Below are positions 1-64,000 of a stretch of DNA of 64,000 nucleotides, in pieces. Location of the stretch: NCBI RefSeq assembly GCF_963921235.1, contig NC_086108.1:68016001-68080000 (forward strand), in the 5' to 3' direction. The position numbers and the translations under genes are program-made. The notes below the pieces were generated by a model. The model ran no database searches and was not told where the DNA came from. It worked only from the letters and a program-made list of their open reading frames with translations. The DNA is from Mobula hypostoma (taxonomy: Eukaryota). Numbering within the stretch: the stretch's first letter is position 1; every line of letters starts with the position of its first letter.

Positions 1-870
1 AACAATCGCCTCCCTCCAATCCTCCGGTACCATTCCTGTAGACGAGGACATAAAGATCCTAGCCAGAGGCTCAGCAATCTCTTCCCTCGCCTCGTGGAGC
101 AGCCTGGGGAATATTCCGTCAGGCCCCGGGGACTTATCTGTCCTCATGTATTTTAACAACTCCAACACATCCTCTCCCTTAATATCAACATGCTCCAGAA
201 CATCTACCTCACTCATATTGTCCTCACCATCATCAAGTTCCCTCTCATTGGTGAATACCAAAGAGAAGTATTCATTGAGGACCTCGCTCACTTCCACAGC
301 CTCCAGGCACATCTTCCCACCTTTATCTCTAATCGGTCCTACTTTCACTCTTGTCATCCTTTTCTTCTTCACATAATTGAAGAATGCCTTGGGGTTTTCC
401 TTTACCCTACTCGCCAAGGTTTTCTCATGCCCCCTTCTTGCTCTTCTCAACCCCTTCTTAAGCTCCTTTCTTGCTTCCCTATATTCCTCAATAGACCCAT
501 CTGATCCTTGCTTCCTAAACCTCATGTATGCTGCCTTCTTCCACCTGACTAGATTTTCCACCTCACTTGTCACCCATGGTTCCTTCACCCTATCATTCTT
601 TATCTTCCTCACCGGGACAAATTTATCCCTAACATCCTGCAAGGGATCTCTAAACATCGACCACGTGTCCATAGTACATTTCCCTGCAAAAACACCATCC
701 CAATTCACACCCGCAAGTTCTAGCCTTATAGCCTCATAATTTGCCCTTCCCCAATTAAAAATTTTCCTGTCCTCTCTGATTCTATCCTTTTCCATGATAA
801 TGCTAAAGGCCAGGGAGCGGTGGTCACTGTCCCCCAGATGCTCACCCACTGAGAGATCTGTGACCTGACC
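1..870 (-). mobile_element. CR1 LINE fragment (region between endonuclease and RT)
   Basis: The + ORFs here (e.g. 377..739) read as antisense of CR1 ORF2, the same pattern as the antisense ORFs over the CR1 at 49270-50880. It abuts the Gypsy remnant. Confidence 0.8.
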
Positions 871-1808
871 TGAAAAATGTGTCTGATATGAGAAGGGAGC
901 TGAAAAAGGCTTATGAATTAGCTGGGGCTGCGGCTGCCAAGCCGAATCAAGGAAATAAGAGGAGGTATGATCAAAAGTTGAGGTTCTCCCAACTCCTGCC
1001 AGAAGACCAAGTCCTCATAAGGAATTTGGGGCTACCTGGGAAGCATAAGTTGGCTGACCACTGGGCGGCTACGCCCTATGTGGTGGAGAGTCAGATGCCA
1101 AATGTACCAGTTTTCCAGGTGAAACCAGAGGAGGGGAACGGGCCTGGCAAGATTCTCCATCAGAACCACTGCTGCCCCTGTGACAAGAGATACAGGTAGA
1201 CCCAGAGCCCGACCTGGAGCCTACACCTAGTAAGAGGACTCTGTGAAAATGTGGGGCGACTGCAGGGCCAACAGCAGGAGAGGTTAAGCTGGCCTCTACC
1301 CCTGGAAGGATACTGATTCGGAGGATGAGGACCTGGATGTCTGGTATATGCTGCCTTTTGCTAACTCCCCATTGATTGAGGAAGAGACTTCCAGCCCTTC
1401 TCCCACTGAATCAGGTGAAGTTGGGGGGGGGGGCTATCTGTGGACAGCCTGGGTTGCAGCGGGACCCTGCAAGGGATGAAGTGGGGCTTGGCCACGTGAC
1501 AGAGAAGTCTGAGTTGCAGATGGGGACAAGGGATAGGCTGGGGGATGCTTTGCCAGGTAGACCAGAAGTATTTCCAGTAGTGTCTGAACCTATAGAGTTA
1601 GGTGAGGGTGAAGGGAGGTGTCCAGAGAATTAGGGGACTACCAGATAAGCTGGGCTATGTAGCACCGGAGGAACAGATCATGACCCCTACCATTCTGGGG
1701 AGCTAGGTCACTACCTTTTACATCTTGTTTAGACTTTGTGTTTTGCAGAAAGGTTTGGCGAATTATCTCAAAGTCATGAGGACATGACTAAATTTGGTGT
1801 GGGGAGAG
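871..1808 (+). mobile_element. Gypsy/Ty3 LTR retrotransposon 3' internal remnant (integrase C-terminus and polypurine tract)
   Basis: ORF 879..1199 (KRRYDQK...DQVLIRN...KHKLADHW...PYVV...VFQVKPE...ILHQNH) resembles the GPY/F-region integrase tail. The PPT TGGGGAGAG lies directly before the LTR. Confidence 0.85.
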
Positions 1809-2400
1809 TATAACACACTGTAAGGTTTCACTGCTAATACAATGGCCTCTTTATAATGTTTCACTGCTAATGTAATGGTTTCTCTGTAGCAGCAATGTTT
1901 GGGTTATGACTAGAGATAACGGGGGCTTTGGAATGTGTGCCATCCAATGAGAGGCATGTTGTTCTTACTTGTGTGCCTGAGGGAAGGGATTTCACGGTCT
2001 TTAGTCAGTGAGAGATGAAGAGAGAAGACAAGAGTGGAGAGAGTTGGTAGACTGCCGGACGGAGTGGATTTGAAGCGAGGGTCCAATGTTCAGTGACACT
2101 CAGAGGAGGTCGATGGTGAACGAATGGACTGAACTGCAAGCTCCTGTGTGCACATTAGACTGTTGCATTAAAATGGGTCCTTTTTCTTTTTATTTTCTTC
2201 ACTAACCCCATAGTCAGATTAAGATTTATAAAGTTCAGTCATTTAATTGCATATGGTGTACTGTCTGATATTTTGCGGTACGGATTTGTAACCGGGCAAC
2301 ACATCCCACAGCATCCACACAAACGAGATTTCTCAGTTTGGCTGGGCCAGAGGCTGTCTTGCCCTAGACAAACGCATGTGGGCCGAACCTGAGGATTACA
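1809..2400 (+). repeat. Gypsy 3' LTR
   Basis: Starts TATAAC (decayed TGTAAC) right after the PPT and ends ATTACA. Shares the motif TCTCTGTA.C.GCAATGTTTGGGTTAT with the solo LTR at 19925. Confidence 0.75.
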
Positions 2401-3435
2401 TATGTGAATGGCGTCCTACACCACTATGTCATAAGTGCATGCCTCACTTAAAGTAAAAAAACAAAACTAAGGTATGTATTCCCAGACTCTCTTGCTTTTC
2501 CTTTTTATGTTTTTTTAAGATTTATATTTTGGAGTTACTAAAACATAACACAATTCACATCTTTCTTTAGCATTATCACTAATGGCTTCCCTTGAACGAG
2601 TCTTTCTCATTATTCCTGTGCTACTTTCCAATCATCATCTCTCATGACGAACTCTACTGCCTCTGAATTGCGTGGCTCGGTTGAGCCAAAATTTCTTGCA
2701 GTTAATTCTTAAAAAGACTGAAAACATTTTCTTTGGTCTGCATAACTAAATCTGTTTACCAGCCACTGATCCCACCTCCAACCCCACCCCCACACCAGGA
2801 GGAAATGTTATGGTAGTTGGACCTTGGCAACTGACGTAAGAAAGTCCTGCATCTATGTCTGCAACAACATGGCGAGAGAAGGCTTTGGCTTTGGCTCCTC
2901 TTTTTCTGTTCTTAGAGCAAATAGGGTGAGTATCAAGACTCCTATATTGACATCAAGAAAAGCTGATTCTTACTTCTGCATCTACTCAGACTTGCTCTAA
3001 GATTTCCAACGGTTTTATTTATACCGTCAAATACTGCTTTACTCGATGGTCAATAACTGTAAAGAATTGTTGTTTCCTTTAATTAGACAACACTGGTTTT
3101 CAGATTTCTTTCCAGTGCACGGGTCCACATTGTTGTCTATTGCATATGTCTGAATCAAAGACACAGGGATGGAAGCATCCAGTTTAGCACTGCATTTTGT
3201 GCTGTTCATACTATAAAGCCCTGGTTACACATTGCAATTGATTACATAAGTCATTTGCACAGCATAAATGCAATGTAAAATGCCAATATATCTATTGGCC
3301 GTTATCTAAATGACAACAAGGTTTCACTCCCAGAAAGACCCCAATGCCATTTATATTGGCTTTGACTGACAGAACATGGAGTCATTTTCATAAACACTCA
3401 CTGTCGCCAACAACGCTGTGATCTAATTTATGTAA

Positions 3436-3583
3436 CACACACAAAATGCTGGAGGAACTCAGCAGGCCAGGCAGTGTCTATGGAAAAGATACTCTTCTCC
3501 ATAGATGCTGTCTGGCCTGCTGAGTTCCTCCACATTTTGTGTGTGTTGCTTGGATTTCTAGCATCTGCAAATTTTCTTTTGTT
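3436..3583 (+). mobile_element. Penelope inverted-pLTR (hairpin) insertion
   Basis: Palindromic CACACAAAATGCTGGAGGAACTCAGCAGG...CCTGCTGAGTTCCTCCACATTTTGTGTG, with a near-duplication TGATCTA(A)TTTATGTAA at 3419-3435 and 3584-3599. Confidence 0.75.
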
Positions 3584-3709
3584 TGATCTATTTATGTAAT
3601 TCTATTGCATTTCTTTTTTCCCTGTAAAATACCTGTAGAGAACATTAATCTCAAGTTAGTATATGGTAACATATATGGACTTTCATAATACATTTACTTT
3701 GAATTTTGA

Positions 3710-4250
3710 TATATGATGCAGTTATATTCCAGTTCTGCAGAACATTGGTCAGATGTCAGCCGGAACTATACCCTGGAAGAGAGATATTAGCCTTGATAGG
3801 ACTGCATTTTACACTCCCAAGAATGGCTAATCAAACAAAATCAGAATTTGATTAGCATTACAGATGATATAATTTTGCCTTATACTCCCTTGGAATTGTG
3901 GGGTGACATGTACAAGATACAAAAAAATAACAGAAGGATTCAATATGGTAGATAAAGAAAATAATTTCCTCTTTTGAAGAAATTCAGAGCAAAATCACAT
4001 ATATTTAAAATGAGTTCTTATCTATTTGAAAGTAATATCACAAAGTACTTTTTCACACAATATGCAGCAGAAATTTGAATCTCTTTCCCCCATAAAGCTG
4101 TAGGTGTCGGGTCAACTGATGTTTTCAAGACTGCGATTAACATACTGTTGATATTTAAGGTTACCAGGTGTATTTCACACAATGGATGTTAAATGTTACG
4201 GGACAATCAGCCACAATCTAATGAAAGGTATATGGTGTTTTCATATTCTT
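3710..4250 (+). mobile_element. Old CR1 3' fragment
   Basis: Degenerate similarity to the CR1 3' region seen at 13994-14360 and 47779-48400. Confidence 0.5.
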
Positions 4251-4899
4251 ACGTTATTAATCAGGTTAAAATATCTGTCATTGTATTAAACACAAATCAA
4301 AATGAATCCGATGGCAATAATGATATCAAAAACTGATCTTGTTGCCAGCAATCCCATATCCAAAGTATTGGTAATCAGGCATCATAAGTACAATCAAACA
4401 ATAGTCAATTGATTTTTATATTTATATCTTACAAATAACTCATTGTATAGATGTACCATATGGAACTTCTGAAACAATGTACTTGTACTGTATATTCAGC
4501 CCTGAATGCAATTTGTTCTATTATTAAAATGGAGAGTGAAATGGGACAGAAGGGTTAGATTGATCTTACAATAGGTTGAAAGGATGGCACAACATCGCGA
4601 GCCAAAGAGCTTGTACCGTGCTATGTACTTTGTACTGAACTACTAGAAAAGCACTAATGCAGATTTTATTAATTACAAGAACAACTTCTATTTATATAGT
4701 TTACTAGATGTTTTATATGTGTGCTATCAAAAAAGCTGATCCTAAGCGATGGATGAAAATTTCAGGGCATTTAATCAATCCAGACATTTACCTCTTTTAT
4801 TTTGTTGGCATTCAGCAACAAAATATCTTAAGGGGAAAAAAGGCCGTAATAGTTTTGAGGGTTATCTTGGAGTCTAGGGCAATGGCAACTGAGACATGC

Positions 4900-5230
4900 T
4901 GTCAGGATGCTGGAGCAGGGATCCAATCGCAGACCCAGTACGGTGCACACAGTGACATTAATAGAGTGACAAATCCCGAGGTGCAAACAAAGTCGGCATC
5001 AAAGTTCAGGCAGAGATCAAAACATTCAGAGAAATCCAAAAAACAGAATCAGGAAACAGGCAGAGTCGATATTCAGACAGACAGAGTACAGATACAAATG
5101 CTGGAAAGGCTCAGGAAATTTCATTGGCACAATCTGACAACAAACAGGTGAAAACACAGGACTGAAATACACTGAGTAATAAACAGAGAGGCAGATGAGA
5201 AGTGGAGCACGATGAGACACAGGTGGCAGC
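4900..5230. repeat. Possible LTR fragment
   Basis: Begins TGTCAGGAT and has LTR-like strand-biased composition. No second terminus or TSD found. Confidence 0.3.
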
Positions 5231-5846
5231 AATATAAATATCATGAAGTTTTATATGTCTGAAGGAAAGTTCAGAATTGGAAATAATTTAAGTATATGGA
5301 GGAATTTGAAGACAAAGGCAAAAGCTTTAAAATCAAGATATAAAAAGATCAAATAAATAAAACATAAGTAAGTTGTCCAGTCCCTCAAATCTGCACCTCT
5401 ATTAAATAAGATAATCAACACGGGGACAGTGTGAGCCATCAGAATCTCAATTAGAAAGAAAAGGACCTTTAATTCATGACAAGCGTTTTGGATGACTTTG
5501 GATATATAGAGACTAGAACAAAGATGGCAAGCAAGGATTGTATTAGTATATAGTTCTTTCTTTTTCAATATTTTTATTGATTTTTTACATAAAAGAATAC
5601 AGAGTACAGTAGGATATATAATACATATTGATTACAATATATTGAAATCACAAATATAGTCTCATCACCCCACATCCGTATACATTAAATTTAAACATAA
5701 TATTGAAAAGAGATAATTTTATTATACAAAAAAATTCTAAACCCACTACCAGAAAAAAAAGTTGTTTGGTTAAAAAAAAGAAAAGGAAAAAATCCTTATC
5801 ACATAATAAAACATATTGTTAGCCAACATCTGTGCTTAATAGCAAA

Positions 5847-8800
5847 TCAACGATTTTGAAAATAATTCAAAAAAGGTCCACACAGTGTTAAAAAATCTTG
5901 TCTAGGTTCAGAAATTGAACAGCGAATGTTCTCTAAAATTAAGCATGACATAACATCATTTAACCAATGAGTATGAGTAGGCAGAGTGGCATCCTTCCAC
6001 TTAAGCAACAATGCCCTCCTGGCTATAAGAGAAATAAAGGTCAAAATATGCAAATCGTGTGACTCCAAAATAATATCATTTCCTCCAACAATACGAAATA
6101 AAGGATTAGGTTTAAAATTTACTTTAAAAAGCACCAAAGAAGTTTGGAACACTGCCTTCCAATATTTTTCAAGACTCGGAGAAGTCCAAAACATATGAAT
6201 TAGTGAGGCTTCTCCATTGTTACATCTATCACAATCGGGACATATATCTGAATAAAAACGAGAGCGCTTATCTTTAGTCATGTGGGCCCTATGAACCACT
6301 TTAAATTGTAGAAGGGAATGACGGGCACATAACGATGAGGTATTAACCAATTTAAAAATTTCATTCCAAGTATCCTCAGAAATTGGAATCTGTAAATCTT
6401 GTTCCCAGAGGTTTTAAAATTTGTCTAAAGGAATATTTCTCATTCCCAACAACATACCATAGATATGAGATATAGATCCATTATGGAAGGGTTTCAAATT
6501 AAAAATTGTATCAAGTAAATTTTCATCTGGACTTTTCGGAAATGTATGTACTTGAGAACGCAAGAAGTCTCCAATTTGTAAATATCGAAAAAAGTGGGTT
6601 TTGGGTAGGCTATACTTAGCAGACAATTGTTCAAATGAAAAGAGACTATCTCCAACAAACAAATCCTGAAAACATTTAATACTCAATCTATTCCACTCTT
6701 TAAAAACTACATCAGTCATAGAAGGTTTAAAAAAAAGTTAGAAAAAATGGGACTTGAAAGTGAAAAACCTCAATAAACCAAAATATTTTCTAAATTTTAC
6801 CCAAATCCTCAAGGTGAGTTTAACTACAAAATTATCAGTTAAATTACTTAAAGATAAAGGAATTGTGGATCCAAGAAGAGAAATCATAGAAAATTTATTA
6901 ACAGAATTAGCTTCTAAAGAAACCCAGACCGGACAGACCCCTCAATTAATATAATATAACCAATACGTAAGATTCCGTATACTGACTGCCCAGTAATAAA
7001 ACCTAAAACTGGGTAGGGCTAAACCGCCATTCTTTTTAGCTTTTTGAAGATGAACTTTATTTAATCGAGAAATTTTATTTTTCCATATGTAAGAAGATAT
7101 AATAGAATCTAGAGAATCAAAAAAGGATTTAGGAATAAAAACAGGTACAGCCTGAAATAAATATAAAAATTTAGGCAAAATATTCATTTGAATAGAATTA
7201 ATTCAGCCAATCAACGATTAAGAGAGGGGTGAGCAATTTGATAGTGCCTTCTTAACATAATTCAGAAGTGTAAAAAAAATTTCTTTAAAAAGGAATTTAT
7301 AATTCCTAGTAATTGTTATGCCCAAATAAGTAAATTGATTTCTTACAATTTTAAGATGAAGATTAGTATTAACTAATACCAAATTATTCAAAGGAAAAAG
7401 TTCACTCTTATGAAAGTTAAGTTTATATTCTGAAAACCGACTAAATCAGGAGAGTAAAGAAGGTATGGAAAGTAAAGAAGACTCCACAATAGAGATGTAG
7501 AGCAAAAGGTCATCAGCACACAGTGACACTTTGTGAGTAATACCCCTCCTTAAAATACCTGTGATATCATTAGATTTCCGGAAAGCAATAGCTAAAGGTT
7601 CCAAGACCAAATCAAAAAGCAAAGGACTCAAAGGACAACCTTGTCTGGTTCCATATTGAAGTTTAAATAGTTTAGAATTCTGGGAGTTAGTAAGAACCTG
7701 AGCGGAGGGAGATAAATAAAGCAATTTAATCCATTGAATAAAATCCTGCCCAAAGTTAAATTTTTCTAAAGTTTTAAATAAATAATTCCATTCAACCTGA
7801 TCAAAAGCTTTCTCAGCATCTAAGGATATCACACATTCCGATATCTCTTCAGAAGGAGAATAAATAACATTCAATAAATGATGAATATTAATGTGGGAGT
7901 ATCAATTTTTGAAAAATCCAGTCTGATCATCAGAAATAGTAGATGGCAAAATATTTTCAATCCTACAAGCCAAAAAGTTAGATAAAATTTTAGTATCAAC
8001 ATTAAGTAAGGAAATTGGTCTATAAGAAGAACATTCAGTTGGATCCTTATTCTTTTTAAGAATAAGTGAAATAGAGGCTTAATAAAAAGATTGTGGCAAC
8101 CTACCTAATTTAAAAGAGTCCGAAAGGACTAAATATAAGTGAGGTATAAGCAAAGAGGAAAAAGCCTTATAAAACTCTCCAGAAAATCCATCAGGACCCA
8201 GAGCCTTCCCTGAGTGCAAAGAGTGAGCAACCTCAGCAATTTCCTCGTAAGAAATGGGTTGATCCAGAAATTTTTGATTATCCGCAGAAAGTGCAGGAAT
8301 GTTTAATCGATCTAAGAAATTATTCATTACAATATTATCTTTAGAAGGATCAGAACTGTACAGTTTAGAATAGAATTCTCTAAAAGTATTGTTTATTTCT
8401 AAATGATCGGATGTTTTATAACCATTAGCTTTACAAATTCTTTTAATTTGGCATTTAACTATAAAGGTCTTTAATTGGTTAGCCAATAGTTTACCCGTTT
8501 TATCTCCATGAACATAAAACTGACTTTTATCTTTTAAAAGTTGAGTTTCAATTGGATAAGTTAAAAGCAGATCATATTTAGTTTTAATTCCAACACGTCT
8601 TTTATGTAAAGCAGGATCTGGAGCCAAAGCATAGTTTTGGCCTAATTGTTTCAACTGATTGGCTAATTCAATTCTCTCCTTATTAGTTTTTTTCTTAACG
8701 CTTGCGGTAAAAGAAATAATTTGTCCTCTAATATAAGCCTTAAAAGCATCCCGTAAAATAAGACTAGAAGTCTCTTCTAGCATATTTTCTTCAAAAAAAA

Positions 8801-9608
8801 GAGTAATTTGTCTCTCCAAAAATTTTTTAAAATCCTTGTCAGATAACAAAATTGAATCAAAACACCAGAATCTGTTTATTCAGGAGACACCTGGAAGATT
8901 TAAAGATAAAAACACAGGAGCATGATCAGAAACAGTAATTTCTTTATATTCACAGGATCGAACCAAAGGAATCAATTGACTATCAACAAAAAAATAATAA
9001 ATCCTGGAATATGTATGATGAAAATGAGAAAAAAATGAGTATTCTCTATCTGTTGGATGCAAAAAGCGCCAAACATTAACAATATCACATTTCATTAAAA
9101 AAAGATTGGATAAAGGAGGCAGATCTACTAAAAGGCAATTATTTAAAAGATGATCTAAAACAGGGTTAAACAACAGTTGAAGTCACCTCCTAAAACCAGA
9201 GAATACAGACTTAAATCTGGTAAAAGCAAAAAAAAAGTGTTCAAAAAAGCCTGAATCATCTATATTCAGGGAATACAGATTAGCAAAAACCATTAATTTA
9301 GGATCTAATTTCCCTGACACTATAACAAAACACCCATTGGTATCAGACACTATATTATGTTGAACGAAAGAAACTGAATTGTCTATAAAAATTGAAACTC
9401 CTCTCGCCTTAGCCTGAAAGGAGGAATGAAACCATAAATCCTTCCAACAGCTGAAAAGACGTAAATGATCACATTTATAAACATGCGTTTCTTGTTAAAA
9501 AAAAATTGAGACATTCAATTTCTTAATATAATTAAATATCTTCTTACATTTTACAGGATGGTTTAATCCTTTCACATTAAAACTAAGTAAATTAATATTA
9601 TGGTCCAT
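5847..9608 (-). pseudogene. L1 ORF2 (APE endonuclease, RT, C-terminal Cys domain), frameshifted
   Basis: Starts MDHNINLLSFNVKGLN and contains YSRIYYFF/SDHAPV (endonuclease), KALGPDGF, SLDAEKAFDQVEW, GTRQGCPLSPLLF, SLCADD (RT) and CDRC...HMFW. Confidence 0.9.
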
Positions 9609-10199
9609 TTTAAATATTGCTTAAGAGAGAGGTTAGAATAAAAACTGCTGAAATGTATATTAAATCGGAACAATGAACTTTAAAATAAAGTAATCAAGCA
9701 ACAAATGAAGCTAAGAGAACCAAACAGTTGATGGAAAAGAAAAAACCCACCCCCACCCCCCACCCAAAGAAAAAAAGTCAACCAAAGGGCAGTCGACAGC
9801 TAAACCTACCAACATTACCTGCCCAAAACAGTTTACTAGCTGAGCTCCAAAACATTTCCAAGGCTAATTGCATTCTAACAAGACATAACAATAAACAGAG
9901 CAAAATTAAACTTATTAAAAAACTTCATGAAAAAATATAGTATAAAATATTTTTAAAAACTAAGAAAAATCACAACATATTAATTTGGAAAGTATTAACT
10001 CAATGAAAACTTAATAATGTTAAATCCTTAATTTTCTAAGCAAAGAAATAAAAGTACAAAAAAAAATTAGATATGAAGGTATACAAAAGTTTAAAAAAAA
10101 ACAATTGTTCATAAAAGAAAGTAATGAACAGTTAGACTGCCGATTCTAAAAAAAGGATCCATCAAGCAGACACAACATAGATTTACGTAGGGAATTATT

Positions 10200-11000
10200 G
10201 AACAATTAAACTTCTGATACTGATTCGGAAATTAAGAAATCCTGCACCTCTTGAGTTGAAAGGAACCATTTCTGAGAGCCATTTTTCAAAATGATTCTAG
10301 AATGAGCGGGGTAACGAAGAGAGGGTTTAAAACCTTTATGATACAACTCCAACATCAACTTTTTAAACTTGAAACTTGAAGAATTCTGATCTTCTGGCCT
10401 TCATAATCAATCATACCTCTCTGATGAGATTCACGAATTAAAAGTTCCTTTGTTTGAAAGTCATGAAGACAAATTATCACTGAACGGGGTCGTTCTCCTG
10501 AAAGGGGTCTTGATACTGGCGATCTATGAGCTCAGTCTATTTTAGGTGGAGATTTTAAAATATTCAGAAATAATTTAGCCAAAAGGTTTGCAAAAAATTC
10601 CGAAGGCTGATTGCCTTCCATTAACTTTTTAAGACCCAGAATACGTAAGTTATTTCTTCTGCTTCTATTCTCTAAGTCGATAATCTTCTGTCTTAATGTT
10701 TCATTAATCTTTGACTGTTTATCACAGATCTTTTCCAGGTCATCAATCTTCGCATCCAAGGTCGTCAAAGTTTCTTCATTCTCTTTTATCCGTTTATCAT
10801 GTTCACTTAGTTTTTTGAATAGAATCCAATTTTAAAAACATTCATTTAAATTCAGCATTGAGTTGCCAGGATTCCTGCTGGAACTCCTCCAAAAGTTCAT
10901 TTTTATGCTTCCAAAGTGTCTCCAAAATAGATTCCAAAGTTATGGGAGGGTCCTCTTCTTTTTCAGTAGCTCTGGCACAACTCATCATAAAACAATATTG
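10200..11000 (-). pseudogene. L1 ORF1 (coiled coil and RRM), decayed
   Basis: ORF 10532..10768 contains IDLENRSRRNNLRILGL, the L1 ORF1 signature. Confidence 0.85.
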
Positions 11001-11169
11001 TGTTTAAAAGTAAGTTTTCAAAACAAGTTGGAAACAGTAAATTAAGTAGAGTAGGAGCAATTTTAAAAACGCTGTTACTCCATCACCAGCCAGTAGGTTC
11101 GTATTAGCAAATAGTTAAGACTAAAAGTAACAAAGCCCTGGCAAAGTTTTCAGCATTCCAATAAAAAAA

Positions 11170-11480
11170 TGTTTCCCTTCCTCTCCCCTCTACTTCAATT
11201 CTTCCTCTTGCTCCCTACCTCTTCTCACCGGCCTATCACCTCCTCCTTCCCTTTCTCCTATGTTCCACTCTCCTCTCCTATCAGATTCCTTCCACCCCAA
11301 CCCTTAACCTTTCCTACCCACCTGGATTCACCTATCACTTTCTAACTATCCTCCATCTCCTCCTCCCTTCCTTTCCAGTCCTGAAAAAGGGTTTCAGCCC
11401 GAAACACTGACTGTTTATTCCTTTCCATGGATGCTGCCTGACCTGCTGAGTTCCTCTAGCATTTTGTGTCTGTTACTTAG
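11170..11480 (+). mobile_element. Penelope pLTR / 3' end with decayed hammerhead
   Basis: CT-rich tract followed by CAGTCCTGAAAAAGGGTTTCAGCCCGAAACACTGACTG...GATGCTGCCTGACCTGCTGAGTTCC. Confidence 0.75.
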
Positions 11481-11999
11481 GAGTTAGACTAAGTTAGGCA
11501 TAAACATTTTAGAGATTATATTAATTTATGTTTTAAAACACAATTTGGAGTCAAAGACACCATCAAGCTTGATCAGGCAATAGCAAAGGGGAGGCACAAC
11601 TTTTACTGTAGAATATTTTTTGTCCATACAGTTCTGGAAATTGTTAGTGTGTTTGTAATTGGCTGTAGGGCCAACTTAAGACAAAGTGATGTAAAACTAG
11701 TGATGCAAATAGAAATTTATGCTCTGTTTTCAGATGATGTTGCTGAGGGGCTGCATGAGAATGAGAATTTACCTTTCAGGAAGTGAAGTTTAGCAGTGTG
11801 AGTGTAGAATTAGAAGCCATCATTGGTGATTCTCTAGCAATGATCAGGTAGATAAAATGGAACAGACAATTGGGATTCCACCAGAGAAAAATGAAATGGT
11901 CAACCGTATCAAAGGCTGCAAACGTGCTTTGAGATGTCTTGGTTTAATTAGTTTTCTTTTAAAAATACAGATAACTGCATTAATAATTTTTCCTGAGCT

Positions 12000-12450
12000 C
12001 CAAATGATCTCAAACCAATTTCAACCAATGAACGACCTCCTGAAGGATTCAGCGAATTCTGCACCACCCACTTGTCTGCTTCAAGGTGCCATACATGCAT
12101 TCCTGAGAGACAAATTCCTTGGTCCCACACCACAAGGAGCAGGTGTTGCCTTGCACCCTGAGGACTCCTGGACTGGCTTCACTCACCTCAGTGATGAACT
12201 GACTCTGCAGTCTGTGGACCTACTTTCAGGGACTCTGTCCCATTCTCAGTATTATTTGTTTACTTTTTTATTATGTTCTTTATTATTTGCATATTGGATT
12301 TTGTCAGTCTCTGTTATGTTTGGTTTTCCATGGATTCTGTTGCATTTCGATATTTCCCTGTGGGTGCCCACAATAAAATGAATCTCAAGGTTGCATATGA
12401 TATACATACATACTTTGAGAATAAATATACTTTGAACTTTGAACCTTTTG
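12000..12450 (+). mobile_element. Rex1/Babar-type LINE 3' end
   Basis: Ends AATAAATATACTTTGAACTTTGAAC, the same tail as at 24790-24810. Confidence 0.5.
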
Positions 12451-12859
12451 AAGTGCAGACATTTTTACACAACTGCAATTCTGGATTAAATGTGTTCATT
12501 GTGTTTCAGCCAATTGAACGATTGTGGACTTTTGTCAAAGGAAACTGCTTTCTCTCCTGTATTAAGCAAGAACTCACGTAGCTTGGGCAAATTAGTGTGA
12601 ATCCTCACTTTAATAATACTGAAAAAATGCTAGACATCCAGTATGCAGATGATACTGTTGTGTTCAATATTGAGGGATAGTGCAGATGACACACCCAGAC
12701 GCCAGCCTTGCGGGCTATTCAACTGAACTTTATTGATTATGCTGCTTATACATTGTGTGAACTTCTGCTATGTGGCAGTGGCTAACCGAGTGGCATAGGA
12801 ACAACACTATTAGCTGCCACAACAGACACTCTTTTCAATAGGTTTGTGAGTTCATTGAA

Positions 12860-13700
12860 TGTTGTACAGAGGTATCAAAGGGATATAAACAAATTGAGTA
12901 AGTGGGTGGGAACATGAAAGATGGAATATAAGGTGCTTACTTTAGTATGGCAAAAAATAAAAGTCAGAGTATATTTTCAAATCCTGAGGAAGTTAGGTAA
13001 TGTTGACGTTCAAAGAAATCCAAGCATCCTTCTTGCAAGTCACTGAAAACCAAGATTCTGGTGAAGTAGGTAATTTGGAAAGCAAATGAGATGTTGGCTT
13101 TTATTCAAAGAGAATTTGAGTGCAGGAATAATGTCACAGTGCAACCTTATACAGCATTGATGAGATCACATCTGGAAAATCGTGTCCAGTTTTACATTCC
13201 TTATCTAAAAAACGATATAGAAATGGAGGGAAGATTCCCTAAACTGGCTCCAACAGTGGTGGGCTTGCCTTATGAGGAGAAACTGACTAGGTTAACCCAG
13301 TATATTCAAGAGTTCAGAAGAATGAGAGGCAATTTCATTCAAACCTGTAAGGGACTTACGAGACTCAAGAGACTTGATGCAGGAAGAATTTCCCCCTAGC
13401 TAAGGAGTCTAGAAGCAGGGTGACTGTCACAAAGTACATTTTCAACTGAAGTGAGGAGAATAGTTTGTCAGGCCTAGGGATGTGAATCTAGGTAATTTTC
13501 TACCCCCAAAGGCTGTGACTCGGTCATTTGGCTATTTGAAAGAAAGATCATTAGATTTCTGCACATTATAGAAATCTAGAGAAATGTGGATAGTGACAGA
13601 AAATAGCACTGAGATGGAATATCAGCCATGACCTTAACAAACAGCGGCACAGTTTCAAAGAGCCAAATTTCTCATTTCTACTCTTATTTCTTATATTCTG
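12860..13700 (+). mobile_element. CR1 3' fragment (old)
   Basis: ORF 13091..13399 (MLAFIQREFE...SHLENRVQFY...YEEKL) is the CR1 ORF2 C-terminus. Confidence 0.85.
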
Positions 13701-13993
13701 TGGAATTCTACGCTAATGAGATTTGTGTGTTTAACTATCGTTGAACTTTCTACAGAAACAACTCTAGTACGAAAACAAGTGTTAAGGTGCCAGATGGATC
13801 TAACTATCACCACAATTCATGAACCACCAACCCACAGTTGTAGTAATATCTTGTTGATCCTCTACAAGCTGGAGTTCAAAAAGTGTTCAGGACCATTGAT
13901 GGCACAGTAAAGTGATTTCATTCACAAAAAATCCCAGACAGCTTTTGGTAGCAGACAATGCTAGCTGCTAAATCTGCAACCAATCCTAAGATT

Positions 13994-14362
13994 TTATGAG
14001 ATTATTAAGGGATTGGACACGCTGTAGGCAGGAAGCATGTTCCCACTGATAGGTGAGTCCAGAACCAGAGGCCACAGTTTAAGAATAAGGGGCAGGCCAT
14101 TTAGAACGGAGTTGAGGAAAAACTTTTTCACCCAGAGAGTGGTGGATATATGGAATGCTCTGCCCCAGAAGGCAGTGAGGCCAAGTCTCTGGATGCTTTC
14201 AAGAAAGAGATGGATAGAGCCCTTAAAGATAGCGGAATCAAAGGTTATGGGGATAAGGCAGGAACTGGATACTGATTGTGGATGATCAGCCATGATCACA
14301 GTGAATGGCAGTGCTGGCTCGAAGGGCCAAATGGCCTACTCCTGCACCTATTATCTATTGTT
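13994..14362 (+). mobile_element. CR1 3' fragment (younger)
   Basis: ORF 14037..14285 (GESRTRGHSLRIRGRPFRTE...FFTQRVV) followed by the CR1 3' UTR hairpin. Confidence 0.9.
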
Positions 14363-16331
14363 TATTAGATATTAATAAAATTGAAGTAAATATTCAATAA
14401 CATAAATAATAAGCAAGATAATTAATTTCAAAATTAAATAAAGACACAATACCACCATAAAACAATACAAGCAAAAACGATTTGAGCTGATTGTCACCTG
14501 AACAATCACTGCCACGTCATATATTCCGACATGCTAACCAGCAACTGGGCATTTATTTTAGAAAGTCAAAAAGTCCCAAAACAAGAAACGTGGCCTTTTC
14601 AGGCACTCCAGCTTACAAATGTCACCTTTGACTGGTAGACTGATTGAGCAGTTAGGGCATTCTGTGAGCAGTGTGGCCTGTTGTCCAACTGCAGTTCTTT
14701 CTAATCCATTCAGAGCTCACCTATTACGGCTGACCTTCTTTGTCCTTCACTGAGTTCAGTGCAGCATATCCATCACTCATTATAAAGTTCCGCTCCTTAT
14801 TCATGAGAGCCAACTAATTAACAAAGAAGTAATTTCTAAGTGATATTAATTCTGATTCCAATAGCCCTTTAACAAATAAATGCCACTATCGGACTACCTA
14901 TCGTTTTCTGAGCTCTTTAAATCTTTCAATCTCCAAAAGTGAATCAAATTGAACAATGGATTGAACTTCAATTTCTTGAATAAAATGTCACTGCAAGATT
15001 GTAATTTCCTTGAGATTCATAAAAAGAGTACTGCAGATGCCAGAAATGTGATATTATAAAGAAAAAAATGCTGTAAATGCAAACATAATGAGCTGCTAAC
15101 ATTCAGTAAGCCAGGTAGCATCTGTGGAGAGAGACAAAGCAAGTTAACTCTTCAGGTCAACATTTTAATAAAGATCATGGCCCTGGAACATTAACTTTGA
15201 TTCTCTTGCTGTGTATACTATGTGATTTTCTGTGTATTTCAATAATATTCTACTTTTTAAATCACATGGGATTAATAAACCTCTTGCCTAGCCGAAAGGG
15301 TCACCTGATTAAATATCATCAGGCTGGGTTGTACTAACAATGAGATGATATAGATCCCGTTCTGCAATGTGCACTTTCTGTTGCTAAGAGAGGAAATGTG
15401 TAGTGATGGAGAACTACTGAAGAGATTAGGTGGATTAAAACTTCCCTACCATAGCATATTTGATCATTGAAGACCTATTGCTTTATACAACTATAACTGA
15501 AGCTTCTTCATTTAATGAACTGTTTTAAATAGAATCATCTCAAAAACTGTAATTGTTCTGATCAGCACCTTTGCTTTAGTCCCAATGGTGCCTTCACAGC
15601 TGTGCTCTCACAAAATGTAATAGCATATAAGGCTGCAGCTTGCAAAATGAAGATAAATATTGCCAATTATTTTTATGCAAATTACAGAGGAATACAACTT
15701 TTCAATGCACAAAATATGATATTATATTTTTGAAGATTGCAATCTAGGAGTTCTTGAAAATTCTCCTTCACCTGATTACAGGCTTCCAGTACAATATGCA
15801 GCACACTCTTTTGTACCTTGTTAGCTGCCAAATTATTTCTCACTTAGATTTTTTATATCAGAATTGACAGTGCTTCAGATAAATTACTATGTTCCAAAGG
15901 TTTAATTCCTTAAAATTCAATTCAGTTCTTAACATGAAATGTTAAAACCTTAATCAAGTCCAAATGCTTCAAGCATCATTTCTTATATATTACTTCAAAG
16001 TTGAGAAAAAGAGGGAAAACAAAACTAGAAACTTTTTAAACCGAGAAACTTGGTTAAAAAGCCTAACTCATTTGCAAATGTGTAGAGTAGAAATGAACTT
16101 CTATTGGTAGATGACTGCAGCTGGCAAAATATTTTACCTTTGGTGTCCATTTATCAGGGCCAACTTGATGCCATAATTGTCAAATGCTGACTTAATGCCA
16201 AGGGCAGTAACTCACTCCACACCTCTGGAATTCAGCTCTTTGTTTTTAAATCAAGACCATAATGAAGTTTGCACACTGCTGTAACATTGTGCTAAAAGAG
16301 AGGAGATTGATTGGGCAGTGATTAATGGAAC

Positions 16332-16554
16332 ACACATCAAAGTTGCTGGTGAACGCAGCAGGCCAGGCAGCATCTCTAGGAAGAGGTACAGTCGACGTTT
16401 CAGGCCGAGACCCTTCGTCAGGACTGGCGAAGGGTCTCGGCCTGAAACGTCGACTGTACCTCTTCCTAGAGATGCTGCCTGGCCTGCTGCATTCACCAGC
16501 AACTTTGATGTGTGTTGCTTGAATTTCCAGCATCTGCAGAATTCCTGTTGTTTG
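16332..16554 (+). mobile_element. Young Penelope inverted-pLTR insertion with 15-bp TSD
   Basis: Near-perfect inverted arms of about 90 bp. TSD AGTGATTAATGGAAC at 16317-16331 and 16555-16569. Confidence 0.88.
16389..16426 (-). ncRNA. Minimal type I hammerhead ribozyme (Penelope-associated)
   Basis: The minus strand reads CAGUC CUGACGA AGGGUCUCGGCCU GAAA CGUC GACUG: stem I CAGUC/GACUG, intact core, stem II AGG/CCU, palindromic mini stem III and a GUC cleavage triplet. Confidence 0.8.
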
Positions 16555-17214
16555 AGTGATTAATGGAACTGGATTTGTCTTGCTGTTTGTGAATAAAACA
16601 TATGTACGCAGTAATTTTCGCACTGACAGGTGGATGACAATTATGTAACTGTGCCAGAACAGTTTAATTGGAGTCACAGCTGTTTTAAGAGCACAGGTCT
16701 TAGGTGGTTCGGCTGGAATGCCATCTGAGTAGAACTGTACAAAGCAGGAGCAGGTCTTTTAGCCCGTTATGTCTGCACTGGCCAGGATGCCAATCTAAAC
16801 TCATCCCATATGCCAGTACACAAGTAAAGGAAAACAAATTAGGTAGACAGAGCCAAGTAGAGGAGTGGATAGGGATAGGGAGAGGTCAGAAACCTCTCCC
16901 ATCTGCCACCATTGTGTCTGCGGTATCCAGTGGTCTTAAGCGTTCTTGAAATGAAGTGAACTGAATTGACTAAAGACTGTCTATTATGATGATACGGTCC
17001 TCAGGAAGATGCCAAAATTCAACATCCAACACTTTGTGCTGAACATTGCTGTGTATGAATGAATAAAAGATCAACATCCTTTTGAAGGAAGCAGCTTGCA
17101 GCTAGATACCCTATCTAATTTAAGATTGTATTAAAAGTTACACCACCTTTGGTACCAATGTTTCATAATGGTACATTTATATTCATTTTATTTTACTTTC
17201 TTTGAAGGTAAAGG

Positions 17215-18330
17215 TTTTGTTATGTCACCAAACACTCTAACAAACTTCTACAGAAGTACAGATGTAAGTATCCTGACTGGTGGTATTGTGAAGTGCTTTG
17301 AGAGGCGGGTGTCATGACATACATCAACTCAACCTTCTCTGATAACTTCAACAAACTGCAATTTACCTATTGCTGAAACAGGTCTATGGCAAATGCCATC
17401 TTCCTGGTCCTACACTCATCTCTAGAGCAACTGCATGTAAAGACACCAACACTAGACTATTGTTTATTGACAACTGCTCTGCCTTCAGTACTATAATTCA
17501 TGGAAAACTCTTCTCCAAATTACTAAACCTGGAGCTCCACACCTCCTTGCAACTGCATCCTTGACCTCTTGACTTACGGGCCATAATCGATAAGGATGGA
17601 CAGCTCAACCCTGCCCCACTTTTGATGCACCATGTTCTAGCCCATTACTCTACTCACTGTGCACTCATAACTGGTGGCCAGATTCCACTGTAAATCCATC
17701 GTCAAGATTGCAGATGATACCATTATAGTGGGCCATATCACAGATAACAGTGAGTCAGAGTACAGAAAGTAGATAAAAAGCCAATATCATTTCATTGTCA
17801 TGCCAACAACTTTTCCCCCAATGTCAGCAAAACAAAGGAGCTGGTCATTGACTTTAGGAAGAGGGTGGCACATATCTTCCTGCTGACAGCAACTGTGCTA
17901 AAGTCAAGAGGGGTTAAAGCTTCAAGTTTCTAGCAGAGAACATCACCAATGCCTGTCCTACTCCAACTATGTTGACGCCACGGCCAAGAACGTTCACCAG
18001 CACTTCTACTTAACCAAGAAGCTGTAGAAATTTGACATGCTCCCCGGACCATATTCAACTTATATTGATGCACCATAGAAAACAACCAATCCAGATGCAT
18101 CACAGCTTGGTGTGGCAGATTTTCTGTCCATGACTGCAAAGGACTGCAGGGAGTTGTGGACATAGATCAGCATATCAAAGAAACCAACCTCACTTTCATG
18201 GACTCTGACTATATTTCCTGCTGCCTTGGTAAAACCAAAGTATAATCAAAGACTCTAACCCTTGCATACATTTTCTCTTCTCCCACCTTCCACTGGGCAA
18301 AAGAAATAAGAATTTGAAAGAGCATACCTA
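17215..18330 (+). mobile_element. Rex1/Babar-type LINE RT fragment, decayed
   Basis: RLLFIDNCSAFSTII (ORF 17370) and KIADDT (AAGATTGCAGATGATACC, about 17704). Confidence 0.75.
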
Positions 18331-18334
18331 GGTT

Positions 18335-18730
18335 GGGTAGATCTCATCCTGACAGCATGAACACTAAATTTTCCATCTTCCAGTCATGTCTACCTCCCCC
18401 CCCCACTTTTTTCCAGACCTTATTCTGCTCCCCTTTTAACCCTTCTCTTCACACACCTATCTCCTCACTCTGATGCTATTTCTCCTTCCCTTTCTCCCAT
18501 AGTCCACTCTCCTCTCCTATCAGATTCCTCTTTCTTCAGCCCTTTACCCTTCATATCTATCACCTCCCAAGTTCTTATTTCATCCCCCTCTGCACACACC
18601 CATCTCACATAGTTTCATCTATCACCTGCTAGTCTTGATGAAGGTCTCGGCCCAAAACATCAACTGTTTATTCCTCTACATAGATGCTGCCTGACTACCT
18701 GAGTTCCTCAAGCATTTTGTATGTGTTTCT
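18335..18730 (+). mobile_element. Penelope 3' end / pLTR
   Basis: Same CT-rich pLTR and decayed hammerhead (GTCTTGATGAAGGTCTCGGCCCAAAAC) as at 11170 and 42350. Confidence 0.75.
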
Positions 18731-19924
18731 CACAAATACTATTGGGTAGGAAGTACAGAAGCCTGAAGCTGCTAGGCACTAGATTCAAGTTTAGCAATTT
18801 CCCTCCGTCTATTCTGTTCTGCACTACCCCATCAATGGGCCAATAGGCTTAATTCCGCCCCTATATCTTAAGGTCTACCCCCATCACATCTCAGTAGGTC
18901 AACACTGACCACTTGACCCTATCTTGGACTCCATGTTTTAAAATTTGTGTATCTAATGTTAAGTGCTTGTGGTGTTGTCGCAAGTAAGTTGTTTATTGCA
19001 CTTGTGACTCTGACTCCAAGACATGTACTTGTGCATATGACAATGAACTTGACTTTGACATACTAAAGTATGTTTAGCAGTTTCCTTAATACTGAATTGA
19101 GGCTAGTACTTACTTCGTGCAGTTGTCAGGACAGGAAGTTAAAGAGGGTCCTGAATAATTTAGTAATTGCCTAAGCTCCCTTGTAAATTGGGTATAAACT
19201 GAGCCCCTTTCACACCTGGGAAAGGGCACAACCAAACTGAGTTCAGATCTCAAAATATTTCTTTGTGATTAATTGATCTCTTAGACTGTTATTGCTCTTT
19301 TCATTAGGTTATTAGTTTCTTTAGGAATGAATGTATATAGCAGCTAACATTGATTACATTGAGTTGCATGGTACGTGAACAATTTCCTTCTCAAGTATAC
19401 TGAAATAAATGAAAGCTTCTGTGACCATACAAAACAATTTCAAAAGAAACTTCAAGCAATATAGCAACATAAGGTTGTAAGAAGTCTTTGGAGAGTGTAA
19501 TTTTCCAGATTTAATGTATATAATTTATCACGCAGGTATCTGTGAAAGATGAGTCAGATTAGCTTCTTGGTCTAACTACAGGCAATTTGATCCAGCAAAT
19601 TTGAACAAGATAATAATTACAAAGTAGTTTACAAAGCCCACAACAAACTTACATTGCAGTAAATAACTAAAAATTCTCAGGCAGTTCTGTGTTAAACAGA
19701 GCTAATAATTGAAAATAACCAACCGATTAAATTCTGTTTTTATTATACAGGTTTGAGGATTGTGCAGGTGTATGTTGCATTTTGCTATTTCTCCAATGCA
19801 AACCAAAGCTAAAACATTTTAAGATAGTAGAATATAGTAATTGAAATAAAAAAATTAAATTATTGTGATTTAAGTCACAGTTAAATCCAATATACAATAA
19901 CTTGAAGAGCTAAACAGAGGTACA

Positions 19925-20573
19925 TGTAGGGCTTTCAGTATACTTGGTGGACTGTTAACTGTTGATTGCTTATTACCAAAATGGCTTCTCTGAAGTGTTA
20001 TATTAAAATGGCTTCTCGTAATGTTAACTGCAGAGCAAGGGGTTCTCTGTAACTGCAATGTTTGGGTTATACAGGGAGATAATGGAAATTGTATTCATTT
20101 GTTAGCCAATGGAAGTCATGTTTTGTTATCTTGTATATGTGTGCTGAGTTAAGGAGCACGGGCTTTTCGGGAGGCGAGCTGAGAGGACGGATGTGTGAGG
20201 AATGGACAGCGGTTCCAGGGCGCCGGATACCGAACCTCAGGGGTTCGGAGGGTGGCCGGAGTCTTGGAAGGACGTTGTGGATGGAATTGGAGGCGTGAGC
20301 TCCAACGTATTGAAATATTATGTGCACAAGACTGATAAGTTACTTATGTGGTGCCTGGTTTTTTGTAGTTATTGCTACTAACCCAGCACCAAAAATTTGC
20401 TATAAAGTATAATTCTTTACTCGCACTTGGTATATTGTTTTCATATTTGTGTTGTGGCTGTTCATTGGGCGACTCGCACCTTATCCGCACCAAAGTGATT
20501 GCACTGTTTGGCGGGTCAATGGCTATTTACCCTAGGCAACAGGGGGTCAGTAGGGCAAAAACCCTTACTTACA
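19925..20573 (+). mobile_element. Gypsy solo LTR
   Basis: TGTAGG...CTTACA termini flanked by a perfect 4-bp TSD TACA (19921-19924 and 20574-20577). Related to the LTR at 1809-2400. Confidence 0.85.
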
Positions 20574-21791
20574 TACAGACATATTGTAAATATTTATTCT
20601 TACAGTGGCAAAGCAAAATTTTGGGGTTTTCTAGCATTGAAAATCTGCAGTTTGCCTCATGCTTGGCCTACTGCAATGATGATATTTAACAATTACTTTC
20701 AGTTAGTTAGTTAGTTACATTTGTAACTCAGTCTTTTCAGCAAAAAATAATTAATCCTGAAGTGTGAGTTGTGTTAGAACCAGCAAAAACATTCAATGAT
20801 ATTCTTGAAAGTAAGTTAGTGAAGTACTGTTTCATACTAATAGGAATTTCTAAGTTAAGGGATAATCAAATTTCACTTTTAATGAATAGTATTCTGGGAC
20901 TATCACTGTTGTGTTTTCGATTTATTTCCATGACTACACACAATTTTTTGTAAATTACAAATGAACAGTCAAAATTTTACAGGTATGAAGTATATTTTTA
21001 ATTCTACCCACAATACTGTGATTCATATTTAACACCAAAATGTTACATGTCAATACTCATAATTAGTAGACCATATATAAAGTTGTAGACATCAGTTCCT
21101 TCTTCGATGACATATTTCCCTGCAAATAATTTTTCCTCTAGCCTATTAGCATGTTTCCTCCCTCACTAACTCACCATGCTCCAAAATTTTCTCATCCCTG
21201 CTAGATTGAGTGTCAAGGTCGTAAGGATAAAATTCAAGCTTTTCAAGCCACTTAAAGACAGCCTCATTAGGAATAAAACTGAAATATTTATTGAAATAAA
21301 CAACAACCATTAAAGTATTCATTTCAAGTTGTCCTGCATGGCTTCAAAACCTGCAGTATATAATCTAATGAATTACCAAAATGACCAACATCATTGTGAT
21401 TCACTCATAGTATTCGACAAACTTCCTTCAATATGGAGGAGAAACACAAAATTACTTCAGAATATTAAACATTTATGAGTCTCAAACAGAAATCCAACTA
21501 CCAGCCATTTGAACTGCATCTCGGAGGCAAAAAAGTAAGCTTTTTTTTTGTGCTGATCCATTTTCTTTCACTTAATCTGTTCAGTGAAAATTCTGCCATA
21601 TATCTCTCCTAAAAGTTGGGATGCATACTAACACTACTTCATCACAGCAAAATGTCATAAGTCATACAGCAAAGGTTTCGAGCCACCATCCATGTCAAAC
21701 ATCAAGTGCTCATTTATATTAATTTTACACTAATACCATTTCATTTTCCCTACATTCCTATCAACTCCCACAATATTGAACGAAGCACGTA

Positions 21792-22374
21792 CACTAAATG
21801 GCCACTTTATTAGGTACGTCCTGTACCTCATAAAGTGGCAGACTGGGTGTATGTTCGTGGTCTTCTGCTGTGGTAGCCTATTCACTTCAAGATTTGATGT
21901 GTTGTGTATTCAGAGATGCTCTTCTGCACATCACTATTGTAACCCGTGGTTATCTGAGCTACTGTCACCTTCCCCTCAGCTTGAACCAGTCTTGTCATTC
22001 TCCTCTGACTTCCCTGATTAACAAGGCATTTTTGCCCATTGAACTGCTTCTTATTGGATGTTCTGTTTTGATTTTCACACTGTTCTCTGTAAACCCTAGA
22101 CTGATGTGCATGAAAGTCCTAGAGATCAGCAGTTTCTGAGATTATTAAACCACCCATGTGGCACCAATAATCATTCCATGATCGAAGTCACTTAGGTCAA
22201 ATTTCTTCCCCATTCTGATGTTTGGTCTGAACAAAAACTGAATCTCTTGACATGTCTGACATGTCTGCATTCATTTATACATTGAGTTGCTGCCACATGA
22301 TTGGCTGATTAGATATTTGAATTAATGAGATATACCTAATAAATTGGTGTACCTAATAAATTGGTCACTTGGTG
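21792..22374. mobile_element. Non-autonomous Tc1/mariner element
   Basis: TIRs CACTAAATGGCCACTTTATTAGGTAC and GTACCTAATAAATTGGTCACTTGGTG, flanked by TA. Confidence 0.8.
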
Positions 22375-22394
22375 TATATTGGTCACTGAGGTCA

Positions 22395-22535
22395 CCAAGA
22401 GTCCTGCTGAAGGGTTTCAGCCCAAAATGTTGACTGTACTTTTTCCCATAGTTGCTGCCTGGTCTACTGAGTTCCTCCAGCGTTTTGCGTGTGTTGCTCA
22501 GACTTCCAGCATTTGCAGATTTTCACTTGTATGTG
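22395..22535 (+). mobile_element. Penelope pLTR tail
   Basis: GTCCTGCTGAAGGGTTTCAGCCCAAAATGTTGACTG...TCCAGCATTTGCAGA. Confidence 0.7.
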
Positions 22536-23419
22536 CACTGAGTGTATTTAACTGGGGCAACTTACGTGGCCGATTAATCTAATGCCCTATATGTCTTTGG
22601 AAAATGGGAGGAAATCAGAGAACCACACTGTCACTGAATGATTGAGCATTCTATGTATTCAGTAGAAGAGACTGCAGTTCAGAATTAAGCTTCACACTTC
22701 GGTATAATAATCTTCTTTCTGTCAGTACCATTCAATGTTCCCTCAAATGATTTTCACAGCTGCGTGAACCAACTACTGTTCTGAGCAGGAAATTTTTATG
22801 TGGCCTGTGAACTGTGAGGCACTTTAATAAAACATTGTATAAAATAAAATTCTAGCAGTGTGGCAACAAAGGCTGTGTGTCTCAGTTATTGCACAGCTGT
22901 GCATCTGCGTATGGTGCCATTCAAGCTAGGGAATGAACCCTGGTTACATGAGAAGAGCGAGAGGATGGGCCAGTAGTATCAACATATATACCTAATGCAA
23001 AAATGAAATGCTAACCAGTTGAAGCTGCTATGGAGCTGTTAAAGGGCAATAATAGCACTGACGTGACTATGTGAAGCTACCACATGAGCAGATCAAGTCA
23101 AAGCTCCACAGTCTAGCCATATCCAGCTCTTTTTGGTGTTGGCCAATTCAGTACCTAACAAAAGGGCAAGGCTCAATAACTATCCTCACCTACAATAACG
23201 CTGGGTCCAGCATATGAGTGCTAAACACTGACACATTTTCAACCATTTTTAGTTAAATATACTTTGGTTTCTGCCGGAGAGATCCATCATCATAGAAGCC
23301 AGCTTCAGCCAATCTGATTCACTCCATGTGCCATCACAAAACAGCTGAGTCTCACGTTACAGCAAAGTCAGCAGAGAGGGCCGGACAACATCCTAGCTGC
23401 AGCTGTGAAGGCCTTTATG

Positions 23420-24810
23420 CTCTAGGAGGGTGGTGATGAAACATATCAACTGCTGCCTGGGAAGTGACTTAGATCCACTCCAAGTTGCCTACTAGAGCAA
23501 CTGGTCCACAGTAGATACCATCTTATTGGCTCTTCAGTCACTCTGTAAGACCTAGGCAGCAAAGATGCATACATGAGGATGCTCCTTATTGCCTACAGCT
23601 CAACATTTAATACCATCATCCCCTCAAAACTAATCAATAAGCTCCAAAACCTTGGCCTCAATACCTCCTTGTGCAATTGTATCCTTGATTTCCTTGTTTG
23701 CAGACTCTAATTAATTCAGTTTGGCGACAACATCTCCTCCACAATCTCCACCAGCACAGATGCACCACACAGCTTACTCCTCTGCTCTACTCACTTTATA
23801 CTTAATGACTATGCGATTAAGAACAGCTCCAATGCCATATTCAAGTTTGCTGAAGGCACCATTGTCATAGGCCAAGCCATATAAGAGGGAGATTGAAAAT
23901 ATGGAGGAGTGGTGCTATAACAACAAATTCTCACTCAATGTCAACAGCAGCAAGAAGCTGATTATTGACTTATGGAGGAGGAAACCAAAGGTCCATGAGC
24001 TAGTTCACATCAGAGGTGGAGAGGGTCAGCAACTTTATATTTCTCACTGTTATTATTTTGGAGGATCTGACCCGGGCCTCGCGTGTAAGTACTATGAAGA
24101 AAGAACGGAAGTGCCTCTACTTACTTAGGAATTTGCGAAGATTCAGTAGGACATCTAAAACTTTGACAAACATCTATAGATGTACAGTGGAGAGTATATT
24201 GACTGGCTCTATCACATCGTGGTATGGAAACACCAATGCCGTTGAACAGAAAATCTTACAAAAAAGTAACGTATATGGCCCAGTCCATTGCAAGTAAATC
24301 CCTCCCCACCATTGAACACATCTACATGAAGATTTGTTGCAGGAAAGAAGTATCCATTGTTAGAGACCCCCATCACCCGGAACTTGCTTTCATCTTGCTG
24401 CTGGCATCAGGAAGAAGGTACAGGAGCCTCGGGTCTCACAGCAGCAGGTTCAGGAACAGTTACCACCCTTAAACCATCAGGCACTCTCGCCAAGGGTGAT
24501 AACTTCACTCAACTTCACTTACCCCATCACTGAAATGTTCCCACAACCAGTGGACTCACTTTCAAGGACTATTCATCTCATATTTTTGATATTTATCGCT
24601 TACATATCTATTATTATCATTTCTTCTTTTGTATTTGCACAGTTTGTTGTCTTCTGTACCCTGGTTGACTGTACTAGTTTGTCAGTCTTTCTTTGATTCT
24701 GTTATGGTTATTAATCTATAGATGTATTGAGTATGCCCACAAGAAAATGAATCTCAGGGTTGCTTTTGTGATATATATGCACTTCGATAATAAATTTACT
24801 TTGAACTTTG
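23420..24810 (+). mobile_element. Rex1/Babar-type LINE 3' half
   Basis: ORFs 23901, 24016 and 24224 (KKLIIDL, YRCTVESILTGSITSWYGN, SGRRYRSL) and an AATAAA...TTGAACTTTG tail. Confidence 0.85.
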
Positions 24811-25049
24811 GACAAGCAAGGTGAACTCCAGTGGTGAGATGAAAGTGACCGTCCTTGACGTCATTTGACCAAGAATGTCAATAAGAATCCCTCCTAAAAT
24901 TGATATCAATGAATAGAAAGGGGAAAGTATGCCAATGAGTAGAATCACAGTTCACACAAAGAAAAGTAGCAATCCCTCTCTGTGGTATACCAAGTAGATC
25001 ATGAGCTGTGATGCAATGTATTGCTTATGTGTTCTTTAGGTCAAACTTG

Positions 25050-25970
25050 AATATTAAATTTATTTAAGTCTTACATCCATCCCACAACATGAAGGAGTAA
25101 AAATCTTTGCATTATGACTCCATCGCAAAGTACAGACACGTGAACTTATGAGTCTAATGGCTTGTAGAAAGAAGCTGTCTCATAGCCTGTTGGCCCTGGC
25201 TTTAATGTTGCGGTAGCGTTTGCCAGACGGAAGCAGCTGAAACAGTTTATAGTTGGGGTGACTGGTGTCCCTGATGATCTTCCAGGCCTTCTTTCTGTAC
25301 CTGCTGCTATAAGTGCCCTCAATGGAGGGAAGTTCACATCCACAGATGTGCTGGGCTGGCCGTACCACTCTCTGCAGTGCCCAGCGATCAAGGTTGGCGC
25401 AATTCCCATACCAGGCGGTGATACAACCAGTCAGTATGCTCTCAATGGTGCCCCTGTAGAAGGTCTTAAGGATTTGGGGGCCCATGTCAAATTTCTTCAG
25501 TCGCCTGAGGTGGAAGAGACGCTGTTGTACATTTTTTGCCACACAGCCGATGTGTACAGTCCAGGTGAGATTTTTGGTGATGTGTATACCAAGGAACTTG
25601 GAACTACTCATCCTCTCAACTGTAGACCCATTAATGTTAATCAGGGAAAACCTGTCTCCATTCCTCCTGTAATGTACAATCAGCTCTTTTGTTTTTTGCA
25701 CACTGAGGTTGTTATCCTGGCCCCACTCTGTCAGGGTGTCAACCTCTCCTCAGTGGGCTGTCTCATCATAGCTAGAAATAAAGCCAATCAATGTCATGTT
25801 TGATCTAGGAGACTCAGGACACAACCCTGGGGGCCACCTGTGCTGACGGTCAGAGGTGCAGAGGTGAGGGAGCCCAGCCTTACCACCTGTTGGCAGTCCA
25901 ATAGGAAGCCTAGGATCTAGCTGCACAAGGCAGGGTGCAGGCCAAGGTCTCTGAACTTCCTGAACTTCAA
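25050..25970 (-). mobile_element. Rex1/Babar-type LINE 3' fragment
   Basis: ORF 25180..25701 (KTKELIV...KFLGIHI...YRGTIESILTGCITAWYG...LPSGKRYR). Confidence 0.88.
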
Positions 25971-26384
25971 AGCAGAATAGAACCATGTGTAATATTCCAT
26001 GTTTTGGCGTCAATAACTAGAAGACTGGAACAATTTAAAGATGCAGAGTATTAGGCTGTTACTTCAGTAGCCACCCTCATTGTCTTTAGGGCTACAATAG
26101 ACAAAATGGAAGTCATGGACAAATGAAATCTATTGAGAAGGTTTCAGTGCAGTTTTAGAAAAATCATAACTCCAGGCAGCAATGAAAAGAGACATCTTCC
26201 ACCAGTAATACTCACAAAATGCTGGAGGAACTCAGCAGGCCAGGCAGCATCTATAGAAAAGAGTAAACAGTTAACGTTTCGGGCCAAGACAATACATCCT
26301 CAGCCCCCTATTCCCTATACACTCATGAGAGTGTGGCCAAATTCTGCTTTAACTCCTTGATACTTTCATAGTAGACTTCATCTC

Positions 26385-27220
26385 AAATAATTATGAGGCA
26401 GAGTACAAGAAGGAGATAGAAAGCCTAGTGTAATGGTGTCAGCAAAACAAAGGAGCTGTTCATTGAACTTAGGAAGGGGAGAAGTGTGCATCCTCCTGTT
26501 TACATCAACAATGATGAAGTCAAAAGAGCTGAGAGTTTCAAGTTCCTAGGAGTGAACATCACCAATAGCCTTACTTGTTCAATCATGTAGATGCCACAGC
26601 CAAGAAAGCTCACCACTGCCTCTACTTCCTCAGGAGGATGGAGATAGTTGGCATGTCCCCTTTGACTCTCACCATTTTTTAATCAATGGGCCATAGAAAA
26701 CATCCTACCTGGATACATCGCAGTTTGGTATAACAACTGCTTTGCTCATGATAGCAAGAAACTGCAGAGAGTTGGTACGTAGCTCAGCACATCATGGAAA
26801 CCAGCCTCTATAGACTGTGTCTATACTTCTCACTGCCTCAGTAAAGCAGCCAGTATTATCAAAGTTCCCACCTGTCTTGGACATTCTCTCTTCTCCCTCT
26901 CCCATTGGGCAGAAGATACAAAAGCTGGAAACCTTATTCCACCAGGCTCGAGGAGAGCTTCTATTCCAGTGTTTTAAGGCCATTGAAGATTTCCCAAGTA
27001 CACTAAGATGGACTCCTGACCTCACAATCTATCTAATTGTGACCTTGCACCTTACTGACTACCTGCACTACAATTTCTCTGTAGCTCTAACACGTTATTC
27101 TGCACTGTTATTGTTTTACCTCAATACACTGTTGTAATGAATTTATCTCATGAATGGTATGCAAGACAGGTTTTTCACTGTACTCAGTACATGTAACAAT
27201 AATAAACCAATTTGCCAATT
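26385..27220 (+). mobile_element. Rex1/Babar-type LINE 3' fragment
   Basis: FKFLGVNIT region and a 3' tail ending AATAAACCAATT. Confidence 0.75.
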
Positions 27221-27769
27221 TAAATGTACTGGTTTTCAAATGGAATATGTCATCAAAGTATTAAAGCAAATAAACATTTACCAAACTTCATTGAATTAAT
27301 TGAAATCCTGTTTGTTTACTAATTAATATCTTGGCTGTGGTGCTCCTCTAACAAACATAAAAACAAATCCTTTTTCAATTTTTATTAACACTAACCATTA
27401 AAAGTAACTGGTTTCTGAATCTAATACATATAATTTAATTTATTTCCGGTTAATAGTTTTGAAGTAAATAGTTACTGACAGATAAAAATTACATTTCGCT
27501 TTTGTCATTGGTCTGAAATTCAAAAGAAAGAAACAGAAAATAAGTAATGGAAAGCCTAACTGGAGTGACAAAATATAGACTTGAATCCATTGGCTCCCAA
27601 TTGCCAAGAGGCTCATCCATTTTCAGTCATGCCAAATTGTAAGTTAACATTAGAGGACCCACAAGACACTGTAGTGGAACACCAATGCTGGCTCCATCAT
27701 TGGACTCCACTGCAATGCTCACCTGCATCCAAAGCCCAAAGTTTTCACAGGAGCACAATTGAGCAACAA

Positions 27770-28075
27770 GTAGAGTCAAGACCTCATCATTCCACAACCC
27801 AGATTCAATCCTGACCTTGAGTTCTGTCTTTGTGGAGTTTGCATGTTGGGCACAGTTTTTCTCTGGGTGCTCTGGTTTCCTCCTACACCCGTGTGTAGAT
27901 GAATGGTAGGATCCTCGTGTTGTATTGAGAGTTTCAAGTTCCTAGGAGTGAACATCACCAATAGCCTTACTTGTTCAACCATGTAGATGCCACAGCCAAG
28001 AAAGCTCATGTAAGAAACGGACATAAGAATAAAATACGATTCAAGATAAGTCTAAATAGATACTTGATTGGCAGC
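27770..28075 (+). mobile_element. tRNA-derived V/HE1-like SINE
   Basis: B-box-like GATTCAATCCTG and the V-domain GTGGAGTTTGCATGTT...GGGTGCTCTGGTTTCCTCC. Confidence 0.65.
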
Positions 28076-28088
28076 ACAGATTCAGTGG

Positions 28089-28226
28089 ACACACATCAAA
28101 GTTGCTGGTGAACGCAGCAGGTCAGGCAGCATCTCTAGGAAGAGGTGCTTCCTGGCCTGCTGCGTTCACCAGCAATTTTGATGTGTGTTGCTTGAATTTC
28201 CAGCATCTGCAGGATTCCTGTTGTTT
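28089..28226 (+). mobile_element. Penelope inverted-pLTR insertion with 13-bp TSD
   Basis: Same family as 16332. TSD ACAGATTCAGTGG at 28076-28088 and 28227-28239. The hammerhead-containing centre is absent. Confidence 0.85.
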
Positions 28227-29649
28227 ACAGATTCAGTGGGCCAGTTTCCACACTGTATGAACTCAGATTCAAGTGAATAGGCAATTACATATTTTTAGGT
28301 CTGTACCAATAACTTTATTCTCAACACTTAGGTTTAAAATAGAAAAATGCTGAACGATCCCAAAACACCAGCAATGACAATTTCAGGGAGCAATCCCAAT
28401 AGTATGGCAAGTGCAAAATGGGTGGCAGTAAGGTTGCTGCCTATTTTTTACTGTCCCCATGGTCTGCTCTTTATCAAATTAAGGTATTATTTTGCAATGT
28501 TGCAACTAAATGTTATAATTATGTGGTTTTGTCAGTTTTAGTCTTGGTTTGTCCTGTGTTTTCTTGTGATATTATTCTAGAGGAACATTGTATCATTTTT
28601 TAATGCAAGCATTTCTAAATGACAATAAATGAGGACTGAAGTCCTCATAATCATAATCATAATCATTTTGATGGCAGCTGTCAAAACCTCCAACTCCTCT
28701 TGTCATTTCTCTCAGGTCACATCCTTCTTCCTTGGTTTTCCATTTAATATCACTATATCCCCGTTCTCTGGATTACAGCACAGGTATTTATAGTTCTAAG
28801 GTCTGCACATTTCTACTAATCTTTTCAAGAGTCACTCCTATATACCATTCTATCTCTTCTGTGGTACATAATGCCATTAATTGGATAACACGGGACAAGG
28901 AAACTCAAAAACCATAGTCCTCATTCAAACCAACAGGTAAGTTAAGTAGGATAGATACAAGTTGAGGATTAGGCAAGGAATAAAATTGAAAAAGAAGTTT
29001 CATAAATCATTGCACTCAGTCAAATGGAAAAGGAAGGCCTGGAGATGAGAAGCCAACTAAAACTACAAAGGTTAAGACAATAGGTTGGCAGTTTAACCAA
29101 ACATTTAGGGATATTAAGTCTATGAGAGAGCCTGGCAATTTTGAGCTGCATTCTCAAGTGTGCTAACAGCTAATGTTCAGAGTTTCCATGTGATCACAGC
29201 CTTTCCTTTCTCCTTAGTATTTTAGGAAGAAAAGCCCGAGGAAGGGAATCTCAAAGAGGTCTCAGAAATCAAACACTCAAAATCTCCAGTTTTGAGCATA
29301 TCAAGTTTTCAGAAGTATTATGCAGACTTATACTAGTTTATCTAAAGTTATTAGGGTTCAGTGCCTGCAATTATTATTTAGATTTTAGATTATCATTCAC
29401 ATAAATTTTGTCTGGGTGGTTTTAATGTTCTTTAATGCAAGATTAAGGGAGTTGTGCAGGTTGAAAGTAAGCCCATTATTTCAGACTGGCTTTGTGCAAA
29501 TTTACAAAACAAGAAATAAAGCAATTTAACAGTCTGTGCTGTTAACTCACTTCTTATTCTGCCAAATGTAGAGGTGGCTCTCCTTTCCCTACTGCTTGGT
29601 TGTTGGAAACAAATCATTTCAGCCTCAGTCTCTTTGCTGCAGGAGTTTT

Positions 29650-29890
29650 GTTTTATTTTGTTTAGAGATAAAGCACAGTAACAGTGCCTGCCTGCCCAAC
29701 AAACCTGTGCCACCCAAGTACACCCATATCCCAAATTAACATGCTAACTGTATGCCTTTGCAATGTTGGAAGAAATCAGAGCACCCGGAGAAAACCCCCA
29801 TGGTCACAGGGAGAACGTACAGTCTCCATACAGACAGCAGCAGAATTGAACCCAGGTCACTGGCACAGTAATCGCTTCACACTACCATGC
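29650..29890 (-). mobile_element. V/HE1-like SINE
   Basis: Reverse complement of the V-domain (AGCACCCGGAGAAAACC...GGGAGAACGTACAGTCTCCATACAGACAG) and an A-rich tail on the minus strand. Confidence 0.65.
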
Positions 29891-30929
29891 AACCCCAGGA
29901 ACGTTAGCAGATCCAACTATCTTTAATGATATTGCGATTGATCATTCTAATGCTGATGGCTATAGTCTTCAGATCGATTCGGAAAGCTTCAGATAAAGGA
30001 ATCTGTGCCCACGAGCAACAAATCTTTGAATTGACCTCATGTGCAAAACATTTATGTACAGTGTAACCCTTAATCCTATCTACGTCAGATTTCTTTTAGT
30101 CCTTTTTCAGAATATTCCAAAGGGATATTCATTCTTCTCTCCAATACTAACCTTCAAATCATTCAAGCACATATTTTAGTTGGCTTCTCTATCACGTATG
30201 TCAAGTGACATTCATCATAATCGTAAAATAAGATCCCTTTTCCTTAATCAGTTATCCCTTCTTTACTAGTGAATCCCTTGTTCTTTTCACTATCAATAGA
30301 TGTAGTGGAAACTAGAATCTTTGGCTCTTTGAGGCATCTCTCCATTAAATCTTTCACCTGCCCCATTTTGCTGTGTTCTCTTGCATATGGGATTCAATTT
30401 GCCACTCAGAGCTCCGAGACATATCTGCATCAGAGAATTTCCATTCCCACAATTATAGGCTCCTTTAAAACTACACTTTTCCTGGTTCCTTCTCTCCTTA
30501 ATTCAGATAGTTATTTTCTGCATTTAATCTTGAAATTGCCCCAGGCCGCAACCTGCTGATCCATCAGTGCTGTCCATCTCAAAGACAAGGGACCAATATC
30601 TCTGTTACATACTTCTAAAAGCTCAGAGATCCTTAACCATTTGAAATATTATTTGATCCTAATAACTCTTAAGGTCAGTCAAATACTCCATCCTCTAGTG
30701 GACGTTCAGTCAATAAAATGACAATCAGCGCTTGTGTTCTAGAACATTTCTCCCAGTTAAATATTCTGCACTGTTAGCCAAACATTTCACCAAATTTGAT
30801 AATAATTAGCTAGAGAATTAGAATTACATTGATGTATACAAATACTTATATTTAACTTAGAAGCACAAACTTGCATAAATTTAAGCATTTTTGTTGTTCA
30901 GGACATTGAAAGATAGGTCGATAAATAGG

Positions 30930-31445
30930 TTAATACTTTATTGATCCTAAAGGAAATTACCGTGTCACAGCTGCATTACAAGTGCACAAATATACAAATA
31001 TACAGATATTAGAAGAGAAGTAAGGGCGAATAAAAAATAAGTTACCTCAAATAGTTTAACAGGAGGGAATCATCACATCCCCGGCTATAGGTTGACTCAT
31101 TATAGACCATATTGACTGAGAGGAATAGCACTCTTTGGAGCAGGACAGTTAACTTAGTCTATTACTAAACGTGCTCCTCTGTTCAGCCAAGGTGGCATGC
31201 AGGTGGTGAGAAACATTGTCCACAATTGCTAAGATTTTCCGTAAGGTCGTTTGTTCAGTCACAGCCTCCAGTGTGTCCAGTCTGACCCCTATAACAGAGC
31301 CAGCGTTTCTAATCAGTTTGCAGATCCTGTTGGCATTACCCGTGTTGATGCCATTGCCCCAGCACACCACTGCGTAGAAGATTGTACTGGCAACAACAGA
31401 CTGCTAGAACATGTGGAGGAGAGGCCTGCAAACTCCAAAGGACCT
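30930..31445 (-). mobile_element. Rex1/Babar-type LINE 3' fragment (different family)
   Basis: ORF 31149..31370 (VCWGNGI...NRICKLIRNAGSVIG...NVSHHLH) and a minus-strand AATAAA near 30937. Confidence 0.75.
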
Positions 31446-34400
31446 TATAAGCAAATTCTTAACCTGAATCTACTTTTAATTAAGGTATGAGGTGTCTGTT
31501 GTTAGTATGCCAAACATAGTTTTTAGAGGCTTTACGTATATCAGATCCTCATATTGGTAACTTCTAGAACCACCAGTGGATTTAGTATTCAGCCATATAG
31601 AAGGTGGTCAAATATGCCAATAATCTATCTCCAGCATATTTCTAATTTCTGCATTTCAAGGCAGATATATCTTGTTTTGATCATGCTAATTGAGTAATAA
31701 ATGTTGAATAGGGCTGTAAGATTATTCCTTTATCTGAAATACTGAGATAGATCTTTTGTGTCCACTTTAGAACTAATAGAGCCTTGATTTAATATTTCAA
31801 TCGTAAAACGGCACTTTCAATAGTGCAGCATTCCTTTAATATTGCACCTAACCATTAAGTTTTTGCTGAAAGTCATGGAGGCTGTAAAAGGCTTAAGTGG
31901 AGAAGATCTCACTCTGCTTTATTTCTTCACTCCCAGTCCATACACTTACCATCGAAGCACCTGTCCCCAGTTTCCTACAGTGCAATTTGACCAGATTTCT
32001 TGCCAGGAAAACAATATATAATGATTTACTATCTAGCTCAGTTTTCTATTGCAGTTATAAAATAACTACAAAATATTATAGAACTTCACCAGAGGAGGAA
32101 AAAATATATAAATTAAATGCTTTAAATTTTGCACTGCTTTGGATTCTCAAAAATATAGCGAATTACACTGAAGCATTTTTCTTCCTGTACATCAAGAAGT
32201 GGAAACTTGAGGTTAATATCCTTGCGTTATGCTGGATATTTTTAATCCCTTCTTACATTCCAGACCAATACACCAAAAATATTAGAAAGTGGAAAATAGC
32301 AAATAAAATCGCCCATTACAACTTCCCTTTAATGGATGACATACAATTTGTAATGTCTCATATTCTATACAGTTACAATATTATGAATCCTTTTCAATTT
32401 ATTTTTCTCTTCTGAGTATATTGAATAACCCACATCTTCCAAGAAGATACTGAAAAATGAAATTACATTACATGCTTAATGAAAAATGAATAAAGCAAAA
32501 TATCTAGGATATCAATCTTAAATTACAACTTACATATAAAACTGTCACTGCAAACCAAAGATAACCAACTCCTTTACAGTTTCAGGAGCAGATGAACAAT
32601 AATTTTCTGTAGAATATCTGATCATTTGTCTGTTATTATTCTTATAACATACAAACAAATTGATATAGCATTTCAAAAAGTAAACTAATATAGTAAAAAT
32701 TGATTTTGCTGAAAGCTTACTTATGCTCATAATAAATAATAACTTACATTTATATAGCACCTTTCACATCAAAATACCTAAGTATTACTCTGGTTTCACA
32801 TATAATAAAACTAAAAATGTTTGAAAGATTTTCAAACGTTAATTGATTGTAATTGTAAATATTGGTATACAGTGAAAATTGATATTTTCAATATATTTCA
32901 TAGAAGTATGCTAAGAATTCAACTACTTATTGAAACAATAGTTTAAAAGTATGACACATATCTGTATATTGGGAAGAAAGTCAGTTGTTGACTGTTTCTA
33001 AAAGCTTTATGAAGGGAAAGAACAATTGCACTATTTTGTCCATAATGGTGGGACGTGATGGTCATAGACTGATACCGATTTACAGTATTACATTTGTCAT
33101 TTACCCTGGAGAAGTTAAAGCATGGATTTCTATGTTCATCATGTGTAAGCCCATTAACCATGCGATAAGAGTAAGAAGTATTTATTGAATCTAATTGCCT
33201 ATCTAAGTATTTGGTAAAGTGAAGATTCAAACTAGCAAAGCAGATTTTATCTGCCATGAGACATTCCAAGTGCATCTAACAGCAGTGCTGTCCAACCAGT
33301 TAATAAAGGCTGAAAACGAGTTGATTAGATTTTCAAGAGGCCAGAAGATTTGGAAGTGATCACTTTGATCGGTGTTGATTGACATCTCCTACCCATTTTG
33401 TGCTCTTGCAGCACAAATCCGCATAAATGAATATCTAGCTCATGTATTAGATTACAGAGTTATTATTTGTTATCATTTTGTGTTTGCCAAATGCTCGTAG
33501 AGTTAAGCTAGAATCAATTGCTTAGGAGACTGTACTGATTAACTTTCAAATTCTTGCATTCACACCATAGTTTGCTTTTCCAGACATAGTAAGTTTTATT
33601 AAAAATAGCAGACACAATAGTCCATTAATACAAAACTAATATCCCGAAAATTCCCCAGTGATTCCTATTTTTCTGTCCATTAATCATTCATTAGTGGCTC
33701 ATGTCAAGATCCACTGCCCTTTATTTAATCCATTTGTATCCTATTTGTAGATAATCAAAGATTAAAGATTATTAAAGATGAAAGATAATTGAAGATCACC
33801 AGATCTCTCTCTTCCCCACCCCCTCACCTTTACTTCTAGACATGGTTAGATATGCCAGCTTCAATATGATTGGGCAATAGTGCATACTCTACTGTTCCTC
33901 AGTAAGTTTTCTAGTCATCATTTACTGGTGTACAATCTCTGATCAGCAGAGCAGAGCATGGAGTGGCTGTGCTAACTGATGCCTATTTGCAATCACTCCA
34001 TCCTCTTGCTGATGAACCAATATTACTCCAAACTGAATAATATTTAAAAACCATAAGAACAGGTATCACCAACAAGCACCCAGTAACACCATTATTGATG
34101 ACAATGGCCAAGTATTGAGTAGCAAAGCTGCCATGTTTGCAACAGAAGCAACACAGTGAAAACCATTCTTAACTTCATCCTCATCAAGCTATCTCTCAGA
34201 AATTAAATTATCAATGATAGAATTAGTATGAATGACCTATGCCAATGCATAGTATCTATAAAGGTGAAATCCAATCACTTTATTGAGGACAAATGCCATT
34301 GTGTTGTGTGACATTATCATACTAATAGGATAGATTTAGAAGAAAACAAATCACCCATGAGATTTGTGAGCCATAAGGAGATGCAGCAGTATTACATTCT

Positions 34401-35599
34401 ACCACAATCTGTAATTCTGTAACACAGCAGGACGTATACTCTACCACTACAGTCAATCTAGGAGACGAGTTCTGCATCAATGTGTGACATAGATGAGTTT
34501 TCTAGGGGCACTACCAAGGATAACTAAAATTAGGCGCCAACTGCTGAAGCTAAAGCTTCAGATTCAGTGGGATTACAGCAGGATTAGCGCACACGACTTC
34601 TTGATGCTCATGTGGGCTCAGTCAGCCAGTTTCCATGTCGTAAAGTTCTATGACTGTTTGACTCATTGTTTCCAAATATGCTAAAAGCCAGATACAGGCA
34701 ATGCCAAGGGATAGCTTCAGTCCTGTCACATCCTGACATGAGTGATGAAGATCAATTCATGGCAGGAGGAGGCTCCTGAAGATCCATATCCTCAGTTATG
34801 GTAGAACCCAGAAAGAGACAGCTGCGCGTGCTTCAGCCTTGCTTTTTGCAATCCTCATCCAGCTGTGCCAAGTGTACACATATCACACCCTAAACTAGAC
34901 TTCAGCCAATTTGATTTACTTCATTAAATATCAAGAAACTGCTTAGTATATTGGATACAGCACATGCTGTTGACCCCACAGAGCTGCACAGCTTCTTCTG
35001 TTATCCTCTGTCTTACAAGATCACAGGTTGTGGTGGAATATATTCCTGCTATTTCCTCTAGCCCATGAGTGTCCTGGATGTTTGCTGGATCTGTTCTAAA
35101 TTTACCTAATTTAGCTTGATGGTGGTGTTACAGAACACACCGGAACTTGAGCCAGCCAGTCGACGTGACCACCATGTGGTTATTTGCACTCATCACATCA
35201 TGAGATTAAAATGATTACCTGTGCACAAATTTCCTACAGTCCTTGAGGAATAATTCAGGATTTGAGTCTGAGGAACGGTGAGAGTCACTCCAGTGAACAA
35301 GGGAACCTTTGAATTTCCTGGAGGGAATTATCACAGCTTTAAAATTCAAAAATATACAAATGAGTGACTAAATGGAAGGGAAGTACAGGCACAACAGGAA
35401 TCTTCCAGGAATATGTTACTAGGGAATTATTTTTTAGAGAAAAACAAACAATAACTGTTAATAAAGCAGCAAAAAATGATTTGGAGGAGTACTGCCTATA
35501 TGCTGCAGATTAAAGGACATCACTGAAGTACAGAATATTTTGCAGGTGGAAAGGGAACAGATGGTAAACAACGACGTGGCTTAGAATAGGATAGAGGTT

Positions 35600-36365
35600 C
35601 TAATCAACTCAGTCGCTCCTTTTATGGCAAAATCAACACCTCTAGGACCAGTTCAGTGAACCTTTGCTGCACTCTCTAAATGGCACATATATCCTCTCAT
35701 AGAGAAGGAGACCAACATGGTTCATAATATTCCAACTATGGTCTCATCAATGATTTGCTATGGGGATTGAATTTAAAGGGAGGGAGGTAATGCTGGAATT
35801 GTTAAGAATACTGGTGAGGCTCCACATGGAGTACTACATGCAGTTTCTGGTCTACTTACTTGGGGAAAGATGGAGATGGTGCAGAAGATGTTCAACAGGT
35901 TGATTTGGGAGTTGAAAAGGTTAGTCTATGAGGAAAGGTTGAATCGCCTTGGACTATACTCGCTGGAATTCAGGAGAATGGAATGGGATATTATAGTAAC
36001 ATATAAAATTGTGAAGGGGAGAGGTAAGAAAGTTGTTTCCACTACTAAGTGAGACTAGAGCTAGCAGACATAGCCTCAAGATTTGGGAGAATATATTTAG
36101 GATGGAGATAAGAAGAAACTGCTTTTCCCTAAGAGTAGTGAATCTATGGAAGTCTCTGCCCAAGCAAGCAGCAGTTTACTTTATCAAGTATACTTAAGAC
36201 CCGGTGAGATAAATTTTTGCATCACAGGGGACTTACGGGTTATGGGGTAAAGATAGGTAGGTAGACCTGAGTCCACGACAAGATCAGCCATGATATTATT
36301 GAATAGCAGAGCAGGCTTAACAGGCCTGATGGCCGACTCTTGCTTAATTTCTTATGTTCTTATGC
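35600..36365 (+). mobile_element. CR1 3' fragment preceded by an inverted CR1 piece (about 35600-35750)
   Basis: ORF 35870..36052 (YEERLNRLGLYSLEFRR) and a TTCTTATG tail. The upstream segment matches CR1 in antisense. Confidence 0.75.
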
Positions 36366-37224
36366 TATACCACTTTGTGTGTCTTTATCTGTAATGTCAT
36401 TCTGTTTATTTTTTGTCATCTATTATGTATATTTTGTATTAATTTTAGCTTGGTCTTCTCTAATGCCAGGACGAAGCCCAAAGTAAACACATATTCTGCC
36501 TAGACAGTCTACAACCCAATGGCATAAATATTGGGTTTTCCAATTTTAGGTATTCCCACCTCCCACCATTCTCCTCTTCTCATGATCCTCTAGTACTCCC
36601 ATTTTTGACCCATAAAAAGCTAATCTTTAGGACATTTACACCCTGGGTATGCATGACCATGTGACTATGACACTAATCTTAAATCTGATTTTGTAGAACT
36701 CGTAATAGAATTGATTATCTATATTTTTAAGTAAACTGTTCAATTTTTTTTGTCTTAACGCAGTTAAAGCCCTGCTGAGATGACTTACAACACTTGATTA
36801 AACATTATGAAGAATTATCAAATGAACAGATGCTAAGACTTAAATCCAATCATTATCCTAATTATCTTTTCCAAGAAGTTGCATATTTTCTTTCTACATT
36901 TCTTTATTAGCAGTGCTATGATTATTACAGTTATACTTTAAAAAACTATTTATATAGAACTTTATTTTCTACTTTGCTCAGCAAACTCTAGCAATTTTGA
37001 ACACCAAAGAATAAATAAGATAGTCATTTGTAGGGCAATAATGATAATTACTGTAATGAAAAAAACACTAATAATGAGCTAAATCTGTAATTCATGTAGC
37101 CTTTTATGGATTATATTTTGTACATACTGTATAGCAGTGGCAATAAATGTCAAATAACTTTAGTCTAGTCTGATAGATATGAAAGAGATCAGGTGGGATA
37201 CCCATTTTTCACCCTGTGCAATTA

Positions 37225-37570
37225 AAACATAGAACATTGAACAGTACACCATAGGGACAAGTCCTTCAACCGTGATGTCTGTGCCAATGACGATGCCAAT
37301 CCAGACTAATCCTACCTGGCTACACATAGCCAATATCCTTCCATTCACTGTCCATGCAGGTGCCTGTCAAATAGCTCTTTAAATGTTGCTATTGTATCTG
37401 CTTCCACCACCTCCACAGCAGTACATCCTGATAACCACTACTCTCAGTAAAAAAAAAATCAAATTAATCTCCTTTAAATTTTCCCTTCTCAGTTTAATGC
37501 TAGGCTCTCTGCTATTTAGCATTTCTGTCCTGGAAAAAAAGATTGTCTAACCTATCTATGCCTTTCATAA
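37225..37570 (-). mobile_element. CR1 3' tail
   Basis: AACATAGAACATTGAACAGTACA start, antisense of a CR1 3' UTR. Confidence 0.6.
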
Positions 37571-37580
37571 TGTTACATAT

Positions 37581-37953
37581 GGTTTGTTTGTTGATCCTGG
37601 AGGTTAGGTCACAAGCGTTTCATCACCAGTTGAGGTGACATCATCAATGTACAATTGCGTGTTGTTTCTACTGTGTGCTCACATTTATATTAGTCTGATT
37701 TGTTGATCCGGTTGGCCGGATCAGCTCTCCGGCTGGCCAGGACCCAGACGAGACTGGTGGTCACCATGACAGGCAACCAATCAGAGCGACAAGTTGGACC
37801 AAAATAAATGCAAGCACTCGGCGGAAACAACATTCTGTGCTGATAATGTCACCTCAAATGGTGGTGAGATGTTTGCGACCTAACCTCCAGGCTCAGCGAA
37901 CAACCCTATAAACCAGCAGCCAACCTGAGCTACCAATCTTCTCTTTCACTTCA
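37581..37953 (+). mobile_element. Second Penelope family, inverted pLTR with TSD
   Basis: Imperfect inverted arms of about 140 bp (37581-37905). The minus-strand arm reads TGATGA TGTCACC TCAACT GGTGAT GAAAC. TSD AATGTTACATA / AATGTTATATA at 37569-37579 and 37954-37964. Confidence 0.7.
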
Positions 37954-37969
37954 AATGTTATATACAATA

Positions 37970-38390
37970 CACTCAGTGGCCACTTCATTAAGTATCTCAT
38001 GTTCAAGATCTTCTGCTGCTGTAGCCCATCCATAATAAGGTTTGACATGTGGTACATTCAGGGATGCTCTTCTGCACATCCCTGTTGTAACGTGTGGTTA
38101 TTTGAATTACTGTCACCTTCCTGTCAGCTTGAACCTGTCTGGCCATTCTCTAACCTCACTCATTACGAAGGTATTTTCGTCCACAGAAATCTACCCACAG
38201 AATTTTTTTTGTTGTTTTTCAAACCACTTCCCGGTAAATGCTAGAATCTAGAGCATGAAAATCCCAGGAGATCAACAGTTTCTGAGATACTTAAACCACC
38301 CATCTGGCACCAACAATTATTTCACAGTCAAAGTCACTTAGATCACATTGCTCCTCCATTCTGGAGTTTGGTCTGAACAACAAATGAAGT
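37970..38390. mobile_element. Truncated copy of the non-autonomous Tc1 element
   Basis: TA followed by CACTCAGTGGCCACTTCATTAAGTA; colinear with 21792-22250. Confidence 0.8.
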
Positions 38391-38489
38391 TCAAGTTCAT
38401 TGTCTTCTGACTGTACACACACATATATATATATAAAACCAAATGGAACAAAATTCAAAACAGGACCTAGTGCTTTCCAAGCATATATG

Positions 38490-38850
38490 ACAAATAAACT
38501 CTTCTTGGGCTTCCAGCCAGGTACAGGTATTGATTATAAATGACAATTCGATGACAAACTCTGCCGTCTTCATCAGCGATGATGCCTGGTCATGACTAGT
38601 CTGGTGGTATTTATACCCCTGTAGTCTGTTTCCACCCCCCCACAAATGGTTAGATATCATCCAATCAGGTTTCCGCTCTCCCACCTTGTTTACATAGAAT
38701 TCCAGTTCTTTCTTAGAGTGAGACCTTCATCATTGTTAAAATTCTTTTCTTCTAGTTTTATTTCAATGGTTTCCTTTACCCGGCGGTCCCAAAAGCCATT
38801 GACACAGCACAGTAGTTTTGTGCTGTCAAAGACCAAGCTTGAAACTATAG
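38490..38850 (-). mobile_element. Third Penelope family: GIY-YIG C-terminus and pLTR
   Basis: The minus strand translates as FDSTKLL...FWDRRVKETIEIKLEEKNFNNDEG, followed by the hammerhead-like CTGATGAAGACGGCAGAGTTTGTCATCGAAT. Confidence 0.7.
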
Positions 38851-39169
38851 AAACAAACAGGCCAAGTGGTCATGGAATCACCCTTGTCACCAACTAACAG
38901 GGATCAATATTGTTTTGGGCAGATCTGCTAGACCTGTTGGGGAGTGTCAGGGGAATGGGAACTGGAAAGATAGGGCTGAGGATGGGGCAGTTGGTATCCA
39001 GGTCGATGCAGTGTCTAGTAAGACAAGGAGGATGGATAGGCAGATGACAGGGCAAAATCTGCAGCCAGTGGGATGAGGTGAAGTGTAACATGGGGACAAA
39101 ATCAAAAAGAGTGATGAATATAGGACAGAAGGTGGTATATTTGAATGAAGGCAACTAAAAAAATAAGAA

Positions 39170-41000
39170 GAGAAAAGATGTAATATGAAGTTTAGCTAGC
39201 CAGAAATATCAAAGAGGTTGCCAAATGTCTTTTCAGATAAATAAAGAGCAAAAGAGAAGTGAGAGTGAATATTGGACCGCTGGAAAAATTGCTGGAGAGG
39301 TAGGAATGGCGATCAAGGAAATGGCCATTCTAAATAAGCATTTTGCGTCAGCCTTCACTAGCAGTATGGCAGGGCAAAAGTGGGCGTAGTTGTTATTACA
39401 AAGAAGGTGCTAGAGAAGCTGAAAGATCTGAAGGTAGATAAGTTACCTGGGCCAGATGAATGACACTCCTGGGTTTAAAAAGAGGTAGCTGAAGAGATTG
39501 TGGAGGCATTAGTAATGATCCTTCAAGAATCACCAGATTCTGGAGTAGTTCCAGAAGACTGGAAAATTGCAAATGTCACTCCATTCTTTATGAATGGAGA
39601 GTAAGTAGCAGAAGAAAGGAAATTGTAGGCCAGTTAGCCTGACTTCAGTGGTTGGAACAATGTTGGAGTCCATTATTAAGGATCAGGTTTCGGGGCATTC
39701 AAAGGCACGTGATAAACTAGGCCAAAGGCAGCATGGTTTCCATGAGGGGAAATCTTGCTTGGCACATCTGTTGGAATTGTTTCAGAAATAACAGACAGGA
39801 TAGACAAAGGAGAGTCAGTGGATGGTGTTTACTTGAATTTTCAGAAGACCTTCGACAAGGTGCTGCTTAAAAAGTTAAGAACCCATAGCATTACAGGAAA
39901 GATGCGAGCATGGAAGGAGCATTGGCTTACTGGCAGGAGGCAATGAGTGGAAGTTTAGGGACCTATTCTAGTTGGATGCTACTGATAAGTGATGTTCCAC
40001 AGAGTCAGTATTGCGATCACTACCTTTTACACTATATGTCAATGATTTGGATGAGAGATCCGATGGCTTTGTGGCCAAGTTTGCAAGACAATACAAAGAT
40101 GGGTGGAGGGGCAGGTAGTGCTGAGGAAGCAGAGAGTCTGCAGAAAGACTTGAACAAATTTGGAGAATGGCAAAGAAGTGACGGAAGGAATAGAGTGTAG
40201 GGAAGTGTATGGTCATGCAGTTTGGTAGAAGGAATAAAGGTGTAGATTATTTTTTAAACAGGAATTAAATTTAAAAATCAAAGGTGCAAAGGGACTTGCG
40301 AGTCCGTGTGCAGGATCCCTGAAGGTTAACTTGCAGGTTGAGTCAGTGGTAAGGAAGGTAAATGCAATGTTAGCATTAATTTCAAGAGGACTAGAGCATA
40401 AGAACATAAATCTGATCCTGAGACCTTGTAAGCATTTGTCAGACTGCATTTGGAGTTTTGTGAACAGTTTTGGCCTCTTGTCTAGGAAAAGATGTGCTGG
40501 CACGGGAGAGAGTCCAGAGAAGATTCACAAGAATTATTTCATGAATGAAAGGGTTAATATATGAGGAGCTCTTGATGGCTCTGGGCCTTTACTCTCTGGA
40601 GATTAGAAAATGAAGGGGATCTCATTGAAACCTATTGAATTTTGAAAGGCCTAATAATAGTGGAGGTGGATAGTATGTTTCTTATAGTTGCTGAGTCTGG
40701 GATCAGAGGGCACAACCTCAGAATAGGGGGAAGTCCATTTTGAACAAGATGCTGAGGAATTTCTTAAGCCAGAGAGTGGTGGGTCTATGGAATTCATTTC
40801 CACAGATGGCTATGGAGTCAAGGTCATTGAGTGTATTTAAAGCAGAGATTGATAGGTTCATGGTTAATCAGGGTATCAAAGGTTGTGGCAAGAAGGCAGA
40901 AGAATACAGTTGAGAGAGACCATAAGTCATAAGCCATAAATGGCAGAACAGATTTGATGAACCAAATGACCTAATTCTGCCCCTATGTCTTATAGTCTGA
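39170..41000 (+). mobile_element. CR1 RT region, decayed
   Basis: DWKIANVTP, GESVDGVYLNFQKTFDKV, and a 3' tail TATGTCTTATAGTCT. Confidence 0.9.
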
Positions 41001-41339
41001 CAATTTTTGTGACAATTTTTGATAATTTTGTGTTATCTGTAAACCTACTCATCAGACTATCTATATTTTGTTTTAAACATATATACATACCAAACAACAG
41101 ATACCTAGGACTGATTTTTGCAAAACATCACTGGTCAGATCTTCAGTCAGAATTAAAAGCCTCCATCTCTATATTCTCTCTTCCAAGTCTCTATAGATTC
41201 CAAAATGGTTTAATTTTCTGGATCAGTATTCAATGAGAACCCTTTCTGTACTGAAGAAAACGTAAACAACAACAATCTTCCTATTGCTCTATAGTCATCT
41301 TTGTCAATGTTCAAAAAAGCTCAATTAGATTTGTAAGAC

Positions 41340-42750
41340 AACCTCACCTGGGGAAGCTCATTCTGACTTTCTCATTCACTTCCTCCCTCATCTCCATTCA
41401 AGGCTACAAACAGTCCTAGGTAAGGCAGCAATTCATCTGTGAGTCTGCTGGGATCATTTATTTTGAGCTGTACTCCCAATGTGGCCTCCTCTACATTGGT
41501 GAGTAGACAATTTCATCAACTTGGTCTCTTTTATAAGCATACCAATTCACATGGTTATCTTGACTAGACCTCTTCTCACCCTGTCTCCTGTCAAAGTGCT
41601 ATTCCCTCTTCTCAGTTCCTTTGTCTCTGCCACATCTGCACCCAGGGTACTGTATTCCTTTCCAGGACATCAGAGATGTCCTCATTTTTCAAACAACAGG
41701 AGTTTCCCTTCCTCCACCATTGATGCTGCCCTTACCTGCATCAACTCCATTTCCCACTGCCATAACAGTAATAGAGTTCCTCTTGTCCTTACATACCACC
41801 CCATGAGCCTCCACATCCAATACATCATTCTCCACAAATTCCACCATCTCCAAAGGGACCCTATCAGAAGACATATCTTCACCTCCCCTCTCTCTCCACT
41901 CTCCACAGGGATCGCTCCCTCTGTGATTCCCTTTTCCATTCATTCCTCCCGACTAATCTCCCTCCCAGCACTTATCCCTGCAAGCAGCCAAAGTGCTATA
42001 CCTGCCCATCCTCCTCCATTCAGGGCCTCAAACAGTTCTTCCAGGTGAGGCAACACTTCATTTGTGAATTTGCTGGGGTTATCTATTGTGTCCGGTGCTC
42101 TCAATGTGGACTCCTCTACATTTGTGAGACCCGCTGTACATTGGGGGACTGCTTTGTTGAGTACCTCTGCTCTATTCACCAAAAGCTGAAATTCCTGGTG
42201 GCCAAACATTTTAATTCCAATTCCCAGACTCATTTTGACATGTTAGTCCATGGCCTCCACTTGTGCCATGATGAAGCCACCCTCAGGGTGGAGGAGTAAC
42301 ACCTTGTATTCCATCTGGGTGGTCTCAAACCTGATGGCATGAATATCAATTCCTTCTTCCAGAAAAATCTTTTTCCTTCCACCCTTCCCTCTTCTATTCC
42401 CTACTCTGGCCCCTTACCTCTTCTCACCTACCTATCAAGTCGCCCCAGGTCACCTCCACCTTCCCTTTCGCCTATGGTCACTCCCCTCCTATCAGATTCC
42501 TTCCTCTCTAGCCCTTTACCTTTCCTACCCACCTGGCTTCTTCTGTCACCTTATAGCTATCCTAATTTTCCTCCAACCACCTTTTTATTCCAGCATCTTC
42601 CCCCTTCCTTTCCAGTCCTGAAGAAGTGATCGCCTGAAACATTCTGTTTGTTCATTTCCATAGATGTTGCCTGACCTCCTGAGCTCCTCCAGCATTTTGT
42701 GTTTGTTGCTTTATATTTCCAACATCTGCAGTATTTCTCGTGTTTATGTC
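41340..42750 (+). mobile_element. Penelope element 3' part (RT C-terminus, GIY-YIG, pLTR)
   Basis: RVPLVLTYHP (ORF 41521) and QHFICEFAGVIYCVRCSQCGLLYICET (ORF 42045), followed by a CT-rich pLTR. Confidence 0.88.
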
Positions 42751-43961
42751 ATGCTGAGAATTCCTATTAAGTTCCTGCTTTTCCTGATTCTGAATTTATC
42801 CCATTGATACAAGTTAGATTAAAGTTACTCACAGGTTTGAGTATAGCTTCTGTTAAAATTACCATTTCTATCTGCGGTTCCTGACAGAAACTTTGTGATT
42901 TGTTCCTGAACTAGAAATCCAGCAGCTAAATTATTCATCTACTAATATGAATTTAAGTTATATTTCAATTGTTAGCTTATGTAAAATCAATGAATTAAAT
43001 TTGGAATTTAGAAACCTTTTATCAATAATGGTAACTGCAAATTTACTTAATTGTTGTAAACCCCAAAGCAATTTATTAATAACTTATCCAGAAATAACTT
43101 TGAAGTGGTCTTGGAAACAACTCAGCTCAAGAGCAATGAGTTTAGGAAGGAAATGCTGGCCTTTCCAGCAAAATCTGCATCATGATTTAAGTAAAATACA
43201 CAGAAAGTTCAGAATTTTTATAAAAAATGCTTTAATCATGAATGCAGCTGTCGCTGGCAGTGCTAGCCATAACTGTTTGTCCCAGCTTTTATCATTCACT
43301 TACAGGATATGATCTTTACTGGCAATGGCAGCATATAACACTGTCTTTAACTTGCATTGAAATGATGGAGGCCAGCCTATTCTTTAAACTGTTGAATGTA
43401 TACCACCAGTGTGGTAAAGTGCGGAGTACCAGAATTTTCGCAAATGACAATGAAAACTGCAGCTAAGGTTTGGGTCAATGGCAGATGATTCATCCAATAT
43501 TATTATTAATTTGTCAAATCATGCTCAAGTTTACCCTTGCTTCATGTTCATCTCTACACTGCAAATACTTAATACAGTGGTAGTACTAATTATTTGCAGT
43601 TGTGTGGCTCCTAACATCCTGGAGGTGTTGTTCAGCAAAGTGCAGCAAATTGCAAGAATGCACAAGGAGTAGACCAGCCTTCTTCGAAGTGTTGACCCTG
43701 GATAGATTCTCTGAGATAGCGATGCTACTTTGAGTTACTGCTCGAAGCTGCTTGCCCTTTCCAGTGCTGGCACCTCACTGAGGACTGAGGAATGTTCTCC
43801 TGCCTTCCTCTCCCTGAAATCCACCGTCATTTCCTTGGTCTTGCTGACACTTAAGATGCCAGCTTGAAGATGCAACACCACTCAGCTAGCCATTCTATGC
43901 CACTCCTGTATGCCTCAATGTTGCCATGATAGTCAAGCACAAGAACACCACCAGTCAACAC

Positions 43962-44258
43962 GACATCAGTGATATTAACAAGGGAGGTTACAAGAAGATG
44001 TTAAGGAGGGATGAGCAAAGGTTGAAGAACACGATCAGTAAAGACAACCTCATTGCCACACAAGGTGTTCACTGCCCTTCTTCACCTCAAGAGGTTCATG
44101 AAGTCTGTTGTGATGGAAACTACATTGACAAGAATGGTGATGGTATGGTGGATCTGTACGAATATTTTTCTGATTTGTACACTCCAGAAAATGGTAATCC
44201 AGAAAGAGACTGGGTGAAAAGTGAACAAGAGCAGTTCATCTTCAATAAGGATGGGAAT
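43962..44258 (+). pseudogene. Processed fragment of a CREC-family EF-hand gene (reticulocalbin/calumenin-like)
   Basis: YKKMLRRDEQRLK...DNLIAT, then frameshifted FTALLH and FMKSVVMET, then IDKNGDGMVDLYEYFSDLYTPENGNPERDWVKSEQEQF...NKDG. Colinear with the RCN1/RCN3/CALU central EF-hands and without introns. Confidence 0.85.
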
Positions 44259-44259
44259 G

Positions 44260-46320
44260 TTTGGGAGGCAGATTTTGGAAAGATGCAAAAATAATAGGAT
44301 TGTTGTCATGGGTGACGTCAACTTCCTTAATATTGATTACATCTCCTTTGTGCAAAAAGTTTAAATGGGGTGGAATTTGTTAGGTCTGTCCAGGAAGGAT
44401 TCCTGACACAATATGTAGACAGACTGACCAGAGGAGAGGTCATACTGGATCTGGTACTAGGCAATGATTCTACTTAGGTGACAAATTTCTCGGTGAATGA
44501 ACATTCCCAAGACAGTGACAACAACTCTGTGACTTTTACTATAGCCTTTGACCGAGACAGGAACAGACAACGTGGGAAATTACTTCATGGGGGGGGGTGC
44601 ATATTATGATGCTATGACTCAGGTACCCGGGCACGCAAATTAGGAACGGATGTACTAATGGAAGTGCACAAGGAAGTGTGGATTTTGTTCAGGGAGGACT
44701 TGAATGGGGTTCTAGATAGGTTTTTCCCTTTGAGGCAGGGAAAGGATGGTAAGGTGAAGGAACTATGGTTAACAAAAGATGTGAAACATTAAATCAAGAG
44801 GCAGGAAAAAAGCATACTTAAGCTTTCAGAAGCAAGGATCAGACTGGGCACTACAGAGCTATAAGGTAGCCAGCAAGGAGCGTAGGAATAGATTTAGAGG
44901 AGCTAGATCGGGGCATAAATGAATGGGATTAAGGAAAACCCTAAGGCATTCTACATTTACATGAGGAAAAGGAGGATAGCTGGAGTGAGGGCATGATTGT
45001 TCAGTGATAAAAGAGGGAAGAAGTGTCTGGAGTCTGAGGAGGCAGGGAGGTCCTTAATAAATACTTCTGAAGCAAAGTGAGAGGGACCATGATGAATATG
45101 ACATCAGCAAAGAATAGGCTGATATGCTGAAACATATCAACATTAAGGAAGAATATGTGCTGGAACTTCTGAGAATTATTTGGATAGGTAAGTCCCTAGG
45201 CCAGATAGGATATTATCCAAGTTACTACTGAAAGCAAGGGAAGAGATTTCTGTGCCTTTGGCAATGAACTTTGCATCCTCGCTGACCACAGGAGTAGCAT
45301 CAGAATATTGGAGTGTGGCAAAAATTATTCATTTGTTAAAGAAAGGTAACAGGGATATCCCTGGAATTATAGACCAGTGGGTCTCATATCAGTGGTGGGT
45401 AAACTATTGGAAAGGATTCTTATTGACAGGATTTACGAACATTTGAAGCATAGTCTGATCAGGGAAAGTCTCATGGATTTGTGAGGGGCAGGTCATGCCT
45501 CACAAGCCTGATTGAGTTCTTTCAGAAAGTAACAAAACAAGTTGATAAAGCCAGAGCAGTGGATGTGGTGTATATGAATTTTTAGTAACGCTTTTGACAA
45601 GGTTCCCCATGGTAGGCTCATTCAGGAAGTCAAAAGGCATGGAGAAATTTTGCACTGACTCAGAATTGAATTACTCACAGCAGGCAGAGGGTGGTAGTAG
45701 ATGGATCATGTTCTGCCTGCAGGTTGGTGATCAGTGGTGTTCCATAGGGATCTGTCATGGGACCCTTGTTCTTAATGAGTTTTATAAATGACTTGGATGA
45801 GGAAGTGGAAGAGTGAGTTAGTAAGTTTGCAGATGCCACAAAGATTGGAGGTGTTAAGGGTAGTCTAGAAGGTTGCAGTAGGTTAAAACGGGATATTGAT
45901 AGAATGCAGAGATGGGCTAAGAAGAGGCAGATGGAGTTCAATCCAGAAAAAGTGTAAACTGATTCACTCTGGAAAGCCAAACATGAAGACAGAACATAGG
46001 TTTAATGAGACTTTTTCTCAGAGTAGAAATTGTTACTACAAAGTGGCATAAATTTATGGTATTTGGAGAAAAGTAAGGGAGGGATGTCAGAGGTAGGATT
46101 TTTACACAAGACTGGTAGGTGCCTGGAACACACTGCCAGGGATGGTGGGAGAGGCAGATACATTATGGGCATTTATGAAACCCTCAGATAGGTGCATGGA
46201 TGAAATAAAAATAGAGGGCTATGTGGCAGAGAAGAGATACATTGCTCTTAGAGTAAGTTAAAGGTTTGGCACAACATCATTGGCCGGAGGGCCTGTATTG
46301 TGCTGTACTGTTCAATGTTT
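44260..46320 (+). mobile_element. CR1 (endonuclease to 3' end), decayed
   Basis: Starts GRQILERCKNNRIVVMGD (endonuclease), contains RT remnants (KFADATK) and ends TGTGCTGTACTGTTCAATGTT. Confidence 0.88.
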
Positions 46321-46889
46321 TACAAGTTGGTCCTTGAAATAGGAGGAGGGTTAATGATTTGATTCAGGTTGCAAAGGTTAGGATTATTAGCAGAAACTTT
46401 GCATCATTCTTTGCATAAACCCATAGTTCATGAAGTCTCAATATTTACCATGCTCTTCTCAGAGCACCAGTATTTTCTATCATTAATTTTGTTTCCTATT
46501 GAATCTCTCGCCACACTGTTTACTTTTCCATGATTGCCTTCAATTCATATCTTTGAGAATATGCACACTCAGGTTATCTCAGACAATCACCACATATACC
46601 CTTCCTTCTTGTAGACATGTTCCCAAATATTTTTGGCTTACCGCCCTCTTGGCTCCAGACCACATTTCCAGCACACTCCTCTCCCTTTCCTGTCATTACA
46701 TAAAAACTATAAAGAATTCTGATTTTGTGTTGCAGAGTGAAAGGAAATGGGAACTGCATATTCAAAACAGTGACCAAGGATCTCAAAGATTATTCAAATC
46801 TATTTAAAGCTGCAAATAAAATTATCTATTTAGTTTTTTCAGCATCCAGTAGTGTCTAAATATTCACTACTTCACTCTTTTCACTACTT

Positions 46890-49800
46890 CACTTACTTCA
46901 AAGAATTTTATCACCGTTTCAAAAGACACATAAAAGCATCTCAGGCAGTTTCCTTTTGAGGGTCATCTTACTTCTATGTGTAACAGCAAGTATTCAAGAT
47001 ATTCACCATTCTCCACACAAAGCTCACAACATAGTCAAAGATTGGGTCAAGGGATGATTTTATTTACTGCTGTGATTACGGCATTTAATAATTTGTGCAG
47101 CCAATCATTTAGGTTTTTTTGAGACGGGGTGTTATCTGTGAAATATACAGTGAATGGTAAATATGTTAGGTACAGCTTTTTTCAAGAAAGTAATAACCAC
47201 ACGGTGATGTCTTGTCATTGATGGTATCCCATCTGTTGCACAATCAAGAAGATTTCTAAGCAGAATGCTTTCCTCTTTGAAAGTTTGCTCAACAACCCAA
47301 AATATTGGCCCCCACCCCTTCATATCTGTTTCTAGTCCCGTTGTAAATAAAAGCTCTTGAACCATGTTTTCATCTTCAGCAAACATAACCAAGAAGCAAA
47401 GATTTGCTTCCTGATAAAGTTGACTCATCCCACTGCAGAGTAAATTCTGTTGTGCTAAGTATGTTGCACCAATGTGTCATCACAATCTCAGAAATTTCAA
47501 CTATTCATCTTCGAACAGAGTTGTTGCTAAGCAGAATCACTTTAATTATTTGGTCTGGAGACTTATGTAAAACCATATTCAAGACCCTCCTGTACTGCTG
47601 GCAGAATCAGTTCTTCTCCTATTGTACGGGGCTTTATATGTTGCATGTTGTGTGAAGCACACAAACCATCACTGTTATGTTGTGAAGTGCTGGCAAACAT
47701 GCTTTGAAGTATTTTCCATTTCTGTAAGTTTTCACAAAGTGACTAAAAATAAGCTAAGTTCTGGTTTGCTTTATCATAAAAACATAGAAACATAGAAAAT
47801 AGGTGCAGGAGTAGGCCATTCGGCCCTTCGAGCCTGCACCGCCATTTATTATTTATTATGGCTGATCCTCCAACTCAGAACCCCGCCCCAGCCTTCCCTC
47901 CATACCCCCTGACCCCCATTGCCACAAGGGCCATATCTAACTCCCTCTTAAATATAGCCAATGAACTGGCCTCAACTGTTTCCTGTGGCAGAGAATTCCA
48001 CAGATTCACCACTCTCTGTGTGAAGAAGTTTTTCCTAATCTCGGTCCTAAAAGGCTTCCCCTTTATCCTCAAACTGTGACCTCTCGTTCTGGACTTCCCC
48101 AACATCGGGAACAATCTTCCTGCATCTAGCCTGTCCAATCCCTTTAGGATCTTATACGTTTCAATCAGATCCCCCCTCAATCTTCTAAATTCCAACGAGT
48201 ACAAGCCCAGTTCATCCAGTCTTTCTTCATATGAAAGTCCTGCCATCCCAGGAATCAATCTGGTGAACCTTCTTTGTACTCCCTCTATGGCAAGGATGTC
48301 TTTCCTCAGATTAAGGGACCAAAACTGCACACAATACTCCAGGTGTGGTCTCACCAAGGCCTTGTACAAATGCAGTAGTACCTCCCTGCTCCTGTACTCG
48401 AATCCTCTCGCTATAAATGCCAGCATACCATTCGCCTTTTTCACCGCCTGCTGTACCTGCATGCCCACTTTCAATGACTGGTGTATAATGACACCCAGGT
48501 CTCGTTGCACCTCCCCTTTTCCTAATCGGCCACCATTCAGATAATAATCTGTTTTCCTATTTTTGCCACCAAAGTGGATAACTTCACATTTATCCACGTT
48601 AAATTGCATCTGCCATGAATTTGCCCACTCACCCAACCTATCCAAGACACCCTACATCCTCTTAGCATCCTCCTCACAGCTAACACTGCCACCCCAGCTT
48701 CGTGTCATCCACAAACTTGGAGATGCTGCATTTAATTCCCTCATCCAAGTCATTAATATATATTGTAAACAACTGGGGTCCCAGCACTGAGCCTTGCGGT
48801 ACCCCACTAGTCACCGCCTGCCATTCTGAAAAGGTCCCGTTTATTCCCACTCTTTGCTTCCTATCTGCTAACCAATTTTCCACCCACACCAATACCTTAC
48901 CCCCAATACCGTGTGCTTTAAGTTTGCACACTAATCTCCTGTGTGGGACCTTGTCAAAAGCCTTTTGAAAATCCAAATATACCACATCCACTGGTCATCC
49001 CCTATCCACTCTACTAGTTACATCCTCAAAAAATTCTATGAGATTCGTCAGACATGATTTTCCTTTCACAAATCCATGCTGACTTTGTCCGATCATTTCA
49101 CCGCTTTCCAAATGTGCTGTTATCACATCCTTGATAACTGACTCCAGCAGTTTCCCCACCACCGACGTTAGGTTAACCGGTCTATAATTCCCCAGTTTCT
49201 CTCTCCCTCCTTTTTTAAAAAGTGGAGTTACATTAGCCACCCTCCAATCCTCAGGAACTAGTCCAGAATCTAACGAGTTTTGAAAATTATCACTAATGCA
49301 TCCACTATTTCTTGGGCTACTTCCTTAAGCACTCTAGGATGCAGACCATCTGGCCCTGGGGATTTATCTGCCTTCAATCCCTTCAATTTACCTAACACCA
49401 CTTCCCTACTAACATGTATTTCACTCAGTTCCTCCATCTCATTGGACCCTCTGTCCCCTACTATTTCTGGAAGATTATTTATGTCCTCCTTAGTGAAGAC
49501 AGAACCAAAGTAATTATTCAATTGGTCTGCCATGTCCTTGCTCCCCATAATCAATTCACCTGTTTCTGACTGCAGGGGACCTACATTTGTCTTTACCAGT
49601 CTTTTCCTTTTTACATATCTATAAAAGCTTTTACAGTCCGTTTTTATGTTCCCTGCCAGTTTTCTCTCATAATCTTTTTTCCCCTTCCTAATTAAGCCCT
49701 TTGTCCTCCTCTGCTGAACTCTGAATTTCTCCCAGTCCTCAAGTGAGCCACTTTCTCTGGCTAATTTGTATGCTTCTTCTTTGGAATTGATACTATCCCT

Positions 49801-51100
49801 AATTTCTCTTGTCAGCCACGGGTGCACTACCTTCCTTGATTTATTCTTTTGCCAAACTGGGATGAACAATTGTTGTAGTTCATCCATGCAACCTTTAAAT
49901 GCTTGCCATTGCATATCCACCGTCAATCCTTTAAGTGTCATTTGCCAGTCTATCTTAGCTAATTCACGTCTCATACCTTCAAAGTTACCCCTCTTTAAGT
50001 TCAGAACCTTTGTTTCTGAATTAACTATGTCACTCTCCATATTAATGAAGAATTCCACCATATTATGGTCACTCTTACCCAAGGGGCCTCTCACGACAAG
50101 ATTGCTAATTAACCCTTCCTCATTGCTCAAAACCCAGTCCAGAATAGCCTGCTCTCTAGTTGGTTCCTCGGCATGTTGGTTCAAAAAACCATCCCGCATG
50201 CATTCCAAGAAATCCTCTTCCTCAGCACCTTTACCAATTTGGTTCACCCAATCTACATGAAGATTGAAGTCTCCCATTATAACTGCTGTTCCTTTATTGC
50301 ACACATTTCTAATTTCCTGTTTAATACCATCTCCAACCTCACTACTACTGTTAGGTGGCCTGTACACAACTCCCACCAGCGTCTTCTGCCCCTTAGTGTT
50401 ACGCAGCTCTACCCATATCGATTCCACATCTTCCCGGCTTATGTCCTTCCTTTCTATTGCGTTAATCTCTTTTTTAACCAGCAACGCCACCCCACCTCCC
50501 CTTCCTTCATGTCTATCCCTCCTGAATATTGAATATCCCTGAACGTTGAGCTCCCATCCCTGGTCACCCTGGAGCCATGTCTCTGTGATCCTAACTATAT
50601 CATAATCATTAATAACAATCTGCACTTTCAATTCATCCACCTTATTACGAATGCTTCTTGCATTGACACACAAAGCCTTCAGGCGCTCTTTTACAACTCT
50701 CTTAGCCCTTATACAATTATGTTGAAAAGCGGCCCTTTTTAATGCTTGCCCTGGATTTGTCGGCCTGCCACTTTTACTTTTCTTCTTAGTACTTTTTGCT
50801 TCTACCCTCACTTTACACCCCTCTGTCTCTCTGCACTGGTTCCCATCCCCCTGTTGTGAACATATTGTATTCTCTTCCAATGTTCAAGAAGCCTGGGCAG
50901 CTTCATTGCCTCATTTGAAAAAAAAACTTTTTCACACAACCAACAATTGGCTGTTGTTGGTTGCTTGATGCTGGTATAAACCCATATTTCAGATACTTCA
51001 CACTATACTGCCCACACTTCTTTTATTGTTTGGTCTACCTCTGCCATTTTCTTTATGGATTAATTACCACAGTTAATCATCCACTGTTTAAATCCAACCT
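46890..51100 (-). mobile_element. hAT Buster/Charlie-type transposase relic split by a CR1
   Basis: ORF 47132..47428 has CATDGIPSM and HCIFHR. The N-terminal part (QYSVKYLKYGFIP...SNEAMK...LEH) lies at about 50865-51010, and the frame rejoins across the CR1 as KRIQY|DKANQ. Confidence 0.8.
47779..50860 (-). mobile_element. Young 5'-truncated CR1 with near-complete ORF2 (endonuclease and RT)
   Basis: [58 protein letters not shown]; (CATAGAAA)n tail; CATA duplication at 47775-47778 and 50861-50864; at least two frameshifts and one stop. Confidence 0.95.
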
Positions 51101-52509
51101 CAAGCACTTCGATAAATAAAAGGAAAAATTATAATGTCATCATAGGAAAAATCTAACTCTCTACCTGAAGGTAAATAAGGTAGGGCAGCAATATCTCAGT
51201 TGAACCGTGGGCTAGAGAAATGCGGTCAAGACCATTGAAAAGAACAGATTCTGAACTTCACTACACTCACAGGAATTACATCACTGTGTGTTTAGTGTAT
51301 GGGAATCATACTTGCTAAGAATATACTGCAATAATGAATGCAATAGTGCATGAGCCAGGTCCAGAAATAACACAACATCTTCATTTCTCATGATATACCA
51401 AACTGAGAAGTATTGCATTGCTTTTCAAAAACTGTAACGCGCTTCGACTAAAGTCTAAGAGAATGGTGGGTTAGCGAGAGGTGAAGTGATTACAAGATCA
51501 TTGTAACTAATTATGAGGCACTAAGGATCAGATGCTTATAACAGGTCATTCATTTCCTAAATTAAGCTGTATCCCTCAGATGCTCCTCTTACTACCGAGC
51601 ATCCCCGACACTGCCCCCTTTATCCTTACTATCCCCTTAAGAACTCTCATACCCCCAGGAGGTTGGGGGTGGGGGCGATATCATCTACTGTAGGAACCAC
51701 AATGTAGCCAAGTTGCAGAATAAGGTAAGATTGGGGGAAAGAAGGTCGGGTATTGATTGAGTTAATCCATTTAGGAGCACATCATGCAGATCACAAAAGT
51801 GTGTGCCATGTTATATCATTCATGTGAGTTCAAGCTGGAGAACATAGCCTTAAATGGTCTCGATTATCTACATAACCTTTCTTTACCAGTGGACAGTAAT
51901 CTCCTCCTCCTTAGCCAGACTAGCACAGCCTGCAGAAAAAAAAACATATCCTCATAATCTCTGACGTAGAAACTTATCTTTCAGATATTAGAACATTGGA
52001 GTTAGAACCAATGCTCCAGAAGACCCTGGGGAAATAGATCCACCAATATTGTCTTCCACTCCTTCATCCTCCAGTGTTATTTGTTAGGAAGGGCCTGTAT
52101 CCCCTCCAGCTTCTGCTGTTTTGGATGTATTAAAACACCCATTATTAAAATTACAAACAGATAGCTTTATTTCAGCAATATTGAAAATGTTCCTAAACTT
52201 CAGTGATTCCAAAGCATTGCTCCAACTATCTATTAAGCAGACCTACAAATAATTGACAACAAAATTAACTCCAACTCTCTGAAGTTTCTTTAAGAGTCTC
52301 TGAGGCAATATCGTTGGTTACAAAATCATATTGGATTTGCAGCTCTACCATTGTTTAAGTTGTATTCAATGGTTCCACAGAAACTATTTTCAATAGTCTA
52401 TGAAACTGGCTGACATGATGGAACACACCATAAAGGATGAAGTGTTGTAGCAATATCCAAGCAGAGTGAGCCACCTACCTTAGAAAGCTCTAACTAGGCT
52501 AACACTCAG

Positions 52510-52640
52510 CTGTAAACAAGAGAAAATCTGCAGATGCTGGAAATCCAATCAGCACACAATGCTGAAGGAACTCAGCAGGCCAGGCTGCATCTATGGAAAA
52601 GAGTAAACAGTCAGTGTTTTTCGACTGAAACCCTTCAGGA
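52510..52640 (-). mobile_element. Penelope pLTR tail
   Basis: AAATCTGCAGATGCTGGAAATCC...GGAACTCAGCAGGCCAGG...CCCTTCAGGAC. Confidence 0.7.
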
Positions 52641-53439
52641 CAGAAGAGAAAAATAATCTCAGCTGTGAAGCATTTCCAGATAGATTGAAGCACAGCAAAC
52701 CATGACAGCAGAGCAATGCCAGCAAAGGCATGTTAAATAAATAATTGCACAAAATATGAGAGCCTAATAAATTGCCTTCCTCAACTCAAGCCTGGGTGAC
52801 TGAAATAAGAAATTAGTAAGCTGGTTCAAGCACAAGACAAAGATGAAGCAACAATGGAAATTGAGAACGAAGATTGCAGCAAGACCACTAAACTTTGAAC
52901 ATCTTATAACAGCATACTAAAATAGCTATCATGGGGAAAAAAGGAACCAAAGTCTTTCTTTGAGGATCAGATACAGATATCAACTTTATATGTACACTAC
53001 AAAACACTGAAGTCCCTCCTGTGCAAAGAGTGAAATAATCAGAAGAAACTATAGTCCTGCATCCTTCCAATAGGTGAGCATGTGGCGAAGTGTAGGCTAT
53101 GGTCAGGCCGCTGGCAGCTCACCTTCCTGTGTGATGCCTGATAGTGAGGCATGAATTAGGAAGGAAGCAGAAAATTATGGTACGTGCATTCAGGTGTTCA
53201 GAAGATGAGGAAATCTCGGATGCTGTCACTACATTAACAAAATAAAAATCACCATTTCAAATCATTTTGTGTGCCCCCCTATTCTTTCTTCTTTCAGTCA
53301 TTTTTTTTTAGGTCAGGGCATTGCTGATGAGTTTAGCATTTATCACCTGTGGCTACCTGCCCTCATGAAGGTGACAGTGATATACGTTCCCGCACCATTT
53401 CAGATGTCCTACGATGTTTTTAAGCAGGAACTCTAGGAA

Positions 53440-54056
53440 CAGGGTGGAACACCTGTGGCACACGTGCCCCCGATAGAATGCATAAAAATTTTGTTGGCAC
53501 ATGGCATGCACTGCCACCCCTTGATTCTTTAAGCTGCACCCAAATTAAAAAAGATGAAAAGATGTATGATTATTGTTACTGCTAAATGAAACAGAAAATT
53601 ATTTTTTATAACCCAAGAGCAGTGAGATGTTTTCATTGGCAACATCTCACGCCGACTAGGCACGGCTAGATGGTTGTGAGGAATCAAGGCGTTTGAAATC
53701 CTCGCATACCTGGTGTACACATCAGTATCTGGACAGTAAACAGTTACAATAACAACACTATTTAGAAACAATGTTAATTTTCAATTGTGCTTCAAAAGAT
53801 TAATATTAATAATTTTGAACAGGTTTTCTAAAATGCTTCATTAATTTCAATGTCTCTGTTATACTTTTATTAATAGTAAAACAATCAATACATAAAAATT
53901 AGGACCAAGACCCATCCTTTGTCTTTAAAATGGTCTATAATTATTTTACTAACTTATTAGTCATCTCAGCTCAAAAATTACCATAGCACATGAGATGATA
54001 CTTGGATGATTATTGCCAATTTGGGCACACGCTCTCGAAAAAGTTAAACACCTCTG
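53440..54056. mobile_element. Non-autonomous hAT (Buster/Charlie-like) element
   Basis: Termini CAGGGTGGAACACCTGTGGCACACG and AAGTTAAACACCTCTG; flanks CTCTAGGA(A) and CTCCAGGA resemble an 8-bp TSD with central TA. Confidence 0.6.
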
Positions 54057-54679
54057 CTCCAGGATTTAGATCCAGAATGACAGAATGCTGCTACATTTCC
54101 AAATCAGAATCATATGTGAACCTGCAGATGATGCCCATGGCACTTATCCTCCTTGATGGTAGAGGTTGCATGCATTGCACGTGCCACTGGACAGATTAGA
54201 TAAAGAACTGCTTTGCCTTTTGCAGATGTAACACTTTCAAGATTACTCTGGTGGTGGTGGCATATGGAATGTACATGTAGGATAGTGATTAGTGTGCCAA
54301 ACAAACTGGCTGGTGATGAGTTTGAGTTAGGTTGGAATTGCTGATAACCAACAAATGAAGCTCTGAAGGCTTCAAATTACGTATATGTTTTGTTATAAAT
54401 CATGCCTTAGGAATTTAGGAGTTCATTTTAATCAGTGTGTTGCACCTGTTTACTAAGAGATGCAATTTAAAAAGTAGGTCAAAGGTTAATGCCTCCTAAC
54501 CATTAATACCAAACATAAAGTACTATATCGTAACAGTCAGTTTGCACAAGCTACAATTCTCCAGGCATATTACCCTACCCAGAATGAGCTTGTTATTGCA
54601 AAAGAAATCTTAAAAGGTTATTGAACAAAGGTATGTTTGATATTAACCCTTATCAAAGTGGCTTTGCCTGAAGTTTCAA

Positions 54680-54925
54680 TGATTCAGTTCCTGCAACTGT
54701 CTGTAAAGAGTTTGCATGCTCTCCCCGTGACCACCTGGGTTTCTTCTGGGGGCTCCTGTTTCCTCCCACATTCTAAAGACACATGGTTAGGGTGAGGGAG
54801 TTGTAGGCACACTATGTTGGTGCCAAGAACGTGGCACCATCCTCGCTGATTTGATTTAATGAAAATGACGCATTTCATGACGTTTCAGTATACATATGGC
54901 AAATAGAACTAATCTTTAACCTTTA
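54680..54925 (+). mobile_element. V/HE1-like SINE
   Basis: GAGTTTGCATGCTCTCCCCGTGACCACCTGGGTTTCTTCTGGGGGCTCCTGTTTCCTCCCACATTC. Confidence 0.65.
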
Positions 54926-55964
54926 GTCAACTCTACAATTATCATTTTACAAAAATAACCATTTTCAAACATCCACCCTATCCACATTGTAGTTACTGGC
55001 AAACTGGTGATTAGATGTAATTTAAAAGACTTTAATCTCTGGAATGTGTTTACATGAATTATTATGGATTTGATGGTTTAATGTAAAATTTCACACAGAC
55101 ATGCCCTGTCCAGGTCAACATGATTTTCATAATGTAGCACAAACTAATATTAATTCAATGAAGTTGCCAATTATACTTAACAACCCGTCAAACTCCAAAA
55201 CTATTCTGAGCATGTCATTTCAATTGGATCATGGAACTCATGTTCGTCTCAAGAAAAATCCTACTGTAATTCTTCATCTTGGATGAATTTTTCTAGCATC
55301 TCAAGATACTAAGAATTACTTTAATGCTAATTTGTTTAAGCTATATACATACACATACTTGGTCTTTCTGTATGAATGATAGATGCTAAGAAGTAATGAT
55401 TCTTTTTCCAGAGAAATGAAGACCTGAACAAAGTATTTCAGTTGCATAATTCCACATTAGATAACTGCCTTTATCTTGTATTTTTTTGCCACAGATGAAC
55501 ACAAATGGGCACTAACTTAAAGTACCCAAGGGGACATCAACTGGCTGTACAAAAATGACTGGTAAGATGGCAGTGTACACGGTCACAATGGCCACTTCGG
55601 GTCCAACCAAAGGTGCAATTGTTCATCCTTTATGTCTTTTTTTTTTACTTTCGGAAGACACTGCTAGTTACCAAGAACATCCATCAAGTATTACAGGTCT
55701 ACCCCACCAACGAGTTGTTTGATAGCAATGGAGCAGGACTTGGTGTGGACTAATTTGCTGCCTGCTACAGAAGCGTGTGGGGGGTCAGTGCGTGAAGGCA
55801 GTGTGTAATCTAACAGTCAGAGTGAACAATTGTCTTGGACATTTTTCTTGTGATTGCAAGACCCTGCTGGACATTGGTAATGTAGAATACGCAAGTACAG
55901 TTCAATAGTTCATTGGCGAGACTGACAGCGGGGGCAGCTGCGTGGCCTCAGTTGTGGTGCGGAC

Positions 55965-57749
55965 AAAATCTCAAGGGGAATAAATCACCTGAGCCTGATG
56001 GACTGCATCCCAGAGTTCTAAAAAAGGTAGCTGAAGAGGTTGTGGAGGCATTTGTGGTGATCATACAAAAATCACTAGATTCTTGAAAGGTTCCAGAGAA
56101 GTGCAAAATTCCAAATGTTATTCTACTCTTTAAGAAGGGAGGGAAGCAGAAGAAAGGAAATTAGAGGCCAGTTAGCCTGACTTCAGTGGTGGAGAAGATG
56201 TTGTCCATTATTAAGGAAGAGGTTTCTGGGTATTTGAAGGCACGTGATAAAATAGGTCAAAGTCAGCATGATTTCCTGAAGGGGAAATCTTGCCTAATGA
56301 ATCTGTTGGAATTCTTTGAGGAAATAACAGGTAGGATAGACAAAGGGGAGTCAGTGGATGTTGTTTGGATTTCCACTCACAAGGCTGCTTAACAAGATAA
56401 GAGCCCGTAGTATTACAGGAAAGTTACGAGCATGGATAGAAGATTAGCTAACTGGCAAGAGGCAGAGAGTGGGAATAAAGGGGGCCTTTTCTGGTTGGCT
56501 GCTTTTGACTAGTGGTGCTTCACAAAGGTCGGTGTTAAGACCCTTTCTTTTTACATTATATGTCAAGAATTTGGCTGATACGAATATGGAAGGGTGAATA
56601 GTGTTAAGGAAGCAGAGGTACTTAGCCATAGTGGGAGAATGAGCAAAGAAGTAGCAAATGGAATATTACATAAGGAAATACACGGCCATGCACTTTGGTA
56701 GAAGGAATAAAGGTATAAGCTATTTTTAAATGGTATGAAAATACAAAAATTAGAGGTGCAGAGGGACTTGGGAGTCCTTGTGCAGGATTCCCTAAAAGTT
56801 AACTTGCAGGTTGAGTTGGTTGTAAGGAAGGCAGATGCAATGTTAGCATTCTTTTCAAGAGGGCTAGAATATAAGAGTAAGAATGTCATCCTGAGCCTTT
56901 ATAAGGCATTGGTCGGACCACACTTGGAGTACAGTGAGCAGCTTTGGGCCCCTTATCTACAAAAAGATGTGCTGTCATTGGAGAGGGTCCCAAGGATGTT
57001 CATGAGAATGATTCTGGAAATGAATGGGTTAGCGTATGAGGAGCATTTGATAACTCTGGACCAGTCCTCAATGGAGATTAGAGTCAGAATCAGGGTCAGG
57101 TTTAATATCACTGGAATAAATCATGAAATTTGTTAACTTTGTGGCAGCAGTACAATACAATGCATGATAATATAGAAAAATAAATAAGTAAATCAATTAC
57201 AGTAAGTATATATATATTTGTTAAATAGTTAAATTAAAAATATTGCAAAAACAGAAATAATATAAAAAAGTGAGGTAGTGTTCATGGGTTTAATGTCCAT
57301 TTAAGAATTGAATGACAGAGGGGAAGAAGCTGTTCTTGAATGGCTGAGTGTGTGCCTTTAGACTTCTGTACCTCTTTCTTGATGATAACAATGAGAAGAG
57401 AGTGTGGCCTGAGTGAAGGGGGTCCTTAATAATGGATGCTGCCTTTCTGAGGCCCCACTTCTTCAAGATATCTTGGATACTATGGAGGCTAGTAGCCAAG
57501 GTGGAAGGGTGGGGTGGAATCTCACTGAAATCTATTGAATATTGAAAGGCCTAGATAGAATCAATGTGGATAATATATTTCCTATAGTCTAGGATCAGAG
57601 AGCACTGCCTCAGAATAGAGGGATGTCCATTTCGAACAGAGATCAGGAGGAATTTCTTTAGCCAGAAGATACTGAATCTGTAGAATTAATTGCCACAAAT
57701 GGCTCTGAAGTCCAAGTCATGAATTATATTTAAAGCAGAGATTGAAGGG
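55965..57749 (+). mobile_element. Old CR1 hosting the ERV (continues at 63847-63990)
   Basis: ORFs 56186 and 56735 are CR1 RT pieces. The sequence GAGATTG at about 57744 resumes as ATAGGTTCCTGATTAG at 63847, matching the CR1 at 40845-40870. Confidence 0.88.
57080..57500 (-). mobile_element. Rex1/Babar-type 3' fragment inserted in the CR1
   Basis: ORF 57290..57499 (KAASIIKDPLHSGHTLFSLLSSRKRYRSL). Confidence 0.8.
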
Positions 57750-58140
57750 AGTAACATTGAATCAGGGTTGCAGGTCTGGCAAGTGAGACAGAAAACACTG
57801 ATTGAAAATAAGTATATTAATCATTTATTTACAGACAGTAAAAATTCGACCGAACATACATATTCACCAAGTTATAGAAACCACAAAGCTGAATATTCAA
57901 CAAACATATTTAGTTAAAAACGTGTGCAGAACATACCTTCCCAATGGTTGTGTGCACCACTTGCCTTAAACAAAGGAAGAGAGAAGAAGCCCCTTCCGAG
58001 TGCTATTTTATACCTAGGATATTTGAAACTGGACACCAGGCAGCTCAACAATGGGAAAAGCAACTGCAGTTTCTATACTAAACTATCACAGCAGAAGTGA
58101 CTTTCAACAACCAGAATAAGCCATGCCCCCACAGGGCACA
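57750..58140 (-). repeat. ERV 3' LTR
   Basis: Alignable along its length to 63456-63846. Minus-strand TATA (GGTATAAAATA, about 58010) and AATAAA (about 57825). Confidence 0.88.
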
Positions 58141-58182
58141 CTGACCCTCAAAAGTTGCAACAATGATGGTCCAACCCACAGA

Positions 58183-58429
58183 CTAGAATGACTCTTGCAA
58201 ACTCCCTTTGTTATATATAAAACACAAGAGTACAATACCCAACCCGGAGTGTAATAGCCAACAAGCTGGAACCCCATTTAATCTTATACACTGACTCTCA
58301 GATATGATCAACCAGATGAGTGATGTAACCCAGCCAGTCAGGAATGTAGGTGCAGCATTCTTGACAAATAACAGTACAAGTGCCACCTTTCTTTGTGAGC
58401 AGGTTATCGAAGGTAATTGAAATCATTTC
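58183..58429 (-). pseudogene. env: ERV env TM subunit (ISD end, CX6CC, membrane anchor)
   Basis: ITFDNLLTKKGGTCTVICQECCTYIPD followed by the hydrophobic WLLHSGLGIVLLCFIY. Confidence 0.88.
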
Positions 58430-60230
58430 ATAGAAACATAGAAAATAGGTGCAGGAGTAGGCCATTCGGCCCTTCGAGCCTGCACCGCCATTTATTATGA
58501 TCATGGCTGATCATCCAACTCAGAACCCCGCCCCAGCCTTCCCTCCATACCCCCTGACACCCATAGCCACAAGGGCCATATCTAACTCCCTCTTAAATAT
58601 AGCCAATGAACTGGCCTCAACTGTTTCCTGTGGCAGAGAATTTCACAGATTCACCACTCTCTGTGTGAAGAAGTTTTTCCTAATCTCGGTCCTAAAAGGC
58701 TTCCCCTCTATCCTCAAACTGTGGCCCCTCGTTCTGGACTTCCCCAACATCGGGAACAATCTTCCTGCATCTAGCCTGTCCAATCCCTTTAGGATCTTAT
58801 ACGTTTCAATCAGATCCCCCCTCAATCTTCTAAATTCCAACGAGTACAAGCCCAGTTCATCCAGTCTTTCTTCATATGAAAGTCCTGCCATCCCAGGAAT
58901 CAATCTGGTGAACCTTCTTTGTACTCCCTCTATGGCAAGGATGTCTTTCCTCAGATTAGGGGACCAAAACTGCACACAATACTCCAGGTGTGGTCTCACC
59001 AAGGCCTTGTACAACTGCAGTAGTACCTCCCTGCTCCTGTACTCGAATCCTCTCGCTATAAATGCCAGCATACCATTCGCCTTTTTCACCATCTGCTGTA
59101 CCTGCATGCCCACTTTCAATGACTGGTGTATAATGACACCCAGGTCTCGTTGCACCTCCCCTTTTCCTAATCGGCCACCATTCAGATAATAATCTGTTTT
59201 CCTATTTTTGCCACCAAAGTGGATAACTTCACATTTATCCACGTTAAATTGCATCTGCCATGAATTTGCCCACTCACCCAACCGATCCAAGTCACCCTGC
59301 ATCCTCTTAGCATCCTCCTCACAGCTAACACTGCCACCCCAGCTTCGTGTCATCCACAAACTTGGAGATGCTGCATTTAATTCCCTCATCCAAGTCATTA
59401 ATATATATTGTAAACAACTGGGGTCCCAGCACTGAGCCTTGCGGTACCCCACTAGTCACCGCCTGCCATTCTGAAAAGGTCCCGTTTATTCCCACTCTTT
59501 GCTTCCTGTCTGCTAACCAATTCTCCACCCACACCAATACCCTACCCCCCAATACCGTGTGCTTTAAGTTTGCACACTAATCTCCTGTGTGAGACCTTGT
59601 CAAAAGCCTTTTGAAAATCCAAATATACCACATCCACTGGTTCTCCCCTATCCACTCTACTAGTTACATCCTCAAAAAATTCTATGAGATTCGTCAGACA
59701 TGATTTTCCTTTCACAAATCCATGCTGACTTTGTCCGATCATTTCACCGCTTTCCAAATGTGCTGTTATCACATCCTTGATAACTGACTCCAGCAGTTTC
59801 CCCACCACCGACGTTAGGCTAACCGGTCTATAATTCCCCGGTTTCTCTCTCCCTCCTTTTTTAAAAAGTGGAGTTACATTAGCCACCCTCCAATCCTCAG
59901 GAACTAGTCCAGAATCTAACGAGTTTTGAAAAATTATCACTAATACATCCACTATTTCTTGGGCTACTTCCTTAAGCACTCTGGGATGCAGACCATCTGG
60001 CCCTGGGGATTTATCTGCCTTCAATCTCTTCAATTTACCTAACACCACTTCCCTACTAACAGGTATTTCGCTCAGTTCCTCCATCTCACTGGACCCTCTG
60101 TCCCCTACTATTTCTGGAAGATTATTTATGTCCTCCTTAGTGAAGACAGAACCAAAATAATTATTCAATTGGTCTGCCATGTCCTTGCTCCCCATAATCA
60201 ATTCACCTGTTTCTGTCTGCAGGGGACCTA
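58430..60230 (-). mobile_element. Young 5'-truncated CR1 inserted in env
   Basis: Nearly identical to 47779-49585. CATTTC duplicated at 58424-58429 and 60231-60236. Confidence 0.95.
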
Positions 60231-61100
60231 CATTTCCTGGACAGCCTGACCATACCATGCTGAGAAAGGCTATTATTCAAAAACCTACCTTCCTTCCTTT
60301 GTAAGAGCCCTCTTACCAATCAGCATGGACAAGAGGAGCAACATATGGCACATCATATCAACCACACCATCCTGTAGGTTTGGGAACTGTATATCCAGTA
60401 AGTGCCATTCAGCATCTATTAAATGCTCACCTTCACAACACCATTTGGCATAGATACAGCTGTCCCAGGATACTGTTCCTGTTCACACTTGCCATCCACC
60501 TTGCCCCTTGTACCTGTACTCAACATACCACCTACACCAATACTCTGTCATGCAGGGAAATCACTTTAAGAGTCATGACATTCCAATTAAACAAACGGTG
60601 CATTGGGAAATACCAGGACTTAAAACACTTACTCCACAGGGGTTAATGAGGTTGAAGTCCCTTAAAGCTGTTACCATACTCTGGGTCAAAGATGGCTGGA
60701 ATAGACCACTCTCTCCCAGCTTCCCCAAAACAGAATGCCAAAATGCGAGAAGCCAGATAATTTCCCTTTCTCTTTGGCGTCAAAGGGATCAATATGAGTG
60801 GCATCCCTTTTGTAATGTAGTAAAGAGTCCTCATACAAATTCAGAAATCTGACCCATTGGTCCAGTGTGTAAATTCAAATGCCATTGCCAGGGGTATACC
60901 ACAGGATTTCCTGCCACAAGTCAGCATCCACCACTTTACTATTCTGTAATGCAGGGAGATACAAATGCACTTGCCCCTGATTAGTCACTGGATATTTAGG
61001 GGGAAAAAAACATAACAGAACTACTGGAAGTGCTTCCCAAATGTTTATGTTCCTCTGAAATACGGGCATCTCATATCCAGAATAAAGTTGCCTAAATTTC
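60231..61100 (-). pseudogene. env: ERV env SU region, furin site and start of TM, decayed
   Basis: The minus strand reads PKPTGWCG*YDVPYVAP, then (frameshifted) GKR|ALTK and FSAWYGQAVQEM, which rejoins ISITFDNLL across the CR1. The upstream limit is uncertain. Confidence 0.6.
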
Positions 61101-61414
61101 TATCCCATCAACTCAAATTTCATATGGCCAATATGAAATGTGAGTCATACCTGAAACCAATTGCACGGGTAAACAAATAACAAAGTAGCAGATTAAGACT
61201 CAAAAAAGTAACTGACTAAAAATCACAAGAAACAAACTAACAAATCAGAACACAAAATGTATGCTATACTCCTCTTCTTTACATCTCCATATGAAACTGC
61301 AAAAACTTAAAACAGTTAATTTTGCACAGAGAAGTAACCCACTTATCAGAGATCAACTGAGAAGGAGAAAACAACTGGGTGGGGCCCAGTGCATTCACAA
61401 AGAGCTGTGGGCCC

Positions 61415-61685
61415 GGACGACATCAGGCCAAGTGTATTCAAGGTGTGTGTTGCTCGACTGGGTTCTCCCTGTGGCTACAAGACTCTATAACTCTTCTTCC
61501 TTAAGTATATGGTTTCATTTCACATCTGTATTTTGCACTATTACTTTTTAATGCACAGTTTGTATTTTTTTCATACAGTACCTCAGTGCTTACAGTTTCC
61601 ATTTTAAAGTATATATTTCTGACTGAGCAACCTTGCAACAATAATTTCCTTCAAGATAAATAAAGTTCTGTCTTATCTTTAGTGC
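61415..61685 (+). mobile_element. Short LINE 3' tail inserted in the ERV
   Basis: Opposite orientation to the ERV; ends AATAAAGTTCTGTCTTATCTT. Confidence 0.5.
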
Positions 61686-61899
61686 AAAGTCCTCACACAC
61701 ATACAAGCAAATTGACGCGTGTGGTCACACTTCACATTTCTCCGCATTCAAATCATTCAAACTCTATCCACAGGGAAAAGGGACGCGGGCCAAATGACTG
61801 CCTCCTACAACAATGAGGCACAAATGTGCTAATTACCCTCTGATGCCCACTGCTGCTGAATGATAGCCAAGGTCCTTTGTAGGGAATTCTGAATGGAAC

Positions 61900-63420
61900 A
61901 TGAAGAACTTGGCAAAGGTCTAAAGGAGCCCTTATCTGCAGAGGGCCTGAAGAATAACTCTTCCCTCTCAACAGCCTCCCTTACTTGTTTCCCCGGACAG
62001 TACTTCCTCCACATTGCATTGAGGGTGGGGATGGGAACCCCAGCTCATGCTCCCCCAGGACCCCAGCTTTGAGCAGCACTGAAAACATTTCTTTATGGGA
62101 CATGTAGGATCCCCCACTCAACATCTGCAATCCAACTTCCATACCCGGCTATGCGCTCCCTCTTCTACATACTCTAAACCTTATAATAATTGAATCGCTG
62201 TACTTATAGAACGGCCAGCAGCTGGTGCTAGTAAAGACAGCAGTATTCCCTCAGGTGTAACCACATGTCTTATCAAACCAGAAGTTAATTCAACATCCTT
62301 TGGTGGGCTAACACTATTCTGGTATAATTCTGTGATGAGATCCCACTCGCATAGAACTTTAGTATCCTCCTCTACTGCAGTCCATTCTGCTTGGAATTTT
62401 AAATTCTGTTCAGAAAGAGCATGATACTTGAATTTAACCACTGCCATTACCAAATCCAATTGTGATACATAATGCTCAGGGGAAGCAAGTAGCATTCTCC
62501 AGGCATTATTGATCAAGCATTAGGACTATAGGCTCTCTGAAGCACCCACCCATCTGTTTGATAGGCTCACTCCAGTACACCCCTCGTCCCACATCCTCAA
62601 TAAACACACAGCAAAGATTCCCAGACTTTTGTCTGCAGCTGTCCCCTAAACTCGATAATTCCTTAGCGGGAACTCCCTGAGCTCTGTTGTCTCAAAGGTA
62701 CCCACCTACCATCCCCCACACATTCCCGATCCCTCTTCCCGCACCACCCCCCCCCCCGAGAGGAAGAAGCTGCGGGTGTGGGAACACAGGATTTCCATAT
62801 TATTTTGGATACGCAGGGGAGAGGGCGATCATTTTTAGAATTGAACCGAGTGGTCCACGATACCCTCTCTCCTTTATTTTCATTATCCACCCAGACATTC
62901 CCATCCCCCAGCCCCACAGTAGGATCATCGCCCCACCTCATCATGGCTTGAACTTTAACAGGGTTGGGTTGCCAACCAGCTCGGGGCACAGCACCTAAGT
63001 GCTGTATCTTCATTAGCTGACGAGCTATTTCTATACTCTTATCCTCTAACTTCGCAGCTCGAGTCTGGGCCATCAGCAATGATTCTCTCAGAACAATACA
63101 GTGCTGATTGAGGCTCACAACCTTGTCCTTCACCATTTTATACTGATGCCTTACGATCACTGAAAACAGTCAGAAAGCATCCTGACAGCTATCCTTTCTC
63201 CTGGGATGACCCAGTGATTTAAATATGGAAACAAGGTGCTGTCCTATTTCAACCCCAGTGAAATCTAACTGGTCTGACCAACCTCCTGGCATCCCATAAT
63301 CTATCAGTAGGTTTAGCGAGACTTCCAAAGCCCTTTCTGTTATCTGTCCACTCTGGGACTCTGCTTCTCTCAGACAGGGCTCCCTCTCTTTTAAAGAATC
63401 TTTTAAAGAAATGCATTTCT
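61900..63420 (-). pseudogene. gag: ERV gag, class III (ERV-L/S-like), frameshifted
   Basis: PVKVQAMMRWGDDPTVGLGDGNVWVD (compare ERV-L VKVRALIGKEWDP..WDGDVW); ELSSLGDSCRQKSG..LLRMWDEG at about 62580-62660 (compare QKSGE..WILRVWDNG); EWTAVEEDTKVLCE...PKDVELT. Confidence 0.75.
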
Positions 63421-63434
63421 ACTCAAGTAGCCAT

Positions 63435-63452
63435 ATCCTGCTGGCAGCACCA
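63435..63452 (-). promoter_or_regulatory. Primer binding site, tRNA-Ser-like
   Basis: TGGTGCTGCCAGCAGGAT lies 3 nt after the LTR-terminal CA. It matches 15/18 to TGGCGCTGTGAGCAGGAT (vertebrate tRNA-Ser(CGA) 3' end, recalled from memory). Confidence 0.7.
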
Positions 63453-63455
63453 AAA

Positions 63456-63846
63456 TGGAACGTTGAATCATCAGATTCACCTATCTGGAGACTTAGACAG
63501 AAAACACTGACTGTGAATAAGTACGTTAATCATTTCTTTACAACAGTAAATATTCAACCAAACATTCATGTTCCCCAACTTAGAGAAACTACAAAGCTGA
63601 ATATTCAACAAACATACTTAGTTAAGAGCACACACAGAGCATACATTCCCAATGGCTATGTGAACCGCCTGCCTGAAGGAAAGCAAGAGAAAGAAAGCCT
63701 CTTCCACTTGTTATTTTATACCTGAGGTATTTGAAACTGGGCACCAAGTGGTTTACCAATGGGAAAAGCAGTTGCAGTTTCTAAACTAACCAATCACGAC
63801 AGAAGTGACTCTCAACAATCAAAATAAGGCACTGACCCACAGAACA
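63456..63846 (-). repeat. ERV 5' LTR
   Basis: On the minus strand it starts TGTTCTG and ends TTCCA. TATA GGTATAAAATA at about 63715. Confidence 0.88.
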
Positions 63847-63990
63847 ATAGGTTCCTGATTAGTCAGGACATCACAGGTTATGGGGAGGAGGCAGGAGAGT
63901 GGAATTGAGACAGATAATAAATCAGACATAATGAAATGGCGGGGCAGACCCAATGGGCTGAATGGCCAAATTCTGCTCCTATCTCATACA
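63847..63990 (+). mobile_element. 3' end of the CR1 split by the ERV
   Basis: ATAGGTTCCTGATTAGTCAGG...GGCCAAATTCTGCTCCTAT, a CR1 3' UTR. Confidence 0.85.
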
Positions 63991-64000
63991 ATTTAAGACA

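Follow-up and report, generated by a model that had tools for sequence, protein, structure and literature searches.

Decayed member of a pol-less, high-copy class III endogenous retrovirus family, probably mobilised in trans, in a likely ray genome

The element lies on the minus strand at positions 57750-63846 of the window, the whole 64,000-nucleotide stretch of DNA that was analysed. It is a decayed LTR-PBS-gag-env-PPT-LTR element nested in a CR1, and pol is absent from it. A preliminary description had read the order LTR, PBS, gag, env, purine-rich tract, LTR on this strand, and each of these parts was located. The 5' LTR (391 bp, 63456..63846), with the family termini TGT...ACA, and the 3' LTR (389 bp, 57750..58138) share 79% identity (K2P 0.26). 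Three bases past the 5' LTR, the primer-binding site for tRNA-Ser(CGA/TGA) at 63435..63452 matches the 3' end of the host tRNA-Ser at 15 of 18 positions, with 3 mismatches. Ser and Leu primers had been named as typical of ERV-L/ERV-S; the type here is Ser, and all 8 fetched pattern matches were tRNA-Ser. A decayed, purine-rich polypurine tract (58139..58149) adjoins the 3' LTR.

The coding region retains two genes, both broken. A full-length class III gag of ~530 codons (61829..63416, minus strand) starts ~20 bases past the primer-binding site, and its alignment begins at the N-terminus of the ray Gag-Pol P0180. It carries the motif KVQAM..DP..DGNVW at 62891-62956 and a major homology region (MHR) of class III type (RQKSG..LLRMWDEG, 62580..62637) that is itself split by a frameshift. 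The env remnant at 60231..61260 (minus strand, limits approximate) comprises a putative signal region, SU, a furin-like site (KR at 60309-60314) and a fusion-peptide region, and is 71-82% identical in DNA to env stretches of L042, a pol-bearing sister element. The TM remnant follows at 58200..58429, also on the minus strand, and its CX6CC motif (CTVICQECC, 58352-58378) bears out the gamma-type env first proposed; relative to the other copies compared, ~80 bp are gone near 58240. The element is frameshifted and split, as had been described, by stops and frameshifts in gag and by two later insertions. This copy is dead DNA and shows no sign of function.

The host CR1 is represented by part of its 3' region (57560..57744, plus strand), which resumes at 63852-64000. 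The element's own target-site duplication is weak, with CCTAT on the 5' side (63847..63851) and CCCTT on the 3' side (57745..57749), read on the minus strand, agreeing at 3 of 5 bases. When the two host-CR1 flanks were projected onto uninterrupted CR1 copies, the overlap came to 13 bases for 11 of the 14 pairs; since the query included 8 LTR bases, 5 bases were duplicated, in agreement with the earlier view of a CR1 whose halves rejoin. Across the family, the flanks have a mean identity of 0.73 when 5 bp are compared and of 0.21-0.29 for lengths of 3, 4, 6 and 7 bp; at 5 bp no more than one mismatch is seen in 14 of the 24 pairs, shuffles giving 1.35 (maximum 8). The 5-bp duplication is thus supported both family-wide and by the flank projection.

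Both insertions that had been marked for excision (58430-60236 and 61415-61685) are real. The first is a young 5'-truncated CR1 (58430..60230, minus strand) with a 6-bp duplication, GAAATG, an RVT_1 match in Pfam and 98-100% identity to other copies; its reverse transcriptase (RT) was the only Pfam match among 14 window pieces at E < 0.001. The second (~61403..61684, plus strand) is likely a piece from the 3' part of a LINE, oriented opposite to the element. It is missing from other family copies and found only itself among the fetched loci, and contigs of organisms B and D run across it. The shared insertion can serve as a marker among related species.

The window element belongs to a large pol-less family and is no isolated damaged provirus; the absence of pol, overlooked in the preliminary description, is the family's normal form. 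A first look at the genome gave at least 631 gag and at least 1296 LTR candidates, which are not copy counts. Among 60 family loci, each 7-10 kb long, none carried related pol; the sample was non-random, chosen by similarity to the window gag (59) or LTR (1), and its sole pol match was an unrelated insert of 25% identity in L073. Of the 36 loci spanning both sides, 31 have gag linked to env across 700 bp or less. Solo LTRs made up 14 of 20 LTR-selected loci.

Relatives of the family Gag in the protein libraries searched came from rays only, which upholds the cartilaginous-fish host proposed earlier and makes a ray the likely source genome. The MHR pattern Q..GE...W.LR.WD.G fits the class III rows of Figure S6 in the available part of PMC8278194 and by eye lies nearest the HERV-S row. 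A gag profile search matched one ray Gag-Pol alone and no tetrapod Gag, so it is the MHR pattern and the linkage to RT that tie gag to tetrapod ERV-L/S. Further searches returned little: no CCHC box was noticed in the gag pieces, which come from decayed copies, and Pfam gave none in P0180; the gag C-terminal pieces had no Pfam match; PDB sequence searches with gag pieces or the gag profile found nothing; an ESM Atlas search with P0003 gave scores all at or below 0.76; and the MHR piece of L001 matched none of the longer proteins. A DUF5535 match in P0180 was set aside as weak (E 0.004) and is absent from the family pieces.

Pol-bearing sisters supply the class assignment that the element, devoid of RT, cannot give itself. 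These elements (L041, L042, L139, L140, L141, L146 and others) have gag or env at 65-80% DNA identity to the family, share the last ~100 bp of the LTR (the U5 end) at ~70-81%, and carry a Ser-type primer-binding site after a short T run. Their RTs cluster as a ray clade (98/93) nested in a wider one (99/95) that also takes in RTs of mouse, chicken, Xenopus, bichir, lungfish and killifish and leaves out the class I-like RTs, in trees built without HERV-S, HERV-L, XtERV-S, SnRV, snakehead or foamy references; a second tree gave the same pattern. The mouse row is presumably MuERV-L-like. This grouping, the MHR pattern and the 5-bp duplication sustain the class III, ERV-S/L-like assignment made at the outset. 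The description of the lineage as mainly tetrapod was overstated: close RT relatives occur in killifish, bichir, lungfish and toadfish, and clade Huo, which contains class III ERVs, is reported in all major vertebrate lineages in the portion of PMC6001957 consulted. Among elements with pol, those of rays stand closest to the family.

That this copy is a Gypsy/BEL or class I element, or a provirus deleted only once, is very improbable. The gag pieces match no Pfam family and the TM is class I-like, as such an origin would have it, but family-type Gag is linked to ERV-L/S-like RT in P0001, P0180 and many loci, and identity to the mouse dUTPase-bearing Pol is 55% for the ray RT against 24-36% for class I-like RTs. 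The 5-bp duplication likewise stands against it, and the recurrence of the short form in 31 of 36 loci, the lack of related pol in the 60 loci and the RT tree already contradict it. Within class III, no dUTPase domain was found in any fetched locus or in the ray Gag-Pol P0180, and only ~215 bp separate the integrase and env homologies in L141. With RTs that group among the ERV-L/S-like ones and no dUTPase seen, the sisters are ERV-S-like. A Leu primer and the lack of an env mark ERV-L proper, from which the ray elements depart in having a Ser primer and an env remnant and no dUTPase after integrase; a Ser primer, an env and no dUTPase are features of ERV-S in the set given by the accessible text of PMC8278194.

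Across copies, gag forms one frame of ~540 codon columns with no stop common to half of the copies, and at its single apparent phase change 42 of 58 rows keep the frame. The env, by contrast, has shared stops and frame breaks: its longest run without a stop common to half of the copies measures 57 codons, and at 11 of 12 hand-overs the commonest state is out of frame, in a test that rests on an alignment of 75%-identical copies. Around 40 codons of the heptad/ISD region are missing in 35 of 37 family loci, and the spacing from furin site to CX6CC is 92-137 bp in 35 of 37 loci against ~237 bp in L042. The full ISD and N-terminal heptad repeat are present in L042, L141 and L146. The env was likely already dead in the family's source element.

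The pol-bearing sisters are candidate helpers for the family. The L132 locus joins pro-RT pieces, 80% identical to those of L041, directly to the family's 3' end and LTR. The preliminary description had proposed the LTR as a probe for pol-bearing copies; among 40 pol loci there was no intact-looking pol-bearing element with the family's whole LTR, which counts against spread with borrowed enzymes. It is possible, though doubtful, that the family was helper-dependent with Gag not needed in cis, a cargo RNA amplified in a single burst after pol was freshly lost from a gag-pol parent with a dead env. The copies are near-equidistant (median identity 75%, range 69-83%), shared gag variants among them show no third-position excess (1/5/1 and 8/9/5) and hence no codon-position signal of selection, and L132 hints at a pol-bearing form with the family LTR. 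Against this, no such parent appeared among the 40 pol loci, the sisters examined retain the ISD and heptad region, and gag was kept entire while pro-pol was lost.

A second alternative is that a defective virus spread by infection, its RNA pseudotyped with a helper Env, served by a helper Pol and carried back into germ cells. Gamma-type TMs, some of them in long open frames, occur in related class III and class I-like families of this genome and might have served; the shared dead env and high copy number nonetheless fit intracellular spread, as for ERV-L/MaLR in the part of PMC11359688 available, and infection is unlikely. The TLV_coat loci (20 examined among 78 matches) are mostly class I-like with unrelated gag. 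Recent capture of env from such class I-like families was considered and dropped, because the ray class III sisters bear a similar TM.

The reading that we consider probable is that the window holds a decayed copy of a high-copy, pol-less, MaLR-like class III family, related to ERV-S/ERV-L and likely mobilised in trans. With the capsid gene kept, the copying enzymes absent and the envelope gene broken, spread with borrowed enzymes is likely. The germ line would first have been entered by a class III virus bearing a gamma-type env, and one descendant would have shed pro-pol while its env decayed. Spread would then have proceeded within germ cells, with the family making its own Gag and relying on pol-bearing relatives for protease, reverse transcriptase and integrase. 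Its 4.1-kb RNA may have been packaged along with helper Gag-Pol, primed by tRNA-Ser and integrated by the integrase of the helper; the outcome would be hundreds of copies related in a near star-like manner. Many would have become solo LTRs and the remainder decayed, the window copy later receiving its two LINE insertions.

Median LTR divergence in the family is 0.20. Absolute dating was rejected: the shark rate in the consulted part of PMC4422223 gives an implausible ~450 Myr, and the mammalian rate quoted there ~45 Myr.

Our somewhat favoured wider interpretation is that a MaLR counterpart arose independently in rays when an ERV-S-like virus lost pro-pol and the function of its env, retained a functional Gag and turned into a high-copy germ-line parasite of its pol-bearing sisters. 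The family would then represent a stage midway from an enveloped class III virus to a gag-only retrotransposon, still carrying the dead env. A similar use of enzymes from related viruses has been proposed for mammalian MaLR elements. If the interpretation is true, their gag-only, helper-dependent lifestyle arose twice, the second time in cartilaginous fishes and from an env-bearing, ERV-S-like ancestor. Because the family, its sisters and a family-helper chimera occur in one genome, it can be tested from sequence which was lost first, the function of env or pol. Screens that require pol or an intact TM would overlook such a family.

The family may be undescribed, as had been suggested: no description of this gag-only ray family was found in the literature searched, including the main text of an anamniote Env survey as far as available. 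The Ppe of ERV-SA.a-Ppe we take to be the sawfish Pristis pectinata. In that element too a class I gamma-type Env accompanies a class III Pol, but in the survey's available text on fishes and amphibians (bioRxiv 10.1101/2021.11.23.469661) class III Pols are filed as SnRV-related and a gag-only family is not described. Class III pol with gamma-type env is known from that survey and from frogs (PMC8278194, in part), and class III fish ERVs are published as well; this side of the finding is therefore not new. The elephant shark CmiERVs, also of a cartilaginous fish, are SnRV-like and epsilon-like lineages defined by pol and env, and unlike the ray family none is described in the relevant part of PMC4422223 as ERV-L/S-like or pol-less.

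XtERV-S/HERV-S-like class III ERVs share with the ray family the MHR pattern, Ser primer, 5-bp duplication and gamma-type CX6CC TM. In the sections of PMC8278194 at hand, Xenopus also has 19 internally deleted copies, a further resemblance. The ray family stands apart in standardly lacking pol while keeping the whole gag; the ray sisters lack a dUTPase, unlike XtERV-S and ERV-L but like ERV-S. ERVL-MaLR elements, judged by features, resemble the ray family in being non-autonomous and pol-less with a class III-related gag, high copy number and many solo LTRs. The accessible account in PMC11359688 describes MaLR as pol- and env-less and eutherian, while the ray family has an env pseudogene and a Ser primer and traces to a ray-specific RT clade, differences that make an origin in parallel with MaLR likely.

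On the minus strand, the element carries every feature of the order proposed in the preliminary description: a 5' LTR (63846-63456), three Ts, a PBS (63452-63435), gag (about 63416 to 61829), an env remnant, a purine tract (58149-58139) and a 3' LTR (58138-57750). The LTRs are 79% identical (K2P 0.26). The proposed insertion into a CR1 is likewise confirmed, as the flanks are the two halves of one CR1 3' region. In projections onto uninterrupted CR1 copies, 11 of 14 flank pairs show an overlap of 13 bases; because the right-hand query included 8 LTR bases, this corresponds to 5 duplicated bases, the duplication itself reading CCTAT/CCCTT (3/5 matching). The element itself was later hit by two insertions. 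At 58430-60230 lies a young CR1 that has a GAAATG duplication and an RVT_1 domain and is 98-100% identical to other copies; the second insertion, some 280 bp at 61403-61684, is absent from other family copies. The window copy also lacks some 80 bp near 58240 relative to the copies compared. The young CR1 and window positions 47875-50883 are two copies of one young CR1 family with near-identical ORF2 pieces. The gap between the PBS and the probable start of gag is only about 20 bases (63417-63434), so that packaging signals may sit in the LTR or inside gag.

The element belongs to a large family. Its LTR gives 1296 first-look candidates in the genome; 40 of them were scored and, the self match aside, are 78-84% identical. 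With one gag piece there are 631 candidates (150 scored). Sixty family loci were fetched, 59 through gag matches and one through an LTR pair. Uninterrupted copies are about 4.1 kb long with LTRs of about 390 bp ending in TGT...ACA, and 14 of 20 loci picked by LTR alone have no internal sequence nearby. The 5-bp target duplications named in the preliminary description hold family-wide: across 24 two-LTR or solo insertions, flank agreement peaks at 5 bp (0.73 vs 0.21-0.29 at other lengths), and 14 of the 24 flank pairs have at most one mismatch over 5 bp, where shuffles give 1.35. The Ser half of the suggested Ser/Leu primer stands. A tRNA-end pattern for the primer has 10 genomic matches, and all eight fetched are tRNA-Ser (five CGA, three TGA), from whose end the window PBS differs at 3 of 18 positions.

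Related pol is absent from all 60 family loci, the single match (L073) being an unrelated insert at 25% identity. The distance from gag end to env start is at most 700 bp in 31 of the 36 loci covering both sides and 774-2844 bp in the other five. Among 40 pol loci, fetched with the ray Gag-RT protein P0001 and the pol-bearing relatives L041 and L042 as probes, there is no intact-looking pol-bearing element with a whole family LTR.

The reading frames of the source element can be judged from 118 aligned natural stretches, counting a stop as shared if it occurs in at least half of the copies. In gag, one phase is free of shared stops across 160 plus 384 codon columns, and the remaining two carry many. 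The phase hand-over between these runs is an alignment artefact, since 42 of 58 rows, and eight of nine long copies, stay in frame across it. In env, 12 phase changes are required, 11 of them most often out of frame, and the longest clean run is 57 codons. The furin-like site lies 92-137 bp from the CX6CC motif in 35 of 37 family loci and about 237 bp from it in the pol-bearing sister L042. The alignable part of family TMs begins only where the ISD ends, whereas sisters L042, L141 and L146 keep the entire ISD. Together with the absence of pol, these comparisons indicate that gag was likely open, env dead and pol missing in the element that gave rise to the copies. Variants shared among copies show no third-position excess in gag and thus give no sign of selection during spread; the copies are near-equidistant (median 75%).

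Among proteins, relatives of the family's Gag come from rays. The gag piece matches only three proteins among 1.84 billion representatives, all from Hemitrygon akajei and Narcine bancroftii, and a gag profile search adds one further Hemitrygon Gag-Pol, P0180, whose N-terminus aligns to the window gag start. P0180/P0003, a 1520-aa Gag-Pol from H. akajei annotated as uncharacterized (cluster of 13 members), has no dUTPase and belongs to the same broad group; it suggests that stingrays have a younger, autonomous family. P0002 (XP_069743339.1, N. bancroftii), annotated as a SPACA9 isoform yet largely class III Gag-like, is probably a gene model that absorbed an ERV. In P0001 the same Gag is joined to an RT whose top-ranked relatives are Pols of amphibians, birds, turtle, mouse, killifish, bichir and lungfish at about 44-57% identity, many with a dUTPase domain; the mouse cluster, which includes Mus musculus Gm52800, is by inference MuERV-L-like.

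Within the same genome, L041, L042, L139, L140, L141, L146 and other pol-bearing sisters have gag or env 65-80% identical in DNA to the family. They carry a Ser-type PBS, and in several the LTR's final 100 bp or so is about 70-81% identical to the family LTR. The preliminary assignment to class III (ERV-S/ERV-L-like) is right, as MHR pattern and sister RTs agree. The family MHR (e.g. YREKSGESLAAWLLRIWDDRG in locus L001) fits the class III rows in Fig. S6 of PMC8278194 and is unlike the gamma, lenti, delta, beta and alpha rows of that figure. In a 34-row RT tree, as proposed in the preliminary description, the sisters group together (96/91) and nest in a ray clade (98/93), itself inside a 99/95 clade with ERV-L/S-like RTs rather than outside it; the class I-like RTs from this genome stand apart. 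A second tree (48 of 62 rows left after dropping near-duplicates and second pieces) gives the same grouping. Both use single-frame pieces; several rows are less than half complete, and neither tree contains an anchor from HERV-S, SnRV or foamy viruses. No fetched locus, nor P0180, has a dUTPase domain. With its Ser primer, its env and no dUTPase, the group is ERV-S-like rather than ERV-L proper.

Other ERVs populate this genome. L048, L058 and L051-L053 represent younger class III families, L051-L053 being near-identical copies on small contigs. The identity between long direct repeats is 94-98% for L048 and 96% for L058, and both have the GAGGGG(G)TGGAG tract of the pol-less family ahead of the LTR; in L048 it stands before each of the two repeats, a hint of a tandem array. 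L022-L024, L026, L027, L029, L031-L033, L035, L036 and L038-L040 form a multi-copy class I-like family whose env frames are long and open and whose TM is of gamma type.

The family is quite probably non-autonomous: a 4.1-kb RNA driven by its LTR would yield the family's own Gag, and a helper Gag-Pol would provide protease, RT and integrase for that RNA. The U5 end and Ser primer type shared with the sisters fit such dependence. At one rearranged locus, L132, pro-RT pieces with 80% identity to L041 are directly fused to a family 3' end and LTR; the locus possibly arose by recombination between co-packaged family and helper RNAs, or is what remains of the parent. At L132:3138-4930 (G000:C71:50510600+), the fused LTR is internally deleted and the remaining RT lies in opposite orientation.

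LTR divergence in the family has a median of 0.20 (range 0.13-0.27, n = 11). The window insertion is common to two other organisms, B and D, whose contigs span the same 5' LTR-host junction. The gag match is about 98% in B; internal parts match at about 92-94% in D, far above the 75% between paralogues. The age of the insertion is therefore likely several times that of the split from D, in relative terms only.

The combination of class III gag-pol with a gamma-type env has precedents in earlier reports: in frogs (PMC8278194) and, under the name ERV-SA.a-Ppe, in a survey of anamniotes whose hosts with such envs included six cartilaginous fishes (bioRxiv 10.1101/2021.11.23.469661). An older review lists HERVS/L-like elements for tetrapods (PMC4977317), and the elephant shark ERVs of PMC4422223 are SnRV-like and epsilon-like. 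The element had been presented as a basal-vertebrate member of a mainly tetrapod lineage; the cartilaginous-fish host stands but is less of a surprise, since clade Huo, which holds class III ERVs, is reported in all major vertebrate lineages (PMC6001957). A literature search outside Dfam, Repbase, subscription journals and the anamniote-survey supplements turned up no description of a gag-only class III family from a cartilaginous fish. More interesting than a class III virus in such a host is the family's MaLR-like build. MaLRs, eutherian elements according to PMC11359688, are likewise without pol; they are described there as also without env, whereas this family retains an env remnant.
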